Shown here: positions 1 to 64,000 of the stretch, in pieces | Layout of the letters: each line of letters opens with the position of its first letter | Position numbering within the stretch: the first letter of the stretch is position 1 | Assembly (NCBI RefSeq): GCF_902713615.1 | Contig: NC_052158.1 | Location: 43,735,159-43,799,158 of the forward strand | DNA length: 64,000 nt | Reading direction: 5' to 3' | Origin: Scyliorhinus canicula | Lineage: Eukaryota | The notes under the pieces: generated by a model | Told to the model about the DNA's origin: nothing | Database searches by the model: none | Seen by the model: the letters and a program-made list of their open reading frames with translations, nothing else | Translations under genes and position numbers: made by a program

Positions 1-1038
1 GAATCCTGTAATTGTCGTTGCACATTCTGGATGCGTCGTCATCGGAACTGGGAGCGTTGGCCTCTGACTGGTGGTGCAGACTTGTACAAGGCTGCATAGT
101 ATCCAGGCTTCCAGCAGTTTAAACATCGCTTGCCTCTTGCAGGGCAGTGTCCCTTTAATTAGGCGTTGTCACAGTTCGGGCACGTCATGACGTCAGTGTC
201 GTGACACGGTGTACGTTGTCGCACATGCACAGTGCGGTCAGCAGACGTCTGCACTTGCGCAGTGTGGGTGTCGGTCGCTTCATTATCCCGTTCGCATCGC
301 ACATGCGTGAGGCTTCGAGAATAGCGCGCGAGATGGCCGCTGTCTTCAATGCTGAGGCACTGCATCCGGGAGATGGCCTGCACACTCACTGCCTTGTGGG
401 AGGCAAGTTTATCATTTTCAGCCAATTTGTATTGGGAATACCGATTTTTTGTGTGCTCATGCACTGTACATGTTTCAATCCCGACTGGCAGGGTCATATG
501 CTTGATTTTTAAGAGCTGCTCTCTCAGAGGATCAGAGTGAACTCCAAGTACGATTTGGTCTCTGATCATGGAATCAGCAATATCACCATAGGTGCAGGAC
601 AGCACTAGCAGGCAGAAGGTAGTTAAGAAGGCATTGAAAGATTCATCTTTACCTTGAAGACATTGTTTGAATATGTAGTGCTCGAAGATTTCATTGGTGT
701 CCACTTCACAGTGACTATCGAACTTGTCCAGGATGGTCTGAAACTTTGTCTTATCCTGGTCTTCAGTGAAGTTAAACGAGTTGAAGGGGTTCAATGGCTT
801 GATCACCTGCTATTGAGAGGAGATGCACGATCTTTCTTGCATCAGACACACCCTCGAGGTCTGAGGCTTCGATGTACAGCAGAAACTTTTGCTTGAATAT
901 CCGTCAGTTGGCACTGAGATTGCCAGGTCCTAAGCTGGTGTGGAGCCTGAATCTTTTCCATGGTGCCGGGATACATTTGCTGGTCGTCACTGAACGGACT
1001 GAGGTAAGCCACCTTAAATTAGTAATCTCCTGGTATCA
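1..1038 (-). mobile_element. Gypsy/Ty3 LTR retrotransposon internal region (decayed gag), runs off the left edge
   Basis: ORF 159..806 (QGKDESFNAFLT, DSMIRDQIVLGVHSDPLREQLL, start of a zinc knuckle CPNC) is paralogous to the gag at 52900-53680. PBS-like TGATACCAGGAG on the minus strand directly follows the LTR. Confidence 0.88.
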
Positions 1039-1437
1039 TGTTGTGTTAGGTACACTGGTCTAACACTGGCTGCAACTGGATGCAGCTTAGATCAGAAAGA
1101 TACTCCAGACCTTGAAGTTAGTTCAATCAGGTTTATGGAACTAATAGTGCAGTCAGCACAGTTCTCTGTGAGTTCGACTCTGCTAATTTAAGTGTGGTTA
1201 CTCTGTCTGACTGAACCAGACAAGCTCATTGCCACGTAGTGAAGGTGAGATTGTAACAACACCCTTGACTGACTCTCTAGATGTTCATCAATGGAAAGAG
1301 GAGTGCGAGTGCCTTGTGTCTTTTAAGGTCAGATCCCACCCCCGAGTGTCCTGCCTGCTTATTGGTCATGGCCTGTTTTCTGTGTCCATTAGCTGCTTGT
1401 CTGTATATCATTATATGTGTGTCTGTGTATCATGACA
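1039..1437 (-). mobile_element. 5' LTR of the left-edge Gypsy element
   Basis: TG...CA termini (tgttgtgttagg...catgaca), adjacent PBS, and similar length and ends to the LTRs at 47633 and 53752. Confidence 0.85.
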
Positions 1438-1439
1438 AC

Positions 1440-2090
1440 GCTATCAGCAGAGCTTTCTGTTCCTTTCTTCCTCATCTACTTACCTAACTTCCAATCAAAT
1501 ACATTAAAACTACTTGCCTTTACCATTCCCTCTTAGAGCAAGTTCCACATTCCAATTATTCCCTTTGGAATGAGGTTTCTCCTGAATTCCTCATAGGATC
1601 TATTATTGACCAGCTTATATTTCTGGAACCTAGTTATGGACTCACCCACACAAGTGGAAACATCTCTCCATTTACCCCCAAATTCTTGATTTTATATTTT
1701 ATCACTTCAAAGCTTTCTGTGATGTCCCCCCATAGCCTACTCTTTTCTAGAAGAGTGCCAGCCTGTTCGATATTGCCCTGATAGTTACAATCTCTCAATT
1801 CTCAATATCATCCTCTCAATATTTTTTTGCACCTTCTCCAGTTCCTTTCCGTCCTTTTTCAATATGTTGATGTGAACCCTGCACAGCTCTCAGAGGGTCT
1901 AAACAAGGTTCGAGAAAAGTTCAACATCACTTCTCTACTATTCCTCCAAAAATGGACTCCAGTAATATTGTTTGATTTTTTATAAAATGTCCTTGTTGAG
2001 CTGTCTTGTTACTTTTAATGATTGATGAACCTGTAATTCTGTCCTTGCACAACTTGTAAATATGGCCTTTGGTCCTCCCTTTCTTCTCCA
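1440..2090 (-). mobile_element. Old CR1-type LINE 3' fragment
   Basis: Decayed CR1-like RT C-terminus. Its inverted paralog lies at 54270-54700. Confidence 0.55.
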
Positions 2091-2570
2091 ATTGAAATAA
2101 TTTGTCCACCAAATCAGCCCATAGTCTCCACTTCCCTAAAGTGCACACAGCCAGCTCTTGGGATCCAATGGGGCAAAATACTGTGAATGCTGGAAATGTG
2201 ATAGAGATTCAGAAAATGCTGGAAATGCTCAGGTCAGAATAAAAGCTCAAAAGATCCGAGAAGGTGAAAATAGCAGTTTATTTTCAACCAAAAGAAAAGG
2301 CACACAGCTTCCAAACAGGACTACCGATCATGCCGGTCCCAATTCGGGGCAGCTTTTCAAAGTTGATTCTGTGAGCTCCATCCTCGTGGGTCTCGCTAGG
2401 GTTATTACATCCCTCCCCCCTCAAAGTCTGAAGGTTTCTCTGTCGCTGCCTGCAGAAGAGGTCTCCTTCGCCTTTTACTGGGGCTGGGTCCGGGTGTGTG
2501 TAACGCATCAAGGAGTGTCGCCTTTACCGACCATCCATCTCTGACCATAGTGTCCACCAACGATATTGAA

Positions 2571-2750
2571 AATGAATGAAAATTGCTTATTGTTACGAGT
2601 AGGCTTCAATGAAGTTACTGTGAAAAGCCCCTAGTCGCCACATTCCGGCGCCTGTCCGGGGAGGCTGGTACGGGAATCGAACCGTGCTGCTGGCCTGCTT
2701 GGTCTGCTTTAAAAGCCAGCGATTTAGCTGAGTGTGCTCAACCAGCCCCT
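2571..2750 (-). mobile_element. Short tRNA-derived SINE (same family as 33170-33365)
   Basis: A/B-box-like head (ggttcgattccc), tail cacagtaacttcattgaagcctact...(ttca)n, and a second copy in the window. Confidence 0.8.
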
Positions 2751-3032
2751 GCTGGTTATGTATCCATTTCTGACGCTGAGCCTTCCATCTCCTGCTGACC
2801 TGGACCTTGGAGGTATGTGCTACCTGGTTAATGAATGATAGGCAAGGGGGACGCGGGACTGATTCATCTGGCAGGTTTGCCTCTGGTGTGGGCTGCCTGG
2901 CTTAGAGGTGGTCCACATGCTTGCGTACAGTCCGTTCTCTGGTTTTAACCATTTAGGAGATTTTGTCTGTCTTCTCCATGATGGTCCCCGGTATCCACTG
3001 GGTGTCGTCCCCAAAATTCCAGTAGTTTACTG

Positions 3033-3715
3033 CGTTATGGGCCAGGGCTTACAAACTCCAAAGTATAATATGAAGTTCACATGACCTATAACTTTTATGT
3101 TGAACTTGGCTAGGATGAGCACAAGAGCCTTCGCTTCAGGTGTGATTCATCAAACTTCTTAGGCGCTTTTATCAAAGCAAAGTTTATTATAAGAGTATAG
3201 TTAACATATATAAAACACTTATCAAGAATTTATCAATTACAAACATGAAGAAACATACAACAGCGACAGTAATCTATGTGTATAACTCTTAATGAATCCC
3301 CTTAGCTGTTCCAATTCAATACAAAATCCAATAAAACCAAAACCCCTTTCAAGGGTGTGGCCCAGCACACTGTAATTTCATTTGAATGGGACTGGTCGTT
3401 TCCCTGAGATTCTGATCCAGTTTCCAACCAGCAGATTCAAAACTCCTTCAGGAAAGCAACCCTAGCTTTAAGGTCACCAAGGCAGTTTGCCACACCCAGT
3501 GTGCTTTCAGTTCACTGGAACAGATTTAAGAGAAAACAGAGAAAACAGGGAAACTTCCTCCAGTCCAAACAAACAAACCGAAAATGAAGCCAAACACTAA
3601 ACCCCTTCTCAACTGACAGCCACAGCCCAGCTCCACTCACAAAGGACATCACTGAAGCTGTGCTACAAGCCATGTGGCAAAACAAAATTTTTCTTCAAGG
3701 GACACTAACATAACA
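3033..3715. mobile_element. Solo LTR with 4-bp TSD
   Basis: (C/T)GTTAT...ATAACA termini and ACTG duplicated at 3029-3032 and 3716-3719. Removing it restores the host integrase frame (GFKPGVAV|NYWNFGD). Confidence 0.85.
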
Positions 3716-4716
3716 ACTGCGACTCCTGGTTTGAACCCTCTGTCCTGCTTCCAGTGGTCATGATATCTCTTCTGGCGATTTTGTTTCTTTTCCACCTTCC
3801 CGCCAAGGTTGAGAAATATCTTAAACGGGAAAAGCTTAAATGGGTTTGGAGCCGTCGACCCATTAGTAGCGCTATCCTGGTTGTAACATGTGGTGTGATC
3901 CTCCAATTAAATTAAAACATGCAAATTTTATTTCAACTGACCTAGTAGTTGTTTTTTCATGATGCTCTTAAAGGTTTGCACTGCCCGCTCAGGCAGACCA
4001 TTTGAAGAAGAGTGATATGGGGCGGTAAACCCCTGAAATTCCTCATTTGTGAAAGGGGTACCGTTACTGGTGACAAGCACATCTGGAATATTGTGGATGC
4101 TGAATGATTGGCGTAGCGTCTCTATGGTGACTTGCAAAGTGGTGGAAGGCATCCGATATACATCCATCCACTTTGAGTGGGCATCAATCAGCTGTGGAAA
4201 CAGTGACCTCAGGAAGGGACCAGTGAAGTCGGCGTGCAAACACACCCAAAGGCACCCCGGCCACTCCCATGGGTGAAGCGGGGTTGACAGCAGGAGCTTT
4301 TGATGTTCTTGGCAGGCCGCACACTGCTGCACCATCCTCTCAACATTGCTATCATGCCCTGGTCACCGCACGTAGCTCCTGGTGAGCATTTTAATTTTGG
4401 AAACTCTCGGGTGTCCACTGTGTAAGTTCTGCAAAATGTTTTTTAATGCCTTGCCTCGGGGCAACCATGTGGGCTCCCCACAGGAGGATGCCGTCCTCTA
4501 CACTAAGCTCATGTTGCTTAGTTGCGAATGCTCACAGCTCTTCTGAAAGTTTTCCCTGTAGTCCCCCCCATGTAGCATGATGAGGCATAATGTTTCCAAT
4601 GTAGGGTCCTTTTGAGTCCATGCACGAATTTGTGAGGCCGTAACAGTTAACGTGTCCATGGTGTTTCGTGCCAACACAACTGTGTTTGCTGCTGGCGAGG
4701 ACGGATGGACATATAT

Positions 4717-5541
4717 TATTACAATCCCAGACCAGACCCTAACAGAGGCTAGGTTACTGGACTTAAACCCCAATATTTTAGTTTATTTTAGGACTGTTTG
4801 GAAAGAATGATTCACTGCAGGAATGATTGCATGAAAAATAGGGTTTTGGTATTTCTAAACCAAAACTATATTATGAATGCAATATTAAACCTTTAACTTC
4901 ACACCTAAAAAGAGTAGCTTGCAATTACCCCTTAACACAACTATACAATTTCCCATTAAACAACAAGAAAATAAACATACAGCTCTTAATCCAACGTAAA
5001 ATTAGCAGGGAGAGTAATACTAGCTTTATAAAATAGATTTGGCTCCGGTTGGAATCCCTTCAGAATCTGGCTGAATATCTTCAAATAGCTGCTTCACCTA
5101 GATTGTTTCAGTCCCTTCAGACAAGATTGATCTGCTTTAAAGTATTATTACTCTTTTTAAAAAACTATCCTCTTTGGAAAGAATTGTGGACTCAGTCAGG
5201 CAGATCAGAACTCAGCTCCTCTCTCGTTCTCAAAGGTTCTCCAAACTCACGGCCTTTCTGGGCTGCACCCAGCAATGACCTCATCTCCCAAGCTAAAATA
5301 CAAATTATCTCTGCAAGCTGCAAAAGCACATTAACTCCCCAAGGGCCTCCCCAGTCAAACCACAGTTCATTAGCCAAGACTGAAAAACACATTCCTTTGT
5401 TAATTTTACCTGCGATTGCATAGAAGCAAATAAAATTATTTTTAAAACCATGATCACTGCAGCCATAGACTATACTCGCAGGCTTTTCACTCTTGTACCA
5501 ATTTCAGAAGCCAATATTCCTGAATGAATCCAATCATCACA
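4717..5541 (-). mobile_element. 3' LTR of a Gmr1-like Gypsy element
   Basis: Minus-strand PPT AAGGGGGAGG is immediately followed by TGTGAT. The far end TTGTAATA resembles a decayed TCGTAACA. Confidence 0.75.
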
Positions 5542-5722
5542 CCTCCCCCTTAAAAAAAATGAACCAGCAATGTAAACAGTTTGTTTCATTTTTCTAAAAC
5601 CTTTTTAATGTTAAACATTTCTTCAGATCATATACAACTTATACTTTAGACAATATATCATTTTACATTTTTCAACCGGCAAACATCAACATGAATGTAG
5701 TCCATTTTAATCTTCTCACATG

Positions 5723-6075
5723 TTATAATCCACTCCAAGAGCGAGAGCGATTTCCAAAGACCCAGGCGGCCACTAAGATTTCATCCATACTGTTACACAA
5801 CAAAAGTTTAATCAACAATTCAGTTATATGTAGTTGCCTGGCACTGCCAGCAGAATTCTTCACTTGACAGTAAGGCAGGTTGTTGATCGATGTTGCAGCA
5901 TTCATCATCAGTTCTTCACATTTATCAACTGTTTTGTATTCTGCTTCCATCGAGGTCTGTTGAGGATATCCAAAAAATAGTTGGTAACAGCTAGTGTATT
6001 CAGACAGTGCAAGACGAGAGTCATTATATGCTGAAAGATTGCTGAATATTCTGGCTACATTTGTACCAGATCTTC
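5723..6075 (-). pseudogene. ARMC2: Processed (intronless) ARMC2 fragment carried inside an LTR retroelement
   Basis: Translations TNVARIFSNLSAYNDSRLALSEYTSCYQLF../ILNRPRWKQ and EYKTVDKCEELMMNAATSINNLPYCQVKNS..LHITELLIKLLLCNSMDEILVAAWVFGN align by eye with vertebrate ARMC2 (TNIARIFSKLTSY..; EYKSLDDCEELVINATATINNLSYYQVKNS..LYIAELLLKLL..MDGILEAVRVFGNL), recalled from memory. Confidence 0.8.
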
Positions 6076-6532
6076 AGCCTCCAGATACAATATTCCTCCA
6101 CTGAAGAGGCTCTCTGTGAAACAGTGAGACAGTTCCAGTCCTTCATCTGTCCCTCCTGAGCAGATCCTAGTATCATCAACTCCTGAGTCATTACAATGAT
6201 AGGAATTTGACTTCCTGGAACTCCATAGTTCTTGCATTTTCTTTAAATTGCAACCTGTTGTCCTGTGATTAATTTCCTCTCTTGTTAAAGTTGTTGTCAC
6301 TCCTCTTCTAGCTCATGCAGACAACATCTGGTATGCTGAGGTTCCTGTGCAATTTGATGCCGGATCTCAGTCCCCCCCCCCCCCCCCCCCCCCCCGAATC
6401 TGCCTTTTCAAGCTAGCTTTCTCTTCTGTCATCATTCTGCTAGATGAGGCTCCAATGCAATGCTGATCCCTAGCCTTCAGCTCCTCATTAACTCTATCGA
6501 GGAGTTCTGTTTGGCGTTTACGTATATCAGCC

Positions 6533-7440
6533 TTTTGTACTTGTGCTAACTTTAGTGGATTGAGCCTGCATGGATGTTGTTTAATGGGAATAGCATTTCC
6601 TATATCGACATCATGAATAATTACTTTCTTACTTCCCAATTTATTGCCACAAAGGGCTCTATGTGATTATCACAACTCTTTTAGGTCATTTTGATTTTCT
6701 TCTGAAGGTAACTCAATTATTTATCCCAATTTTTGAATACATCCTCGTTATTCAATTTAATTTGAGGAATGTCAAATTCATAATTGTCTGGATTTATCTC
6801 TTCTCCCAGAGCTACGAAGACTTCCTCCTTAATTCCTTCTCTATCAAAATACCTTTTGAGCATATTAACAGGACACACTCTTGTGAGTTTCCCTTGTCTG
6901 CCGTTCTTACCAAATAATGCACCCTATTCAATTTCCCAAGGCCCACTAAATTTTGCTTTTAATGGTTCACCGATCATTGGTAACAATACCGGTACTTTCT
7001 CCCCACTAACAAAACTACACACTTTTTATTGCTTATCCACCTCTTTTTCATCACAAGATGTGACAATTATAAATGCTTCCCAGTCAGCTCAGCAGCCCTA
7101 GTTAATATCTCCCTACAATTTGACACATAGTCCAACACCGTTGTCTCCCACCGCTGATTCATCAATTTCTCTTTAATCAATTTAAGTGGTCCTCTTACCC
7201 CAGGACCAAAAATCAATTTGAATTGGCTGCATATAATTAATTCATTCGGTGCATTCCTAATTGCAAATTGTACAAATGGAATGCCTTTATCCCAATCCTC
7301 TGGATAATCTTGACTACAGACCAACATGGTCTTGAAGAGTTTAATGCCAACCTTCTAATGCCCTTTGTGATTCCGGATGATACACCATTGCGATAAATTG
7401 CTTTATTCCTAAACTATCCATAACTTCCTTGAATAGTTCC
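6533..7440 (-). mobile_element. Gmr1-like Gypsy pol fragment (integrase upstream of RT)
   Basis: Integrase motifs (YHPESQRALEGW; DWDKGIPFVQFAIRNAPNE) at 7067-7390 come before the RT N-terminus (HDVDIGNAIPIKQHPCRLNP) at 6540-6640 on the same strand. Confidence 0.8.
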
Positions 7441-7451
7441 TTGAATAATGC

Positions 7452-7750
7452 TGCCGCAGCTCCAGGATCCCGGGTTCAATTCTAGCCTTGGGTACTGTTT
7501 GTGTGGAGCTTGCACTTTCTCCCCGTGTCTGCGTGGGTTTCCTCCGGGTGCTCCTTTTCCCTCCCACAATGCAGGTTAGATGGATTGGCCATGCTAAATT
7601 ACCCCCCAGTATCCAGAGGTTAGGTGGGATTACTGGGTTTTGGGTAAAGGGCGGAGCCATTGGCTTAATTAGGGTGCTCTTTCCAAGGGCTGGTGCAGAC
7701 TTAATGAGCCGAATGACCTCCTTTTGCACTGTAAACTGTATGATTCTAGT
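7452..7750 (+). mobile_element. HE1-type V-SINE
   Basis: B-box, V-domain (ccccgtgtctgcgtgggtttcctccgggtgctcc) and CR1-like tail gcactgta... Confidence 0.85.
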
Positions 7751-7754
7751 CAAG

Positions 7755-8750
7755 GTATTTTCATATAAACAAACAAAAGCAGAAGAAAAATCATACATTA
7801 TAAATAACCAACACCCACTCCCCCAATCTCACCCCTTCTCCTATCCTGCCTTCCCCTTTTTAACCCCCTAACCACTCTTTCTCCCCCCCCCCCCCCTTTT
7901 TTGCTGACCCCTCTGAAGGTGGCCACCTCTGGACTCAGGGCCACCTTCACCCCCAGCACTTCAGACATTACGTCTACGAGTACGCAATTATGTTTTTTTT
8001 CCAATTAAGGGGCAATTTAGCATGGCCAACCCACCTGACCTGCCCATCTTTGGGTTGTGGGGGTGAAACTCACGCAAACACGAGGAGAATGTGCAAACTC
8101 CACACAGATAGCGACCCAGGGCCAGGATTCGAACCTGGGTCTTCAGCGCCGTAGTCCCGGTGCTAACCACTGTGCCATGTGCCACCCTCTCTGTATAGAT
8201 TTCTAACTCACAAGAAATTCACTTTTTATAGCTGAAACCTAACTTTTCCTCAGCGCCGTGGCCAGCAGTGCTAACCTTGCCACCCTTCACATATGCTTTA
8301 TGTCCCCCATCCTGGCCCTCTCCCAGTCCACCAACTCCTTGTAAACCTTGGACACCTTCCCCTCCCCTATCTCATCCTTCGACAGTACCTTAGCCTGCAA
8401 CACTAGGATGGCACCAGTCTCTTTGCAAAATACCAGACCTGCAGGTGCATGAAATCGTTTCCCCTGGGTAACTTGTAATCTTCCTCCATGTCCTCCAACT
8501 TTGCCCCCTATGAACAGATTGCCAAATCGCTCAATCCCCGCCTGCCACCATCCCTGAAACCTCGCATCCAACCCCCCCCCCCCCCCCCCACCCCACGCAA
8601 ACCTATGGTTGTCGCAGATCGGCGCCCACACCGAGACACCATCCATTCCCATATGCTGCCTGCACTGCCCCCACAACCTTAAGGGCGATACCACCACTGG
8701 GCTCATGCAGTGCCTGGCCAGCGAGAACGGCAGAGGAGCCGACAAAAAAG
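7755..8750 (-). mobile_element. L1-clade LINE 3' fragments (same family as 54705-58007), interrupted by a V-SINE at about 7990-8187
   Basis: ORF 8287..8775 ([27 protein letters not shown]) matches ORF 56637..57578. Confidence 0.8.
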
Positions 8751-8754
8751 GCTG

Positions 8755-9262
8755 CATTTGGAATATTGTGCACAATTCTGGTCGCTACAGTACCAGAAGG
8801 ATGTGGAGGCTTTGGAGAGGGTGCAGAGGAGGTTTACCAGGATGTTGCCTGGTCTGGAGGGTGTTAGCTATGCAGAGAGGCTGAATAGACTTGGACTGTT
8901 TTCATTAGAACGACGGAGGTTGAGAGGCGACCTGATAGAGGTCTACTAGATTAAGAGGGGCATGGATAGTGTGGATGGGCAGGCACTCTTTCCCAGGGTG
9001 GAGGGGTCAGTCACTAGAGGGCATAGGTTTAAGGTGCGTGGGACAAAGTTTAGAGTTGTGCGAGGCAGGTTTTTTTAGAAGTGGTGAGTGCCTGGAATGT
9101 GCTGGAAGCAGATACATTAACGGAGTTCAAAAGGCATCTCAACAAATACATGGATCGGCTGGCTATATAGGGATACGGCACTTGGAAGTGCTGAGGGTTT
9201 TGGCCGAGGGTGGTAAAGGCTTGGAGGGTTGAAGTTCCTGTTCCTGTGCTGTATTATTCTTT
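8755..9262 (+). mobile_element. CR1 LINE 3' fragment
   Basis: [45 protein letters not shown] followed by a CR1 3' tail. Confidence 0.9.
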
Positions 9263-9602
9263 GAGCCTCAGCTGATGGGCCTCCACATTAGTGGGGAAGC
9301 TCGAATTCCACAAGCCCCACAAGCAGTCGTCCCGATGGGTCTTGCGATTGTCATTGCAGTCAGAAATCACCTGTGGAGAGAGAAGCAACCTCTCTTAACC
9401 TTTGACCTGCCCGACCACACAACCTTCCACCTGTAACCCTTCTGTGTTGTCCAGTCAGTGGGACTGCTGTGATGTGTGCCACTTTTTCCTCTTCAGTTGT
9501 ATCCAGAGAATCTCCTGCAATGGTGAATCATCCCATGCCAATCTCTCTGGAATTCAACCTAGAGTACATCCACGAACCCTATCTGTTTATCATCTACATG
9601 AT

Positions 9603-10690
9603 GCGGGGGGGGGGAGGGGTAAAGAAAGGGGAATCGCAGGGTAAGGAGGGCGGATGGAGGAGGTGAAGGAAGAGATGAGGTGTGAAGGAGGGATGGGATG
9701 AAGGAGAGAAGGGAGTGAGCAAGGGGGTTTGGTGGGTGAGGAAAGAGTGCATGGGGATAAAGGAGGCAAAAGGAGGAGTGAAGGGTTGAGTCGATGGCAG
9801 CATGAGGGAGGGAGTTGGGGTGAGAAAAAGGGGATGGGGTGAGGGAAAGGGTGAGGGGGATGAATGATGGAATGTGTGGGAATGGGGGTGAGTGAGGGGA
9901 TATAGGGGTGAGAGTGGATATGGGGGTGAGTGAGGGGATATGGGGAAGGTATGGGCATGTGAGGGGGTGAAGGAGGATGGGGTGGGTGAGGGGATGAGGG
10001 TGAGCGGAGAGGGGTGGGGGCTGAGGGGAGGTAAGTGAGGCAAGATGGGGTGTGAGGGAGATGAGCTGTGAGGGAGGGGGAAATGGGGGTGGGTTGTGAG
10101 TGAGGGGAGATGGGGGTGTAGAGGGAATGGGGGTGTGAGGGAGGGAATGGGGGTGTGAGGGGGTTGAGTTGTGAATGATGGGGATGTGAGGGAGGGAATG
10201 GGGGTGTGAGGGAGGGAATGGGGGTGTGAGGGAGGGAATGGGATGTGAGGGAGGGAATGGGGGTGTGAGGGAGGGAATGAGGGTGTGAGAGGGATGAGTT
10301 GAGTGAGGGGAGATGGGGGTGTGAGGGAGGGAATGGGGGTGTGAGGGAGTTGAGTTGTGAATGAGGGGAGATGGGGGTGTAGGGGGAATGTGGGTGTGAG
10401 GGGGGGAATGAGGGGGTTGAGTTGTGAATGAGGGGAGATGGGGGTGTAGGGGGAATGTGGGTGTGAGGGAGGGAATGAGGGTGTGCGAGGGATGAGTTGA
10501 GAGTGAGGGGGAGATGGGGGTGTAGGGGAATGTGGGTGTGAGGGAGGGAATGAGGGTGTGCGAGGGATGAGTTGAGAGTGAGGGGGAGATGGGGGTGTAG
10601 GGGAATGTGGGTGTGAGGGAGGGAATGAGGGTGTGAGAGGGATGAGTTGAGAGTGAGGAGGAGATGGGGTGAGTTTAGGGGGATAGAGGT
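9603..10690 (+). repeat. G/A-rich low-complexity, minisatellite-like tract
   Basis: The plus strand is nearly C-free, with (gagggagggaatgggggtgt)n units and higher-order units of about 75 bp at 10430-10670. Confidence 0.9.
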
Positions 10691-10699
10691 TGAGCAGAT

Positions 10700-11010
10700 T
10701 TAACGGCCGCGATCCTGGCCCCGCCCCCCGGAGCGATTTGGAACCCCGAACGCTGGGCGGAGAACTACAACTCCCATCAGGCACCGCAGGCTGACTCTCA
10801 CGGCTCTCACTGCTCCTCACGGCCACATGCAGCATGGGTAATCGCGCTCTGGCGGTCGGAGTCCACACCGACTGCGCAGAACCAGACTCGAATCTGCGAA
10901 CTATCAAAGCCCCGCCTTCTTATCCGGCGGGAATTCATTGTAGCTCTCTCCCTTGTTGGCTGCGAGAAACGTCAATCAGAGAACGGCGCTGTTTGATTGG
11001 CTGTGTGTTG
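10700..11010 (+). promoter_or_regulatory. CpG-rich promoter of ZNF-1 with ZNF143/Staf site, GC box, CRE-like and CCAAT elements
   Basis: ACTACAACTCCCATCAGGCACCGC at 10764-10787, GGCCCCGCCCCC at about 10718, acgtca at about 10969 and gattgg at about 10995. The motifs are conserved in paralogs. Confidence 0.75.
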
Positions 11011-11053
11011 GATATTGAGTGTTTTTTCGAAGCATTTCCCTTCTGATTTACAG

Positions 11054-11092
11054 GCTGAGTTTTGTTGATGGATCATTGCTGAATATGAGAAG
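11054..11092 (+). other. Probable 39-nt non-coding 5' exon of ZNF-1 (paralogs near 23863-23901 -, 46735-46773 - and 59868-59902 +)
   Basis: tttacag| acceptor and AAG|GTGAGG donor, conserved across paralogs. Confidence 0.6.
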
Positions 11093-11379
11093 GTGAGGTG
11101 TAATTATCTGGGAGCGGCAGAGACACATTTATTGGAACATCTTTCAATGTCTTCTTTAAAGATTTTACATAAAGGCTTCGGTGTTTCTCAAAAGCCTGGG
11201 CTTGGATTTGTTAGTTTTGCCCAGTGCTGTGTGTATGAGAGCTAAATTTGGGATGTGCAGTCTGAGTGAGTGCAATGTACCTAATTTCCCAGGATAAACC
11301 AGAACCCTTCAATCAGTTACACTGAATCAATATTTCTTTCGCTTCCAGCACTTCCTGCCCAGTGTGCTCAAATAATTTT

Positions 11380-12070
11380 GGACCGTGGGAGGAAACCAGA
11401 GCACCAGGAGAAAACCCACGCAGACACAGGGAAAACATATCTGCTTCCAGCGCGTTCAAGGCATTCACCACCCTCTGTGCAATAAAACCTGCCTCGTACA
11501 TCTCTGAACTTTGTCCCATGGACCTTAAACCTATGCCCTCGTGACTGACCCCTCCACCCTGGGAAAGAGTGCCCCTCTTAATCTTGTAGACCTCTATCAG
11601 GTCAAAATCTCTATTAATCTCTGGGCAGCATGGTAGCACAGTTGCTTCACAGGTTCCAGGTTCGATTTCCGGCTTGGGTTACTGTCTGTGCGGAGTCTGC
11701 ACGTTTTTCCTGTGTCTGCGTGGGTTTCCTCCCACGGTCCAAAGATGTGCGGGTTAGGTGGTTTGGCCATGCTAAATTGCCCTTAATGTCCAAAAAGGTT
11801 ATAGATATAGAATTTACAGTGCAGAAGGAGGCCATTTGGTCCATCGAGTCTGCACCGGCTCTTGGAAAGAGCACCCTACCCAAGCCCACACCCCCACCCT
11901 ATCCCCATAACCCAGTAACCCCACCCAACACTAAAGGCAATTTTGGACTAAGGGCAGGTTAAGTGAGGTTACTGCGTTATGGGGATAGGGTGGAGGCGTG
12001 GGCTTGAGTAGAGTTCTCTTTCTGAGGGCTTGATGGGCCAAATGGCCTCCTTCAGCACTGTAAATGCAAT
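11380..12070. mobile_element. Cluster of HE1/V-SINE and CR1 fragments on both strands in the ZNF-1 intron
   Basis: HE1 + at 11623-11805, HE1 tail - at 11806-11945, CR1 - at 11440-11605. Confidence 0.75.
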
Positions 12071-12644
12071 TAAATATCTCCTGAGTGTTTTTGACATTAA
12101 ACACACATTCTAAGGGTAAAACTAGCACAACATTAGATCACAGTGAATTGCTAGCCCATTTTACATCTTTTCCATTGTCCTCATTGTGGAGAATATCAGA
12201 CTGGCACTCACTGTGGAAAGTCTCTAACTCAGGAGTTAGCCCCTTCAGCAAAGGAGGGAGGAAATCATGTTTCCATTTCCTATTTTACAGAAAGATTGCG
12301 TCATCCTACACCTGAGAATACAGAGAGGATAGATACTGCAGATAGATCCTGACCATCACCCAAGGAACAACTGCACAACTGTGGGAAGACATCAGATTCC
12401 TTCACAGCATTGCTCAACACAAGAGTAGGTTGGACAGTGAAACCATCATCTAGATAGAAATCGGTCAAGTCAGGCGAGCTTTGACACATCAGCAGATCAG
12501 TAATGTGGAGCTTCTATCATTCGAGCCATTTGAACCACTGAATCATTGCTACAGGTGAGAGGCTGTTCAAGTGTGACTTCCACGGGAAGGCCTCCACAGG
12601 CTCCTATGATCTCCAAATAGGCATCTGGACACAAGAGTAGCCAT

Positions 12645-13904
12645 GTGGAAGGGAAACAATTCAAGTGTGAGGTTTTTAATAAAGATTTTGTGATGTCTAC
12701 AAGGCTGCTGCGACTTCAGAGAATTCCAACCGGTGAATCATGTGAGGCATGTATCAAATCATTCTCAGATTCATCACAGCTCACCAAACACCAATGCATT
12801 CACACGGAGAAACTGTTCATGTGCAAAGTGTGCATCAAATCATTCCTGGATTTAGCAACTTTCTGCAGACACCAACGCACTCACACAGGGGAGGAACCAT
12901 TTATGTGCGAGATGTGTGACCAATCATTCTCACGATCTCAGAATCTCCGTGTACACCAACGCATTCACACAGGGGAGAGGCCATTTACATGCGATGTGTG
13001 TGACAAATCATTCTCTCAGTTAGCAGCTTACCACACACACCAACGAATTCACACAGGGGAAAAATCATTCAGATGCGAGGTGTGTAAGAAATCATTCTCG
13101 CTGTCAGCAAACCTCAGGAGACATCAACGCATTCACACAGGAGAAAAACCATTCAGGTGCGAGGTCTGTGATAAATCCTTCTCATCCTCGTCAGCTCTCC
13201 TCATGCACCAACGCATTCACACCGGGGAGAAACCATTCTCATGCAAGGTGTGTCGCAAATTATTCTCATCATCTTCAGATCTCCGTAAACATGAACGAAT
13301 TCACACGGGGGAAAAACCATTCACGTGTGAGGCGTGTGAGAAATCATTCTCAGATTCATCACAGCTCTGCAGACACCAACGCCTTCACACAGGAGAGAAA
13401 CCATTCACGTGCAAGGTGTGCAGCAAATCATTCTCGGATTTATCAACCTTACGCAAACACGAACAAATTCATACAGGGGAAAAACCATTCACATGTGAGG
13501 TATGTGACAAATCATTCTTGCAGTCGGGGAACCTTCGCAAACACCAACGCACTCACACAGGGGAGAAACCATTCAGGTGCGAGATGTGTGACAAATCATT
13601 CTCATTCTCTTCAAGTCTCCTTGTGCACCAACGCATTCACACCGGGGAGAAACCATTCACATGTGAGCTGTGTAACAAATCATTCTTGTCATCTTCAGAT
13701 CTCCGTAAACATGAACGAATTCACACCGGGGAGAAACCATTCACGTGTGAGGTGTGTGAGAAATCATTCTCAGATTCATCACAGCTCTGCAGACACCAAC
13801 GCATTCACACAGGGGAGAAACCATTCATGTGCAATTTGTGCACCAAATCATTTTCAGATTTATCGACTTTCCGTAAGCACCAACAGATTCACACAAAGCA
13901 GTAA
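12645..13904 (+). CDS. ZNF-1: tandem C2H2 zinc-finger protein, 14 fingers plus one degenerate N-terminal finger, no KRAB. The paralogous start is GTG here and the first in-frame ATG is at 12693.
   Basis: Uninterrupted CxxC-x12-HxxxH repeats with TGEKP linkers. The exon acceptor at 12290/12291 is shared with paralogs. Confidence 0.92.
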   Translation: MEGKQFKCEVFNKDFVMSTRLLRLQRIPTGESCEACIKSFSDSSQLTKHQCIHTEKLFMCKVCIKSFLDLATFCRHQRTHTGEEPFMCEMCDQSFSRSQNLRVHQRIHTGERPFTCDVCDKSFSQLAAYHTHQRIHTGEKSFRCEVCKKSFSLSANLRRHQRIHTGEKPFRCEVCDKSFSSSSALLMHQRIHTGEKPFSCKVCRKLFSSSSDLRKHERIHTGEKPFTCEACEKSFSDSSQLCRHQRLHTGEKPFTCKVCSKSFSDLSTLRKHEQIHTGEKPFTCEVCDKSFLQSGNLRKHQRTHTGEKPFRCEMCDKSFSFSSSLLVHQRIHTGEKPFTCELCNKSFLSSSDLRKHERIHTGEKPFTCEVCEKSFSDSSQLCRHQRIHTGEKPFMCNLCTKSFSDLSTFRKHQQIHTKQ

Positions 13905-14370
13905 CCGTTCTGCGTGAAAATCAGTGACAAATCATTCTTTGACTCTTCGAGCCTCAGTGCACATCAATACCTTTACACTTGCCATGTGTGTGACAAATCA
14001 CTTTTGAGGTCATTGAGCATTCTACTCCCATCAACTGATCCACACTGGAGTAACCTTTCAAGTGTGGGTTGTGATAAATGTTTTGTGACTTTTCAACCCT
14101 TATGGGCACCGGAGATTCGCATGGGAAAAACTCTTCGGCCACGATGTTTGTCACAAAGCTTTCATCCCCTCTTCCCATCTCCTGAAGCACCAGTGGATTC
14201 ATACAGAAGAGAAACCATTCAGGTGTTGGGTGTATGACAAGATGGTGTTTCTCCTGGTCCATAAATGCATTGACACAGGGGAGAAACACTATCGCTGTGA
14301 GTTCTGAAATAAAACTTTCACACAGTTGACAAAACTCCTAGAACATCACTGAACCCACATAAGGACTACC
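13905..14370 (+). pseudogene. Decayed zinc-finger repeats in the 3' UTR of ZNF-1
   Basis: Frameshifted finger remnants (CHVCDKSLLR, acaggggagaaaca, catcactgaacccaca). Confidence 0.75.
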
Positions 14371-14679
14371 TAAACAAGCTTTTATGCAATCAGTCATCAG
14401 AGTGTGAATCGCTACACAAGCTCCCTGCAAAGGCTGTTCAGTGGTGTTGGGGGAAAGAATAAGAAGCAGCTTTCACTCACATCAAACAACTAGTGACAAT
14501 AACGGCAGTGCTGAGGTACTATGGTGTCAACGATGAAGTCGCCCCACAGTAAGATGCCAGTGAAACAGGACTTGGAGCAACTCATGCAGCAAGGACAACC
14601 AGTTGTGTTTATATCCAGAGTTTGGATGGACTGCTGGTCTGTGATGCAGAATGAGGCCAACAGCATGGATTCAATTCCT

Positions 14680-14895
14680 TTTTTTTAAATTTAGAGACCC
14701 AATAATTTATTTTTCCAATTAAGAGGCAATTTAGCGTGGCCAATCCACTCCCTGCACATCTTTTGGGTTGTGGGGGCGAAACCCACGCAGACATTGGGAA
14801 AATGTGCAAACTCCACATGGACAGTGACCCAGGGCCAGGATTTGAACCCAGGTCCTCAGTGCCGTAGGCAGCAATGCTAACAACTGTGCCGACCA
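14680..14895 (-). mobile_element. Short A-tailed V-SINE inserted into another tRNA-derived SINE (14610-15050)
   Basis: V-domain, poly-A tail, and flanking duplication gg(a/g)ttcaattc. Confidence 0.8.
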
Positions 14896-15701
14896 AGGGT
14901 TCAATTCGGTTATTCATGAAGGCCTCACCTTCTCAACCTTGTCCTTTACCTGAGGTGTGGTGATCCACAGGTTAAATTACCACCAGTCAGCTCTTCTTCT
15001 CAAAGGGGAAAATAGTCTACGGTCACCTGGGACCAAGGCAACTTTAGTGACTTTATTAGCACAAAGTAAACAATGCTAAACACAGATTGAGAAAGAGTGT
15101 CTATATATTGTCTTTGCTTGTGAGCATTTCAACAGAACCTGTTTGGGAGAAAGAGAGAAAGTGATGGTCGAGTCTGACCACAAGACACTTCAAAGCATCT
15201 TTTTCAAACTGCTTCTATCTGCTCCAAAGTGTTTACAAAGGAAGTTACTTCATTTTCAGGGATATCATTTGGAAGTGAAGGACAAGCAATGGAAGCAGAT
15301 GTACATCACTGACATGCTGTCGAGAGCTGACTGAAGGAAGTTGATGAAGCTAGTACAGAGTGTGAAATCTTCCAGATTCAACAAGAAGCAACAACACAAC
15401 ATGCTCTGGAATCATCAACCCAGCAGAGATATTGAATCTGACAGACCAATGTCTTGCTCAGATCAAAGAAACACAACAAGATACAACTCTTCAAATGTTA
15501 CAGGACGTTGTGATGGAAGGATATCCTGACACCATCAAGAACACACCTGTTGCTGTAAGAGAGAATTGGGCAGAAGAGATGAAGTGATCAGCTAAGATGG
15601 CATCTTGTACAAAGCGACCAGGGTCATTTTCCTGAAAGAGATGAAGCACATCCACACAAGCCATTGAGGAATTGAGTCTAATTTGAGGAAGGAAAGAGAA
15701 G

Positions 15702-15935
15702 TGCGTGGGTTTCCTCCGGGTGCTCCGGTTTCCTCCCACAGTCCAAAGATGTGCGGGTTAGGTGGATTGGCCATGCTAAATTGTCCGTAGTGTCCTAAAA
15801 AGTAAGGTTCGGGGGGGGGGGTTGTTGGGTTACGGGTATAGGGTGGATACGTGGGTTTGAGTAGGGTGATCATTGCTCGGCACAACATTGAGGGCCGAAG
15901 GGCCTGTTCTGTGCTGTACTGTTCTATGTTCTATG
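15702..15935 (+). mobile_element. HE1 SINE, 5'-truncated
   Basis: V-domain plus tail gagggccgaagggcctgttctgtgctgtactgttctatgttctatg. Confidence 0.9.
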
Positions 15936-17329
15936 CTCTACTGGTCAAACATGAGCAATGAGATTAAGGACCACATCAGTCAGTGCAGAGCTTGTAATGA
16001 ACATCAAGTTAAGCAAGATAAAGAACTGATCTTGACTTATGACATCCCAGACAGGCCATGGATGGAGCTTGGAGTGGACCTCTTCACGCTCACTGGAACT
16101 GATCATCTCGTCAGTCGACTACTATTCAGACTACTCGGAGTTAACAATAGGATTGTAGAACTCTTGAAAGCACACTTAAGTTGTCCTTGCATTCCTGACA
16201 TTGTGATGATTGACAATGGCGCTCAATTCATGGGTGAAGAATGATTGGAAAATTCAGCACCACACATCATCTCCATACTTTCCCCAGTCAAATGGAAAGG
16301 CCAAGGCAGCAGTGAAAAGTGTCAGAGATCAAAAACTGACTACATCCAGCACAGATGTGTTATCCAGCACAGATGTGTAAGAGGCAATGTTGGAGAAACA
16401 CACCTACTGATGGAATGAAAAGTTGCCCAGTTCAGTTACTAATGTCACACTGCACCCAGACTGCTCTTCCAACATCTAAAAAACACTACTGAGGCCAATA
16501 GTAACATGAGTGAGAGTGACAAGATCAAAGTGAAATGACAGAAAGATAAATTTCACTTTGATAAAGCTGCTTTATCGTTGCCAGAGCTGAGAGTTGGAGA
16601 GTGGTCAGAGTAAAAACATTCAACAGTCAACAAAAGTCAGCTCACTGGGCAACTTGAGACCCGAGTAGAAAGTTGTCACCTCGATTGTACACGGTGAAAG
16701 TGAACAACTAGATCTATCGTCACAACCACAGACATCTGTGTACAACTGGAGAAGCTACTCCTTCACAACTGACAGCTGATGAGGCAGATCTGATTTCATC
16801 AACTAAACAAGAAAATGAATGACCATCAGTCCCAGAGGTCAACCGGTCCCCATCAAATGCAACAGATCAGCAGCGACAATTACCACAGCAACAACACTCA
16901 TCTAGGCAACAATGTTCCCGATAGAGACGTCACCTCAGGAACCAGCAGACATGAATAAACAGCCAACAACAACTCACACACGTCCCATAAGACCTTAACA
17001 CGTTAGAAGATTCTGTGAACAATGTGTGTGTAGGTAGAAAGTAAATTGGAACAGATAGAAAGAACAGTTTTGTTTTCATCTGTGATTAATTTCTTTCTGG
17101 ACTATGTATGTGGAGCAATTTGTAAATGATAATACGTGATTTTCTTTAGGAACAGCTTGATATTTGGATTAATTCCTTTGTACACTGTGGTCCAATATTA
17201 ATGTGACCTCAGATGGCATCATACATAAATAAAGGTTTAAGACAGTAACCATTTGACATGCCACATAGAATACTGTTCAAATTAAAATTGCTCCAAATAT
17301 TTCTGGAATAATGTGAGTTTCCTTCAGCT

Positions 17330-17580
17330 TGGGTCACTTTGAGCAGCAGATCAGGTGGGGATTTAAACTTGTCATTGTCCAATCTGAAAAAACCGCTTAT
17401 TGCAGCTGCTGTCTCAGTTCCCCTGGTAAATGTTTGACAGATTTCTGGTGTGGGAACAGCATTCTTCATCCTCAGAGGCTTTTAAACTGACAACATCAGT
17501 GTGGGACGTGTAGCCTCGGATGTGTTTGACAGAAGATCAGAAGAGGAAGACCCACAGCATCCAAGGCAGCGATGTGGGAT
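17330..17580 (-). repeat. Cluster-specific dispersed repeat, copy 1 of 3 (others at 34895-35180 + and 59218-59500 +)
   Basis: Direct sequence match among three loci (ctgatgttgtcagttt..aaagcctc.gaggatgaagaatg..gacagcagctgcaat..gacaatgacaagtttaaatc). Confidence 0.85.
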
Positions 17581-17934
17581 CAGTACATTACAGGAGGGGG
17601 GAGGGGGGTGGGGGGCACAGGAGAGAGAGGCACCAGGCAACAGTGCAGCGGAGGGAGGGACAGAGAGGGGAGAAAATATTGAATTTGTAATTCAGGGATT
17701 GAGGGAGTAATTTGCTCTCCTTCGTTCCTCCGCCTCTTTCCTCTCATATCTATTATCCTTCTTTTTCTCCAGTCAATTTGCTACCTCTTTAGTCCACTCT
17801 TTTCCTCCCATTCTCCCTCTTCTATCTCACCCATTCTCCCATCTCACAGTCTCTCTCTCTCTCCTCCTCCAATCTACCGTTTTCATTTCTCCCTTTGTCC
17901 TCTCTTTCCCGGTTCTACTCTTTCCTCCAACATT

Positions 17935-18297
17935 ATAGAACATAGAACAGTACAACATAGAACAGTACAGCACAGAACAGGCCCTTCGGCCCTCAATGTT
18001 GTGCCGAGCCATGATCACCCTACTCAAACCCACGTATCCACCCTATACCCGTAACCCAACAACCCCCCCCCCCCTTAACCTTACTTTTATTAGGACACTA
18101 CGGGCAATTTAGCATGGCCAATCCACCTAACCTGCACATCTTTGGACTGTAGGAGGAAACCGGAGCACCCGGAGGAAACCCACGCACACAGGGGGAGGAC
18201 GTGCAGACTCCACACAGACAGTGACCCAGCCGGGAATCGAACCTGGGACCCTGGAGCTGTGAAGCATTTATGCTAACCACCATGCTACCCTGCTGCC
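17935..18297 (-). mobile_element. Full-length HE1 SINE
   Basis: tRNA head, V-domain, CR1 tail with (ctatgtt)n. Confidence 0.92.
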
Positions 18298-18999
18298 ATT
18301 ATAAACATGAGAATTGGAGAGAAAGTATATTTTTAATCTTGCCATACCTGAGCAAACAAAGGAAAAACTCCAGTAACATTATTGAGATAATAATGTAATT
18401 ATGACAATGTTAAACTACAACTATTTCAACTGACACAACTGAAATAAACTATTATCTGTGGGCTTGCAGTTTGCTGAAATAATTACTAGCCACAGCCTGT
18501 AGACTGGAGTGATGAATATGTCTGACTGTGGGCCTGAATGTCCAGAAGTCCCTAGTGTAATATGAAGAGCGATCCATATGGTAAATTTCAGCTGGATTAT
18601 ACCAATATAACCCAACACAAACTACTGTAAACTCTCTACTGTAACCTGTGCACTTATGGTTGTATATTTGTCAAGGAGTTTTACTAAAACAAACATTAAA
18701 AAAATTGTGTGAGATCAATTGAAGCAGTTTTATTTAAGGGCGCTACATTGTGATCGGATTGGCTTCACGATCAATGCAGTGTGTAAATATCTGCAGGATA
18801 ATTTCTTCACTCATTTTACAACCATGTTTGTGTTTTAACAAATGGCAGGTGGCGTTTGTATAGGGAGCCCAAAGGCTGAGGAATTATTTGTGTGGCCCTG
18901 ACAACAACTTTAATCCATGTGCATGGAAGAATTCACCTGGAGTTGGACTTGAACCCACAACCTTGTTCTCTGTGTCAGAGGATTCTGACTTCAGAGGCA

Positions 19000-19330
19000 T
19001 GAGCTCTGAGACTGACACTTAGTGCACTGCTGAGGGATTTCTGCACAGTCAGAGGTACCAACTTTCTGTAGAGTTAATCCGAGGCCACATCTGCCCTCTC
19101 AGGTGAATGTAAAACATATCACTACATTGTAAAAGAGCAGTGGAGTTACCATGATGAATTAACAATATGGATCCTGCAATCGACATCACAAAAACAAATT
19201 ATCTGGCAATTATTACATTGGTGTTTGTGGAATATTGCTGTGCACTAATTGGCTACTATGTTTCCTACATTACAACAGTGAGTACATTCGAAAAGCATTT
19301 CGCTGGCTGTAAAGTGCTTTCAAACACAGA
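19000..19330 (+). mobile_element. DeuSINE (SacSINE1/AmnSINE1-like) Deu-domain
   Basis: ctgccctctcaggtg..acagattatctgg-like segment..aattggct..tttcctacattacaacagtga..ggctgtaaag.gcttt. Confidence 0.75.
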
Positions 19331-19859
19331 GTTTGTGTAACTTGACACTGTAAGGACCCTTCCTTTCGATTCCCTTATTTCCAATTTCTTTCACTTTGTT
19401 GTTATCATTTTTGATCTCTGGATATTTAATGGATATATATCTTTAAGTGGATCAGCAGAAGTGAGGAACTCAGAAGTCGTGAAATAGTACACTGTGCTAG
19501 ATTTAGATTTTTAAACAGAAGAACTTAGACTTTCTGGCACCTGAGATCGGAAGATTCAGTTCGATTGGTTGGCTGGTGGCAAATGAATTGGCCAAAGACC
19601 GTATTCTGCCCAGCAACAGACTGTGATTGGCTTCAGTCAGGTGGGAGGTTTTCAGAGGACCCATGGGGAAACAGAACAAGCCTGAACACTGAGAAAGAAG
19701 CTGTGCGTTGCTCTCTGTCTCGTTCTCCAATAAAGGTTTCCTGCCTCCTGGTTTCTGAATCTGCAGAGAAGTCTTGAGATAAAAGCAAATTACAGCGGAT
19801 GCTGGAATCTGAAACAAATGAGAAAATGCTGGAAAATCTCAGCAGGTCTGGCAATATAT

Positions 19860-20135
19860 GGTATCCAATGGTATTCCAACTGAGGCTTCAGAGCTGGTGG
19901 ACTTCAGCTCAAATCAAGATTCATGAACTTATTGTACAGATTTTGGAGGAAAATGAACCCCCCCTCCCACTTCAGGAATGTGACAATTGTAACCATCTTC
20001 AAGGAGGGAGATAAATCATGCTGTGGAAAGTATTGAGGTGTTTCCCTCTTGTCCAGAGCAGGAAAAATCCTGACACACATTCTCCTGAATCACCTACTTT
20101 CGGTGGCTGAGGAAATCCTCCCAGAGACACAGTAA
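19860..20135 (+). mobile_element. RTE-clade LINE RT fragment
   Basis: Reads IVTIFKEGDKSCCGKY*GVSLLSRAGKILTHILLNHLLSVAEEILPETQ. Confidence 0.75.
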
Positions 20136-20339
20136 CATCTATGAATAAGCAGCAGCTTCCATACATATTGATGTCTTTTAGTGATCTGGTCAAAGGTTAA
20201 ATTGACCTTGAACCGATTAGACTGATGGTGGGAGAGGTTGGAAACAGACACTGCTGAGACAGACAGTGCTTTGAAAGGGCAGCTCCCCTGTGTGAGCACT
20301 GGAGGGTAAACAACACAGACAACTCTCAGTGTAAGGGAA

Positions 20340-21791
20340 GCACGTGAGCCAGCTCCAAATCAGTATGGAGATGTTGGTGTTTGGTGAGAGAGGAGTAGGT
20401 GAAACAACCCTGGCACACGTCACACTGGAAGGGTTCACTGATGTTCCAGGAGGTCTGATAACTTAAGACTTGATCACAGAACTCACACTGATAGGGTTTC
20501 TTCCCTGCTTGTGTGTTGGAGGAGCAGGAGATGCACCGTTTCTGTGAAAGCCTTCTCACACACCTCACACCTGAATGTATTTTACTCAGTGCAGATCCAC
20601 TGCTTCAGGAGGATGTCTCAAAAGCTTTATTCCAAACCTCACACTTTTGTGAATCTTCTGATGGAGCAAGAGTTTTGATGACTGTGAGAATGATTTGTCA
20701 CACACCTCACACCTGAATGGTTTCTCGCCTGTGTGAATGCGTTGGAGTACACAGAGGCTTGATGATACTGAGAATGATTTGTGACATACCTTGCAGGTGA
20801 ATGGCTTTTCCCCAGTGTGAATGCGTCGGTGTGCACGGAGGTTCGATGGCTGCGAGATTGATTTGTCGCTCTTCACACTTGAATGGCTTCTGCCCATGTG
20901 AATGCGTTGGTGCGCACAAAGTTTTGATGACTGCAAGAATGATTTGTCACACACCTTGCACACAAATGTTTTTTCTCCAGTGTGAATGCGACTGTGCAGC
21001 AAGAGTTTGGAGGAGTGGGTGAAAGCTTTCTCACAGATCTCACATCTGAAGGGTTTCTCCCCTGTGTGAATCCTCTGGTGTATCACAAGCCTTGTAGATA
21101 TTGCAAAAGCTTTATCACAATCCTCACACTTGTAGGGCTTCTCCCTTGTATGAATTGTCTGGTGGCGCAGAAGTCTTGATGACTGCGAGAATGATTTGTC
21201 ACACATTTCACAAATGAAGGGTTTCTCCCGTGTGAATGCATTGATGAACACGGAGACTCGATGATGACGAGAAAGATTTGTCACACACCACACGCGTGAA
21301 TGATTACTCACCTGTGTGAATGCATTGGTGTACGCGCAGCACACATATGTTGAGAAAGTTTTGTCGCATACATCACAAGAAAATGGTTTTTCCCCTGTGT
21401 GAAGGTGTTGGTGTACACGGAGATACGATGACATTGACCATATTCTCGCATATGGTTTCTCCCCTGTGTGAATGCGCTGGTGCATATGGAGATTCGAAGA
21501 CTGGGAAAATGATTTGTTACACACCTCACAAGGGCTGCTCCCTTGTGTGGATACGCCCATGAATGACCAGTGCCGATGACTGCGCGAACCCCTTGTTACA
21601 CACATCATACTTGAATGGCTTCCTCCCTGTGTGAGTGCGATGGTGTGCAAGGAGGGTCGATGACTGCGAGAATTATTTGTCATACACCTCACATGTGAAT
21701 GGTTTCTCCCCACTGTGAATGTGTCTGTGATTCACGATGGCCGTGTGAAGGCACGGTCGCAAACCTCACACGTGAATAGTTTCTCTTCCAT
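20340..21791 (-). pseudogene. ZNF-2: C2H2 zinc-finger pseudogene
   Basis: Paralogous ATG at 21791 (MEEKLFTCEVCDRAFTRPS*) is followed by an early TGA and several frameshifts. Finger motifs switch frame along ORF 20586..21713. Confidence 0.88.
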
Positions 21792-22589
21792 GTGGATGTC
21801 CTTGTGTTGCAGGTATGATAACAGATGCCCCTCTGTGTTCGGAAGTCTTATGAACCTGTGGAGCACACCTCAGGCTTGAACAGCCTCTCAGACGTAGGAT
21901 TAAATGAGTGGTTCATGAGGATCGAGGACGATTGAAGCTCTCACTACACTTGAAGCCCACTTACACTTCTTCCCAGCTTCACCCACAACCAAACCTTCGG
22001 AAAAGTTCATTCTGATGGAAGGTTCCACATCGCTGACCAGTTTCAGATCTGTGGCTATGCCGAAATTTCCCTGGCCCGACTGATTTCCAGATGTTGCTTT
22101 CACTGTTGAGCAATGCTGTGAAGGGATCGGATGTCTTCCCATAGTTGTGCAGTTGTTCTTTGGGAGATGGTCAGGATCGATCTGTGGTGTCTATCCTCTC
22201 TGCATTTTCTGGTGTAGTACGATGCAATCCTTCTGTTAAACAGGAAAAGAAAACATAATTTTCTCCAACTCTCTCTTCTCCTTTGCTGAAGGGGCTAACA
22301 CTTCAGTTTGTGACTGCTCCACAGTGAGTGTCAGTCTGCTATTCCACTGTGTCGGGGATCAGATACCGGTCCTCTCTTTTTCCTCACTTGCCTGTCACAC
22401 ACCCTCTGTTTTCAGCAGGGACACTGGATAGTGACCGGGAGCACACAATATGGCTACTTTCTTTACTCCACCCAGACCCCATCTTACCTGCCCAGTGAGT
22501 GCAATGGAAAAGACAGTCGGGCAGGGTGTAAATGGACTATTAATTCACTGTCAGCATTAGAAGACATTTCAATAAATGTGTCTCCACCT

Positions 22590-22890
22590 ATGGCAGCCAA
22601 AAAGCTATGGAGATTACAGGGATCAGTAAGGGCAAAGGCCATGGAGGGGATTTGAAAACAAGGATGAGAATTTTCAAATTGAGGTGTTCTTTGACCAGGA
22701 GTCAGTGTTGATCAGTGAGCACAGGGGTGATTGGTGAATGGATTTTGGTGTCAGTTCAGACATAGACAGCAGAGTTTTGGGGAAGCTCAGGTTTACAGTT
22801 CACAGTGTGAGGGCAGCCAGGAGAGAAGTGGAATCTACAAAGGTATGGATGAGGTTTTCAGCAGCAGCAGATGAGCTGAGACAAGGCGTC
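22590..22890 (-). mobile_element. L2 LINE fragment
   Basis: Typical L2 3' sequence (ggccatggaggga.ttgaaaacaaggatgagaatttt..atggatgaggttttcagcagca). Confidence 0.65.
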
Positions 22891-23049
22891 ACTGGTCTCT
22901 CCTGTGAGTGGAGCTTGTACCTCGTCCTAAGTTTAATGTCCCTATTCTTAGCCAACATAGGGAAACGATGGTGAGAGCCAGGGATGGTAACGGAGACCCC
23001 TCACAGTATCGCAGAATCACATAATAGTCCGGCATAAAAGGATTGGGTC

Positions 23050-23655
23050 AGTACTACACTGTCAGAAGAGTTTTTCACATGAGACTTGAACGAGGCCCCT
23101 TTTGCTCTATCCGTGGTGGCTGTAAATGATCCCATGACATGACTGAAGAACAGGAGAGTTATCCCAGGTGTCCTGACCAACATTAGTCCTTCAATCAACA
23201 TCGTTAAAAACAGATTGTCTGGTGATGATCAGATTGCTGTTGTAGGATCTTGCTCTGCACACATTGGCTGCCACATTTCCTGCATCACAACAGTGACCGC
23301 ACTTCAAAACTACTTCATTGGCTGTAAATAGTTTTGGGAACAGATGGTGGTCGTAAAAGGCTCTACAAGGGCATCATGGTGGCGCAGTAGGTAGCACTGC
23401 AGCCTTACGGCACGGAGGTCCCAGGTTCAATCCCGGCTCTGGGTCACTGTCCGTGGGGAGTTTGCACATTCTCTCCGTGTCTGCGTGGGTTTCGCCCCCA
23501 CAACCCAAAGATATGCAGAGTAGTTTGGCCACACTAAATTGCCCCTAAATTGGAAAAAATGAATTGGGCAAGTTCATTTATACATTTATAAATGAATTTA
23601 TAAAGAAAAGAAAAAAGGAAGAAATAAAAGGCCCTATATAAGTACAAGTCTTCTG
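23050..23655 (+). mobile_element. DeuSINE with an A-tailed V-SINE (23369-23625) inserted in its tail
   Basis: Deu-domain. The V-SINE is flanked by the imperfect duplication taaaaggc(t/c)cta(c/t)a. Confidence 0.8.
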
Positions 23656-23834
23656 AGGTGGCTATAAAGATGGAGGCGGAGTCACGGCGGGGTCAGGCCT
23701 CGGAGGAATATGAATAGGCAGAAAACATCCAGATCTCAACACAGACAGAACTGACCATTCAGTCCACAGGATAACCAGCTCAACACACACACACACAACT
23801 CAACACTAGGAAATCAGTGAGAATCCTCAGACAT

Positions 23835-24933
23835 TCTGCCCCTCCCAGATAATTACACCTCACCTTCTCATATTCAGCAATGACCCATCAACAAAACTCA
23901 GTCTGTAAATCAGAAGGGAAATGCTTCCAATAAACACCCTCAATATCCAACACACAGCCAATCCAACAGTTCAGCACAAAGCACCGAGTAAACAGGTCTG
24001 TGAGCTGGATCTTCTCGCACAGCATAAGGGGCATTTCCACAGCTGATTGCCCACAGGATAGTCAGACTGCCTGAACATTAGTGTGGATATTGTGCAATGT
24101 AATGATTGTAAATTCTGTTCCTTCACTCACCATCTCCTGACTTGGTTTTGAGTCCCTACAGGAAGTGAAGCAGCTGTGGTAGAGGAAGAGGAGAGAATGG
24201 GCAGAGCGGGTGGGCTCTCTGATTGACGTCTCTCACAACCAATGAACACCAAAGGCATGAAAAACCCTACATTCCAATTTCCGAACGCCGGGTGCAAACT
24301 GCCACTACGCGCGGCAGAACTACAACTCCCATCAGGCACTGCGGGGAAGCTCGCCTTCTGATTCCATACAGTTGCTCCTCACTGCGCAGACCCCGGGCCC
24401 ACATGCAGCATGGATAATGTCGTTCTGAATGGGTGAGAATGTTTCCCTGTGCAGATCCGGGTGGAGACGTCAGTTAGAGGAGCCCTGGTTGGTTCACTCT
24501 AATTTATTTCTTTGATGCAGGTTTTTTCATGCCTTTGGTGTTCATTGTCTGTGAGAGACGTCAATCAGAGAGCCCACCCACTCTGCCCATTCTCTCCTCT
24601 TCCTCTACCACAGCTGCTTCACTTCCTGTAGGGACTCAAAACCAAGTCAGGAGATGGTGAGTGAAGGAGCACAATTTACAATCATTACATTGCACAATAT
24701 CCACACTAATGTTCAGGCAGTCTGACTATCCTGTGGGCAATCAGCTGTGGAAATGCCCCTTATGCTGTGTGAGAAGATCCAGCTCACAGACCTGTTTACT
24801 CGGTGCTTTGTGCTGAGCTGTTTGATTGGCTGTGTGTTGGATATTGAGGGTGTTTATTGGGAGCATTTCCCTTCTGTTGATGGATCATTACTGAATACGA
24901 TAAGGTGAGATTTTATTATCTGGGAGGGGCAGA
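23835..24933. repeat. Inverted repeat (arms 23835-24266 and 24520-24933) forming the 5' ends of ZNF-2 and ZNF-3
   Basis: The arms are near-identical reverse complements separated by a spacer of about 253 bp. Confidence 0.93.
24267..24519. promoter_or_regulatory. Bidirectional promoter core with ZNF143/Staf site
   Basis: ACTACAACTCCCATCAGGCACTGC at 24319-24342, CpG-rich, flanked by divergent ZNF genes. Confidence 0.75.
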
Positions 24934-25200
24934 GCCACATTTATTGAAATGTCTTTTAATATCTTCTTTAAAGATTTTACCCGAAGGCCTCGGCCTTTCT
25001 GGGGTACATCCCATCAAGCCCTGGGAACTTACCTATCTTAATGTTTTCCAAGACACCCAATACCTCCTCATTTTTGATCTCAATGTCACACAGACTATCT
25101 TCACACCTTTCCCCAGACTTATCCTCCACCAAGTCCTTCTCATTGGTGAATACTGATGCAAAGTACTGATTCAGTACCTCACCCATTTCCTCTGGTTCCA

Positions 25201-26966
25201 TTAGGTAAGTGTAGGGCCAGTCAAGGACAGTGGTGGGAAGTTGTGTGTGGAGGCTGAGGAGATAAGCGAGATACTAAATGAATACTTTTCGTCAGTATTC
25301 ACTCAAGAAAAAGATAATATTGTGGAGGAGAATGCGGAGACCCAGGCTATTAGAATAGATGGCATTGAGGTGCGTAGGGAAGAAGTGTTGGCAATTCTGG
25401 ACAAGGTGAAAATAGATAAGTCCCCGGGGCCGGATGGGATTTATCCTAGGATTCTCTGGGAAGCCAGGGAAGAGATTGCTGAGCCTTTGGCTTTGATTTT
25501 TAGGTCATCATTGGCTACAGGAATAGTGCCAGAGGACTGGAGGATAGCAAATGTGGTCCCTTTGTTCAAGAAGGGGAGTAGAGATAACCCCGGTAACTAT
25601 AGGCCAGTGAGCCTAACGTCTGTGGTGGGTAAAGTCTTGGAGATGATTATAAAAGATACGATTTATAATCATCTAGAGAGGAATAATATGATTAGGGACA
25701 GTCAGCATGGTTTTGTGAAGGGTAGGTCATGCCTCACAAACCTTATCGAGTTCTTTGAGAAGGTGACTGAACAGGTAGACGAGGGTAGAGCAGTTGATGT
25801 GGTGTATATGGATTTCAGTAAAGCGTTTGATAAGGTTCCCCACGGTCGGCTATTGCAGAAAATACGGAGGCTGGGGATTGAGGGTGATTTAGAGATGTGG
25901 ATCAGAAATTGGCTAGTTGAAAGAAGACAGAGAGTGGTAGTTGATGGGAAATGTTCAGAATGGAGTTCAGTTACGAGTGGCGTACCACAAGGATCTGTTC
26001 TGGGGCCGTTGCTATTTGTCATTTTTATAAATGACCTAGAGGAGGGTGCAGAAGGATGGGTGAGTAAATTTGCAGACGACACAAAAGTCGGTGGAGTTGT
26101 AGACAGTGCGGAAGGATGTTGCAGGTTACAGAGGGACATAGATAAGCTGCAGAGCTGGGCTGAGAGGTGGCAAATGGAGTTTAATGTGGAGAAGTGTGAG
26201 GTGATTCACTTTGGAAAGAATAACAGAAATGCGGAATATTTGGCTAATGGTAAAATTCTTGGTAGTGTGGATGAGCAGAGGGATCTCGGTGTCCATGTAC
26301 ATAGATCCCTGAAAGTTGCCACCCAGGTTGATAGGGTTGTGAAGAAGGCCTATGGTGTGTTGGCCTTTATTGGTAGAGGGATTGAGTTCCGGAGCCATGA
26401 GGTCATGTTGCAGTTGTACAAAACTCTAGTACAGCCGCATTTGGAGTATTGCGTACAGTTCTGGTCGCCTCATTATAGGAAGGACGTGGAAGCTTTGGAA
26501 CGGGTGCAGAGGAGATTTACCAGGATGTTGCCTGGTATGGAGGGAAAATCTTATGAGGAAAGGCTGATGGACTTGAGGTTGTTTTCGTTAGAGAGAAGAA
26601 GGTTAAGAGGTGACTTAATAGAGGCATACAAAATGATCAGAGGGTTAGATAGGGTGGACAGCGAGAGCCTTCTCCCGCGGATGGAGGTGGCTAGCACGAG
26701 GGGACATAGCCTTAAATTGAGGGGTAATAGATATAGGACAGAGGTCAGAGGTGGGTTTTTTACGCAAAGAGTGGTGAGGCCGTGGAATGCCCTACCTGCA
26801 ACAGTAGTGAACACGCCAACATTGTGGGCATTTAAAAATTTATTGGATAAGCATATGGATGATAAGGGCATAGTGTAGGTTAGATGGCCTTTAGATTTTT
26901 TTCCATGTCGGTGCAACATCGAGGGCCGAAGGGCCTGTACTGCGCTGTATCGTTCTATGTTCTATG
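25201..26966 (+). mobile_element. Young 5'-truncated CR1 LINE (HER1-like) with uninterrupted RT frame 25241..26878
   Basis: 545-codon open frame with KSPGPDG, YRPVSLTS, DFSKAFD, GVPQGSVLGP and FADD, followed by a 3' UTR and (gttctat)n tail. Confidence 0.95.
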
Positions 26967-27130
26967 CATAGATTCCCTCCCCTTGAATGGGCCAACCCTT
27001 TCCCTGGCCACCCTCTTGCTCTTTATATGTGTGTAAAAAGCCTTGGGATTTTTAAAATCCTGTTTGGCAATGACTTTGTGACCGCTTTTAACCCTCCTGA
27101 CGCCTTGCTTAATTTCCTTCCTACTTTTGG

Positions 27131-27462
27131 GTGGCACGGTAGGACAGTGGTTAGCATTGTCGCTTCACAGCTCCAGGGTCCCAGGTTCGATTCCGGTCTT
27201 GGGCCAGTCTGTGCGGAGTCTGCACGTTCTCCTCGTGTCTGCGTGGGTTTCCTCCGGGAGCTCCAGTTTCCTCCCACAGTCCAAAGACGTGCAGGTTAGG
27301 TGGATTGGCCATGCTAAATTGCTCTTAGTGTCCAAAGGGGTTGGGTGGGGTTGCTGGGTTATGGGTAGGGGCGGAGTTGTGGGCTTAAGTGGGGTGCTCT
27401 TTCCAAGGGCCGGTGAGGGTCGATGGGCCGAATGGCCTCCTTCTGCTCTGTAATTCTATGTT
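27131..27462 (+). mobile_element. HE1 SINE
   Basis: tRNA head, V-domain, tail gggccgaatggcctccttctg..ctgtaattctatg. Confidence 0.9.
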
Positions 27463-29342
27463 CTGTTTCCTTATATGCCTTCTAGCTAACCTTCTAGCCT
27501 TTACAAATGCTTTCTTTTTCTTTTGGACTGGGCTCACAATATCCCTCGTTATCCAAGGTTCCTGAAACTTGCTATACTTATCATACTTCCTCACCGGAAC
27601 ATGCCGGTCCTACATTCCGATCAACTGACGTTTGAATACCTCCCACATGCCAGATGTTGGTTTACCCTCTTAAACATCTGCCCCAATCAAGATTCTTCAG
27701 TTCCTACCTAATATTGTTAGAATTAGCCTTCCCCCAATTTAGCACCTTCACCTGAGGACTACTTATTTTTATCCAACAGTACCTTAAAACTTACTGAACT
27801 ATGGTCATTGATCCCAAAATGCTTCCCGACTGTAACTTTGACCACCTGGCCGGGCTCATTCCAATGCCAGATCCTGTACAGCCCCTTCCCTAGTTGGACT
27901 TCTACATATTGTTTCAAGAAGCCCTCCTGGATGCTCCTTATGTCCCACCCAAGCACTAAGTGAATCCAGTCAATATAGGGGAAGTTAAAAGCACCCAGCA
28001 CAACAATCCTGTTGCTTTTGCACCTTTCCAAAATCTGCCTACATATCTACTCCTCTATCTCCCGCTGGCTGTATCCCAACATTGTGACTGCACCCTTCCT
28101 ATTCCTGAGCTCTACCCATATGGCCTCGCTGCATGAGCCTTCTGAGTTTACTTCACTCAGTACAGCGGTGATATTCATCTTAACTAGTCGTGCAACTCCC
28201 CCACCCCTTTTACATCCCCTATATCCTGCCTGAAACATCTAAATCTTAATCCTGGAATGATTAGCTCAATCCTGTTCCTCACTGAACCAAGTCTTTGTAA
28301 TGGTCACATCATAGTTCCAAGTACTAATTGAAGCTCGCAGATCATCTGCCTTACCTTTTATGCTTCTCGCATTGAAACAAATGCACTTCAGACCACCAGT
28401 CCCGCTGTATTTTGCAACATCTCACTGCCTGCTCTTTCTCTGAGTCTTACTGGCCCTATTCTCTAGCTTCCCCCTCAGTTATTTCACCTTCTGACCTATT
28501 ACTCTGGTTTCCACTCCCCTGGCACACTAGTTTAAACCCTCCCGTGTGACACTAGCAAACCGAGCGGCCAGGATATTTATGCCCCTCCAGTTTAGATGCA
28601 ACCTCCCGCAGTACAGCTGTGCCTAGGAAGATGGGTCTGGCTGGAGGAAAGGAAGTAGCCACATTGTCTGATCCTAGTCGTTATCCAGTGTCCCTGCTGG
28701 AAACAGAGGGTGTGTCAGTCAAGTGAGGAAAAAAAGGACTTGTATCTGATCTCCCACACAGGGGAATAGCAGACTGACACTCACTGTGGAACAGTCTCTA
28801 ACTGAGGAGTCAGACCCTTCAGCAAAGGAGGAGATGGAGTTGGAGGAAATCATGTTTCTTTTTGCTGTTTTACAGAAGGATTGCACCGCACTACACCAGA
28901 GAATACAGAGAGGATAGACAGCTCAGATAGATCCTGACCATTGACCAAGGAACACCTGCACAACTGTGGGAAGACATCCAGTCCCTTCACAGCATTGCTC
29001 AACACAGAGAAAGTTGGGCAGTGAAACCATCATCTGGAAATCAGTCGGTCAGGGGACCTTTGACATATCATCAGATCTGAAACTGGTCAGTGGGAACCTT
29101 TCATCAGATCCAACCTTTCTGAAGGTTCGGTTGTGGGCGATCAGTCAGGGTGAAGCTGGGAGGAAGTGTGAGCGGGCTCCAAGTGTGGTGAGAGCTTCAA
29201 TCATTCATCAAGCCTCATGAACCACTGACTCAATCCTGTACGTGAGAAGCTGTTCAAGTGTGAGGTGTATTAGGTGCACTATACAGGCTCATAGGATCTC
29301 CTGACAGGCAGGTTCCATCTGTTGTATCAGAAGAGCAACCAC

Positions 29343-30464
29343 ATGGAAGGGAAACCACTCACGTGGGAGGTGAGCGACAAATTATTGTCACTGACATCAA
29401 ACTTCCATTTACACCAACAGATTCACACAGGTAGGAAGCTGTTCACGTGTGAGGTCTGTGCTAAAGCTTTCACTATGTCCTCGAACCTTCTGCGCCATCA
29501 GACAGTCCACACAGGGGAGAAGCGTTTCAAATGTGAGGTTTGCAACAAAGCGTTCAATGTGTCATCAGCGCTTATGCAACACCGACGCGTTCACACTGGG
29601 GAGAAGCCGTTCAGGTGTGAGGTGTGTGACAAATCATACGCGGACTCCTCAAATCTCTGCCGGCACTTACGTTTTCACACAGGAGAGAAACCGTTCCAGT
29701 GTGAGATTTGTGACAAGGCTTTTACCCGTTCCTCCTTTCTCATCAAGCACCAGAGGATCCACACGGGGGAGAAACCATTCACATGTGAGGTGTGTGACAA
29801 ATCATTTTCAGAGTCATGGACACTTCACAGACACCGACGCATTCACACAGGGGAGAAACCATTCAAGTGTGAGGTGTGTGACAAATCATTCTCACGATTA
29901 TCAATCCTCCGTTCGCACCAACAGATTCACACTGGTGAGAAGCTGTTCACTTGTGAGGTGTGTGCTAAAGCTTTCACAGTGTCATCCAGTCTCCTACGTC
30001 ATCAGACAGTCCACACAGGGGAGAAACCTTTCAAGTGTGAGGTTTGCAACAAAGCGTTCAGTGTGTCATCAGCGCTCATGCAACACCAATGCATTCATAC
30101 TGGAGAGAAGCCATTCAGGTGTGAGGTGTGTGACAAATCGTTTGCGCGATCATCGTACCTTCGTGTACATCACCGCATTCACACCGGGGAGAAACCATTT
30201 AAGTGCGATCTCTGTGAAAGATCATTCTCGCACTCATCAAGCCTTCGTGTACATCACCGCATTCACACTGGGGAGAAACCGTTCAAGTGCGACCGTTGTG
30301 ACAAATCATTCTCGGACTCATCGAATCTCCGTGGCCACCAACGTTATCATACAGAAGAGAAACCTTTCAAGTGTGAGCTTTGCGACAAAGACTTCATTAA
30401 CTCATCAGATCTGCTGCTTCATCAGAGGATCCACACATGGGAATATGTGGGAGATTTACAATGA
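29343..30464 (+). CDS. ZNF-3: tandem C2H2 zinc-finger protein, 373 aa, 12 intact fingers plus one degenerate, no KRAB
   Basis: ATG at 29343 (MEGKP) in the paralogous position, uninterrupted TGEKP-linked fingers, exon acceptor at 28875/28876. Confidence 0.93.
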   Translation: MEGKPLTWEVSDKLLSLTSNFHLHQQIHTGRKLFTCEVCAKAFTMSSNLLRHQTVHTGEKRFKCEVCNKAFNVSSALMQHRRVHTGEKPFRCEVCDKSYADSSNLCRHLRFHTGEKPFQCEICDKAFTRSSFLIKHQRIHTGEKPFTCEVCDKSFSESWTLHRHRRIHTGEKPFKCEVCDKSFSRLSILRSHQQIHTGEKLFTCEVCAKAFTVSSSLLRHQTVHTGEKPFKCEVCNKAFSVSSALMQHQCIHTGEKPFRCEVCDKSFARSSYLRVHHRIHTGEKPFKCDLCERSFSHSSSLRVHHRIHTGEKPFKCDRCDKSFSDSSNLRGHQRYHTEEKPFKCELCDKDFINSSDLLLHQRIHTWEYVGDLQ

Positions 30465-30769
30465 GAGAATCGCATGCGACGTTTGGGAGACCTGTCGTCC
30501 CAATATGTAAAGCACCAGCAGATTCACACTGGCGAGAAACCATTCAGCTGTGTTGTGTGACGAGGCTTTCACAGTCAGCCGATTGCCTGGTCCACCAATG
30601 CACTCACATGGGGGGAAACACTGTCAATGTGAATTCTGTAATAAAGTTTTCACACAGTTGTTGGACCTCCTGGAACATAAGGGAACCCACACGGGAGACA
30701 AACCCTTCCAGTGTGACGTGTCTCAGGATTGTTTCACCTATTCTCTCTCGCCAAACACCAACCTCTCCA

Positions 30770-30965
30770 TATGAACTTGGAGCCGGCTCAGCTGCTTTCT
30801 TTGCACTGAGAGCTGTCTGTGTTGTTTACCCTCCAGTGCTCACACAGGAGAGCTGTCCTTCCAAAGCACTGTCTGTCTCAGTATCTGTCTCCAACCTTTC
30901 CCACCATCAGTCCAATCATTTCAAGAAGGTCAAATTAACTTTGTTTGACCAGATCATCAAAAGAA
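30770..30965 (+). repeat. Conserved 3' element shared by ZNF-2, -3, -4 and -5
   Basis: tgtctgtgttgtttacc.ccagtgctcacacagg.gagctg..aaagcactgtctgtctcag..ttgaccagat also occurs at 20170-20370 (-), 62270-62460 (+), and split between 42620-42680 and 39090-39240 (-). Confidence 0.85.
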
Positions 30966-30974
30966 GTTGCTTCA

Positions 30975-31137
30975 TCCGATGCTGGTGTTTATGTAGTTAC
31001 ATTGTGCACCTTGTGTTGCCCTATTATGTATTTTCTTTTATTTTCCTTTCATGTATTTAATGATCTGTTGAGCTGCTCGCAGAAAAATACTTTCCATTGT
31101 ACCTCGGTACACTTGACAATAAACAAAATCCAATCCA
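30975..31137 (+). mobile_element. LINE 3' end, Rex1/Babar-like
   Basis: Tail tttccattgtacctcggtacacttgacaataaa followed by a short repeat. Confidence 0.55.
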
Positions 31138-31214
31138 AGACATCAGTATGTGTAGAAGTTGCTGTATAAACTCAGTATCTTTTCAATGCAGGTACAAGTC
31201 ACTCACTAACTCTC

Positions 31215-32320
31215 ACTTTTAAAAAAATATATTTTATTCCAAACCTTACAGAAAGTTTCACATTCGTTAAAGCAAACTGAAATACAAACAGTTTGTCATT
31301 TTTCATCTTTTACAAATTAAACTCTTCCCCCCCCCAAAAACCCCTCTCCCTCTCTACTCGCTGGCGACAAACAAATCTTTGCAAACAGAGACTAACGGCC
31401 TGCATCTCAAGTAGAACTGCTCCTCTGACCCCCTAAGGCCAAACTTGATTTTCACCATTTGCCGAAATTCTGTCCACATCCCCCAACCACACTGACGCGC
31501 TCGGTGGCACCGCCGACCTCCAACCCAGTAGGATCTGTCGCCAGGCAATCAGAGAGGCGAAGGCCACGACATTGGCCCCTTCCTCACCAGCAACTCCAAT
31601 ATATCAAAGATTGCCACCACCCTCACCCCTACAATCTTTGACAATGTCTCAAAACCCTCCAAATTTCAGGCAGGGCCAAAACATATGCACATGATTCGCC
31701 GGTCCTCCTTCACACCCCTTACACTTATTCTCCACCTCCAGGAAGAACCAGCTCAAGCGTGTACGAGTCATATGTGCCCCGTGAACCACTTTAAATTGTA
31801 TCAGGCTCATCCTATATGTCTATACACGCTGGTGCAAACCTATGATTTCTCCAAATTGGTGACTGTATCGACGTGCCCCCCAACTCAAAGTGCCGCCTAA
31901 ACTGGTTTGAAATCTTAAGGGATGCCACCACCACTGGACTCGTCGTATACCTGTCCGGAGAGAACGGGAGGGGGGCTGTTACCATCGTCTTTGAACATGC
32001 CCCCCCACCCCAACCTTCACGGCCGCACCTTTTCCACATTCACCGCCCAGTAATAATGTAATAAATCCTCTTTGCTGCTGTCCCCTCTGCAGGAAGGCTC
32101 TCCAGATCCTGGGTGTCTTACCTGCCCACACAAAGGCCAAAATTAACCTATCCACCTTCACAAATAATCCTTTGAGGAGGAAGATCGGGAAGGATTGAAA
32201 CATGAACAGAAACTTCAGAAATTGAATTATCATTTTTATGGGCTGCACTCTCCCCGCCAAGGAGAGCGGGAGAACATCCCATCTCTTCAGGTCCCTTCTC
32301 ACCCCGACCACCAAGCTAAC
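31215..32320 (-). mobile_element. L1-clade LINE 3' fragment
   Basis: DLKRWDVLPLSLAGRVQ..; VTAPLPFSPDRYTTSPVVVASLKI. Same family as 54705-58007. Confidence 0.85.
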
Positions 32321-33169
32321 CAAGTTCTATTTGTGCATTGTGGCTCAATTATGACGTGTTTGCTGGAGGTTGAAGAGGATGACACTGACCAATTGTTATT
32401 GGAGATGAGAGGAGGGAGGGAAATTGAGAGGAATTTAATGAAAGCAGAAACTGAAGTCATTCCTCGATCTGCCAACTAGTTTTGAAATTTTCAGTTAACC
32501 CAGAACATCAACAGATTTTTGTGGGGAGAGAGTTCCAGATTTCCAGTCCCCTTTTTGTGAAGAAGTGTTTGCTGACATCACTCCCAAACAGCCGAGCTCT
32601 GATTTTAATATGTTCCCTTTCTCTGGACTCTCCCACCAAAGGAATAGTTTATTTCTAACTACTCTATCAACTTGTTTAACCATCTTAAACACCTCAATTA
32701 AATTACCCATTGAATTTCCATGTGACCAGTGGATCTCAGTAACCTTTGGTGGGTTTGTGGATGGAAACGAGCTCCATCCTGTGCCATTAAAGTTTGGTGT
32801 CATTTCTGACCATCGGAATTGCGAACCAGACTAGAGCAGAGGGATTTTAAAGAAACTTTTGTCTGTAGTATTCTGATAAGAGTTTCCCCTGATGTGAGTA
32901 TGTGTGTTAGTAAAGTGAGCCAGCTCTCAGGAGTGGGTATGGGGTAGAATCGGATCCTGCTTTAGTTGGTGATGTGAATTATAGAAAGATCCTCTTCAGG
33001 TGACGGGTGTTTGACTAATATCATGGGTAATGTTGTACTGTCCTGTCTGGGAAGACTACTATCCTGAGTATGGTAAGGGAACGGGGCTGGAGTCTCTTCC
33101 GACCCGAGTTCCCTCAGCCCATTATACCTCGATGTAATATCGGTGTGATATGTTCACCGTACAACCAAC

Positions 33170-33720
33170 AGGGGTTGGTTTAGCACACTGCTAAATCGCT
33201 GGCTTTGAAAGCAGACCAAGCAAGGCAGGCCAGCAGCACGGTTCAATTCCAGTACCAGCCTTCCCGAACAGGCGCCGGAATGTGGCGACTAGGGGCTTTT
33301 CACAGTAATTTCATTTGAAGCCTACTTGTGACAATAAGCAATTTTCATTTTTTCATTTTTCATTTTCTTACAAAATTAGGGGAGGCAGCAACGTAGTGGT
33401 ATGCACTGGTAAACTAGAGACCCAGGGTAATGATCTGGGAATTGGGTCGAATCCCACCATGGCAAATGGTGGAATCTGAATTTAATAAATTGGAATTAAA
33501 AGTCTAACGATGGCCATGAAGTCATTGTCGATTGTTGTAAAAACCTATCTGGTTCACTAATGCCCTGGAGGGAGGAAAACCACCATAGGGAAGGAAATCC
33601 GTCGTCCTTGCCTGGTCTGACCTAACTCCAGACTCTCATTAGTTCAAGGCAATTGGGGATGGGCAACAAATGCTGGTCCAACCAGCGACGCCCACATCCC
33701 ATGAAATCATTTTTAAAAAA
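33170..33720 (+). mobile_element. Two adjacent tRNA-derived SINEs (33170-33365; 33379-33720 with a CR1-type tail)
   Basis: The first matches 2571-2750. The second ends gggcaacaaatgctgg..cagcgacgcccacatcccatgaa. Confidence 0.75.
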
Positions 33721-34369
33721 TCATTTCAAGTTCTGAGAAAGATCTTGAGTAATTTCAAATGCTTTGTTATTTTCGTTGATTCAAAGTTTGGTGTAACCTG
33801 AATATTATGCTGTTGTTTGTTGTTTTATCAATCTTTTGTGCAGATTTATAACTCACAATAAATTCATGTTTTTAAGCTGAAACCAAACTAGATTTGTCAG
33901 CACGTGTGTTCCTTATTCACTGAAACGCTCAGGAGATTGCAGTAAGCAGGTCAACATACTGTAGGCTGGTATATTTATTCAACAATGGGTTTATAATTTC
34001 CAGTTCACAGGAAACATTTCCATAAGAAAGAACTGAAGACATCTGAAAGCATTTTAAAGCTAATGAAGACATTTCTCAGTGTATCAGTGTTGCAATGTGA
34101 GGCTTAAACGCACAAACGTCCGACTCTGAGATGGAAGTGCTAACAGCCATGGCTGACAATGACGTATAATATGTCTGTGCATTAGATGCAGTTTCCAAGG
34201 GGTTAAATCCCAAGGCTGTGTCCAGATGCTTTCTCCCTGTAAACTGATAGCCTGAAAGTTGGATTTGATTTAAAGTGGTAACTAGTTTGAGCTGCAGGTG
34301 TCAGTGTTGTATTTGCGACTGGGTTCCTGTTGTTCTATTTTCTGTTAAAATTCCTGAAGTCAAGTGATA

Positions 34370-34560
34370 CACACTGACGAGGAGGTGTTGTTTGTGGATG
34401 CCCGTGTCTCTCTGAGGCAACTCACAGAGAGAAGTTAGTGGGATGCTGAAGAACTGTTTCAGGTACTGGCCACATCTGGAGGTAGATCACAGTATTCCTC
34501 AGAGAGATAGAATGCTCACAATCACCCTGGTGTACTGCACACTGAATAATATCACTGAGA
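34370..34560 (+). pseudogene. PIF/Harbinger (HARBI1-like) DDE transposase C-terminal relic
   Basis: With three frameshifts it reads HTDEEVLFVDARVSLRQLTER/VSGMLKNCFRY/LATSGGRSQYSSE/RMLTITLVYCTLNNIT. This aligns without gaps to the Harbinger consensus T.AE.RYN.AH..TR..IER.FG.LK.RFRCL..SGG.LQYSPE....II..CC.LHNI. Confidence 0.82.
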
Positions 34561-34894
34561 CAGCCCAAGAGAGGAACTGAGAGAGGCGAACGGACCGGGG
34601 CGCCCTGGGAGAGGCGAATAGTCCAGGACATCCTGGAAGAGGTGAATGTTCAGTGTCTGCTATTGGAGTCAGGGGGAGCTGAATCTCCACAGGTGACCCC
34701 TGGCCTAGGACAAATACTCCCATTCTGAGCCTCGGCTCACACCAAGTGACTGGATCCCTGTCCTCTCCCGCTCTGCTGTACTCCTCTCTCCTGTCTTTCC
34801 CTCCTGTTCCCCTTTCTCCTGTCTTCCTCTTTCCTGTGCACCCTCTACCTTGTACACCCTTTACCTTGTACATGTGCTGATCCCGTCACTACAC

Positions 34895-35180
34895 AGCATC
34901 ACTCCCTTGGCCGCTGTGGGTCTTCCTCTTCTGATCTGCTGTCAAACACATCCGAGGCTACACATCCCACACTGATGTTGTCAGTTTGAAAGCCTCCGAG
35001 GATGAAGAATGTTATTCCCACACTAGAAATCTCTGTCGAACGTTTACCCGGGGAACTGAGACAGCAGCTGCAATAAGTGAGGTTTTATTCAGATGGGACA
35101 ATGACAAGTTTAAATCTTCATCTGATCTACTGCTCAAAGTCGCCTCTGTGTCACCAGTCAGTTTCCCAGCTTCAGGAAAC
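34895..35180 (+). repeat. Cluster-specific dispersed repeat, copy 2
   Basis: Matches 17330-17580 and 59218-59500, and is preceded by a polypyrimidine tract and cacag acceptor. Confidence 0.85.
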
Positions 35181-35184
35181 AAAA

Positions 35185-35900
35185 TATTTGGAGTAATTTG
35201 AATTTTAAACAATGTTCCAAGTGGTGTGTAAAATGGTTTCTGCCTCAAAATCGTGTATTTACATATGATGACATCAGACATCACATTAATATGGGATCCA
35301 CAGTGTACAGTGGGATTTATCAAAACATCCCCCCTTTTTGTTTACAATTTATTCTACATAAATCTATAAAGTAAATGATCACACTTGAACAAAAAAAATC
35401 TTTGTTCTTTCCAGCGTAGAATTGTGTCTGTCCCTGCACACACTGCACGTATAATCTTTAAAGTGTTCATGTCTTCACTCCAAATGATACCTCTGCAAAT
35501 GAAGTAACATCCTTTGTTAACACTTTGGAGTAGATAGAAGCGGTTTGAGAAAGATGCTTTGAAGTGGCTTATGGTTGGACTCTACCATAACTTTCTCTCT
35601 CCCAAACAGGTTCTGGTTGAAATGCTGACGAGCAAAGTAAATATCCAGGCACTCTTTCTCAATCTGTTGTTACGCCCCTCTGGATTAGTGCGTGGTCAAT
35701 TCCAGCCCCACTTGACCCAGAGTCTCAACACAATTAACAAATAATTCTTAGAAAATATCCTAAGTCTTTGCTCTATGGATGTCTAATAAATAGTCATTAG
35801 GTTTGTAAATTTAAAACATTTTTTTATTTATAACAATAATTATAGTTAAATTTGCAGTAAATACAATACTCAGCACTGTACAGTTACTGAAGCAAGGTCC
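35185..35900 (-). mobile_element. Internally deleted paralog of the 14380-17300 Gypsy remnant (short LTR, PPT, RNase H piece), with another LTR fragment inserted
   Basis: The reverse complement of 35460-35650 matches 15083-15290. Minus-strand PPT AAAAAGGGGGA at about 35330-35340. Confidence 0.75.
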
Positions 35901-36578
35901 AATTTTGTGCTACGGTTTTTTGTGTGTTTCAACTGTGAAAATGATCTGACATTTCCAATGGAACATCTGGATCACTTGAGTGTTTCCTCTCCCTGCTCTG
36001 TTCACTCTTGGCTCTTATCCATGAAGGAGACTAAGTATGTTCCACATGGAATGGTCAGATACATCAAAGGTTGGTTCAATTCTGTAGATGAATCATGCAG
36101 TATATTCTCATCATCAGAATCAGCAAAAACTTCTGCAAGTTCCTGGTCTGACAGGTGGGTTCAGTCAGATCCATGAGGTCAGAGTGCACTTCAAGAGACG
36201 AGACGCTGCTGATTGGTTGCCTTCTCTCTATTATCTAATTCCTAACCACCCTCTAACTCGCCCCACCCTGTATATACACACATACACACACAAGATAGAC
36301 ATCGGAGGTTTCAGTCACCTCTCACCCAAAACCACACAAGTGGAGGCAACTGCTGATTTCTATGGACAGGTGCCTCTGTGAAAAGCGCGCATTCCAACTT
36401 GACCCCAGGTACATGGGAGGTGCTGTGAATGCGAGGCAGGACGTCTAGATTCAGGCTTCTTCCACCATTGTCATCAAAACGGAGAGGCTCCTTGTCGTGG
36501 CAAAAATCCAGACTGTGAAAACAGAAAAATATCCCTCATGATAAAAAAAGTGGGCTTAATGAGGTTGAGGAGATAGTG

Positions 36579-37884
36579 TTATAGGGAAGGAACCCTAATT
36601 CCTTCCGTGCCTCCCCCATCCCCGTAATGTGACCTCTCCTGTGCCAAAGGCATGTCCAGCAGTTGATGTCTCTGCACTGGGCCGCTGCTGGCCAGAGGTG
36701 CAGGTACTACAATCTGAGACAGAATCTGCCTCATTTCATTCAAAGTTTCATTGCTTCTTTGCAGTAGCTGACAAAGAACCTCATTCTGCTGCTGAAGAAT
36801 CTCATTGTTTCTTTGCAGATTCTGGCTAACCTCCATCTTAAATTCACTCAAGGTTTGGAGAAGCAAGTTAGAAGTGACCAGATAACTCTCTGTACTTTGA
36901 ACCTGTTCCTGATGTAAGCGCTCAAGGGGTTTCAAATCATTTTCATTTTCTTCATCCGCAGCATGGGCCTGTGTTGTCCATGTGCTTGTGGAGATGGTGG
37001 AGATTCTGCTCCCAAAGCCGCAGGTTCCTCGTCTACGGGAGGTTCTGAGTGCTCTTGCTCCACCACAGCAGCCGGAGCATCACAGACCTCCTCCTTGTTT
37101 CTTTGTAGATGTTGTTGAAGAATATCATTGTTTCTTTGCAGATTCTGTCTAACCTCCACCTTAATTTCAGTCAAAGTTTCCTGAAGCAAGTTAGAAGTGA
37201 CCTGACAACTCTCTGTACTTTGAACCTGTTCCTGATGTAAGTGCTCATGGTGCTTCAGATTATCTTCATTTTCTTCATCAGCAGCGTGGGCCTGATGTTG
37301 TCCACGTGCTTGTGAAGACAGTGGAGCTTCTGCTCCCAGAGCCATAGGTTCCTCACCTCCGGAAGGTTCTGAGCGCCCTCCTTCCACCACAGTAGCCAGG
37401 TCATCACAGGCCTCCTCCTTCACACAAACCATATTTAATTTTAACCCACCAACACTACCCTCCAAATCAGACATCTTACCCTCCTGACACTTCTCTCCCT
37501 CCTCCACTGCAGCTGCCATGCCACATTGCTGTGAGGTATTCACCTCCGTCCCTTCCTCATCAGCCCTTTCAGGAATCTCGGACGCTGCTGCCAACTCTCC
37601 TCCATCACCAGCTGATGTGTCCATGGGTAGCTGTGTATCTTTCAGAGGAAGAAAATCACAATTATTATCATTTGTCACATAAATTAACTCTCCTCCTGAT
37701 GGTTTAATCACTCAGCTGCTAACATCACCTTCACTCATCCCATATCTGATCCACCATTGGTTATCGTGGAGTTGGAGAGATCAAACAGCTTCCTCGTGAA
37801 CTCCTCCTGTTCCGTCAGCTCCTTCATGTACGGAACCTGCCCTCCGGTCGACGAGCACTCCTGGGTATTATGGGCCAGCTTTAG
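36579..37884 (-). pseudogene. Disabled paralog of the 62636-63739 exon (Harbinger Myb/SANT-partner tail)
   Basis: Acceptor ttcctttag| then LKLAHNTQECSSTGGQVPYMKELTEQEEFTRKLF. It has a 1-nt deletion at about 37740, an in-frame TGA at about 37713, an internal module duplication and a further frameshift at about 36965. Confidence 0.85.
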
Positions 37885-38122
37885 CTAAAGGAAGAATGAA
37901 AATTAAAAAGAAATCATGGTCCAGACTTTGCTGTGCTGTCTTGTGACACATTTTCAGCCTGCACCCATGGGGAATTCTGATTAGAATTTAATCTTATGAC
38001 AAAGTCAGAGCCATCTCCAAGACAATTTCATTTTACAAAACCTCATAAAATCTGTAAATAAATCTTGTGATCTTTCTGTATTTTCAACTCAAAAATAGGA
38101 CATAAAGTTCAAAAATTAACAC

Positions 38123-38124
<2 letters not shown>

Positions 38125-38163
<39 letters not shown>
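38125..38163. repeat. (AT)n microsatellite
   Basis: Direct inspection. Confidence 0.95.
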
Positions 38164-38166
<3 letters not shown>

Positions 38167-38205
38167 ATATTCTTCTTTTCCATTGTCGGGAAACTTGTGC
38201 ATAAG

Positions 38206-39080
38206 TGTAGCCACCTGGGGTGGCCACGTCCCGATTACAAAATGGACACTTTGCAAAGAACGAAGGGAAAAATGGACAATGCTGAGAAAGCAAGCAGGTG
38301 CAAGGTTTGTCTGTTGATTGGAGCTGTAGCTCCTAGACAAGACTGATACTGCAAAGCCATTACCATACTAATGAGCCATCTCCAGGGACAAATGGGAAAC
38401 ATTTAGGTAAACGATACTAAAGCAGACACCCCGGCACCAGAGGAGACTAGAACAAAGCAGGCCAACGGCCACCTAGAGCCCGCCCAGCAATCAGGGCAGC
38501 CAGCCCTTTATTGGAGGAAATCGATACCAATGATCAGGAAATGGTCCAATTGGGACCAAGTTCAAGGACCGCCCAAAGCACGCGAAGTCCCTCTTGAGTG
38601 TAAAAAGAAGCCCCCAAGAGAGAATTGTTCTTCTTGGCCTAGTTCTCAGCGACAAGAGGCCTGCCTAGCAGCTGCACCAGAACAAGCAAGTCAAAATCAA
38701 CGCACCGCTACAAGATAGACACTCCTAGCTACTATTGCGTACCAGCCTCGACGCCTAGGCAGCCTCAGTACCAGACAACGGCCATTGTTCCTCTGACTAT
38801 CTGGCGCACCGAAGCTAAGTATAGGCTTTAGTAGTAGTGATAGTTTAGTTGGTAGAGTTTGTGCATGAGTATAATTGACTGTGTGTGTAAATAAATGAGC
38901 ATTGATTTCGAAATTACTAATTGATGTATCGAGTCTTTGATCAGTATTCGGATTTGAACCTTGTGGCGGTATTGAAAGATACCTGGCGACTCTTGAGCAA
39001 ACATAATTAGAATTAAGAAGGCAAACCCTATTAACCGCCTTAAACAGAGCCAATTAAAGAAGAGGACACAATGAGCAACA
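38206..39080. mobile_element. Solo LTR with 4-bp TSD
   Basis: TGTAG...CAACA termini and TAAG at 38202-38205 and 39081-39084. It is absent from the paralogous site at about 62465. Confidence 0.88.
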
Positions 39081-39244
39081 TAAGCAGCAGCTTCTATACA
39101 TTTGGATGTCTGGTTTTGGTGATGTTTGGCTATCTGGTCCAAGGTAAATTTACTTTTTTGAAACAATGGACTGATGGTGGAGAGCTTGGAGACAGCCACT
39201 GCTGAGACAGTCAGTGCCTTGGAAGGTCAGCTCCCCTGGTGACA

Positions 39245-42200
39245 AGAAATTAGGAGCAGAATTAGGCAATTTAGCCCTGTGAGCCTGCTCCATCATTCAA
39301 TCAGATCATGGCTGATCTCTCCCTGGTTTCAGGAATCCACCTCCTATCTGTTCCCTATATCCCTTTAACCCGTTTTTAATCAGAAATATATCTATTCCTT
39401 CATGAAACATCTAATGATTCCGACTCCACCGCACTATGGATCGCGAGTTCCACAAATTCAACCACTTAGCGAGAAATAGTTACTCCCTCATCTCAAACAA
39501 AGACAAAGAAAGTACAGCCACTTGAATAGGCCTTCCGGCCCTCCAGCCTGCGCTGACCATGCTGCTTGTCTCACCTAAAATTTTCTACACTTCGGATCCA
39601 TATTTCTCCATCCATCCTATTCATGTATTTGTCAAGATGTATCTTAAACATCACTCTCGTACCTGCTTCCACCACCTCCTTCGGCAGCGAGTTACAGGCA
39701 CCCACTACTCTCTGTGTAAAAAACCTCACACATCTTCTCTAAACTTTGCCCCTCGCACCTTAAACCTATGTCACCTAGTAATTGACTATTCCACTCTAGG
39801 AAAAGGCTTCTGACTGTCCATCCCCCTCATAACTATTGTGACTTCTATCAGGCGCCCCTAACCTCCGTTGTTCCATTGAGAACAAACCGGGTTTATCCAA
39901 CCTCTCCTTATAGCTAATGTCCTCCATACCAGGCAACATCCTGGTAAACCGTTTCTGTACTCTCTCCAAAGCCTTCACATCCTTCTGGTAGTGTGGCGAC
40001 CAGAAGTGAACACTATATTCCAAGTGTGGCCTAAGTAAGGTTCTATACAGCTGCAGCATGACTTGCCAATTTTTATACTCAATGCCCCAGCCTATGAAGG
40101 CAAGCATGCTGTATGCCTTCTTGACTACCTTCTCCACTTGCGTTGCCCTTTCAGTGACCAGTACACCCAGATCCCTCTGCCTGTCAATACTCTGAAGGGT
40201 TCTGCCATTTACTGTATATTTCCCACCTGTATTAGACCTTCCAAAATATCAGTTTTCAAATCCACTACCTCTCACCTGCATCCGTGACCTCTCATTCTAG
40301 GTTGCCAAACAAGGGGAACATTTGGTCTATGTTTACTTTATCAATACCTTTTAGTATTTTATATACCTCGATCAGACCACATCTCATCCTTCTAAACTCC
40401 AGCGAGTATAAACACAAACAAACAGTTTAATCTCCCCTCATACGTCAACCCTTTCATTCCCAGAATCAATGTGGTGAACCTCTTCTGAATTGCCTCCAAT
40501 GTCACCACATCCTTCCTCAAATAAGGAGACCAAAAATGGACACAATAGTCCAGATGTGGGCAGCATGGTGGCACAGTGGTTAGCACTGCTGCCTACGGAG
40601 CGGAGAGCCGGGTTCGATCCCGGCCCTGGGTCACTGTCCCTGGGGAGTTCGCCCATTCTCCCCGTGTCTGCGTACGTTTCACCACCACAACCCAAAGATG
40701 TGCAGGTTAGGTGGACTGGCCGTGCTAAATTGTCCCTTAATTGGGAAAAAAATAATTTGGTACTCTAAATTTTAAAAAATAACATTTAAAAAAACAATAC
40801 TCCAGGTTAGGTCTCACCAGCACCCTATACAATTGCAACAACATTTCTCTACTATTATACTCCAGGCCTCTTGCAATGGACGCTAACATTCCATTTGCCT
40901 TTTTATTACATGCTGTACCTGCATACCAACTTTCTGTAATGCATGAACAAAGATACCCAGATCCCTCTGCCCAGACGCATAATGAATCTGCTTTCCATTT
41001 AGATAATAATTTGTCTTTCTATTTTTTCGTCCAAATTGAATAACCTCACACTTATCCACATTAAACTCCATCTGCCAATTTTGGCCCATTCTCCGAGCCC
41101 AGTGTTTTTCAAACTTTTTCCCGTGACGACCCACTTTTACCAAATGGCTGTTCCTTGCGACCCACACCACATTCACTTACTATTCAGGTGAGCCTGTCCT
41201 CATTCTATGCATTTAGAATTTATATAATTGAGTCTTCCTCACTTATGATGGTACTTGGATTCAGTTCGACATACCTAGAGCCAAGATGTTGAATGGCAAC
41301 AAAATAATTCCAGCCTCATATTTGCAAATTTAACTTGCCAACAGTTTTAACCTCCCTGACACTGAAATCGTTGGTTTTGTCCAATCAGACATTTCCAACT
41401 CTCGAAGCCGAGATTTAACTCTGGGCTCCAAAATACCAAAAGGTTGCTTAACTCGTCTGAGGAATTGACCACGCTATGTGCCACCCATCTACATGAACAC
41501 ATTCGCTGACTCCGGCTGTAGCGCTGTATCACATAAATTCAGCTATGAAGAAATACGATGATCTTATTCCTCTAGTCAACATATAAATTCAAAATAAATG
41601 TCCGACCAGACAATACCTCATTTACAGTGCATCAGCTTTTCAGATGTCACCTCATCATTTGAAATTGATTCAGCCGCAAAATATTTAAATGCACAAGGGG
41701 AGAAATAAGGAGTTGGATTATGAGATAATGGGTAATGCTCGTCAATTCAGAAGCCATAACCTGCCTTCATGGCGGCAAATTTAGGACTCAGACAGAGTCC
41801 ACTGACCAGTCCAGCTGCATATTGCTCCTACAGTCGCAATCTAAACGGGATTCACTGTACATTTAAAAATACACCTCCCTCCCAATTGTTACCTTTTCCT
41901 TTCATAAAGTGCATGTCACTTGTAGGAGGCAGTACTAAGCTTTTCCTTCAGATCAAAAGACCTCATATACTGACTAGATCATCGTCTGAGAAATCTTCAT
42001 AGTCATACTGCCTTCTACAAAATGCACGCTATAAACAGAACCAGACTTATATATAAAATGCCGCACCAGTGTTGATCACGCAGCCATTCCAAATATTAGG
42101 GTGAATGAAACGTTGTATTTGTGTATTGGCTTGGTATTAAATTTAACCTTATGAATGTGCTTTGTTTTTGAACAGGATCATATTAGGGTAGCAAAACTTT

Positions 42201-42570
42201 ACCCAGAGAGAAAACGGAATGAAAGATCACATGATCTTTGGCGATCATTTTTGGCGACCCATTTTGCAACACCCGCGACAAACCTGCAGGTCGCGACCCC
42301 CAATTTGAAAAACACTGTCCTAGCTTATCTACATCCGTCATAAACTCTTTATCTTTTCTTCACTGCCTGCTTTCCCACCTATTTTAGTATCATTAGCAAA
42401 TCTTGCCATGTTACACTCTGTACCTGCTCGCAGATCATTTTTATAGATTGTAAACAGTTGATGTCCGAGGACTGACCCCTGCGGCACCCCAACTAGTTGA
42501 CCCATTTATCCCGACCCCCTGCTTTCTGTCAGTCAGTCAATCCTCAGCCCAATCTAGTACTTCTACCACC
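39245..42570 (-). mobile_element. Nested CR1 LINE fragments (plus a V-SINE at 40558-40790 and a hAT element) inserted into the ZNF-4 3' element
   Basis: ORFs 39796..40137, 40392..40586 and 40883..41176 are CR1 RT C-termini. Confidence 0.85.
41100..42317. mobile_element. Non-autonomous hAT (Charlie-like) DNA transposon
   Basis: TIR CAGTGTTTTTCAAA / TTTGAAAAACACTG, 8-bp TSD tccgagcc / tcctagct (6 of 8 match), subterminal GCGACC repeats. It interrupts a CR1. Confidence 0.85.
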
Positions 42571-42669
42571 AAATTATTATAATAAACTCTTGAGATCTCA
42601 CCTTCTGGATCAGTCTTTTACTGTGATCACTGAGGGTAAACAACACAGACAGCTCTCAGTGTAAGGAAG

Positions 42670-43436
<767 letters not shown>

Positions 43437-44309
43437 GTGACTGCCCTTGTGCTAACGGTGGTTGTGTCAAATGCACTTTGTGTAGGAGATCTTATGTGCT
43501 TGTGCGGCCCACACGCAGACACACCTAGACAATTGAACAGCCTCTCACTGCATGATAAGTCAGTGGCTCATGAGGCTGGATGATGACGGAAGCTCTCACC
43601 GTACCTGGAGCCCACTCACACTTCCCAGCCTCACACTGACTGACCTACCCACAGCCGAACCTTCGGAAAGGTTGGTTCTGATAGAAGACTTCCTATCATT
43701 GACCAGTCAAAGCTCTCCTGACCTGACCATGTCCAGATGATGATTCACTGCCCAACCTTCTCTGTGTTGAGCAAAGCTGTGAAGGGACTTGGATGTCTTC
43801 CCACCGTTGTGCGATGTTCTTTGGGTGATGGTCAGGATCTATCTGTGGTGTCTCTCCTCTCTGTATTCTTGGTGTAGTACAGACCAATTCCTTCTGTAAA
43901 ACAGGAAATAGAAACATGATTTCCTCCAACTTCCTCTCTCCTCCTTACTGAAGGGACTGACCCCTCACTTAGAGATTGTTCCACAGTGTGTGCCAGTCTG
44001 CTATGTGGGGAATCAGATACAAGTGTATTATTTTTCCTGACTTGACTGTAACACACCCTCACTTTCTAGCAGGGACACTGTAATAGATATCCAGGAATAG
44101 AACAGCCGGTCTACTTTCTTTCCACACACCCAGACACCCATCTTCCCAGACACGGTAAGGACAATGGAAAAGACAGTCAGGCGGAGTGTAAAACGGGCTA
44201 TCAATTCACTATGAGCTCGGGTCGTGTTGGCGAAGTCCAGTTTTACAATTCGAGTAGGTGTTCAGCATAAAAAACTCAGGAGAATTGTTAATTCAATGGA
44301 GGTTTTAGA

Positions 44310-46440
44310 TTCATGGAGTTTTACAACACAGAAAAGGCCCTTCAGTTCATCAAATCTGCGCTGGTCAAAAACAACCATCTAACTATTCTAATCCCATTGT
44401 CCAGCACTTGGCCCATAGCCTTGGCATTGCAAATGTACACCTAAATACTTTTAAATATCATGAGGGTCTCTACCTCCACCAGGAAGTGAGTTCCAAACTC
44501 TCACCATCCTCTGGGTGAAAACGTTTTTCCTCACATTGCCTCTAAACATCCTGTCCCTTACTTTAAATTTATGCTAAATTGCCACTTAATTGGGAAAAAA
44601 AGTGCTCAATTTATAAAACAAGACAGAAAAAAAAGGATCCTTGGTCATTATCCATCCACAAGGGGAAAGGTTTTTTCCTGTCTACTGTATCTCTGCCCCT
44701 TAATGGTCTGGTCTACATGCACACCAAGGTCCCTCTGCTCCTTGGTGCTTCCCAGGGTTCTGCCGTTCATTGTGCATTCCCTTGCCTTGTTTGTTCTACC
44801 CAAGTGCATCATCTCATACTTAGAACTTAGAACAGTACAGCACAGAACAGGCCCTTCGGCCCTCGATGTTGTGCCGAGCAATGATCACCCTACTTAAACC
44901 CACGTAACCCACGTATCCACCCTATACCCGTAACCCAACAACCCCCCCTTAACCTTACTTTTTAGGACACTACGGACAATTTAGCATGGCCAATCCACCT
45001 AACCCGCACATCTTTGGACTGTGGGAGGAAACCGGAGCACCCGGAGGAAACCCACGCACACACGGGGAGGACGTGCAGACTCCACACAGACAGTGACCCA
45101 GCCGGGAATCGAACCCGAGACCCTGGAGCTGTGAAGCATTTATGCTAACCACCATGCTACCGTGCTGCCCCAAAAAAAATTTATAAAAAATAAATTGAGT
45201 ACCCAATTATTTCTTTTTCCAATTAAGGGGCAATTTAGCGTGGCCAATCCACCTAATCAGCACATCAGGTGTGTAGATCCTATGGACACTCACCCAATTC
45301 TGGATCTGATTTGCCAAATTTCCTTAGATCCTATGGACACTCACCTTCGCCATCAGTCTTTCATGTGGAACTTTATCAAAAGCCTTGCTGAAGTCCAAGT
45401 AGACTATGTCAAAATACATTGCTCTCATCTACACACCTGGTCAACTCTTCAAAAAATTCAATCAAGTTGGTAATCTCCCTTTATCAAAACCATGCTGACT
45501 GTTCTTGATTAAACCCTGCCTCTCCAAATGCAAATTAATTCTATCTCTCAGAATTGCTTCCAATAGTTTCCTCAGCAATGAGGATAGACTGACTGGACTG
45601 TAGTTTCCTGGTTTTTCTGTACCTCCTTCCTGAATAATGGTAAGGCATTGGCTATCCTCCAGTCCTCCCACAGCTCTCCTGTGGTCAGAGAGGAAATGAA
45701 AATGATTGCCAGTGCCCCTGCTATTTCACCCTTGCCTCAATCTTTTTTTAAAAATGTATTTTATTCCAAACATGTGTAAAAAAAATAGCAACATACACAA
45801 AAACACACTCCACAGTTGTTCCCTTGTCTCACTCAACAGCCTAGGATACATTTCATCTGGCCTGGAAATTTGTGTACTTTTAAGCCTGTCAGACCACTCA
45901 GAACCTCCTCTCTATATTAATTTATTTATTATCACAGCCCTTCTCCCTGATTTCTATACCCACTTTCCCTCTCACAAGTGAACACAGACACAATGTATTC
46001 AAGTACGTCCTCCGGCTCCACACACAAATTACAACTGTGGTATTTAATCTTTCCCGAGGATCCTTTTCCCCTTTTTTCCCCTCTTGTTTTATAAATTGAG
46101 TACCCAATTACTTTTTTACCCAATTAAGTGGCAATTTAGCATGGCCAATCCACCCACCATGCACACCTTTGGGTTGTGGGGGTGAACCTCAGACAGACAA
46201 AGGGATAATGTGCAAACTCCACACAGACAGTAACCTGGGGCCAGGATCAAACCCAGGTCCTCAGCGCTGTATGCAGCAGTGCTAACCACTGCACCATTGT
46301 GCCGCTCAAGTATACATTTACCCTTAATATACTTGTCAAACAATTGAGGATTTTCCTTTATTATACCTGCCAGTATATTTTGATTTTTTTTTTTTTGCTC
46401 TAATTTCCTTTTCAGTTCCCTCTTTCACATTCTATACTCC
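44310..46440 (-). mobile_element. CR1 LINE fragments with nested HE1 (44821-45170) and V-SINEs (45195-45265, 46096-46305) in the ZNF-4 intron
   Basis: PGNYSPVSLSS..IKNSQHGF (45462..45671) plus SINE heads and V-domains. Confidence 0.8.
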
Positions 46441-46819
46441 AATTTACCGAAATTCCTCCCCTTATCTGAATAAATCAAGCTGGGAAATCAAGTGCTGGAA
46501 GCCAAGGAAAATATTTCTTCAGAGTAGCTGATTGTTTATCCTGGGAAATTAGACACACTGCACTCACTCAGACTGCACATCCCACATTCAGCTCTCAGGC
46601 ACAGCACTGGGCTAAACTATCAAATCCAAGCCCAGGCTTTTGAGAAAGGCCGAGGCCTTCAGGTAAAATCTGTGAAGACAATAAAAGACTTTTCAATAAA
46701 TGTGTCTCTGCCCCTCCCAGATAATTACACCTCACCTTCTGATATTCAGCAATGACCCATCAACAAAACTCAGCCTGTAAATCAGAAAGGAAATGCTTCC
46801 AAGAAACACCCTCAATATC

Positions 46820-47200
46820 CAACACACAGCCAATCAAACAGCTCAACTCTCTGAGTGACGTCTGTCACAGCCACTCAAAGGCCAGCAATCCCTCCCTGCA
46901 GCCAATCACACAGAAGGGGGAAGCCTCCGGCCAGTTCTGCGCAACCGCTTTCCAGACAGACTCTCAACCGCTTAGATCCACATTACGCATACTGCTTATG
47001 GCCCGGAGCCTGCGCAGTGAGGAGGGGCATTCTGGAATCAGGGGACAAGCCAGCCCGCAATGTCTGATGGGGGTTGCTGTTCTGCAGCGCGCCTGATGGG
47101 AGTTGTAGTTCTGGGAGTCTGCCGTGCGCAGAAGCGGTTGGCGCCCAGCGTTCGGGAGTTGGAATGTGAGGAAGCGCGAGCCCGAGCGGCTGAATCGATT
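46820..47200 (-). promoter_or_regulatory. Promoter of ZNF-4 with ZNF143/Staf site and a degenerate tandem copy
   Basis: The reverse complement of 47086-47109 is ACTACAACTCCCATCAGGCGCGCT. A second copy ACAGCAACCCCCATCAGACATTGC lies at about 47057-47080, with CCAAT and CRE-like motifs downstream. Confidence 0.72.
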
Positions 47201-48644
47201 TGAAAAGCAGAGATTGACCCTTGGGAGGAACCAGAGCGATGGCGGTGGGAAGATTCACCATTGCAGCAGATTCTCTGCATACAACTGAAGAGGATAAAGC
47301 GCCACAAGTTATAGAAGTCCCACTGACTGGACAACACCGAAGAGTTGCAGGAAGAGGACAGTGTCGTCGGGCATGTCAAAGGCTGCAGAGGTTGCTTCTC
47401 TCTCCACAGATGTTTCTTGATCTCAATATTTTCTGCATCTCTGTCACATTTCCAGCATTCACAGTATTTTGCCTCCATTGGATTCCAAGAGCTGGCTGTG
47501 TCCACTTAGGAAAGTAGAGACTATGGGCTGATTTAATAGAGCTTTGAAAATAACAATAGTTTATCTTCATTATTTCAAGTGGACAGATTATTTCAATTGG
47601 AGAGGTGAGGGAGGAGCAACTGTTATATTTACTGATGTGTTAGGCAGGTTGGTTCGATGTGGACTGAACTCGATGCAAGGAAGCTAGAAACAGATGTCTA
47701 ACACTGGAGAACATCCAATACTGTTTTATTCAATGATAGAACTGATAAACATATTCAGCTGTGGGTCAACACGATACTGAACTGACTGGAGACCTTGTAG
47801 TAGCCTGACCAGACTTACTAGCTACCACATGGTGTTTGCACTTGCTAGCTCGTGGACTCTGACTGTCTCGGTGGTTGGGTCCGGAGACAGCGGAAAACCT
47901 AGTGCCCTCTAACTTTATAGTAATAATATCCTGTCTGGTGATTGGCTCCACTGTTGTGTGCTTACTGGTCATCCTGTGTGTCAATCACTGCCTGTCTGCA
48001 TCTCATTATATACATGAGTGGATATTATGACAGCTCCCCTTTTTTTTGTAGTTAAATAAATACCAAGGTGTATGTGCGTATATGCCTGACTATATACGAA
48101 AGGTGTCTGAATAAACGTATATACATAGGAAGGTGCCAATAGTGCAGATACATGGCAAACAAAGCAATATTTACAGAGGTTAAATCGATGAAGTCACAAA
48201 ATGTACAAAAGTTCAGTCTACAGATTCAGTCTTTGTGGTGGGCGACGAATTCTTGTTGATTGCCGCAGAGGTGGATCAGGAGCCGCCTGCACGTGGAGAG
48301 GTGGGATCGCGGTGGTCGCGTTTGCCGGCAGGATTGCTGGTAGATCGGTGGCCTCGTGGTAGGGTACGTCCGGAGGAGGCATTGTAGGCGGCGGGGCACT
48401 TGGTCAGGTAGTGGGAGTGGAACTCTTCGCAATGCCCGTCTGCTGCGCCATTGCAGGGAGCCATCAGCCATGCGGACAAGGAAAGATCTTGGGGCCACTT
48501 GTTTGATAACAACAGCTAGGCTGACCAGCCGCCCTCAGGCAACTGGACCGAACATGATCAGTTGGGGCCAGTTCGGGTAGATCCGTGGCATGAGCATCGT
48601 ATGTGGCCTTCCGTTGGGACCGTGACTGCTGCATTTTCTGTAAT

Positions 48645-49420
48645 CATAGAATTTACAGTGCAGAAGGAGGCCATTCGGCCCATCGAGTCTGCACCAGCTC
48701 CTGGAAAGAGCACCCTACCCAAGGTTAACACCTCCACCCTATGCCCATAACCCAGTAACCCCACCCAACACTAAGGACAATTTTGGACACTAAGGGCAAT
48801 TTATCATGTCCAATCCACCTAACTTGCACATCTTTGGACTGTGGGAGGAAACCAGAGCACCCGGAGGAAACCCACGCACACATGGGGAGGATGTGCAGAC
48901 TCCGCATAGACAGTGACCCAAGCCGGAATCGAACCTGGGACCCTGGAGCTGTGAAGCGATTGTGCTATCCACAATGCTACCGTGCTGCCCCGTAAGACCA
49001 TGAGGTGGTCAAGGTCTGGAACATGGATGGCTGGAACTGTGGTCCTCAGAGTGCGATTCATGAGCATCTGCTTCTTCAGATGATCAGCCCACCTCTAGTA
49101 ACAGTACAGCACAGAACAGGCCCTTCGGCCCTCGATGTTGTGCCGAGTAATTATCACCCCTACTTAAACCCACGTAACCAGTATACCCATAACCCAACAA
49201 TCCCCCCATTAACCTTACACTACGGGCAATTAGCATGCCAATCCACCTAACCCGCACATCTTTGGACTGTGGGAGGAAACCGGAGCACCCGGAGGAAACC
49301 CCACGCACACACGGGGAGGACGTGCAGACTCCACACAGACAGTGACCCAGCCGGGAATCGAACCTGGGACCCTGGAGCTGTGAAGCATTGATGCTAACCA
49401 CCAATGCTACCGTGAGGCCC
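48645..49420 (-). mobile_element. Two HE1 SINEs (48645-48991, 49100-49420) nested in the Gypsy integrase
   Basis: Complete heads, V-domains and CR1 tails. Confidence 0.9.
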
Positions 49421-49812
49421 TCGCACCATTTGTTTTCATTTCATTTTAACTGTCTTTTACCATTTCTTTCTTTCCTGCACCTTTCTCCTCTTTGCTTTCC
49501 CCTCCCCCCCACACCTACAGTTCATCCTCTGATGTTAGTTTCCCTGCTGTTTGACCTTTCACATCTTTTGTCCTCTCTGGGTACTGCCATTAGCACTCTT
49601 TCCCCTTGGTTTCTGTGGCCATTAGCACCAAGTTTCCCTGCGTTTCTGTGGCTATGACTCATCTTTCATTCTTGCTCCACAGTATAAATATTTCCCACTT
49701 TCTCTGTGTTAGCTTTGACAAAGAGTCATCACACTTGAAACGTTAGTTTTTTTCACTCCCTACAGATGCTGCCAGACTTGCTGAGATTTTCCAGCATTGT
49801 CCCTTTCATTTC
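49421..49812 (+). mobile_element. Penelope-type terminal repeat fragment with a degenerate hammerhead motif
   Basis: agctTTGACAAagagtcatcacacttGAAAcgttagt followed by cagatgctgccagacttgctgagattttccagcatt. The same family occurs at 54161-54259 and 19778-19856. Confidence 0.65.
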
Positions 49813-51378
49813 ATGAACATCTGCGCTGGAGACAACCCAGTGGACAGTGGGGTTGCCCTGTATGCCAGCATCGCCAGGTTGGAGTCGGAGCCTGAGTCGG
49901 CAGCTTTGCACAGCAACTGCTTTCTCGCCTTCCTGTTTGACTGCTGGTAGTGGGGGACTGGAGGTTATGTGACAGAATTGTAGGACTGTGTAAAATCAGA
50001 CCATTCCTGGCTGTAAAAGCAAGGACCATTGTCGCTCATCACCGTGAGCGGTATCCCATGCCTGGTGAACGTTTCTTTGCAGGCTTTGATTACCGCCTTC
50101 GACGTGAGGTTGGACAGTTGCACCACTTCTGGGTAACTGGAGAAGTAGTTGACCAGGAATACGTAGTCACGCCATTGGCGTGGAAAAGGTCGACACCTAC
50201 TTTGGACCACGGAGAGGTCACTATCTCGTGCTGTTGCAGCGTTTCCTTGGGTTGAGCTGGTTGAAACTTCTGACAGTAGGGCAGTTGAGGACTGTGTTGG
50301 CAATGTCCTGGCTATGCCCGGTCAATAGACCGCCTCCCGAGCTCTGCGTCGGCATTTCTCGACCCCAAGGTGACCCTCATGGAGTTGGCCCATAACCATA
50401 GCCTGCATACTCTGAGGAATTATGATCCTGTCGAGTTTCAGAAGGATTCCCTCTCCCACCGTCAGGTCGTCTTTTACGTTATAGAACTGGGGACATTGTC
50501 CCTTCTGCCAGCCGTTGGTAAGGTGCTGCATCACACGCTGCAGCAGAGGATCCTTTGCTATCTCCTCACAAATTTGGACCACCTGTTCGTCAGAGGCCGG
50601 AAGGTTGGTGGCACACAATTGCACTTGTGCTTCTATGTGGTAGATGAAGTCACCTTGTTCACACGGTGTGGTGATGGACCTGGATAGGGCATCTGCAACG
50701 ATCAGCTCTTTGCCTGGCGTGTAGACCAGTTCGAAGTCGTAGCGGCGTAGTTTAAGAAGAATTTGCTGTAACCGAGGTGTCATGTCATTTAAATCCTTCT
50801 GGATTATGTGGACTAGAGGCCTGTGGTCCGTTTCTAACATGAATTTTGGCAGGACATAAACGTAGTCATGAAACTTGACTATTCCTGTCAGGAGACACAG
50901 ACACTCCTCAATCTGAGAATACTGTTGCTCAGTGGACGTCATGGCCCTGGAGGCATACGTCACTGGAGCCCAGGACGAGAACTGGCTTTCATCAGTTGAT
51001 CTCTTGGTTTCCTTGGTTGGGTCAAAGAACGCTAGAACTGGGGCTGTGGTGAGCTTTGCCTTCAGCTCACACCATTCCTCTTCATGCGTGGGCAGCCACT
51101 GGAATTCCGTCGACTTCTTGACGAGATGGCGGAGGGCCGTGGTGTGGGATGCCATATTGGGAATGAATTTCCGAGGAAGTTGACCATCCCGAGGAAGCGG
51201 AGGACCGCCTTCTTGTCCTCCGGGGTCTTCATGGCGTTGATCGCCGAGATCTTGTCGGCATCTGGCCGCACGCCCTGCTGCGAGATGTGGTCACCTAGGA
51301 ACTTAATATCCGATTGACCAAATGAGCACTTGGCCCTGTTGAGCTGGAGACCATATTCATTAAATCTCTGGAATACCT

Positions 51379-51603
51379 AGGGCAGCACGGTGGCCTAGTG
51401 GTTAGCACAACCGCCTCACGGCGCTGAGGTCCCAGGTTCGAATCCCGGCTCTGGGTCACTGTCCGTGTGGAGTTTGCACATTCTCCCCGTGTCTGCGTGG
51501 GTTTCGCCCCCACAACCCAAAAATGTGCAGAGTAGGTGGATTGGCCACTCTAAAATTGCCCCTTAATTGGAAAAAATAATTGGGTAATCTAAATTTTTAA
51601 AAA
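51379..51603 (+). mobile_element. A-tailed V-SINE with perfect 17-bp TSD inside the Gypsy RT
   Basis: AAATCTCTGGAATACCT at 51362-51378 and 51604-51620. Confidence 0.93.
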
Positions 51604-54600
51604 AAATCTCTGGAATACCTTTTTGAGGTGAGCGATGTATTCCTGGGGCGTTGTGGACCAGCTAATTATGTCATCTACGTATACTCGCACCCCTTCGATG
51701 CCCTCCATCATCTGCTCCATGATGCGGTGAAATACTTTGCAGGCAGATATGATACCAAAAGGCATCCGGTTGTAGCAGTAGCGACCGAATGGGGTGTTGA
51801 ACGTGCACAGCTTGCGACTGGACGCATCCAGCGGTATTTGCCAAAAACCCTTGGAGGCGTCCAGCTTAGTAAAGAATTTGGCATGAGCCATGTCACTAGT
51901 CTACTCTTCTCGTTTTGGTATCGGATAATGCTCCCGCATGATGTTGCGGTTTAGATCCTTAGGGTCAATGCAAATGCGAAGCACCCCTGATGGCTTCTTT
52001 ACACAGACCATGGAGCTGACCCAGTCTGTTGGCTCTGTGACCTTCGATATGATGCCCTGGTCTTGGAGGTCCTGTAATTGCTTCTTCAGACGATCCTTGA
52101 GGGGTACCAGCACCGGCAAGGTGCATGAATTACAGGGGTGGCGTTCAGCTTGAGCAGGATTTTATATTGGTATGGGAGCGTGTCCATTCCATCGAATACG
52201 CTGTGGCACCGCGTGATAATGTCATCTATGTCTGCTTGCAAGTTTCCATCAGGCGAGGCCGTCGCCGGTGATGATGACATGGTGTGGACTCGCTGAACCA
52301 GGTTCAGGAGCTTGCAGGCTCGAGCACCGAGCAGGGACGCTCTGTCAGGCCCGACAGATTTCAAACCGCAATGTTGCCTTGATCGCCTTGTTGGATACCC
52401 CTAGTTGACACGAGCCACTGGCAGCTATGGCATTGGTATTGTAGTCAAGGAGCTGGCAGGCCGTTGGAAGAATGCTTGGTCTAGCGCGGATGGTGTTGAG
52501 GTCGGATTTTGAGATGAGGTTCGCCTATGTGCCGGTGTCTAGTTTAAATCAGATGCGAGCCTTGTTAACTTTGAGGACAGCACACCACTCGTCGTCGGGA
52601 TCCACACTGAGGATCGAGAGGCGTTGCGCCGTTGTGGTGGAAGGCAGCGCATGTGTAGTTATGATGCCCACCCGATATGAAAACTTGAGGCACTCAGTAT
52701 CAGGGTCAGTTGGGCTGTTGGGATCGGAATCTGGCATGTCTTGTATTGAGCGGACACTTCTGCGCCGCAGCTGGGATCGCTGGCTGCTGAGCGGTGGAGC
52801 AGATCTCCAAAGGGCTGCGTATTGGCCAATCTTGCCACACTGGAGACACCAGCGTCCTATTGCCGGACATTGCCGCTTTAAGTGGGCGGAGCCACAATTC
52901 AGACATGTCATGACGCCGGCGTCAGCGTGTTCCGTGCGCCATCGCGCATGCGCAGTGCGGTCGGTCGACGTACGTCATCCATTCGGTCTCGTCGTCCACT
53001 CGGTCGTGGCGCGCATGCGCAGCGACCCGGGAAAAGCGTGCAAAACGGCCACTCTCCTTGATGCTCAGGTCCTGCATATGGGCGCTGGCCTGCACCCATT
53101 CCGCCTCGTGGGAGGCCAGCTTTGCAATCTCTGCCGCCCTGACGTGGGAGTAACGATTCTTAGCATGCTCATGGGCAACGCACGTCTCGAAAGCGACAGG
53201 GAGGGTCAACTGTTTGACTTTCAGGAGCTGCTGCCGAAGGGAGTCGGAGTGGACTCCAAAAACGATCTGATCCTGGATCATGGAATCAGCCGTCGAGTCA
53301 TAGTTACATGACTGCGCTAGGATGCGGAGATGGGTCAAGAAGGACTGAAAAGGTTCATCCTTACCCTGAAGCCTCTGCTGGAAAACGTACCATTCAAAGC
53401 TCTCATTCACCTCAATGTCGCAGTGGCTGTCGAACTTAAGCAGGACTGTTTGAATTTTGTTTTGTCTTCGCCGTCAGCGAACGTAAGGGAGTTGTAGATG
53501 TGGATGGCGTGGTCCCCCGCGGTGGAGATAAATAGCGCGATCTTCCTGGGATCCGATGCTGCTTCGAGGTGGGAGGCCTCGATGTACAAGAGGAACTTTT
53601 GCTTGAAGATTTTCCAATTGGCGGCGAGGTTGCCAGAGGTGCGGAGCTGCGGAAGAGGCTGGATGTTTTCCATTTCACCGGATGGCTGTTTGCTGGTCAA
53701 TGCCGATTCACTTGAGGTAGGTCCGTCAAGATCAGTATCACTCTGGTACCATGATGTGACAGGCAGGTTGGTTTGATGTGGACTGCATTCGATGCAGGGA
53801 AGCTAGAAACAGATGTCTAACACTGGAGAAGATCCAAAACTGTTTTATTCAACGATAGAACTGATATACATATTCAGTATATGGGTCGACACTAAACTGA
53901 ACTGACTGGAGACCTTGTAGTAGCCTGACCAGACTTACTAGCTACCGCATGGTGTTTGCACTTGCTAGCTCGTGGACTCTGACTGTCTCGGTGGCTGGGT
54001 CCAGAGAGAGTGGGAAACCCAGTCCCCTCTGGCTTTATAGTGGTAGTGTCCTATCTGGTGATTGCCTGCACTGTGTTGTGTGCTTACTGGTCATCCTGTG
54101 TGTCAATCACTGCCTGTCTGCATCTCATTATATACGTGAGTGGATATTATGACATTTACAGCCAAAGACAAAATGCTGGAAAAGCTCAGCAGGTCTGGCA
54201 GCATCTGTCGGGAGAGAAAAGAGCAAACGTTTTGAGTCCAGATGATCCTTTGTCAAAGTTTATATTTACAAGTTGTGCAAGGACAGAACTACAGATTCAT
54301 CAATCATTAAAAGTACCAAGGTAGCTTTAGGATATATGAAGAAATCAAATTGAAAAGCAGAGAATTGAAATTGAACTTGTCTGGAACCTTGTTCAGACCA
54401 CACTTGGAGAGCTGTGCACAGTTCAGATAAATATATTGAAAAAGAACAGAAAGGAACGTGAAGGTGCAAAAACATTGATAAGGATGAAATTGAGAATTGA
54501 GAGATTGTAACTATCAGGAAAGACTGAACAGGCTGAAACTCTTTTCCTAGAAAGGAGGCTGAGGCGGAACATCAGAGAAATATTTAAAACAATGAAGTAT

Positions 54601-54704
54601 AGAATGAAGAATTTGGATGTAAATGGGGAGAAGATGTTTCCACTTGTGTGGGAGAGTCCAAAACTAGACTCCAGAAATATAAGACGGTCAATAATAAATC
54701 CAAT

Positions 54705-57700
54705 TCTGGACATGGGGGAGGTGCGGGACCAGCGCCCGCTTTGGTGTCTGGACGTGGGGTTGTTGGCTGATGAGGAGGTGCGTAGGAGGGTTCGGGGATG
54801 TATCGAGAGGTACCTCGAGGTCAATGATACTGGGGAGGTCCAGGTGGGGATGGTGTGGGAGGCTCTGAAGGCAGTCATTAGGGGGGAGCTGATCTCCATC
54901 CGAGCCCATAGGGAGAGGGGGGAGAGGAGGGAGAGACTGGTGGAGGAGCTGTTGAGTGTGGATAGGAGGTACGCGGAGGCCCCGGAGGAGGGATTGCTGG
55001 GGGAACGGCGTAGCTTGCAGGCCAAGTTTGATTTATTGACCATCAGAAAGGCGGAGACACAGTGGAGGAAGGCGCAGGGAGCGGTCTACGAGTATGGAGA
55101 GAAGGCGAGCAGGATGCTGGCGCACCAGCTGCGTAAGCGGGACGCGGCTAGAGAGATTGGTGGAGTGAAGGATAGATATGGGAATGTGGTGCGGCAGGGG
55201 GCAGAGGTCAATGAAGTCTTTAGGGACTTCTATAGGGAACTGTACCGGTCGGAGCCGCCGGCGGTGGGAGGGGGAATGGAGAATTTTTTGGACAGGCTCC
55301 GATTTCCAAGGGTGCAGGAGGAGCAGGTGGAGGGACTGGGGCCGCCGATCGAGTTGAAGGAGCTGGTCAGTGGGATTGGTCACATGCAGTCGGGGAAGGC
55401 GCCGGGACCAGGTGGGTTCCCGGTTAAATTTTATAAGAAATATGCGCACCTGCTGGGCCCCCTGTTGGTCAGGACCTTTAACGAGGCATGGGAGGGGGGT
55501 GTTCTGCCCACAACGATGTCTCGGGCGCTGATTTCCCTGATCCTGAAGCGTGATAAGGACCCCTTTCAGTGCGGTTCATACAGGCCGATTTCACTGCTGA
55601 ATGTAGACGACAAGTTGCTGGCGAAGATCTTGGCCACTAGAATAGAGGACTGGGTGCCGGGGGTGGTACATGAAGATCAGACGGGTTTTGTGAAGGGGAG
55701 GCAGCTGAACACTAATGTGCGAAGGCTGCTAAATGTGATAATGATGCCGGCAGCAGAAGGAGAGGCGGAGATTGTGGTGGCATTGGATGCGGAGAAGGCC
55801 TTTGACAGGGTTGAGTGGGTGTACTTGTGGGAGGTGTTGGAGCGGTTCGGGTTTGGGGTGGGGTTTATTAAATGGGTGAGGTTGCTGTACGAGGCCCCGA
55901 TGGCGAGTGTAGCAACAAATGGGAGGAGGTCCGAGTACTTCAGGCTCCACCGTGGGACGAGGCACGGGTGCCCCCTGTCCCCCTTGCTTTTTGCGCTGGC
56001 AATTGAGCCTCTTGCCGTGGCTCTCAGGGAGTCGAGGAGGTGGAGGGGTTTGGTGCAAGGTGGGGAAGAGCACGGAGTGTCGCTGTATGCGGACGACTTG
56101 CTGTTGTATGTAGCAGACCTGGTGGGGGGAATGCCGGAGGTGATGGACTTTCTTGCTGAGTTCGGGAGTTTCTCGGGATATAAATTGAACCTGGGCAAGA
56201 GTGACCTGTTTGTCGTACACCCGGGAGATCAGGAGGAGGGGATTGGTAGGCTCCTGCTAAAGAGGGCAGTGAGGAGTTTTAGGTACCAGGGGTTCAGGTG
56301 GCTAGGAGCTGGGGGACTCTGCACAAGATCAATTTTACTAGGTTGGTGGAGTAGATGGAGGAGGAATTTAAAAGGTGGGACATGCTGCCGTTGTCGTTGG
56401 CGGGTAGAGTACAGTTCGTTAAAATGACGGTGCTCCCGAGGTTTTTGTTTTTCTTTCAGTGCCTCCCCATTTTCGTTCCGAGGGCCTTTTTTAGGAGGGT
56501 GAACAGCAGCATTCTGGGATTTGTTTGGGCGCACGGGACTCTGAGGGTAAGGAGGGTCTTTTTGTAGTGGGGCAGGGATAGAGGGGGGCTAGCGCTGCCC
56601 AACCTCTCTGGGTACTATTGGGCAGCTAACGTCTCGATGGTACATAAGTGGGTAATGGATGGGGTGGGGGCAGCATGGAAACGGATGGAGGTGGCGTCCT
56701 GTGGAGGCATGAGCCTGAAGGCACTGGTAACGGCGCCGCTGCCGCTCCCTCCAACGAGGTACACTACGAGCCCAGTGGTGGCGGCTACCCTCAAAATTTG
56801 GGGGCAGTGGAGGCGACATAGGGGTGAAGTGGGGGGCTCGGTGGAGGCCCCGCTGTGGGGTAACCACCGGTTTGTCCCAGGGAACATGGATGGCGGGTTC
56901 CTGGGGTGGCACAGGGCGGGTATTAGGAAGTTGGGAGACCTGTTTATTGACGGGAGGTTCGCGAGCCTTGGTGAACTGGAGGAGACGTTTGAGCTCCCCC
57001 CGGGGAATATGTTCAGGTACCTTCAGGTCAAGGCGTTTGCTAGGCGACAGGTGGAGGGGTTCCCTTTGCTGCCCCCACGGTGGGTAAGGGATAGGGTGCT
57101 TTCGGGGGTGTGGTTCGGGGATGGGAAGGTGTCTGACATCTACCAGGTAATGCAGAAGGTGGGGGAGGCGTCGGTAGAGGAGCTGAAGGCTAAGTGGGAG
57201 GTGGAGCTGGGGGAGCAGATTGAGGAGGGGACATGGGCGGATGCCCTGGAGAGGGTGAACTCCTCCTCTTCATGTGCGAGGCTTAGTCTCATCGAGTTCA
57301 AGGTGCTGCACCGGGCCCACATGCCCGGATCTAGGATGAGTAGGTTCTTTGGGGGCGAAGACAGATGCGTCAGGTGTTCGGGAAGTCCAGCGAACCATGC
57401 CCATATGTTCTGGGCATGCCTGGCACTGGAGGAGTTCTGGAAGGGGATGGCGGGGCGGTGTCGAGGGTGGTGGGATCCAGGGTCAAGCCAGGCTGGGGAC
57501 TCGCGATATTTGGGGTTGGGTTGGAGCCGGGAGTGCAGGAGGCGAAAGAGGCCGATGTCTTGGCCTTTGCATCCCTAGTAGCCTGGCGGAGGATCTTGCT
57601 GCAGTGGAAAGATGCGAGACCTCTGAGTGTGGAGACCTGCATTAATGACATGGCGGGATTCATTAAGTTGGAGAGGGTCAAGTTCGCCCTGAGGGGGTCG

Positions 57701-58007
57701 GTACAAGGGTTCTTTAGGAGGTGGCAGCCTTTCCTCGACTTTCTGGCTCAACGATAAGGTACTAGGTCAGCAGCAGCAGCAACCAGGGGGGGGGGGGGGG
57801 GGGGGGGGGGGGGAAGGGGGGTTTTAGGGGGATAGTGTTTAAGTTAATTTGCTTTTGTTCATTTATTTTGTTGTTTATTGGGGGTGGGGGGGTTTGTTAT
57901 ATCCGTTGTTACGGGTGCCAGGGGGGTGTTTATTATTGTTATTGTTATGATTGTTTTGTTGATATATATTTTTCAAAAAATTCCAATAAAAATTATTTAA
58001 AAAAAAA
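54705..58007 (+). mobile_element. 5'-truncated L1-clade LINE (ORF2 RT plus C-terminal zinc knuckle, 3' UTR, poly-A)
   Basis: KAPGPGGF, YRPISLLN, LDAEKAFDRV, YADD, CVRC..H.FWAC, poly-G 3' UTR, AATAAA and poly-A, TSD AAATCCAAT (54696-54704 / 58008-58016). Frameshifts at about 56290 and 57455 and a stop at 56565. Confidence 0.95.
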
Positions 58008-58019
58008 AAATCCAATGAC

Positions 58020-58840
58020 GAATGATGTGGAGATGCCGGCGTTGGACTGGGTGAGCACAGTAAGAAGTCTTACAACACCAGGTTAAAGTCCAACAGGTTT
58101 GTTTCAAACACAAGCTTTTGGAGCACTGCTCCTTCCTCAGGTGAATGGAGAAGTAGGTTCCAGAAACATTTATATAGACAAAGTCAGAGATGCCAGACAA
58201 TGCTTGGAATGCAAGCATTTGCGGGTAATCAAATCATTACAGATCCAGAGATAGGGGGTTAAAGAGGTGTGAATTGTCTCAAGCCAGGACAGTTGGTAGG
58301 ATTTTGCAAGTCCAGGCCAGATGGTGGGGGGTGAATGTAATGCAACATTAATCCAAGATCCTAGTTGAGGCCACACTCATGCATGCGGAACTTAGCTATA
58401 AGTTTTTGCTCAGCAATTCTGCATTGTCGTGTGTCCTGAAGACCGCCTTGGAGGCTGACTGCCCTTGACTGCTGAAGTGTTCCCCGACTGGAAGGGAACA
58501 TTCCTGCCTGGTGATTGTCGCACGATGCCTGTTCATTCGTTGTCGCAGTGTCTGCATGGTCTCGCCGATGTTCCATGCTTCAGGACATCCTTTCCTGCAG
58601 CGTATGAGGTAGACTACATTGGTCGAGTCGCACAAGTATGTGCCGCATACCTGGTGGGTGATGTTTCCACGTGTAACGGTGGTATCCATGTCGATGATCT
58701 GGCATGTCTTGCAGAGATTGCCCTGGCAGGGTTGTGTGGTGTCGTGGTCGCTGTTCTGAAGGCTGGGTAATTTGCTGCAAACAATGGTTTGTTTGAGGTT
58801 GCGCGGTTGTTTGAAGGCAAGTAGTGGGGGTGTGGGGATA
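58020..58840 (-). mobile_element. Penelope-like element 3' part (GIY-YIG endonuclease plus pseudo-LTR)
   Basis: ORF 58396..58902: CKTCQII..CDSTNVVYLIRCRKGCPEAWNIGETMQTLRQRMNRHR..VGEHFS. Confidence 0.9.
58109..58143 (-). ncRNA. Minimal type I hammerhead ribozyme relic (core G12 mutated)
   Basis: cac-CUGAGGA-a-ggagc-agu-gcucc-AAAA-gc-UU-gug. Stems I and II and the palindromic stem III are present, but GAAA reads AAAA. Confidence 0.7.
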
Positions 58841-59217
58841 AGCACCGGTAGAAAGCAGATGGGCCGAAAGGTCTGTTTCTGTGCTTTAAAAACTAGAATC
58901 AAATCAAAAATGTGGAACTATTCAGCAGATCAGGAAGCTCCTGTGGAGAGAAACAGATAGACTGGATATTGCTGCCTAAAATCAACTCACCTCTGGCTGG
59001 TCAGTCAAATTTTCTCCACTGTCCTCAACTTTTCCTGCTCCTCCCCAAGACAAATTTTTAATCCCAAAGTCAGAGTCACTCAGACTTGCTCCCCAAGACT
59101 GGCGCCATCTACTCTGTCACTCTCTTCTCAGTCCCTCACTCCCATGCGTCGTCTACTGTGACCCTGTCTCTACTGTGCCCTCCCAACTCTGTCCCTCTCT
59201 TATCTGTACCCGTCTAT

Positions 59218-59500
59218 CTACTGATGTTGTCAGTTTGAAAGCCTCCGAGGATGAAGAATGCTGTTCCCACACTAGAAATCTCTGTCAAACGTTTACCAAT
59301 GGCATTGAGACAGCAGCTGCAATGGATTTTCACAGTAACTTCATTGCAGTGTTAATGTAAGCCTAATTGTCACACTAATAAAGATTATTATTATGAAGTG
59401 AGGTTTCATTCAGATGGGACAATGACAAGTTTAAATCCCCACCTGATCTGCTGCTCAAAGTCACCTCCGTTTCCCCGGTCAGTTTCACAACCTTCAGGAA
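59218..59500 (+). repeat. Cluster-specific dispersed repeat, copy 3 (interrupted by a ~70-bp retroposon tail at 59323-59394)
   Basis: Matches 34970-35180. Confidence 0.85.
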
Positions 59501-59526
59501 ACTCCTGTTACTGCAGAAATATTTGG

Positions 59527-59935
59527 ATTGTCTGTGAGAGACGTCAATCAGAGAGCCCACCCACTCCGCCCATTCTCTCCTCTTCCTCTACCACAGCTGC
59601 TTCACTTCCTGTAGGGACTCAAAACCAAGTCAGGAGATGGTGAGTGAAGGAGCACAATTTACAATCATTACATTGCACAATATCCACACTAATGTTCAGG
59701 CAGTCTGACTATCCTGTGGGCAATCAGCTGTGGAAATACCCCTTATGCTGTGTGAGAAGATCCAGCTCACAGACCTGTTTACTCGGTGCTTTGTGCTGAG
59801 CTGTTTGATTGGCTGTGTGTTGGATATTGAGGGTGTTTATTGGGAACATTTCCCTTCTGATTTACAGGCTGTTTTGTTGATGGGTCATTGCTGAATATCA
59901 GAAGTGAGGTGTAATTATCTGGGAGGGGCAGAGAA
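59527..59935 (+). other. 5' exon cassette of ZNF-5, a third near-identical copy of the 23835-24933 palindrome arm
   Basis: Direct match. It contains ATG|GTGAGT at 59637-59645. Confidence 0.85.
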
Positions 59936-60179
59936 ACATTTATTGAAATGTCTTTTAATGTCTTCTTTAAAGATTTTACCTGAAAGCCTCGGCCTTTCCC
60001 AGAAGCCTGGGTTTGGATTTGCTAGTTTAGCCCAGTGCTGTGTCTGAGAGTTGAATTTGGGTGTGCAGTGTGAATCTGTGCAGTGCATCTAATTTTCCAA
60101 GATAAATCAGTACCCTTCAATCAGCTATGCTGAAGAAATAGTTTCCTCAGCTTCCAGGACTTCCTGCCCAGTGTGTTTT

Positions 60180-60517
60180 CATAGCATTTACAGTGCAGAA
60201 GGAGGCCATTCAGCCCATCGAGTCTGCACCGGCTCTTGGGAAAGAGCACCCTACCCAAGCCCACACATCCACCCTATCCCCATAACCCAGTAACCCCACT
60301 CAACACTAAGGGCAATTTTGGACACTAAGGGCAATTTAGCATGGCCAATCCACCAAACCTGCACATCTATGGACTGTGGGAGGAAACCGGAGGAAACCCA
60401 CGTACACACGGGGAGAACGTGCAGACTCCGCACAGACAGTGACCCAAGCCGGGAATCGAAGCTGGGACCCTGGAGTTGTGAAGCAATTGTGCTAACTACT
60501 ATGCTACCGTGCTGCCC
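60180..60517 (-). mobile_element. HE1 SINE
   Basis: Head, V-domain and CR1 tail. Confidence 0.9.
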
Positions 60518-61410
60518 AAATAATTTTGGAAAACAATGGGATAAATTTCAAAATCTCCATTGAATTAACATTTCTCCTCTGTGTTTTTAGATTAAACACA
60601 AAGGACCCGAGCTCACAGTGAATTGATAGCCGTTTTGCACTCTGCCCGACTGTCTTTTCCATTGTCCTCCTGCTGTCTGGGAAGTAGGGGTGTGGGTGGG
60701 GGAAAGAAAGTAGCCATATTGTCTGCTGCTGGTCACTAATCAGTGTCCCTGCTGGAAGCAGAGGGTGTGTGACAGTCAAGAAAGGAAAAAGAAAGGACTT
60801 TTAGCTGATCCCCCACAGAGGGGGATAACAGACTGACATAGCAGACTGGCACTCACAGTGGACATAGCAGGCTGGCACTCACAGTGGAACAGTCTCTAAC
60901 TGAAGAGTCAGCCCCTTCAGCAAATGAGGAGAGGGAGTTAGAGGAAATCATATTTCCTTTTCCTGTTTTACAGAATGATTGCACCGTACTACACCAGAGA
61001 ATACAGAGAGGATAGACACCGCAGATAGATCCTGATTATCTACCAAGGAACAACTGCACAACTGTGGGAAGACATCCAGTCCCTTCACAGTATTGCTCAA
61101 CACTGAGAAGCTTGGCAGTGAAACCATCATCTGGAAATTGGTTGGATAAGAGGAGCTTTGACAACAGATCTGAAACTGGTCAATGGTATTAAACCTTCCA
61201 TCAGAACCAACCTTTCCGAAGGTTCGGCTCTGGATGATCGGTCAGGGTGAGACTGGGAAGAAGTGTGAGTGGGCTCCAAGTGTTGTCAAACTCATGAACC
61301 ACTGACTCGTTCCTGTAGGTGAGAGGCTTTTCAAGTATGAGGATGAGTGCACAGATTCAGAAGATCTAAGGACCATCTGTTAAAACTACTGTTGCCACAA
61401 GGGCAGCCAC

Positions 61411-61926
61411 ATGGAACTGAAACAATTCAGGTGTGATGTTTGTGATGAAGATTTTGTGACGTCTACGATTCTCCTGAGGCACCAGATGATTCACACAGGG
61501 GATAAACCATTCAAGTGTGATGTATGTGACAAATCATTCTCACGTCCATCCAACCTCTACATACACCAACGCATTCACACAGGGGAGAAACCATTCACAT
61601 GCGAAGTGTGTGATAAATCATTCTCGCAGTCATCGAGTCTCCGCAGTCACCAACGCACTCACACAGGGGAGAAACCATTCACATGTGAGGTGTGTGACAT
61701 ATCATTCTCACTGTCATCGAACCTCCGTAAACACCAACGCACTCACACGGGGGAGAAACCATTCACATGCGAGGTGTGTGACAAATCATTCTCACGGTCA
61801 TCGAACCTCCGGCAACACCGACGCATTCACACGGAGAAACCGTTCCCATGCAAGGTATGTGATAAATTATTCTTGGACTCATTGGCTTCTTGCGTACACC
61901 AACATATTCATATGTACAGTATGTGA
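61411..61926 (+). CDS. ZNF-5: C2H2 zinc-finger protein, 5 canonical fingers plus one atypical finger; possibly the 5' coding exon of a longer spliced gene
   Basis: ATG in the paralogous position, intact fingers, acceptor at 60973/60974, candidate phase-0 donor AAG|GTATGT at 61854/61855. Confidence 0.82.
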   Translation: MELKQFRCDVCDEDFVTSTILLRHQMIHTGDKPFKCDVCDKSFSRPSNLYIHQRIHTGEKPFTCEVCDKSFSQSSSLRSHQRTHTGEKPFTCEVCDISFSLSSNLRKHQRTHTGEKPFTCEVCDKSFSRSSNLRQHRRIHTEKPFPCKVCDKLFLDSLASCVHQHIHMYSM

Positions 61927-62635
61927 CAAATCACTCCCTGAGTCATCCTCCCTATGCACACAGCAGCACATCACACCGGAAACAAACCATTGACATGTAT
62001 ACATAGAAACATAAATAGAAAATAAAAGCAGGAGGAGGCCATTCAGCCCTTCGTGCTGCTCAACCATTCATTATGATCATGGCTGATCATCAAGTTCAAT
62101 ACCCTGATCTCCCCCTCCCCCCAGCCATGTGCCTTGATCATTGTCAGACCAATCAGCTCTCTGCACACGCTGGTAAGAAATCATTCATGTTGACGTGAGC
62201 GACAAATTCTCACGGTCATCAGACCTCCGCAGACACTAGCATACTCACACTGAGGATCACCTTCCCTTACGCTGAGATTTGTCTGTGTTGTTTACCCCCC
62301 AGTGCTCACACAGGGGAGCTGTTCTTCCAAAGCACTGTCTGTCTCAGCAGTGTCTGTCTCCAAAAACTCCCACATCAGTCCAATCATTTCAAGAAGGTCA
62401 ATTTAACCTTTTGACCAGATCTCCGAACATCATCAAAAGAAGACATCAGTGTGTGTAGAAGTTTCTGCACCAGTTTCACCTCAAATGGACAAGATTGCTC
62501 TGACTTTGTCTCTCTAAGCAGAAGACCCCCTGGGTGCAGGCTGAAAGCTGTCTCCAGAACTCAGAAAATATGTCCCAAGACAGCACAGCAAAGTCTGGAC
62601 TATGATTCATTTTCTATTTTAATTACTTCCTTTAG

Positions 62636-63739
62636 GTAAAGCTGACCCAAAGCGCCCAGGAGCGTTCATTGACTGGAGGGCGGGTTCCGTACATCAAGGA
62701 GCTGACGGAACAGGAGGAGTTCACGAGGAAGCTGTTTGATCTCTCCAACTCCACGATAGCCAATGGTGGATCAGATATGGGGATGAGCAAAGGTGATGTC
62801 AGCAGCGGAGTGTTTAAACCATCAGGAGGAGAGTTAGTTTATATGACAAAAGATGATAATTGTGATTTTCTTCCTCTGACAGATACACGAGTGTCCATGG
62901 ACACATCAAATGGTGATGGAGGAGAGTTGGCAGCAGCGACCGAGATTCCTGAAAGGGCTGATGAGGAAGGGACTGTGGTGAATACCTCACAGCGACGTGG
63001 CATGGCAGCTGCAGTGGAGGAGGGAGAGAAGTGTCAGGAGGGTAAGATGTCTGATTTGGAGGGTAGTGTTGGTGGGTTAAAATTAAATATGGTTTGTGTG
63101 AAGGAGGAGGCCTGTGATGACCTGGCTACTGTGGTGGAAGGAGGGCGCTCAGAACCTTCTGGAGGTGAGGAACCTATGGCTCTGGGAGCAGAAGCTCCAC
63201 TGTCTTCACAAGCACGTGGACAACATCAGGCCCATGCTGCTGATGAAGAAAATGAAGATAATCTGAAGCACCATGAGCACTTACATCAGGAACAGGTTCA
63301 AAGTACAGAGAGTTGTCAGGTCACTTCTAACTTGCTTCAGGAAACTTTGACTGAAATTAAGGTGGAGGTTAGACAGAATCTGCAAAGAAACAATGATATT
63401 CTTCAACAACATCTACAAAGAAACAATGAGATTCTTCAGCATCATCTACAAAGAAACAATGAGATTCTTCAACATCTACAAAGAAACAATGAGATTCTTC
63501 AGCAGCTCTTTGTTAGCTTCTGCAATGAAACTTTGAATGAAATTAGGCAGATCCTATCTCAGATTGTAGTGCCTGCACCTTCTGGCCAACAGCAGCCCAG
63601 TGCCGAGACATCTACTGCTGGACATGCCTCTGACACAGGAGAGGTCACGTCATGGGTCAGGGGAGACGTGGAAGATATTAGGCTGCCTCCCTCCAACACT
63701 GCCTCCTCAACACCATTATCTCTCCCCCCCAAGGGATAA
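62636..63739 (+). CDS. Terminal coding exon (367 aa) resembling the post-Myb part of a Harbinger Myb/SANT-like partner protein: KL.....E...TGG....K.LT..EE motif, acidic linker, coiled coil
   Basis: Acceptor ttacttcctttag| in phase 0 and an open frame to TAA at 63739. The paralog at 37884 reads KLAHN..TGG.VP.MKELTEQEE, typical of the end of Harbinger/NAIF1/MSANTD-type domains. Confidence 0.72.
   Translation, partial: VKLTQSAQERSLTGGRVPYIKELTEQEEFTRKLFDLSNSTIANGGSDMGMSKGDVSSGVFKPSGGELVYMTKDDNCDFLPLTDTRVSMDTSNGDGGELAAATEIPERADEEGTVVNTSQRRGMAAAVEEGEKCQEGKMSDLEGSVGGLKLNMVCVKEEACDDLATVVEGGRSEPSGGEEPMALGAEAPLSSQARGQHQAHAADEENEDNLKHHEHLHQEQVQSTESCQVTSNLLQETLTEIKVEVRQNLQRNNDILQQHLQRNNEILQHHLQRNNEILQHLQRNNEILQQLFVSFCNETLNEIRQILSQIVVPAPSGQQQPSAETSTAGHASDTGEVTSWVRGDVEDIRLPPSNTASSTPLSLPPKG
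63380..63508 (+). repeat. Coding tandem repeat, 4 units of 33/33/30/33 bp (LQRNNEILQHH)
   Basis: Direct inspection. Confidence 0.92.
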
Positions 63740-64000
63740 TTTTCTGTCTGGATATTTGCATGATGGAGAGCCTCTCCATCATCATGACAATGATGGACAA
63801 AGCCCGAATCCATGAGTCCTATTCCCCTGATCACAGCACCTCCCATTTTCATGGGATCAGGAATGGGCCGGGCCGAGATTTACACATTTCACAGAGGCAG
63901 CTGCCCATAGGAATGACCTGTGTGGGAGGTCTCTAAAAACCAAAGTGCACAAATTAGGTCTTAACTCCATTGATTTTTTTGGATAGATAGAGGAAAGATA

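What the first reader, a model, noticed from the sequence alone, without database searches (positions are those of the whole stretch)
5723..6532. LTR retrotransposon carrying captured host mRNA: a spliced ARMC2 fragment plus a second coiled-coil sequence
Seen: the pol frame stops matching a retroelement just after the RT N-terminus (..LAQVQK, about 6533). About 800 bp of non-TE coding-like sequence follow, then the element's 3' UTR, PPT and LTR resume. The distal 350 bp match ARMC2 with no intron, and jump from ..RWKQ directly to (E)YKTVD at 5941/5940 (AAGCAG|AATAC), skipping roughly 100 residues with a frame change. Inference: an exon-skipped mRNA was captured by template switching during reverse transcription. 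Region 6075-6532 (DIRKRQTELLDRVNEELKARDQ..ELEEE*QQL*QERK) does not match ARMC2 as I recall it and may be a second mRNA.
Basis: partly seen in the sequence, partly recalled or inferred. Interest (0 to 1): 0.72.

Follow-up and report, generated by a model that had tools for sequence, protein, structure and literature searches.

The report
Retrotransposon carrying captured ARMC2 mRNA piece
A dead, truncated jumping gene in this (apparently shark) genome has had most of its enzyme-coding middle replaced by a spliced, exon-skipped piece of the sperm-tail gene ARMC2 plus about 470 bases of unknown origin, which is a clear vertebrate example of an already described copying accident.

Summary
On the minus strand, a 5'-truncated Ty3/gypsy-like element (integrase C-terminus, then RT N-terminus) stops matching other copies of its family at 6531. 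About 800 bp of foreign sequence follow. Then come an AT-rich tail, a polypurine tract (5551-5542) and a high-copy LTR (5541-4717).

Positions 6064 to about 5738 are ARMC2 (phmmer E 1.3e-13 against 1.8 billion proteins; ARMC2 profile E 1e-33). This part crosses three conserved intron positions without an intron. At 5941/5940 it joins the exon ending ..KQ directly to the exon starting (E)YK.

Positions 6530-6063 are not ARMC2 and match nothing I could search. Another contig from the same organism carries this segment's two ends abutting each other, which I cannot explain.

At least one diverged genomic copy shares the skip junction, so the chimera was duplicated after capture.

The best explanation is LTR-mediated retroposition by template switching (Tan et al. 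2016). It is a new member of a known kind and of modest interest.

The parts
6531..7445 (-). 5' remnant of a Ty3/gypsy-like element. It holds the integrase C-terminal region (about 7440-6830, ..YHPESQ..ALE.., ..CPVNMLKRYFDRE), then a linker and the RT N-terminus (about 6650-6532, ending LAQVQK). It has several stops and frameshifts and is cut off upstream by a SINE (7445-7770).
   Evidence: Frames read. Depth in the DNA run is in the hundreds to thousands, and a roughly 83%-identical copy spans 6531-6874, so the integrase-then-RT adjacency is a family trait. Pfam gave no hit on these short pieces, so the domain identities come from motif reading.
6063..6530 (-). Cargo 2: 468 nt of unidentified origin. 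It is not ARMC2.
   Evidence: No hit in the ARMC2 HMM, Pfam, protein searches (32), Atlas (31, 33), PDB or Rfam. About 4-5 other DNA contigs carry it. A 4306-nt contig in X1 (also seen in X5) carries 6153->6063 directly followed by 6530->6247.
6372..6395 (-). A run of 24 G (C on the + strand) inside cargo 2.
   Evidence: The related 4306-nt contig aligns across it with 30 gap letters, so the run is probably short or absent there.
6042..6064 (-). ARMC2 partial exon, TNVARIF(S), equal to caecilian ARMC2 (P0001) residues 488-494. The capture starts inside this exon.
   Evidence: tblastn and HMM. An intron at 494/495 is present in genomic contigs L012, L020, L005 and L025 and is implied by a teleost isoform that ends there.
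5941..6041 (-). ARMC2 exon for P0001 S495-Q528 (..SNLSAYNDSRLALSEYTSCYQLF, then LDILNRPRWKQ one frame over). The T-run 5977-5972 holds one base more than the reading frame allows.
   Evidence: The exon end after ..KQ is conserved in L012, L020 and L005, and the next exon in bird contig L004 starts exactly at D529 in phase 0.
5940..5941 (-). Exon-skip junction AAGCAG|AATAC. P0001 residues 529-634 are missing and the reading frame shifts by one base.
   Evidence: In bird contig L004 the missing part is a single 322-nt exon (322 mod 3 = 1) lying between these two boundaries. Exact-locus contigs in X1 and X5 cross the junction, and so does an approximately 85%-identical DNA contig (5852-6083).
5818..5940 (-). 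Complete ARMC2 exon, (E)YKTVDKCEEL..QLHITE, 123 nt.
   Evidence: It has the same length and boundaries as the L004 exon 2200-2322 (74% nt identity, no indel). Single-exon fragments from other genomes start at EYKS and end at ..HIAE.
5738..5817 (-). ARMC2 partial exon, LLIKLLLCNSMDEILVAAWVFGNRSRS, about P0001 676-702. The exon runs to 713 in other species, so the copy ends inside it.
   Evidence: There is no intron at 5818/5817.
5542..5737 (-). The element's AT-rich 3' untranslated tail, ending in the polypurine tract AAGGGGGAGG (5551-5542). The junction with ARMC2 lies between 5738 and 5728. There is no poly(A).
   Evidence: Other copies' alignments start at about 5728.
4717..5541 (-). 3' LTR, about 825 bp, starting TGTGATG.
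   Evidence: Summed depth of 400-5000 in DNA run X7, and 94 contigs diverge at 4717. There is no second LTR in the window.

Best explanation
This is a chimeric LTR-retrotransposon copy made by LTR-mediated retroposition. While the element's RNA was being reverse-transcribed from its 3' end, the reverse transcriptase left the element just upstream of its 3' tail. It copied part of a co-packaged, already spliced ARMC2 mRNA, from inside the exon for residue ~702 back to inside the exon for residue 488. That mRNA lacked the 529-634 exon(s), so it was an out-of-frame, probably aberrant isoform. The enzyme then copied about 470 nt of at least one other RNA and returned to the element RNA at the start of the RT domain. 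The resulting cDNA lacked RT/RNase H and was integrated. At least one further genomic copy shares the exon-skip junction, so the chimera was later duplicated, most likely by being mobilised in trans as a non-autonomous element. The copy in this window is old and dead: it is truncated at the 5' end by a SINE and other debris, and its pol remnant is full of stops. Shown: the layout, the ARMC2 identity, the absence of introns, the exon-boundary junction, the lack of poly(A), and the multi-copy status. Inferred: template switching in a virus-like particle, the order of events, and trans-mobilisation.
For: Three intron positions are crossed without an intron, and the skip falls exactly on exon boundaries. 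Family copies diverge from the window at exactly 6531 and rejoin at about 5728. Everything lies on one strand, in element order, followed by the polypurine tract and a high-copy LTR with a sharp end. The ARMC2 part starts and ends inside exons and has no poly(A) or LINE tail. A DNA contig about 85% identical spans 5852-6083 across the skip junction, and 14-15 distinct DNA contigs cover the EYK exon. One DNA contig joins 7400 directly to 5598, which links the integrase part and the 3' tail in another copy (table 5c). The mechanism, including partial mRNAs, replacement of internal ORFs, multi-gene chimeras and secondary retroposition, is described for fly, mosquito, zebrafish, chicken and mouse in PMC5131818.
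Against: Only one LTR is present, so no target-site duplication or LTR pair proves that the whole piece entered as one cDNA. Microsimilarity at the switch points cannot be tested without the parent sequences; the shared 7-mer GTACAAA (6540-6534 and 6066-6060) has a rough chance probability of about 0.03. The 6531/6530 junction and the G-run are not covered by an independent exact-locus contig in what I was shown. Cargo 2 is permuted relative to another contig, which a simple two-switch model does not explain. The depths are sums over contigs, not copy numbers.
Confidence: 0.8

Rival explanations
1. A DNA-level mosaic. An ARMC2 processed pseudogene made by a LINE, and another fragment, landed in or next to an old LTR element. 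Later deletions removed RT/RNase H and the insertion hallmarks.
For: The region is dense TE debris with SINE insertions and another gypsy pol directly below 4717. There is only one LTR and no target-site duplication to prove a single cDNA.
Against: There is no poly(A), LINE 3' tail or target-site duplication at either cargo border. The mRNA copy lacks its 3' end, which LINE-primed copies normally keep. Cargo and element share one orientation, and the cargo exactly replaces the internal ORF region. A diverged second copy shares the junction.
Confidence: 0.08
2. Capture by transcription and splicing rather than by template switching. An element sitting in sense inside ARMC2, or next to it, produced a read-through or fusion transcript that was spliced to downstream exons and then retrotransposed.
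For: The exact ends of cargo 2 (they abut in another contig) could be exon ends. The skip junction is a splice product in any case.
Against: The ARMC2 part begins and ends in the middle of exons (residue 488 of exon 441-494, and residue ~702 of exon 676-713), which splicing does not produce. The element's own 3' tail and LTR follow the cargo, which read-through would not give.
Confidence: 0.07
3. Partial assembly artefact: the join across the 24-G run, or at 6531/6530, is a misassembly between two loci.
For: No exact-locus contig was shown across 6351-6734. At 6499 only about 3 of 30 depth units in X1, and none in X5 or X7, carry the window's letter.
Against: Homopolymer runs break short-read contigs in any case. 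The cargo-2/ARMC2, skip and ARMC2/tail junctions are each crossed by exact-locus contigs in two runs. The ARMC2 capture stands even if this join fell.
Confidence: 0.04

Closest known systems
LTR-mediated retroposition (Tan et al. 2016, Genome Res 26:1663; PMC5131818)
   Same: An intronless, partial mRNA copy replaces part of the internal ORFs between discontinuous parts of one LTR element. There is no poly(A). More than one source sequence lies in one chimera. There are signs of secondary copying.
   Different: The host is a cartilaginous fish, according to earlier notes of this scan, and the carrier has a Gmr1-like domain order. The captured mRNA is an exon-skipped, frame-shifted isoform. Microsimilarity at the junctions could not be tested. 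The copy is old and lacks its 5' half.
Maize Bs1 retroelement (Jin & Bennetzen 1994; Elrouby & Bureau 2001, 2010; cited in PMC13317346)
   Same: An LTR element that carries fragments of several host genes and persists as a non-autonomous family.
   Different: Bs1 is in a plant and forms an expressed chimeric ORF. Here there is no evidence that the 116-codon ARMC2-derived frame is used.
Retroviral transduction of cellular genes (v-onc capture) and HERV-K capture of FAM8A1 (cited in PMC5131818)
   Same: Spliced host sequence replaces viral coding sequence through recombination during reverse transcription.
   Different: No infectious virus and no selected function are involved. The cargo is a small internal gene fragment.
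Gmr1-like Ty3/gypsy elements (PMC3587641, citing Goodwin & Poulter 2002)
   Same: The integrase lies upstream of RT on the same strand, about 40 codons apart, and this layout is shared by a diverged family copy.
   Different: Only the integrase C-terminus and about 45 RT residues survive here, so there is no phylogenetic placement.

Membership tests
LTR-mediated retrocopy (chimeric LTR element) | The host-derived part is intronless (copied from spliced mRNA). | tested here: met
   Intron positions 494/495, 528/529 (with 634/635) and 675/676 of ARMC2, seen in genomic contigs L004, L005, L012, L020 and L025, are crossed without an intron at 6042/6041, 5941/5940 and 5818/5817.
LTR-mediated retrocopy (chimeric LTR element) | The cargo is flanked on both sides by discontinuous parts of one LTR element in the same orientation, with internal ORF sequence replaced. 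| tested here: met
   Family copies match up to 6531 and from about 5728. RT/RNase H is missing. One other DNA contig links the 7400 region directly to the 5598 region. Caveat: the 5' LTR is absent.
LTR-mediated retrocopy (chimeric LTR element) | Microsimilarity between element and mRNA at the switch points. | tested here: inconclusive
   GTACAAA occurs at 6540-6534 and at 6066-6060. A proper test needs the parental ARMC2 mRNA and an intact element, and neither was available.
LTR-mediated retrocopy (chimeric LTR element) | No poly(A) tail and no target-site duplication around the cargo itself. | tested here: met
   The sequence at 5760-5700 and 6545-6515 shows neither.
LINE-mediated processed pseudogene | The 3' end of the mRNA with poly(A) or a LINE tail, flanked by a target-site duplication. 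| tested here: not met
   The ARMC2 copy ends at about residue 702 of about 863, inside an exon, and is followed at once by the element tail.
Ty3/gypsy, Gmr1-like clade | The integrase domain lies upstream of RT. | tested here: met
   Frames. A diverged copy spans 6531-6874. The domain calls rest on motifs, because Pfam was blank on the short pieces.
Ty3/gypsy, Gmr1-like clade | RT/integrase phylogeny groups the element with Gmr1. | not tested
   Too little RT remains, and I built no consensus of the element.
LTR retrotransposon (structurally complete) | Two LTRs, a primer-binding site, a polypurine tract and a target-site duplication. | tested here: not met
   Only the polypurine tract and the 3' LTR are present. 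No repeat of the LTR was found in 64 kb.
ARMC2 gene (functional copy) | Full set of exons encoding the ~860-residue ARM-repeat protein. | tested here: not met
   Only residues ~488-528 and ~635-702 are present, with a frame shift between them.

The most novel reading that the evidence does not exclude
Cargo 2 (6530-6063) is exactly one unit of an RNA whose end joins its start. This could be a circular RNA copied once round, or two halves of one RNA cut at a single point and picked up by end-to-end template jumps. That would explain why its two ends abut each other in an independent 4.3-kb contig. If so, this would be natural evidence that an LTR-element reverse transcriptase copies circular or sliced cellular RNAs into the germline.
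Probability: 0.08. Interest if true: 0.7.

Novelty: new member of a known kind. Interest (0 to 1): 0.35.

Why it matters
This is a well-resolved case, outside the species surveyed so far, of an LTR element shuffling host exons. It records an exon-skipped, out-of-frame ARMC2 transcript that was present where the element replicated; ARMC2 is a sperm-flagellum gene, so germline expression is plausible. It also shows that such chimeras can persist as small families. It adds no new mechanism. The only open point with wider reach is the permuted, unidentified second cargo.

Tried and rejected
- **Frame change.** Alignment to ARMC2 proteins showed that the ..LDILNRPRWKQ reading is right and that one extra base in the T-run hides the shift.
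- **Short-piece protein searches.** Searches with short pieces by reference were blank. Because of the length filter this says little.
- **Cargo 2 searches.** Atlas (31, 33), PDB (best E 0.12-0.26, to a virus matrix protein, ribosomal L36 and c-Jun) and Rfam gave nothing usable.
- **Upstream extension of ARMC2.** By eye, ARMC2 homology might continue upstream of 6064 (..RLKI / ..LEAEDL). The HMM does not support this, so I rejected it.
- **G-run as non-templated addition.** I rejected the idea that the poly-G run was added at a captured 5' end, because a related contig is continuous across it.
- **Hammerhead/retrozyme idea.** A core-motif search on the permuted dimer of cargo 2 found no convincing stem.
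- **Natural isoforms.** No ARMC2 isoform lacking 529-634 occurs among 165 fetched proteins.
- **Domain anchoring.** tblastx of the element remnant against the rest of the window found nothing, and Pfam was blank on its pieces.
- **Rules followed.** The ARMC2 exons were searched as they lie in the window.

Full report
**Layout.** The sense strand of everything discussed here is the minus strand. Reading from high to low coordinates:
- 7770-7445: a SINE, repeated many times in the window.
- About 7440-6830: the C-terminal part of a Ty3/gypsy-type integrase, broken by stops and frameshifts.
- A short linker, then the start of an RT domain ending ..LAQVQK at 6532.
- 6530 to about 5732: roughly 800 bp of sequence that is not element sequence.
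- An AT-rich stretch ending in the polypurine tract AAGGGGGAGG (5551-5542).
- From TGTGATG at 5541 down to 4717: a high-copy block I take to be the 3' LTR.
- Below 4717: the pol of a different gypsy element, with a Pfam rve hit at 3928-4335.

There is no second LTR in the 64 kb, so the element lacks its 5' half.

**Where the element stops and resumes.** I laid contigs and reads of four runs of the same (coded) organism on 4300-7500 at 80% likeness. Three diverged family copies (records 13, 20, 21) align down to exactly 6531 and then continue into unlike sequence. Nine DNA contigs that match the 3' tail stop matching at about 5728. The LTR block has summed depths of 400-5000 in DNA run X7, and 94 contigs diverge at 4717. 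One DNA contig joins 7400 directly to 5598, so the integrase part and the 3' tail occur together elsewhere. A roughly 83%-identical copy spans 6531-6874. The integrase-then-RT order is therefore a family trait and fits the Gmr1-like gypsy layout (PMC3587641). An earlier first-reader note in this genome reports the same layout. Pfam was blank on these short pieces, so the domain names rest on motifs.

**ARMC2 identity.** I searched the ORF 5726-5950, by reference, against 1.84 billion representative proteins. It gave 24 hits. The best is an 863-residue caecilian protein at E 1.3e-13 and 60% identity, matching residues 635-701. Of the eight best full-length hits I looked up, seven carry the name armadillo repeat-containing protein 2, and the eighth is an unnamed sea-anemone protein. 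A profile built from 124 ARMC2 proteins hit only one of 182 stop-free pieces from 4300-8000. That piece is 5726-6073, at E 1.2e-33, with two blocks matching profile positions 492-522 and 639-706. Nothing else in the cargo scored.

**The junction.** Aligned to ARMC2 proteins, the first block reads TNVARIFSNLSAYNDSRLALSEYTSCYQLF in one frame and continues as LDILNRPRWKQ one frame over, against the family's LFLALLNKHQKKQ. The shift sits in the T-run 5977-5972, which holds one base too many.

**Test against real exon boundaries.** I therefore scanned JGI metagenome contigs with an ARMC2 alignment and obtained 30 eukaryotic contigs. None looked human.
- L004 is bird DNA. Its three exons are 97-100% identical to hoatzin ARMC2.
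  - One exon of 322 nt starts after a CAG acceptor exactly at the residue following ..KQ, in phase 0. It ends one base into a codon.
  - The next exon is 123 nt and starts AATACAAG. It has the same length and boundaries as window 5940-5818, with 74% nucleotide identity and no indel.
  - The third exon starts at the residue matching window 5817.
- Invertebrate contigs L012, L020, L005 and L025 have introns after ..ARIF (494/495) and after ..KQ (528/529).
- Single-exon gene fragments from other genomes begin at EYKS and end at ..HIAE.

The window's ARMC2 part is therefore:
- a partial exon, 6064-6042;
- the complete S495-Q528 exon, 6041-5941;
- the 529-634 exon(s), missing;
- the complete EYK exon, 5940-5818;
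- a partial next exon, 5817 to about 5738.

Because 322 mod 3 = 1, skipping that exon shifts the frame. The copy begins and ends inside exons, and there is no poly(A) or LINE tail. I searched the exons only as they lie in the window and joined nothing.

**Copies and expression.** Exact-locus contigs with 0-6 mismatches in runs X1 and X5 cover 5675-6351 and 6734-7190. They cross the cargo-2/ARMC2 junction, the skip junction and the ARMC2/tail junction. I saw none across the 24-G run (6395-6372) or across 6531/6530, so that join rests on the assembly. In DNA run X7, a 329-nt contig about 85% identical spans 5852-6083, across the skip junction. It cannot be the intron-bearing gene or an allele, so the chimera exists in at least one more diverged copy. 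Fourteen to fifteen distinct DNA contigs cover the EYK exon, and four to five cover its flanks and cargo 2. Raw oligo-dT RNA reads (X24) lie on 5691-6118 in one direction only. They differ from the window in a fixed pattern and are 89-95% alike. At two of those sites a single DNA contig of depth about 4.7 matches them. An expressed relative therefore exists, either the gene itself or a sibling copy. These depths are sums over contigs, not copy numbers.

**Cargo 2 (6530-6063).** It does come from elsewhere. A 4306-nt contig in X1 (depth 27.5, also seen in X5) carries 6153->6063 directly followed by 6530->6247 at roughly 90% identity, and it has no ARMC2 part. The segment's two ends therefore abut each other in that contig, which a plain two-switch capture does not predict. 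Possible explanations are a tandem unit, a circular RNA, or two halves of one RNA cut at that point. A hammerhead-core search on the permuted dimer was negative. The G-run is probably short or absent in that contig (30 gap letters), so it is not a capture scar. GTACAAA occurs both just before the element break (6540-6534) and at the cargo-2/ARMC2 junction (6066-6060). This hints at a microsimilarity-guided switch but is weak evidence, with a chance probability of about 0.03.

**Mechanism and comparison.** Every feature matches LTR-mediated retroposition as described by Tan et al. 2016 (PMC5131818):
- a partial, intronless mRNA copy replaces internal ORF sequence between discontinuous parts of one LTR element;
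- there is no poly(A);
- chimeras can combine several sources;
- the product can be retroposed again.

Maize Bs1, HERV-K/FAM8A1 and retroviral oncogene capture are the classical parallels. What is particular here is the host lineage, the Gmr1-like carrier, the capture of an exon-skipped out-of-frame isoform, and the odd second cargo. I built no consensus of the element and repaired no frame.

**Verdict.** This is a new member of a known kind and of modest interest. The permuted cargo 2 is the one unexplained point.

Noticed in passing
window 12741-14360 (+): An array of about 16 C2H2 zinc-finger units with an 84-bp period. The last units are degenerate, with in-frame stops.
   Followed up: no
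window 9860-10680: A G-rich minisatellite (GGGAATGGGGGTGTGAGGGAGG-like units of 18-20 and 75 bp). It produces a spurious 437-codon P/S/H-rich ORF on the minus strand.
   Followed up: no
window 7445-7770, 8000-8200 and at least 12 other places: Many 70-85% identical copies of a SINE (..GGTGGCACAGTGGTTAGCAC..). One of them truncates the chimeric element at its 5' side.
   Followed up: partly
window 3650-4716 (-): A second, unrelated gypsy pol remnant (Pfam rve hit at 3928-4335) directly abuts the LTR end at 4717, in the same orientation. The elements are nested or juxtaposed.
   Followed up: partly
window 8710-8949 (+): An ORF with the look of a LINE RT C-terminal region (..[23 protein letters not shown]..). 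I did not run a profile search on it.
   Followed up: no
window 5726-6073 (-): The extra base in the T-run offsets the frame shift made by the exon skip, leaving a 116-codon open frame through both ARMC2 blocks. This could be chance (roughly 1 in 3 for an indel) or a sign of past use. I could not test it without sibling copies.
   Followed up: partly
L004 (metagenome contig Ga0065711_1055828): A JGI 'metagenome' contig is bird host DNA. Its ARMC2 exons are 97-100% identical to the hoatzin protein. This is host carry-over in a microbiome sample.
   Followed up: partly
same genome, other pieces (scan notes s1-200266, s1-253650): Earlier notes report an hnRNP mRNA fragment inside an LTR and a host intron piece inside a CR1 tail. 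Template-switch captures may be recurrent in this genome.
   Followed up: no

What the first reader, a model, noticed from the sequence alone, without database searches (positions are those of the whole stretch)
61411..63739. Candidate zinc-finger/Harbinger chimeric gene: a C2H2 array in place of the Myb DNA-binding exon
Seen: 710 bp after the ZNF-5 stop there is a strong phase-0 acceptor (62635/62636) opening an intact 367-codon frame. A phase-0 donor AAG|GTATGT lies right after finger 5 (61854/61855). Splicing gives a 515-aa protein (148+367) with five canonical fingers, an acidic linker with two psi-K-x-E SUMO consensus sites (VKEE, IKVE) and a coiled coil. Fingers downstream of the donor are atypical or decayed. 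Known: PIF/Harbinger elements encode a Myb/SANT-like protein whose domain ends in a K(L/I)AHN..E...TGGG.P....LT..EE motif and whose C-terminus binds the transposase. Inference: the Myb exon has been replaced by a rapidly evolving zinc-finger array, giving a KRAB-independent effector or a retargeted transposase adaptor. I know of no description of this in cartilaginous fish.
Basis: partly seen in the sequence, partly recalled or inferred. Interest (0 to 1): 0.9.

Follow-up and report, generated by a model that had tools for sequence, protein, structure and literature searches.

The report
Shark zinc-finger gene with Myb-partner tail
This is a real, expressed catshark gene in which five DNA-binding zinc fingers are spliced onto the tail of a Myb/SANT-like (transposon-partner type) protein that has lost its own DNA-binding exon, and it belongs to a shark gene family of dozens of members that I found in no paper.

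Summary
Joining 61411-61854, 62636-62792 and 62883-63739 reproduces, residue for residue, the 485-aa RefSeq model "zinc finger protein 43-like isoform X1" of Scyliorhinus canicula.

The tail corresponds to exon 2 onward of Myb_DNA-bind_5 genes. A stand-alone catshark Myb+tail gene has its intron at the same position. Basking shark, white shark and bamboo shark models read fingers, then a Myb exon, then the tail. In catsharks and Mustelus the Myb exon is gone.

In the S. torazame ortholog the finger exon (dN/dS 0.13) and the tail's ~100-residue helix (dN/dS 0.03) are strongly conserved. The acidic linker evolves neutrally.

The Myb domain of relatives folds most like NAIF1, MYPOP, TSNARE1 and MSANTD4, which the literature treats as Harbinger-derived. 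I found no transposase or terminal inverted repeats at any locus examined, so the Harbinger link is by family only.

The fingers are not evolving fast in this gene. The tail's function is untested; a coiled-coil pairing or partner-binding module is my inference. The same scan noted similar genes elsewhere on this chromosome.

The parts
59396..60180 (+). Conserved 5' block (likely promoter, first non-coding exon ending ATG|GTGAGT at 59628-59636, and start of intron 1) shared by the whole zinc-finger family
   Evidence: It is 87-92% identical to the regions upstream of the finger exons in S. canicula L002, Mustelus L003 and Cetorhinus L001. Partial copies lie upstream of all five finger genes in the window. 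Its role as a promoter is inferred, not shown.
61411..61854 (+). Coding part of the finger exon: ATG, five canonical C2H2 fingers, then a truncated sixth finger cut after its first Cys by the donor AAG|GTATGT
   Evidence: The S. torazame ortholog is 98.6% identical, with dN/dS 0.13.
61855..62635 (+). 781-nt intron. It holds the read-through end of the finger ORF (to 61926), decayed fingers, AATAAA at 62021, a SINE piece at about 62010-62110, a conserved post-array element at 62261-62461, and the last 144 nt (62492-62635), which match the Myb-tail intron of Cetorhinus
   Evidence: The joint is seen in RNA. Homology to L001 starts at 62492, and no trace of a Myb exon is present. The post-array element recurs after other arrays.
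62636..62792 (+). Tail exon A (52 codons plus 1 nt): remnant of the C-terminal extension of the Myb/SANT-like domain (end of helix 3, GG loop, LT..EE helix)
   Evidence: The intron position matches that of stand-alone P0202 (R83|A84) and of Cetorhinus. AlphaFold2 folds this stretch together with the Myb core in P0017 at pLDDT 78-91. Motif conservation is shown.
62793..62882 (+). 90-nt GT..AG intron, phase 1, in frame if retained (30 extra residues)
   Evidence: It is removed in contigs of all four RNA runs and in one raw read. It contains a stop in Mustelus and Cetorhinus and is retained in the RefSeq model of paralog P0003.
62883..63739 (+). Tail exon B: acidic disordered region, long helix, Gln/Pro-rich end, stop codon
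   Evidence: The ortholog has only in-frame indels up to the last few codons.
63257..63565 (+). About 103-residue predicted single helix (candidate coiled coil), the constrained core of the tail
   Evidence: AlphaFold2 pLDDT 88-98. dN/dS 0.03, with 1 non-synonymous against 7 synonymous changes versus S. torazame.
63378..63501 (+). 33-nt tandem repeat, 3.9 copies (11-residue units LQRNNEILQQH) inside the helix; copy number differs between paralogs
36400..37955 (-). Second, damaged tail copy downstream of the finger array at 42.6-43.4 kb (-): frameshift at the end of exon A, internal partial duplication, truncated frame
   Evidence: RefSeq LOC119976221 (P0020, P0076).

Best explanation
This is a functional two-part transcription-factor gene of the small-spotted catshark.

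Shown:
- Transcription from the + strand produces an mRNA in which a donor lying inside the sixth finger (C-K|V-C) is spliced to the ancestral exon-2 acceptor of a Myb_DNA-bind_5 gene.
- The product has five C2H2 fingers joined to a 337-aa tail. The tail holds a short remnant of the Myb domain's C-terminal extension, a roughly 125-aa acidic disordered stretch, a roughly 100-aa helix and a short end.
- The Myb exon is absent here but present in the gene models of lamniform and orectolobiform sharks.
- Dozens of paralogs with the same junction exist in catsharks and Mustelus.
- The fingers and the helix are under strong purifying selection, while the acidic stretch is not.

Inferred:
- A Myb+tail gene of the Harbinger Myb-like type (NAIF1/MYPOP-like) came to lie downstream of a finger gene in an early galeomorph shark and was captured by splicing.
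- The Myb exon was later lost in the carcharhiniform lineage, and the unit was multiplied by tandem duplication.
- The fingers now provide DNA targeting. The helix acts as a coiled-coil module that pairs the protein with itself, with paralogs or with a partner, much as SCAN or BTB domains do for other finger proteins. The acidic stretch is a loosely constrained regulatory linker.
For: - Exact identity of the spliced CDS to RefSeq P0001.
- The junction and the mini-intron appear in RNA of four studies. The unspliced stretch 61909-62009 has about zero depth, against junction contig depths of 6-34.
- The S. torazame ortholog is colinear over 4.3 kb. Non-coding identity is 94.2% and finger-exon identity 98.6%. 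dN/dS is 0.13 for the fingers, 0.03 for the helix and about 1.4 for the acidic part.
- The junction HTGEKPFxC(K/E)|VKLxHN recurs in about 35 proteins of three species.
- Exon layout in Cetorhinus is finger exon, Myb exon, then tail, with the donor at the same place in the finger.
- Chiloscyllium P0213 and Carcharodon P0061 have the same architecture.
- Stand-alone P0202 has the same intron position and a tail homologous along its whole length.
- The tail tree puts all finger-linked tails in one clade with 100% support.
- AlphaFold2 models the tail as a long confident helix with the rest disordered.
- The Myb model matches NAIF1, MYPOP, TSNARE1 and MSANTD4 best.
- PMC9392472 treats these as Harbinger Myb-like derivatives.
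Against: - No experiment shows DNA binding, pairing or any regulatory effect.
- Pairwise dN/dS of the whole tail across paralogs and species is only 0.55-0.78.
- This copy has lost two features that are conserved elsewhere. One is the Asn of AHN, invariant in the 17-sequence alignment, which is TQS here. The other is the basic RGRGRRRKN-type C-terminus, lost through a frame change shared with S. torazame.
- Coverage by raw reads is low.
- The lamniform and orectolobiform finger+Myb+tail forms are automatic gene models that I could not check against RNA.
- Resolution inside the tail tree is poor (25 of 47 inner branches are open), so the order of Myb loss and family expansion is not settled.
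Confidence: 0.75

Rival explanations
1. Retargeted transposase adaptor. The tail keeps the surface by which a Harbinger Myb-like protein holds its DDE transposase (or the domesticated HARBI1), so the fingers would bring a nuclease or transposase to new DNA sites.
For: The tail comes from the protein family whose members bind and import the Harbinger transposase; NAIF1 binds HARBI1 (PMC9392472). The most constrained part is a protein-interaction-type helix. The language-model neighbours of the tail alone are mostly Myb_DNA-bind_5 clusters (scores 0.77-0.82, a lead only).
Against: No DDE_Tnp_4-like ORF was found next to any tail locus examined, and no TIRs. The paper I read says only that the Myb-like protein contacts the transposase's N-terminal end. 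It does not say which part of the Myb-like protein does so. The tail has no detectable sequence relatives outside elasmobranchs.
Confidence: 0.1
2. The tail donor was an ordinary, long-established host Myb/SANT gene (MYPOP-like) and has nothing to do with a Harbinger element, so the 'Harbinger' label is misleading.
For: Stand-alone Myb+tail genes are low-copy and have introns. Related ones occur from rays to sharks (Pristis, Narcine, Heterodontus, Pristiophorus, Scyliorhinus) and lack transposon hallmarks. Automatic names of the nearest non-elasmobranch relatives are 'MYPOP-like'.
Against: The best structural matches (NAIF1, MYPOP, TSNARE1, MSANTD4) are all listed as established or putative Harbinger Myb-like derivatives in PMC9392472. 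Even a host-gene donor would then trace back to Harbinger. First-stage notes report Myb-only Harbinger-like elements elsewhere in this genome, but these are unchecked.
Confidence: 0.25
3. Splicing noise. The finger gene reads through into a decaying Myb-gene remnant, and the fusion protein has no function.
For: Whole-tail dN/dS between paralogs is high (0.55-0.78). The neighbouring copy at 36.4-37.9 kb is visibly broken. This copy has lost the basic C-terminus.
Against: The helix has dN/dS 0.03 (1 non-synonymous, 7 synonymous; binomial P of about 7e-5 under neutrality). The frame is intact in both Scyliorhinus species, with only in-frame indels. The junction is conserved in about 35 proteins of three species. 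The spliced form dominates over read-through in RNA contigs.
Confidence: 0.05

Closest known systems
Harbinger Myb-like protein derivatives: NAIF1, MYPOP (p42POP), MSANTD4, TSNARE1 (Pfam Myb_DNA-bind_5, PF13873)
   Same: The tail is homologous to the part after the Myb exon of shark PF13873 proteins and has the same intron position. The Myb domain of those relatives matches NAIF1 (E 4e-5), MYPOP (4e-5), TSNARE1 and MSANTD4 best by fold. The ancestral layout (Myb domain, acidic middle, C-terminal helix, basic end) resembles what I recall of MYPOP (own knowledge).
   Different: This gene has no Myb/SANT domain at all; C2H2 fingers take its place. The tail itself has no detectable sequence relatives outside elasmobranchs.
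ZSCAN20, PRDM11 and TSNARE1: host genes listed as putative fusions with a Harbinger Myb-like domain (PMC9392472)
   Same: They are fusions between a host gene and a Harbinger Myb-like gene. PRDM11-type and syntaxin/TSNARE1-type clusters carrying PF13873 appear among the structural neighbours of P0202.
   Different: Those fusions keep the Myb DNA-binding domain (PF13873 in the clusters). Here the Myb domain was discarded and only the partner's tail was kept.
Lineage-specific C2H2 subfamilies defined by an accessory domain (KRAB-ZNF, SCAN-ZNF, BTB-ZNF; FiNZ in cyprinid fish)
   Same: It is a clustered, tandemly duplicated family of finger genes sharing one non-finger module and a common promoter block. 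The module is a likely interaction domain.
   Different: The module is C-terminal, is joined through a donor inside a finger, and has no similarity to KRAB, SCAN or BTB. No link to transposon repression is shown.
Host-transposase fusion genes formed by splicing capture (Cosby et al., bioRxiv 10.1101/2020.05.07.082677)
   Same: The birth mechanism is the same: exons of a neighbouring transposon-type gene are captured through splice sites.
   Different: That survey covered tetrapods and transposase domains, mostly DNA-binding domains fused to host KRAB. Here the host supplies the DNA-binding domain. The captured part is the non-DNA-binding tail of the transposase's partner protein, and the lineage is sharks.

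Membership tests
C2H2 zinc-finger proteins | Tandem C-x2-C-x12-H-x3-H fingers with TGEKP-type linkers | tested here: met
   There are five fingers. zf-C2H2 scores E 3e-35 and zf-H2C2_2 scores E 1e-52.
Myb_DNA-bind_5 / Harbinger Myb-like protein family | Trihelix Myb/SANT-like DNA-binding domain (PF13873) | tested here: not met
   Neither the tail nor the full protein P0001 gives a PF13873 hit. No Myb exon is found anywhere in the window by tblastn, even at relaxed thresholds.
Myb_DNA-bind_5 / Harbinger Myb-like protein family | Homology of the remaining sequence to bona fide members, with shared gene structure | tested here: met
   P0017 and P0202 carry PF13873 (E 4e-13 and 1e-12) followed by a tail homologous to this one. 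The intron position is the same.
Myb_DNA-bind_5 / Harbinger Myb-like protein family | Post-domain motif AHN..E...GGG....LT..EE | tested here: inconclusive
   The motif is conserved across elasmobranch paralogs, with N88 and E109 invariant. This gene keeps GG and LTEQEE but has TQS in place of AHN.
PIF/Harbinger transposable element | DDE_Tnp_4 transposase gene beside the Myb-like gene | tested here: not met
   ORF lists of L004-L006 show no candidate transposase ORF; these were not run against Pfam. Pfam gives no transposase hit for ten + strand open stretches of window 31.5-36.4 kb; the - strand stretches were only inspected by eye.
PIF/Harbinger transposable element | Terminal inverted repeats and a 3-bp target duplication flanking the unit | tested here: not met
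   The only inverted repeats around P0202 (L004) are SINE copies, and only chance-size ones occur around the Cetorhinus Myb+tail unit. Old TIRs could have decayed.
KRAB-ZNF-like transposon-repressor families | KRAB (or another known co-repressor-recruiting) domain | tested here: not met
   Apart from finger families and chance-level finger-region matches (GAGA, BolA), Pfam finds no known accessory domain; the tail gives only sub-threshold hits (Use1 at E 0.005).
KRAB-ZNF-like transposon-repressor families | Binding to and silencing of transposons | not testable with these tools
   This needs ChIP-seq or CUT&RUN and reporter assays.
Host-transposon fusion genes formed by splicing capture | In-frame splicing of host exons to exons of a transposon-type gene, with selective constraint on the captured part | tested here: met
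   The junction is seen in RNA. Helix dN/dS is 0.03. The transposon origin of the captured gene is inferred from its family only.

The most novel reading that the evidence does not exclude
Galeomorph sharks, which lack KRAB zinc-finger genes (own knowledge), may have built an analogous system independently. It would be a large, clustered family of finger proteins whose shared coiled-coil tail, taken from a Harbinger transposase-partner protein, recruits a common effector to finger-specified targets such as transposons. Candidate effectors are the stand-alone Myb+tail protein, a HARBI1-type nuclease, or a chromatin complex.
Probability: 0.15. Interest if true: 0.8.

Novelty: new variant of a known kind. 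Interest (0 to 1): 0.6.

Why it matters
Zinc-finger gene families that expand in one lineage around a shared accessory domain (KRAB, SCAN, FiNZ) are a recurring theme in animal genome evolution. None has been described for cartilaginous fish in the papers I could search.

This family shows an unusual route. The host kept its own DNA-binding domain, took only the non-DNA-binding tail of a transposon-partner-type protein, and then discarded that protein's Myb domain. Apparent intermediate forms survive in other shark orders.

It offers a dated, stepwise example of domain exchange by splice-site capture. It also offers a constrained, roughly 100-residue helix whose binding partner can be looked for directly.

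Tried and rejected
- Pfam on the tail alone gave only sub-threshold hits (Use1 E 0.0035 and others), so no known domain.
- Rfam on 58-64 kb gave nothing.
- A word-indexed protein search with the Myb region reached only sharks. The exhaustive HMMER search was needed to reach stand-alone relatives.
- The TIR searches around the stand-alone gene (L004) and the Cetorhinus unit (L001) found only SINE pairs or chance-size repeats.
- Transposase search. ORF lists of L004-L006 and a Pfam scan of ten + strand open stretches between the convergent finger genes found none. This does not support the first-stage note s1-249212 that a Harbinger transposase gene lies there. The - strand pieces were only inspected by eye; they look like LINE or LTR fragments.
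- Four literature searches for sharks with zinc fingers, Harbinger or Myb found no description. Wells 2023, the whale-shark genome paper and Cosby 2020 do not mention it.
- My first dN/dS attempts were invalid because the 90-nt intron contains a stop in Mustelus and Cetorhinus and my script then picked the wrong intron length. I redid the analysis with spliced sequences.
- Raw-read runs X23 and X24 gave only about 1-5x coverage, so they add strand information and single junction reads only.
- I did not run a fold search of the tail model, because it is disordered outside one helix and matches would be meaningless.
Full report
**1. What is in the sequence**

The + strand ORF 61411-61926 encodes five canonical C2H2 fingers (61432-61830). 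A sixth finger starts with PFPCK. The codons AAG|GTA inside that finger's C-K-V-C knuckle form a consensus donor at 61854/61855.

A pyrimidine-rich acceptor at 62635/62636 opens a 367-codon frame that ends at 63739.

**2. The gene is expressed and spliced as predicted**

In assembled RNA contigs of four runs from four different studies, a 147-nt contig joins 61854 to 62636. It has 87 nt on the left without a mismatch and 60 nt on the right, with GT..AG ends. The same joint appears in a fifth run and in one raw read.

Raw oligo-dT reads over the gene all lie on the - strand, as expected for a + strand RNA in a standard stranded library. Contig depth over 61909-62009, just past the donor, is about zero, while the junction contigs have depth 6-34. 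Splicing therefore appears to be the main fate.

It is removed in all four runs.

Joining 61411-61854, 62636-62792 and 62883-63739 gives a 485-aa protein identical to P0001, the RefSeq "zinc finger protein 43-like isoform X1" of Scyliorhinus canicula. The window therefore comes from the small-spotted catshark, and the gene model already exists under an automatic name.

**3. A large family**

A search with the tail found 62 cluster representatives in S. canicula, S. torazame, Mustelus asterias, Cetorhinus maximus and Carcharodon carcharias. Most carry N-terminal fingers.

About 35 of these proteins show the same junction, HTGEKPFxC(K/E)|VKLxHN.QE. Paralogs in S. canicula (L002) and Mustelus (L003) have the same exon layout and no Myb exon.

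Earlier first-stage notes of this scan describe similar genes 1.3 to 4.3 Mb further along the same chromosome. These notes are unchecked leads.

**4. Where the tail comes from**

The basking-shark protein P0017 reads two fingers, then a complete Myb_DNA-bind_5 domain (PF13873, E 4e-13), then the tail. On its locus the finger exon (10001-10195) is followed 5.5 kb later by a Myb exon with its own ATG (15733-15999), and then by the tail (from 16325).

The basking-shark donor sits at the same place in a finger (C-E|V-C). White shark P0061 and bamboo shark P0213 have the same architecture, with clearly related fingers.

An exhaustive profile search also found stand-alone Myb+tail genes, including S. 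canicula LOC119952172 (P0202). Its tail is about 35% identical to the window's tail across the full-length alignment. Its Myb exon ends at R83, exactly where the window's acceptor lies.

DNA homology between the window and the basking-shark locus starts only 144 nt before the acceptor (62492). No trace of a Myb exon exists anywhere in the window.

In a tree of tails, all finger-linked tails form one clade with 100% support, apart from the stand-alone genes. S. canicula and S. torazame ortholog pairs are visible inside it.

The simplest history is as follows. A Myb+tail gene was captured by an upstream finger gene in an early galeomorph shark. The Myb exon was lost in the carcharhiniform lineage. 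The unit was then duplicated in tandem. The order of loss and expansion is not resolved, because 25 of the 47 inner branches of the tree are open.

**5. Is it "Harbinger"?**

The AlphaFold2 model of the Myb region plus exon A (pTM 0.67) matches NAIF1, MYPOP, TSNARE1 and MSANTD4 best among reviewed proteins. The language-model neighbours of P0202 are PF13873 clusters that include NAIF1.

PMC9392472 treats NAIF1 and MSANTD1-4 as domesticated Harbinger Myb-like genes. It lists MYPOP, ZSCAN20, PRDM11 and TSNARE1 as further candidates.

That is family-level support only. I found no DDE transposase ORF and no terminal inverted repeats at the stand-alone gene, at the basking-shark unit, or between the convergent finger genes of this window.

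The stand-alone genes have introns, and at most a few related ones turned up per species in sharks and rays. They look like host genes. Whether the immediate donor was an active element or an already domesticated gene remains open.

**6. Selection**

The S. torazame ortholog (L007, model P0033) is colinear with the window from 59735 to 63992. The table gives the values by region.

| Region | Identity | dN/dS | Note |
|---|---|---|---|
| Introns and flanks | 94.2% | not applicable | neutral reference |
| Finger exon | 98.6% | 0.13 | all five fingers identical in protein |
| Whole tail | 95.5-96.2% | 0.40 | heterogeneous |
| Exon A | 96.2% | 0.58 | few changes |
| Acidic stretch | not computed separately | about 1.4 | 14 non-synonymous, 3 synonymous |
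| Predicted helix | not computed separately | 0.03 | 1 non-synonymous, 7 synonymous; P about 7e-5 under neutrality |

The torazame frame is open, with only in-frame indels until the last few codons. Across paralogs and more distant species the whole-tail dN/dS is 0.55-0.78. The fusion is therefore maintained by selection, mainly on the fingers and on the helix. The fingers of this gene are not evolving fast.

**7. Anatomy of the tail**

AlphaFold2 with a 27-sequence alignment predicts disorder everywhere except one helix of about 103 residues (pLDDT 88-98, nt 63257-63565). This helix contains a 33-nt repeat present 3.9 times (11-residue units), whose copy number differs between paralogs.

In the Myb-containing relative, exon A folds with the Myb core as the end of helix 3, a GG loop and a fourth helix (pLDDT 78-91). 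In the fusion it is therefore an orphaned remnant.

This copy has replaced the family-invariant Asn of AHN. It has also lost the basic RGRGRRRKN-type C-terminus through a frame change shared with S. torazame. VKEE is conserved in the family (its Lys is present in at least 90% of sequences). IKVE is particular to this gene.

**8. Mechanism**

What is shown: the gene's structure, its splicing, its family, the source of the tail, and selective constraint.

What is inferred: the fingers target DNA, and the helix is a coiled-coil module for pairing or partner binding. The transposase-adaptor idea remains possible but has no support here. Splicing noise is disfavoured by the constraint data.

**9. 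Novelty**

I found no paper describing this family. The survey of host-transposase fusions covered tetrapods and transposase domains only.

The known fusions with Harbinger Myb-like genes keep the Myb domain; this one keeps only the tail. I rate it a new variant of a known kind. It is of clear interest to people who study zinc-finger family evolution and transposon domestication, but it is not a new principle.

Noticed in passing
window 59396-60180; also 10988-11366, 23835-24243 (-), 24544-24999, 46490-46845 (-): A roughly 785-bp block upstream of every finger gene in the window is 87-92% identical to the corresponding blocks in Mustelus and Cetorhinus. That is more conserved than the coding exons (about 75-78%) and the synonymous sites (dS about 0.28). 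It contains an exon-like piece ending exactly in ATG|GTGAGT at 59628-59636. RNA contigs cover 59464-59714, but I saw no splice from it.
   Followed up: partly
window 23835-24999: Two copies of the promoter block lie head to head (24243-23835 on - and 24544-24999 on +), 93-96% identical to the 59.5-kb copy. They sit between the divergent finger genes at 20.3-21.8 kb (-) and 29.2-30.9 kb (+). This is a likely bidirectional promoter.
   Followed up: no
window 36400-37955 (-): There is a second tail copy downstream of the finger array at 42.6-43.4 kb (-). It has a frameshift at the end of exon A, and an 867-bp stretch 94% identical to 62564-63430, which points to recent conversion or duplication. 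That stretch is joined mid-way to an older tail in another frame, giving the truncated RefSeq products P0020 and P0076.
   Followed up: partly
window 62261-62461; also 20183-20340 (-), 30795-30955, 39084-39242 (-): A 160-200-bp element follows the finger arrays of several genes in the window, including tail-less ones. It also occurs in Cetorhinus (L001 11690-11887, 85%) and Mustelus (L003 500-601, 94%). It may be the ancestral 3' UTR of the finger genes, now intronic in the chimera.
   Followed up: no
window 12.6-14.3 kb (+), 20.3-21.8 kb (-), 29.2-30.9 kb (+): Three of the five finger genes share the promoter block and 5' region with the chimera but have no tail exon downstream within the window. 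The tail-bearing genes are therefore a subfamily of a larger shark finger family.
   Followed up: no
window 60189-60516 and about 62010-62110: These are copies of a very abundant SINE-like repeat (core GGAGGCCATTCAGCCC...) with RNA word depths in the tens of thousands. The first is an insertion into intron 1 relative to paralogs and other species, but it is shared with S. torazame.
   Followed up: no
L007 (S. torazame scyTo_0015131, P0033): The deposited S. torazame protein model skips most of the finger exon (MELKQF joined to SLRSHQ) and is marked partial. The underlying DNA encodes all five fingers intact and an open tail. This is a gene-model error, not a gene defect.
   Followed up: yes
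window 31650-32330 (-) and 35520-35670 (-): Open stretches here look by eye like LINE reverse-transcriptase tail fragments and an LTR-retrotransposon RT/RNase H fragment. I did not run them against profiles.
   Followed up: no
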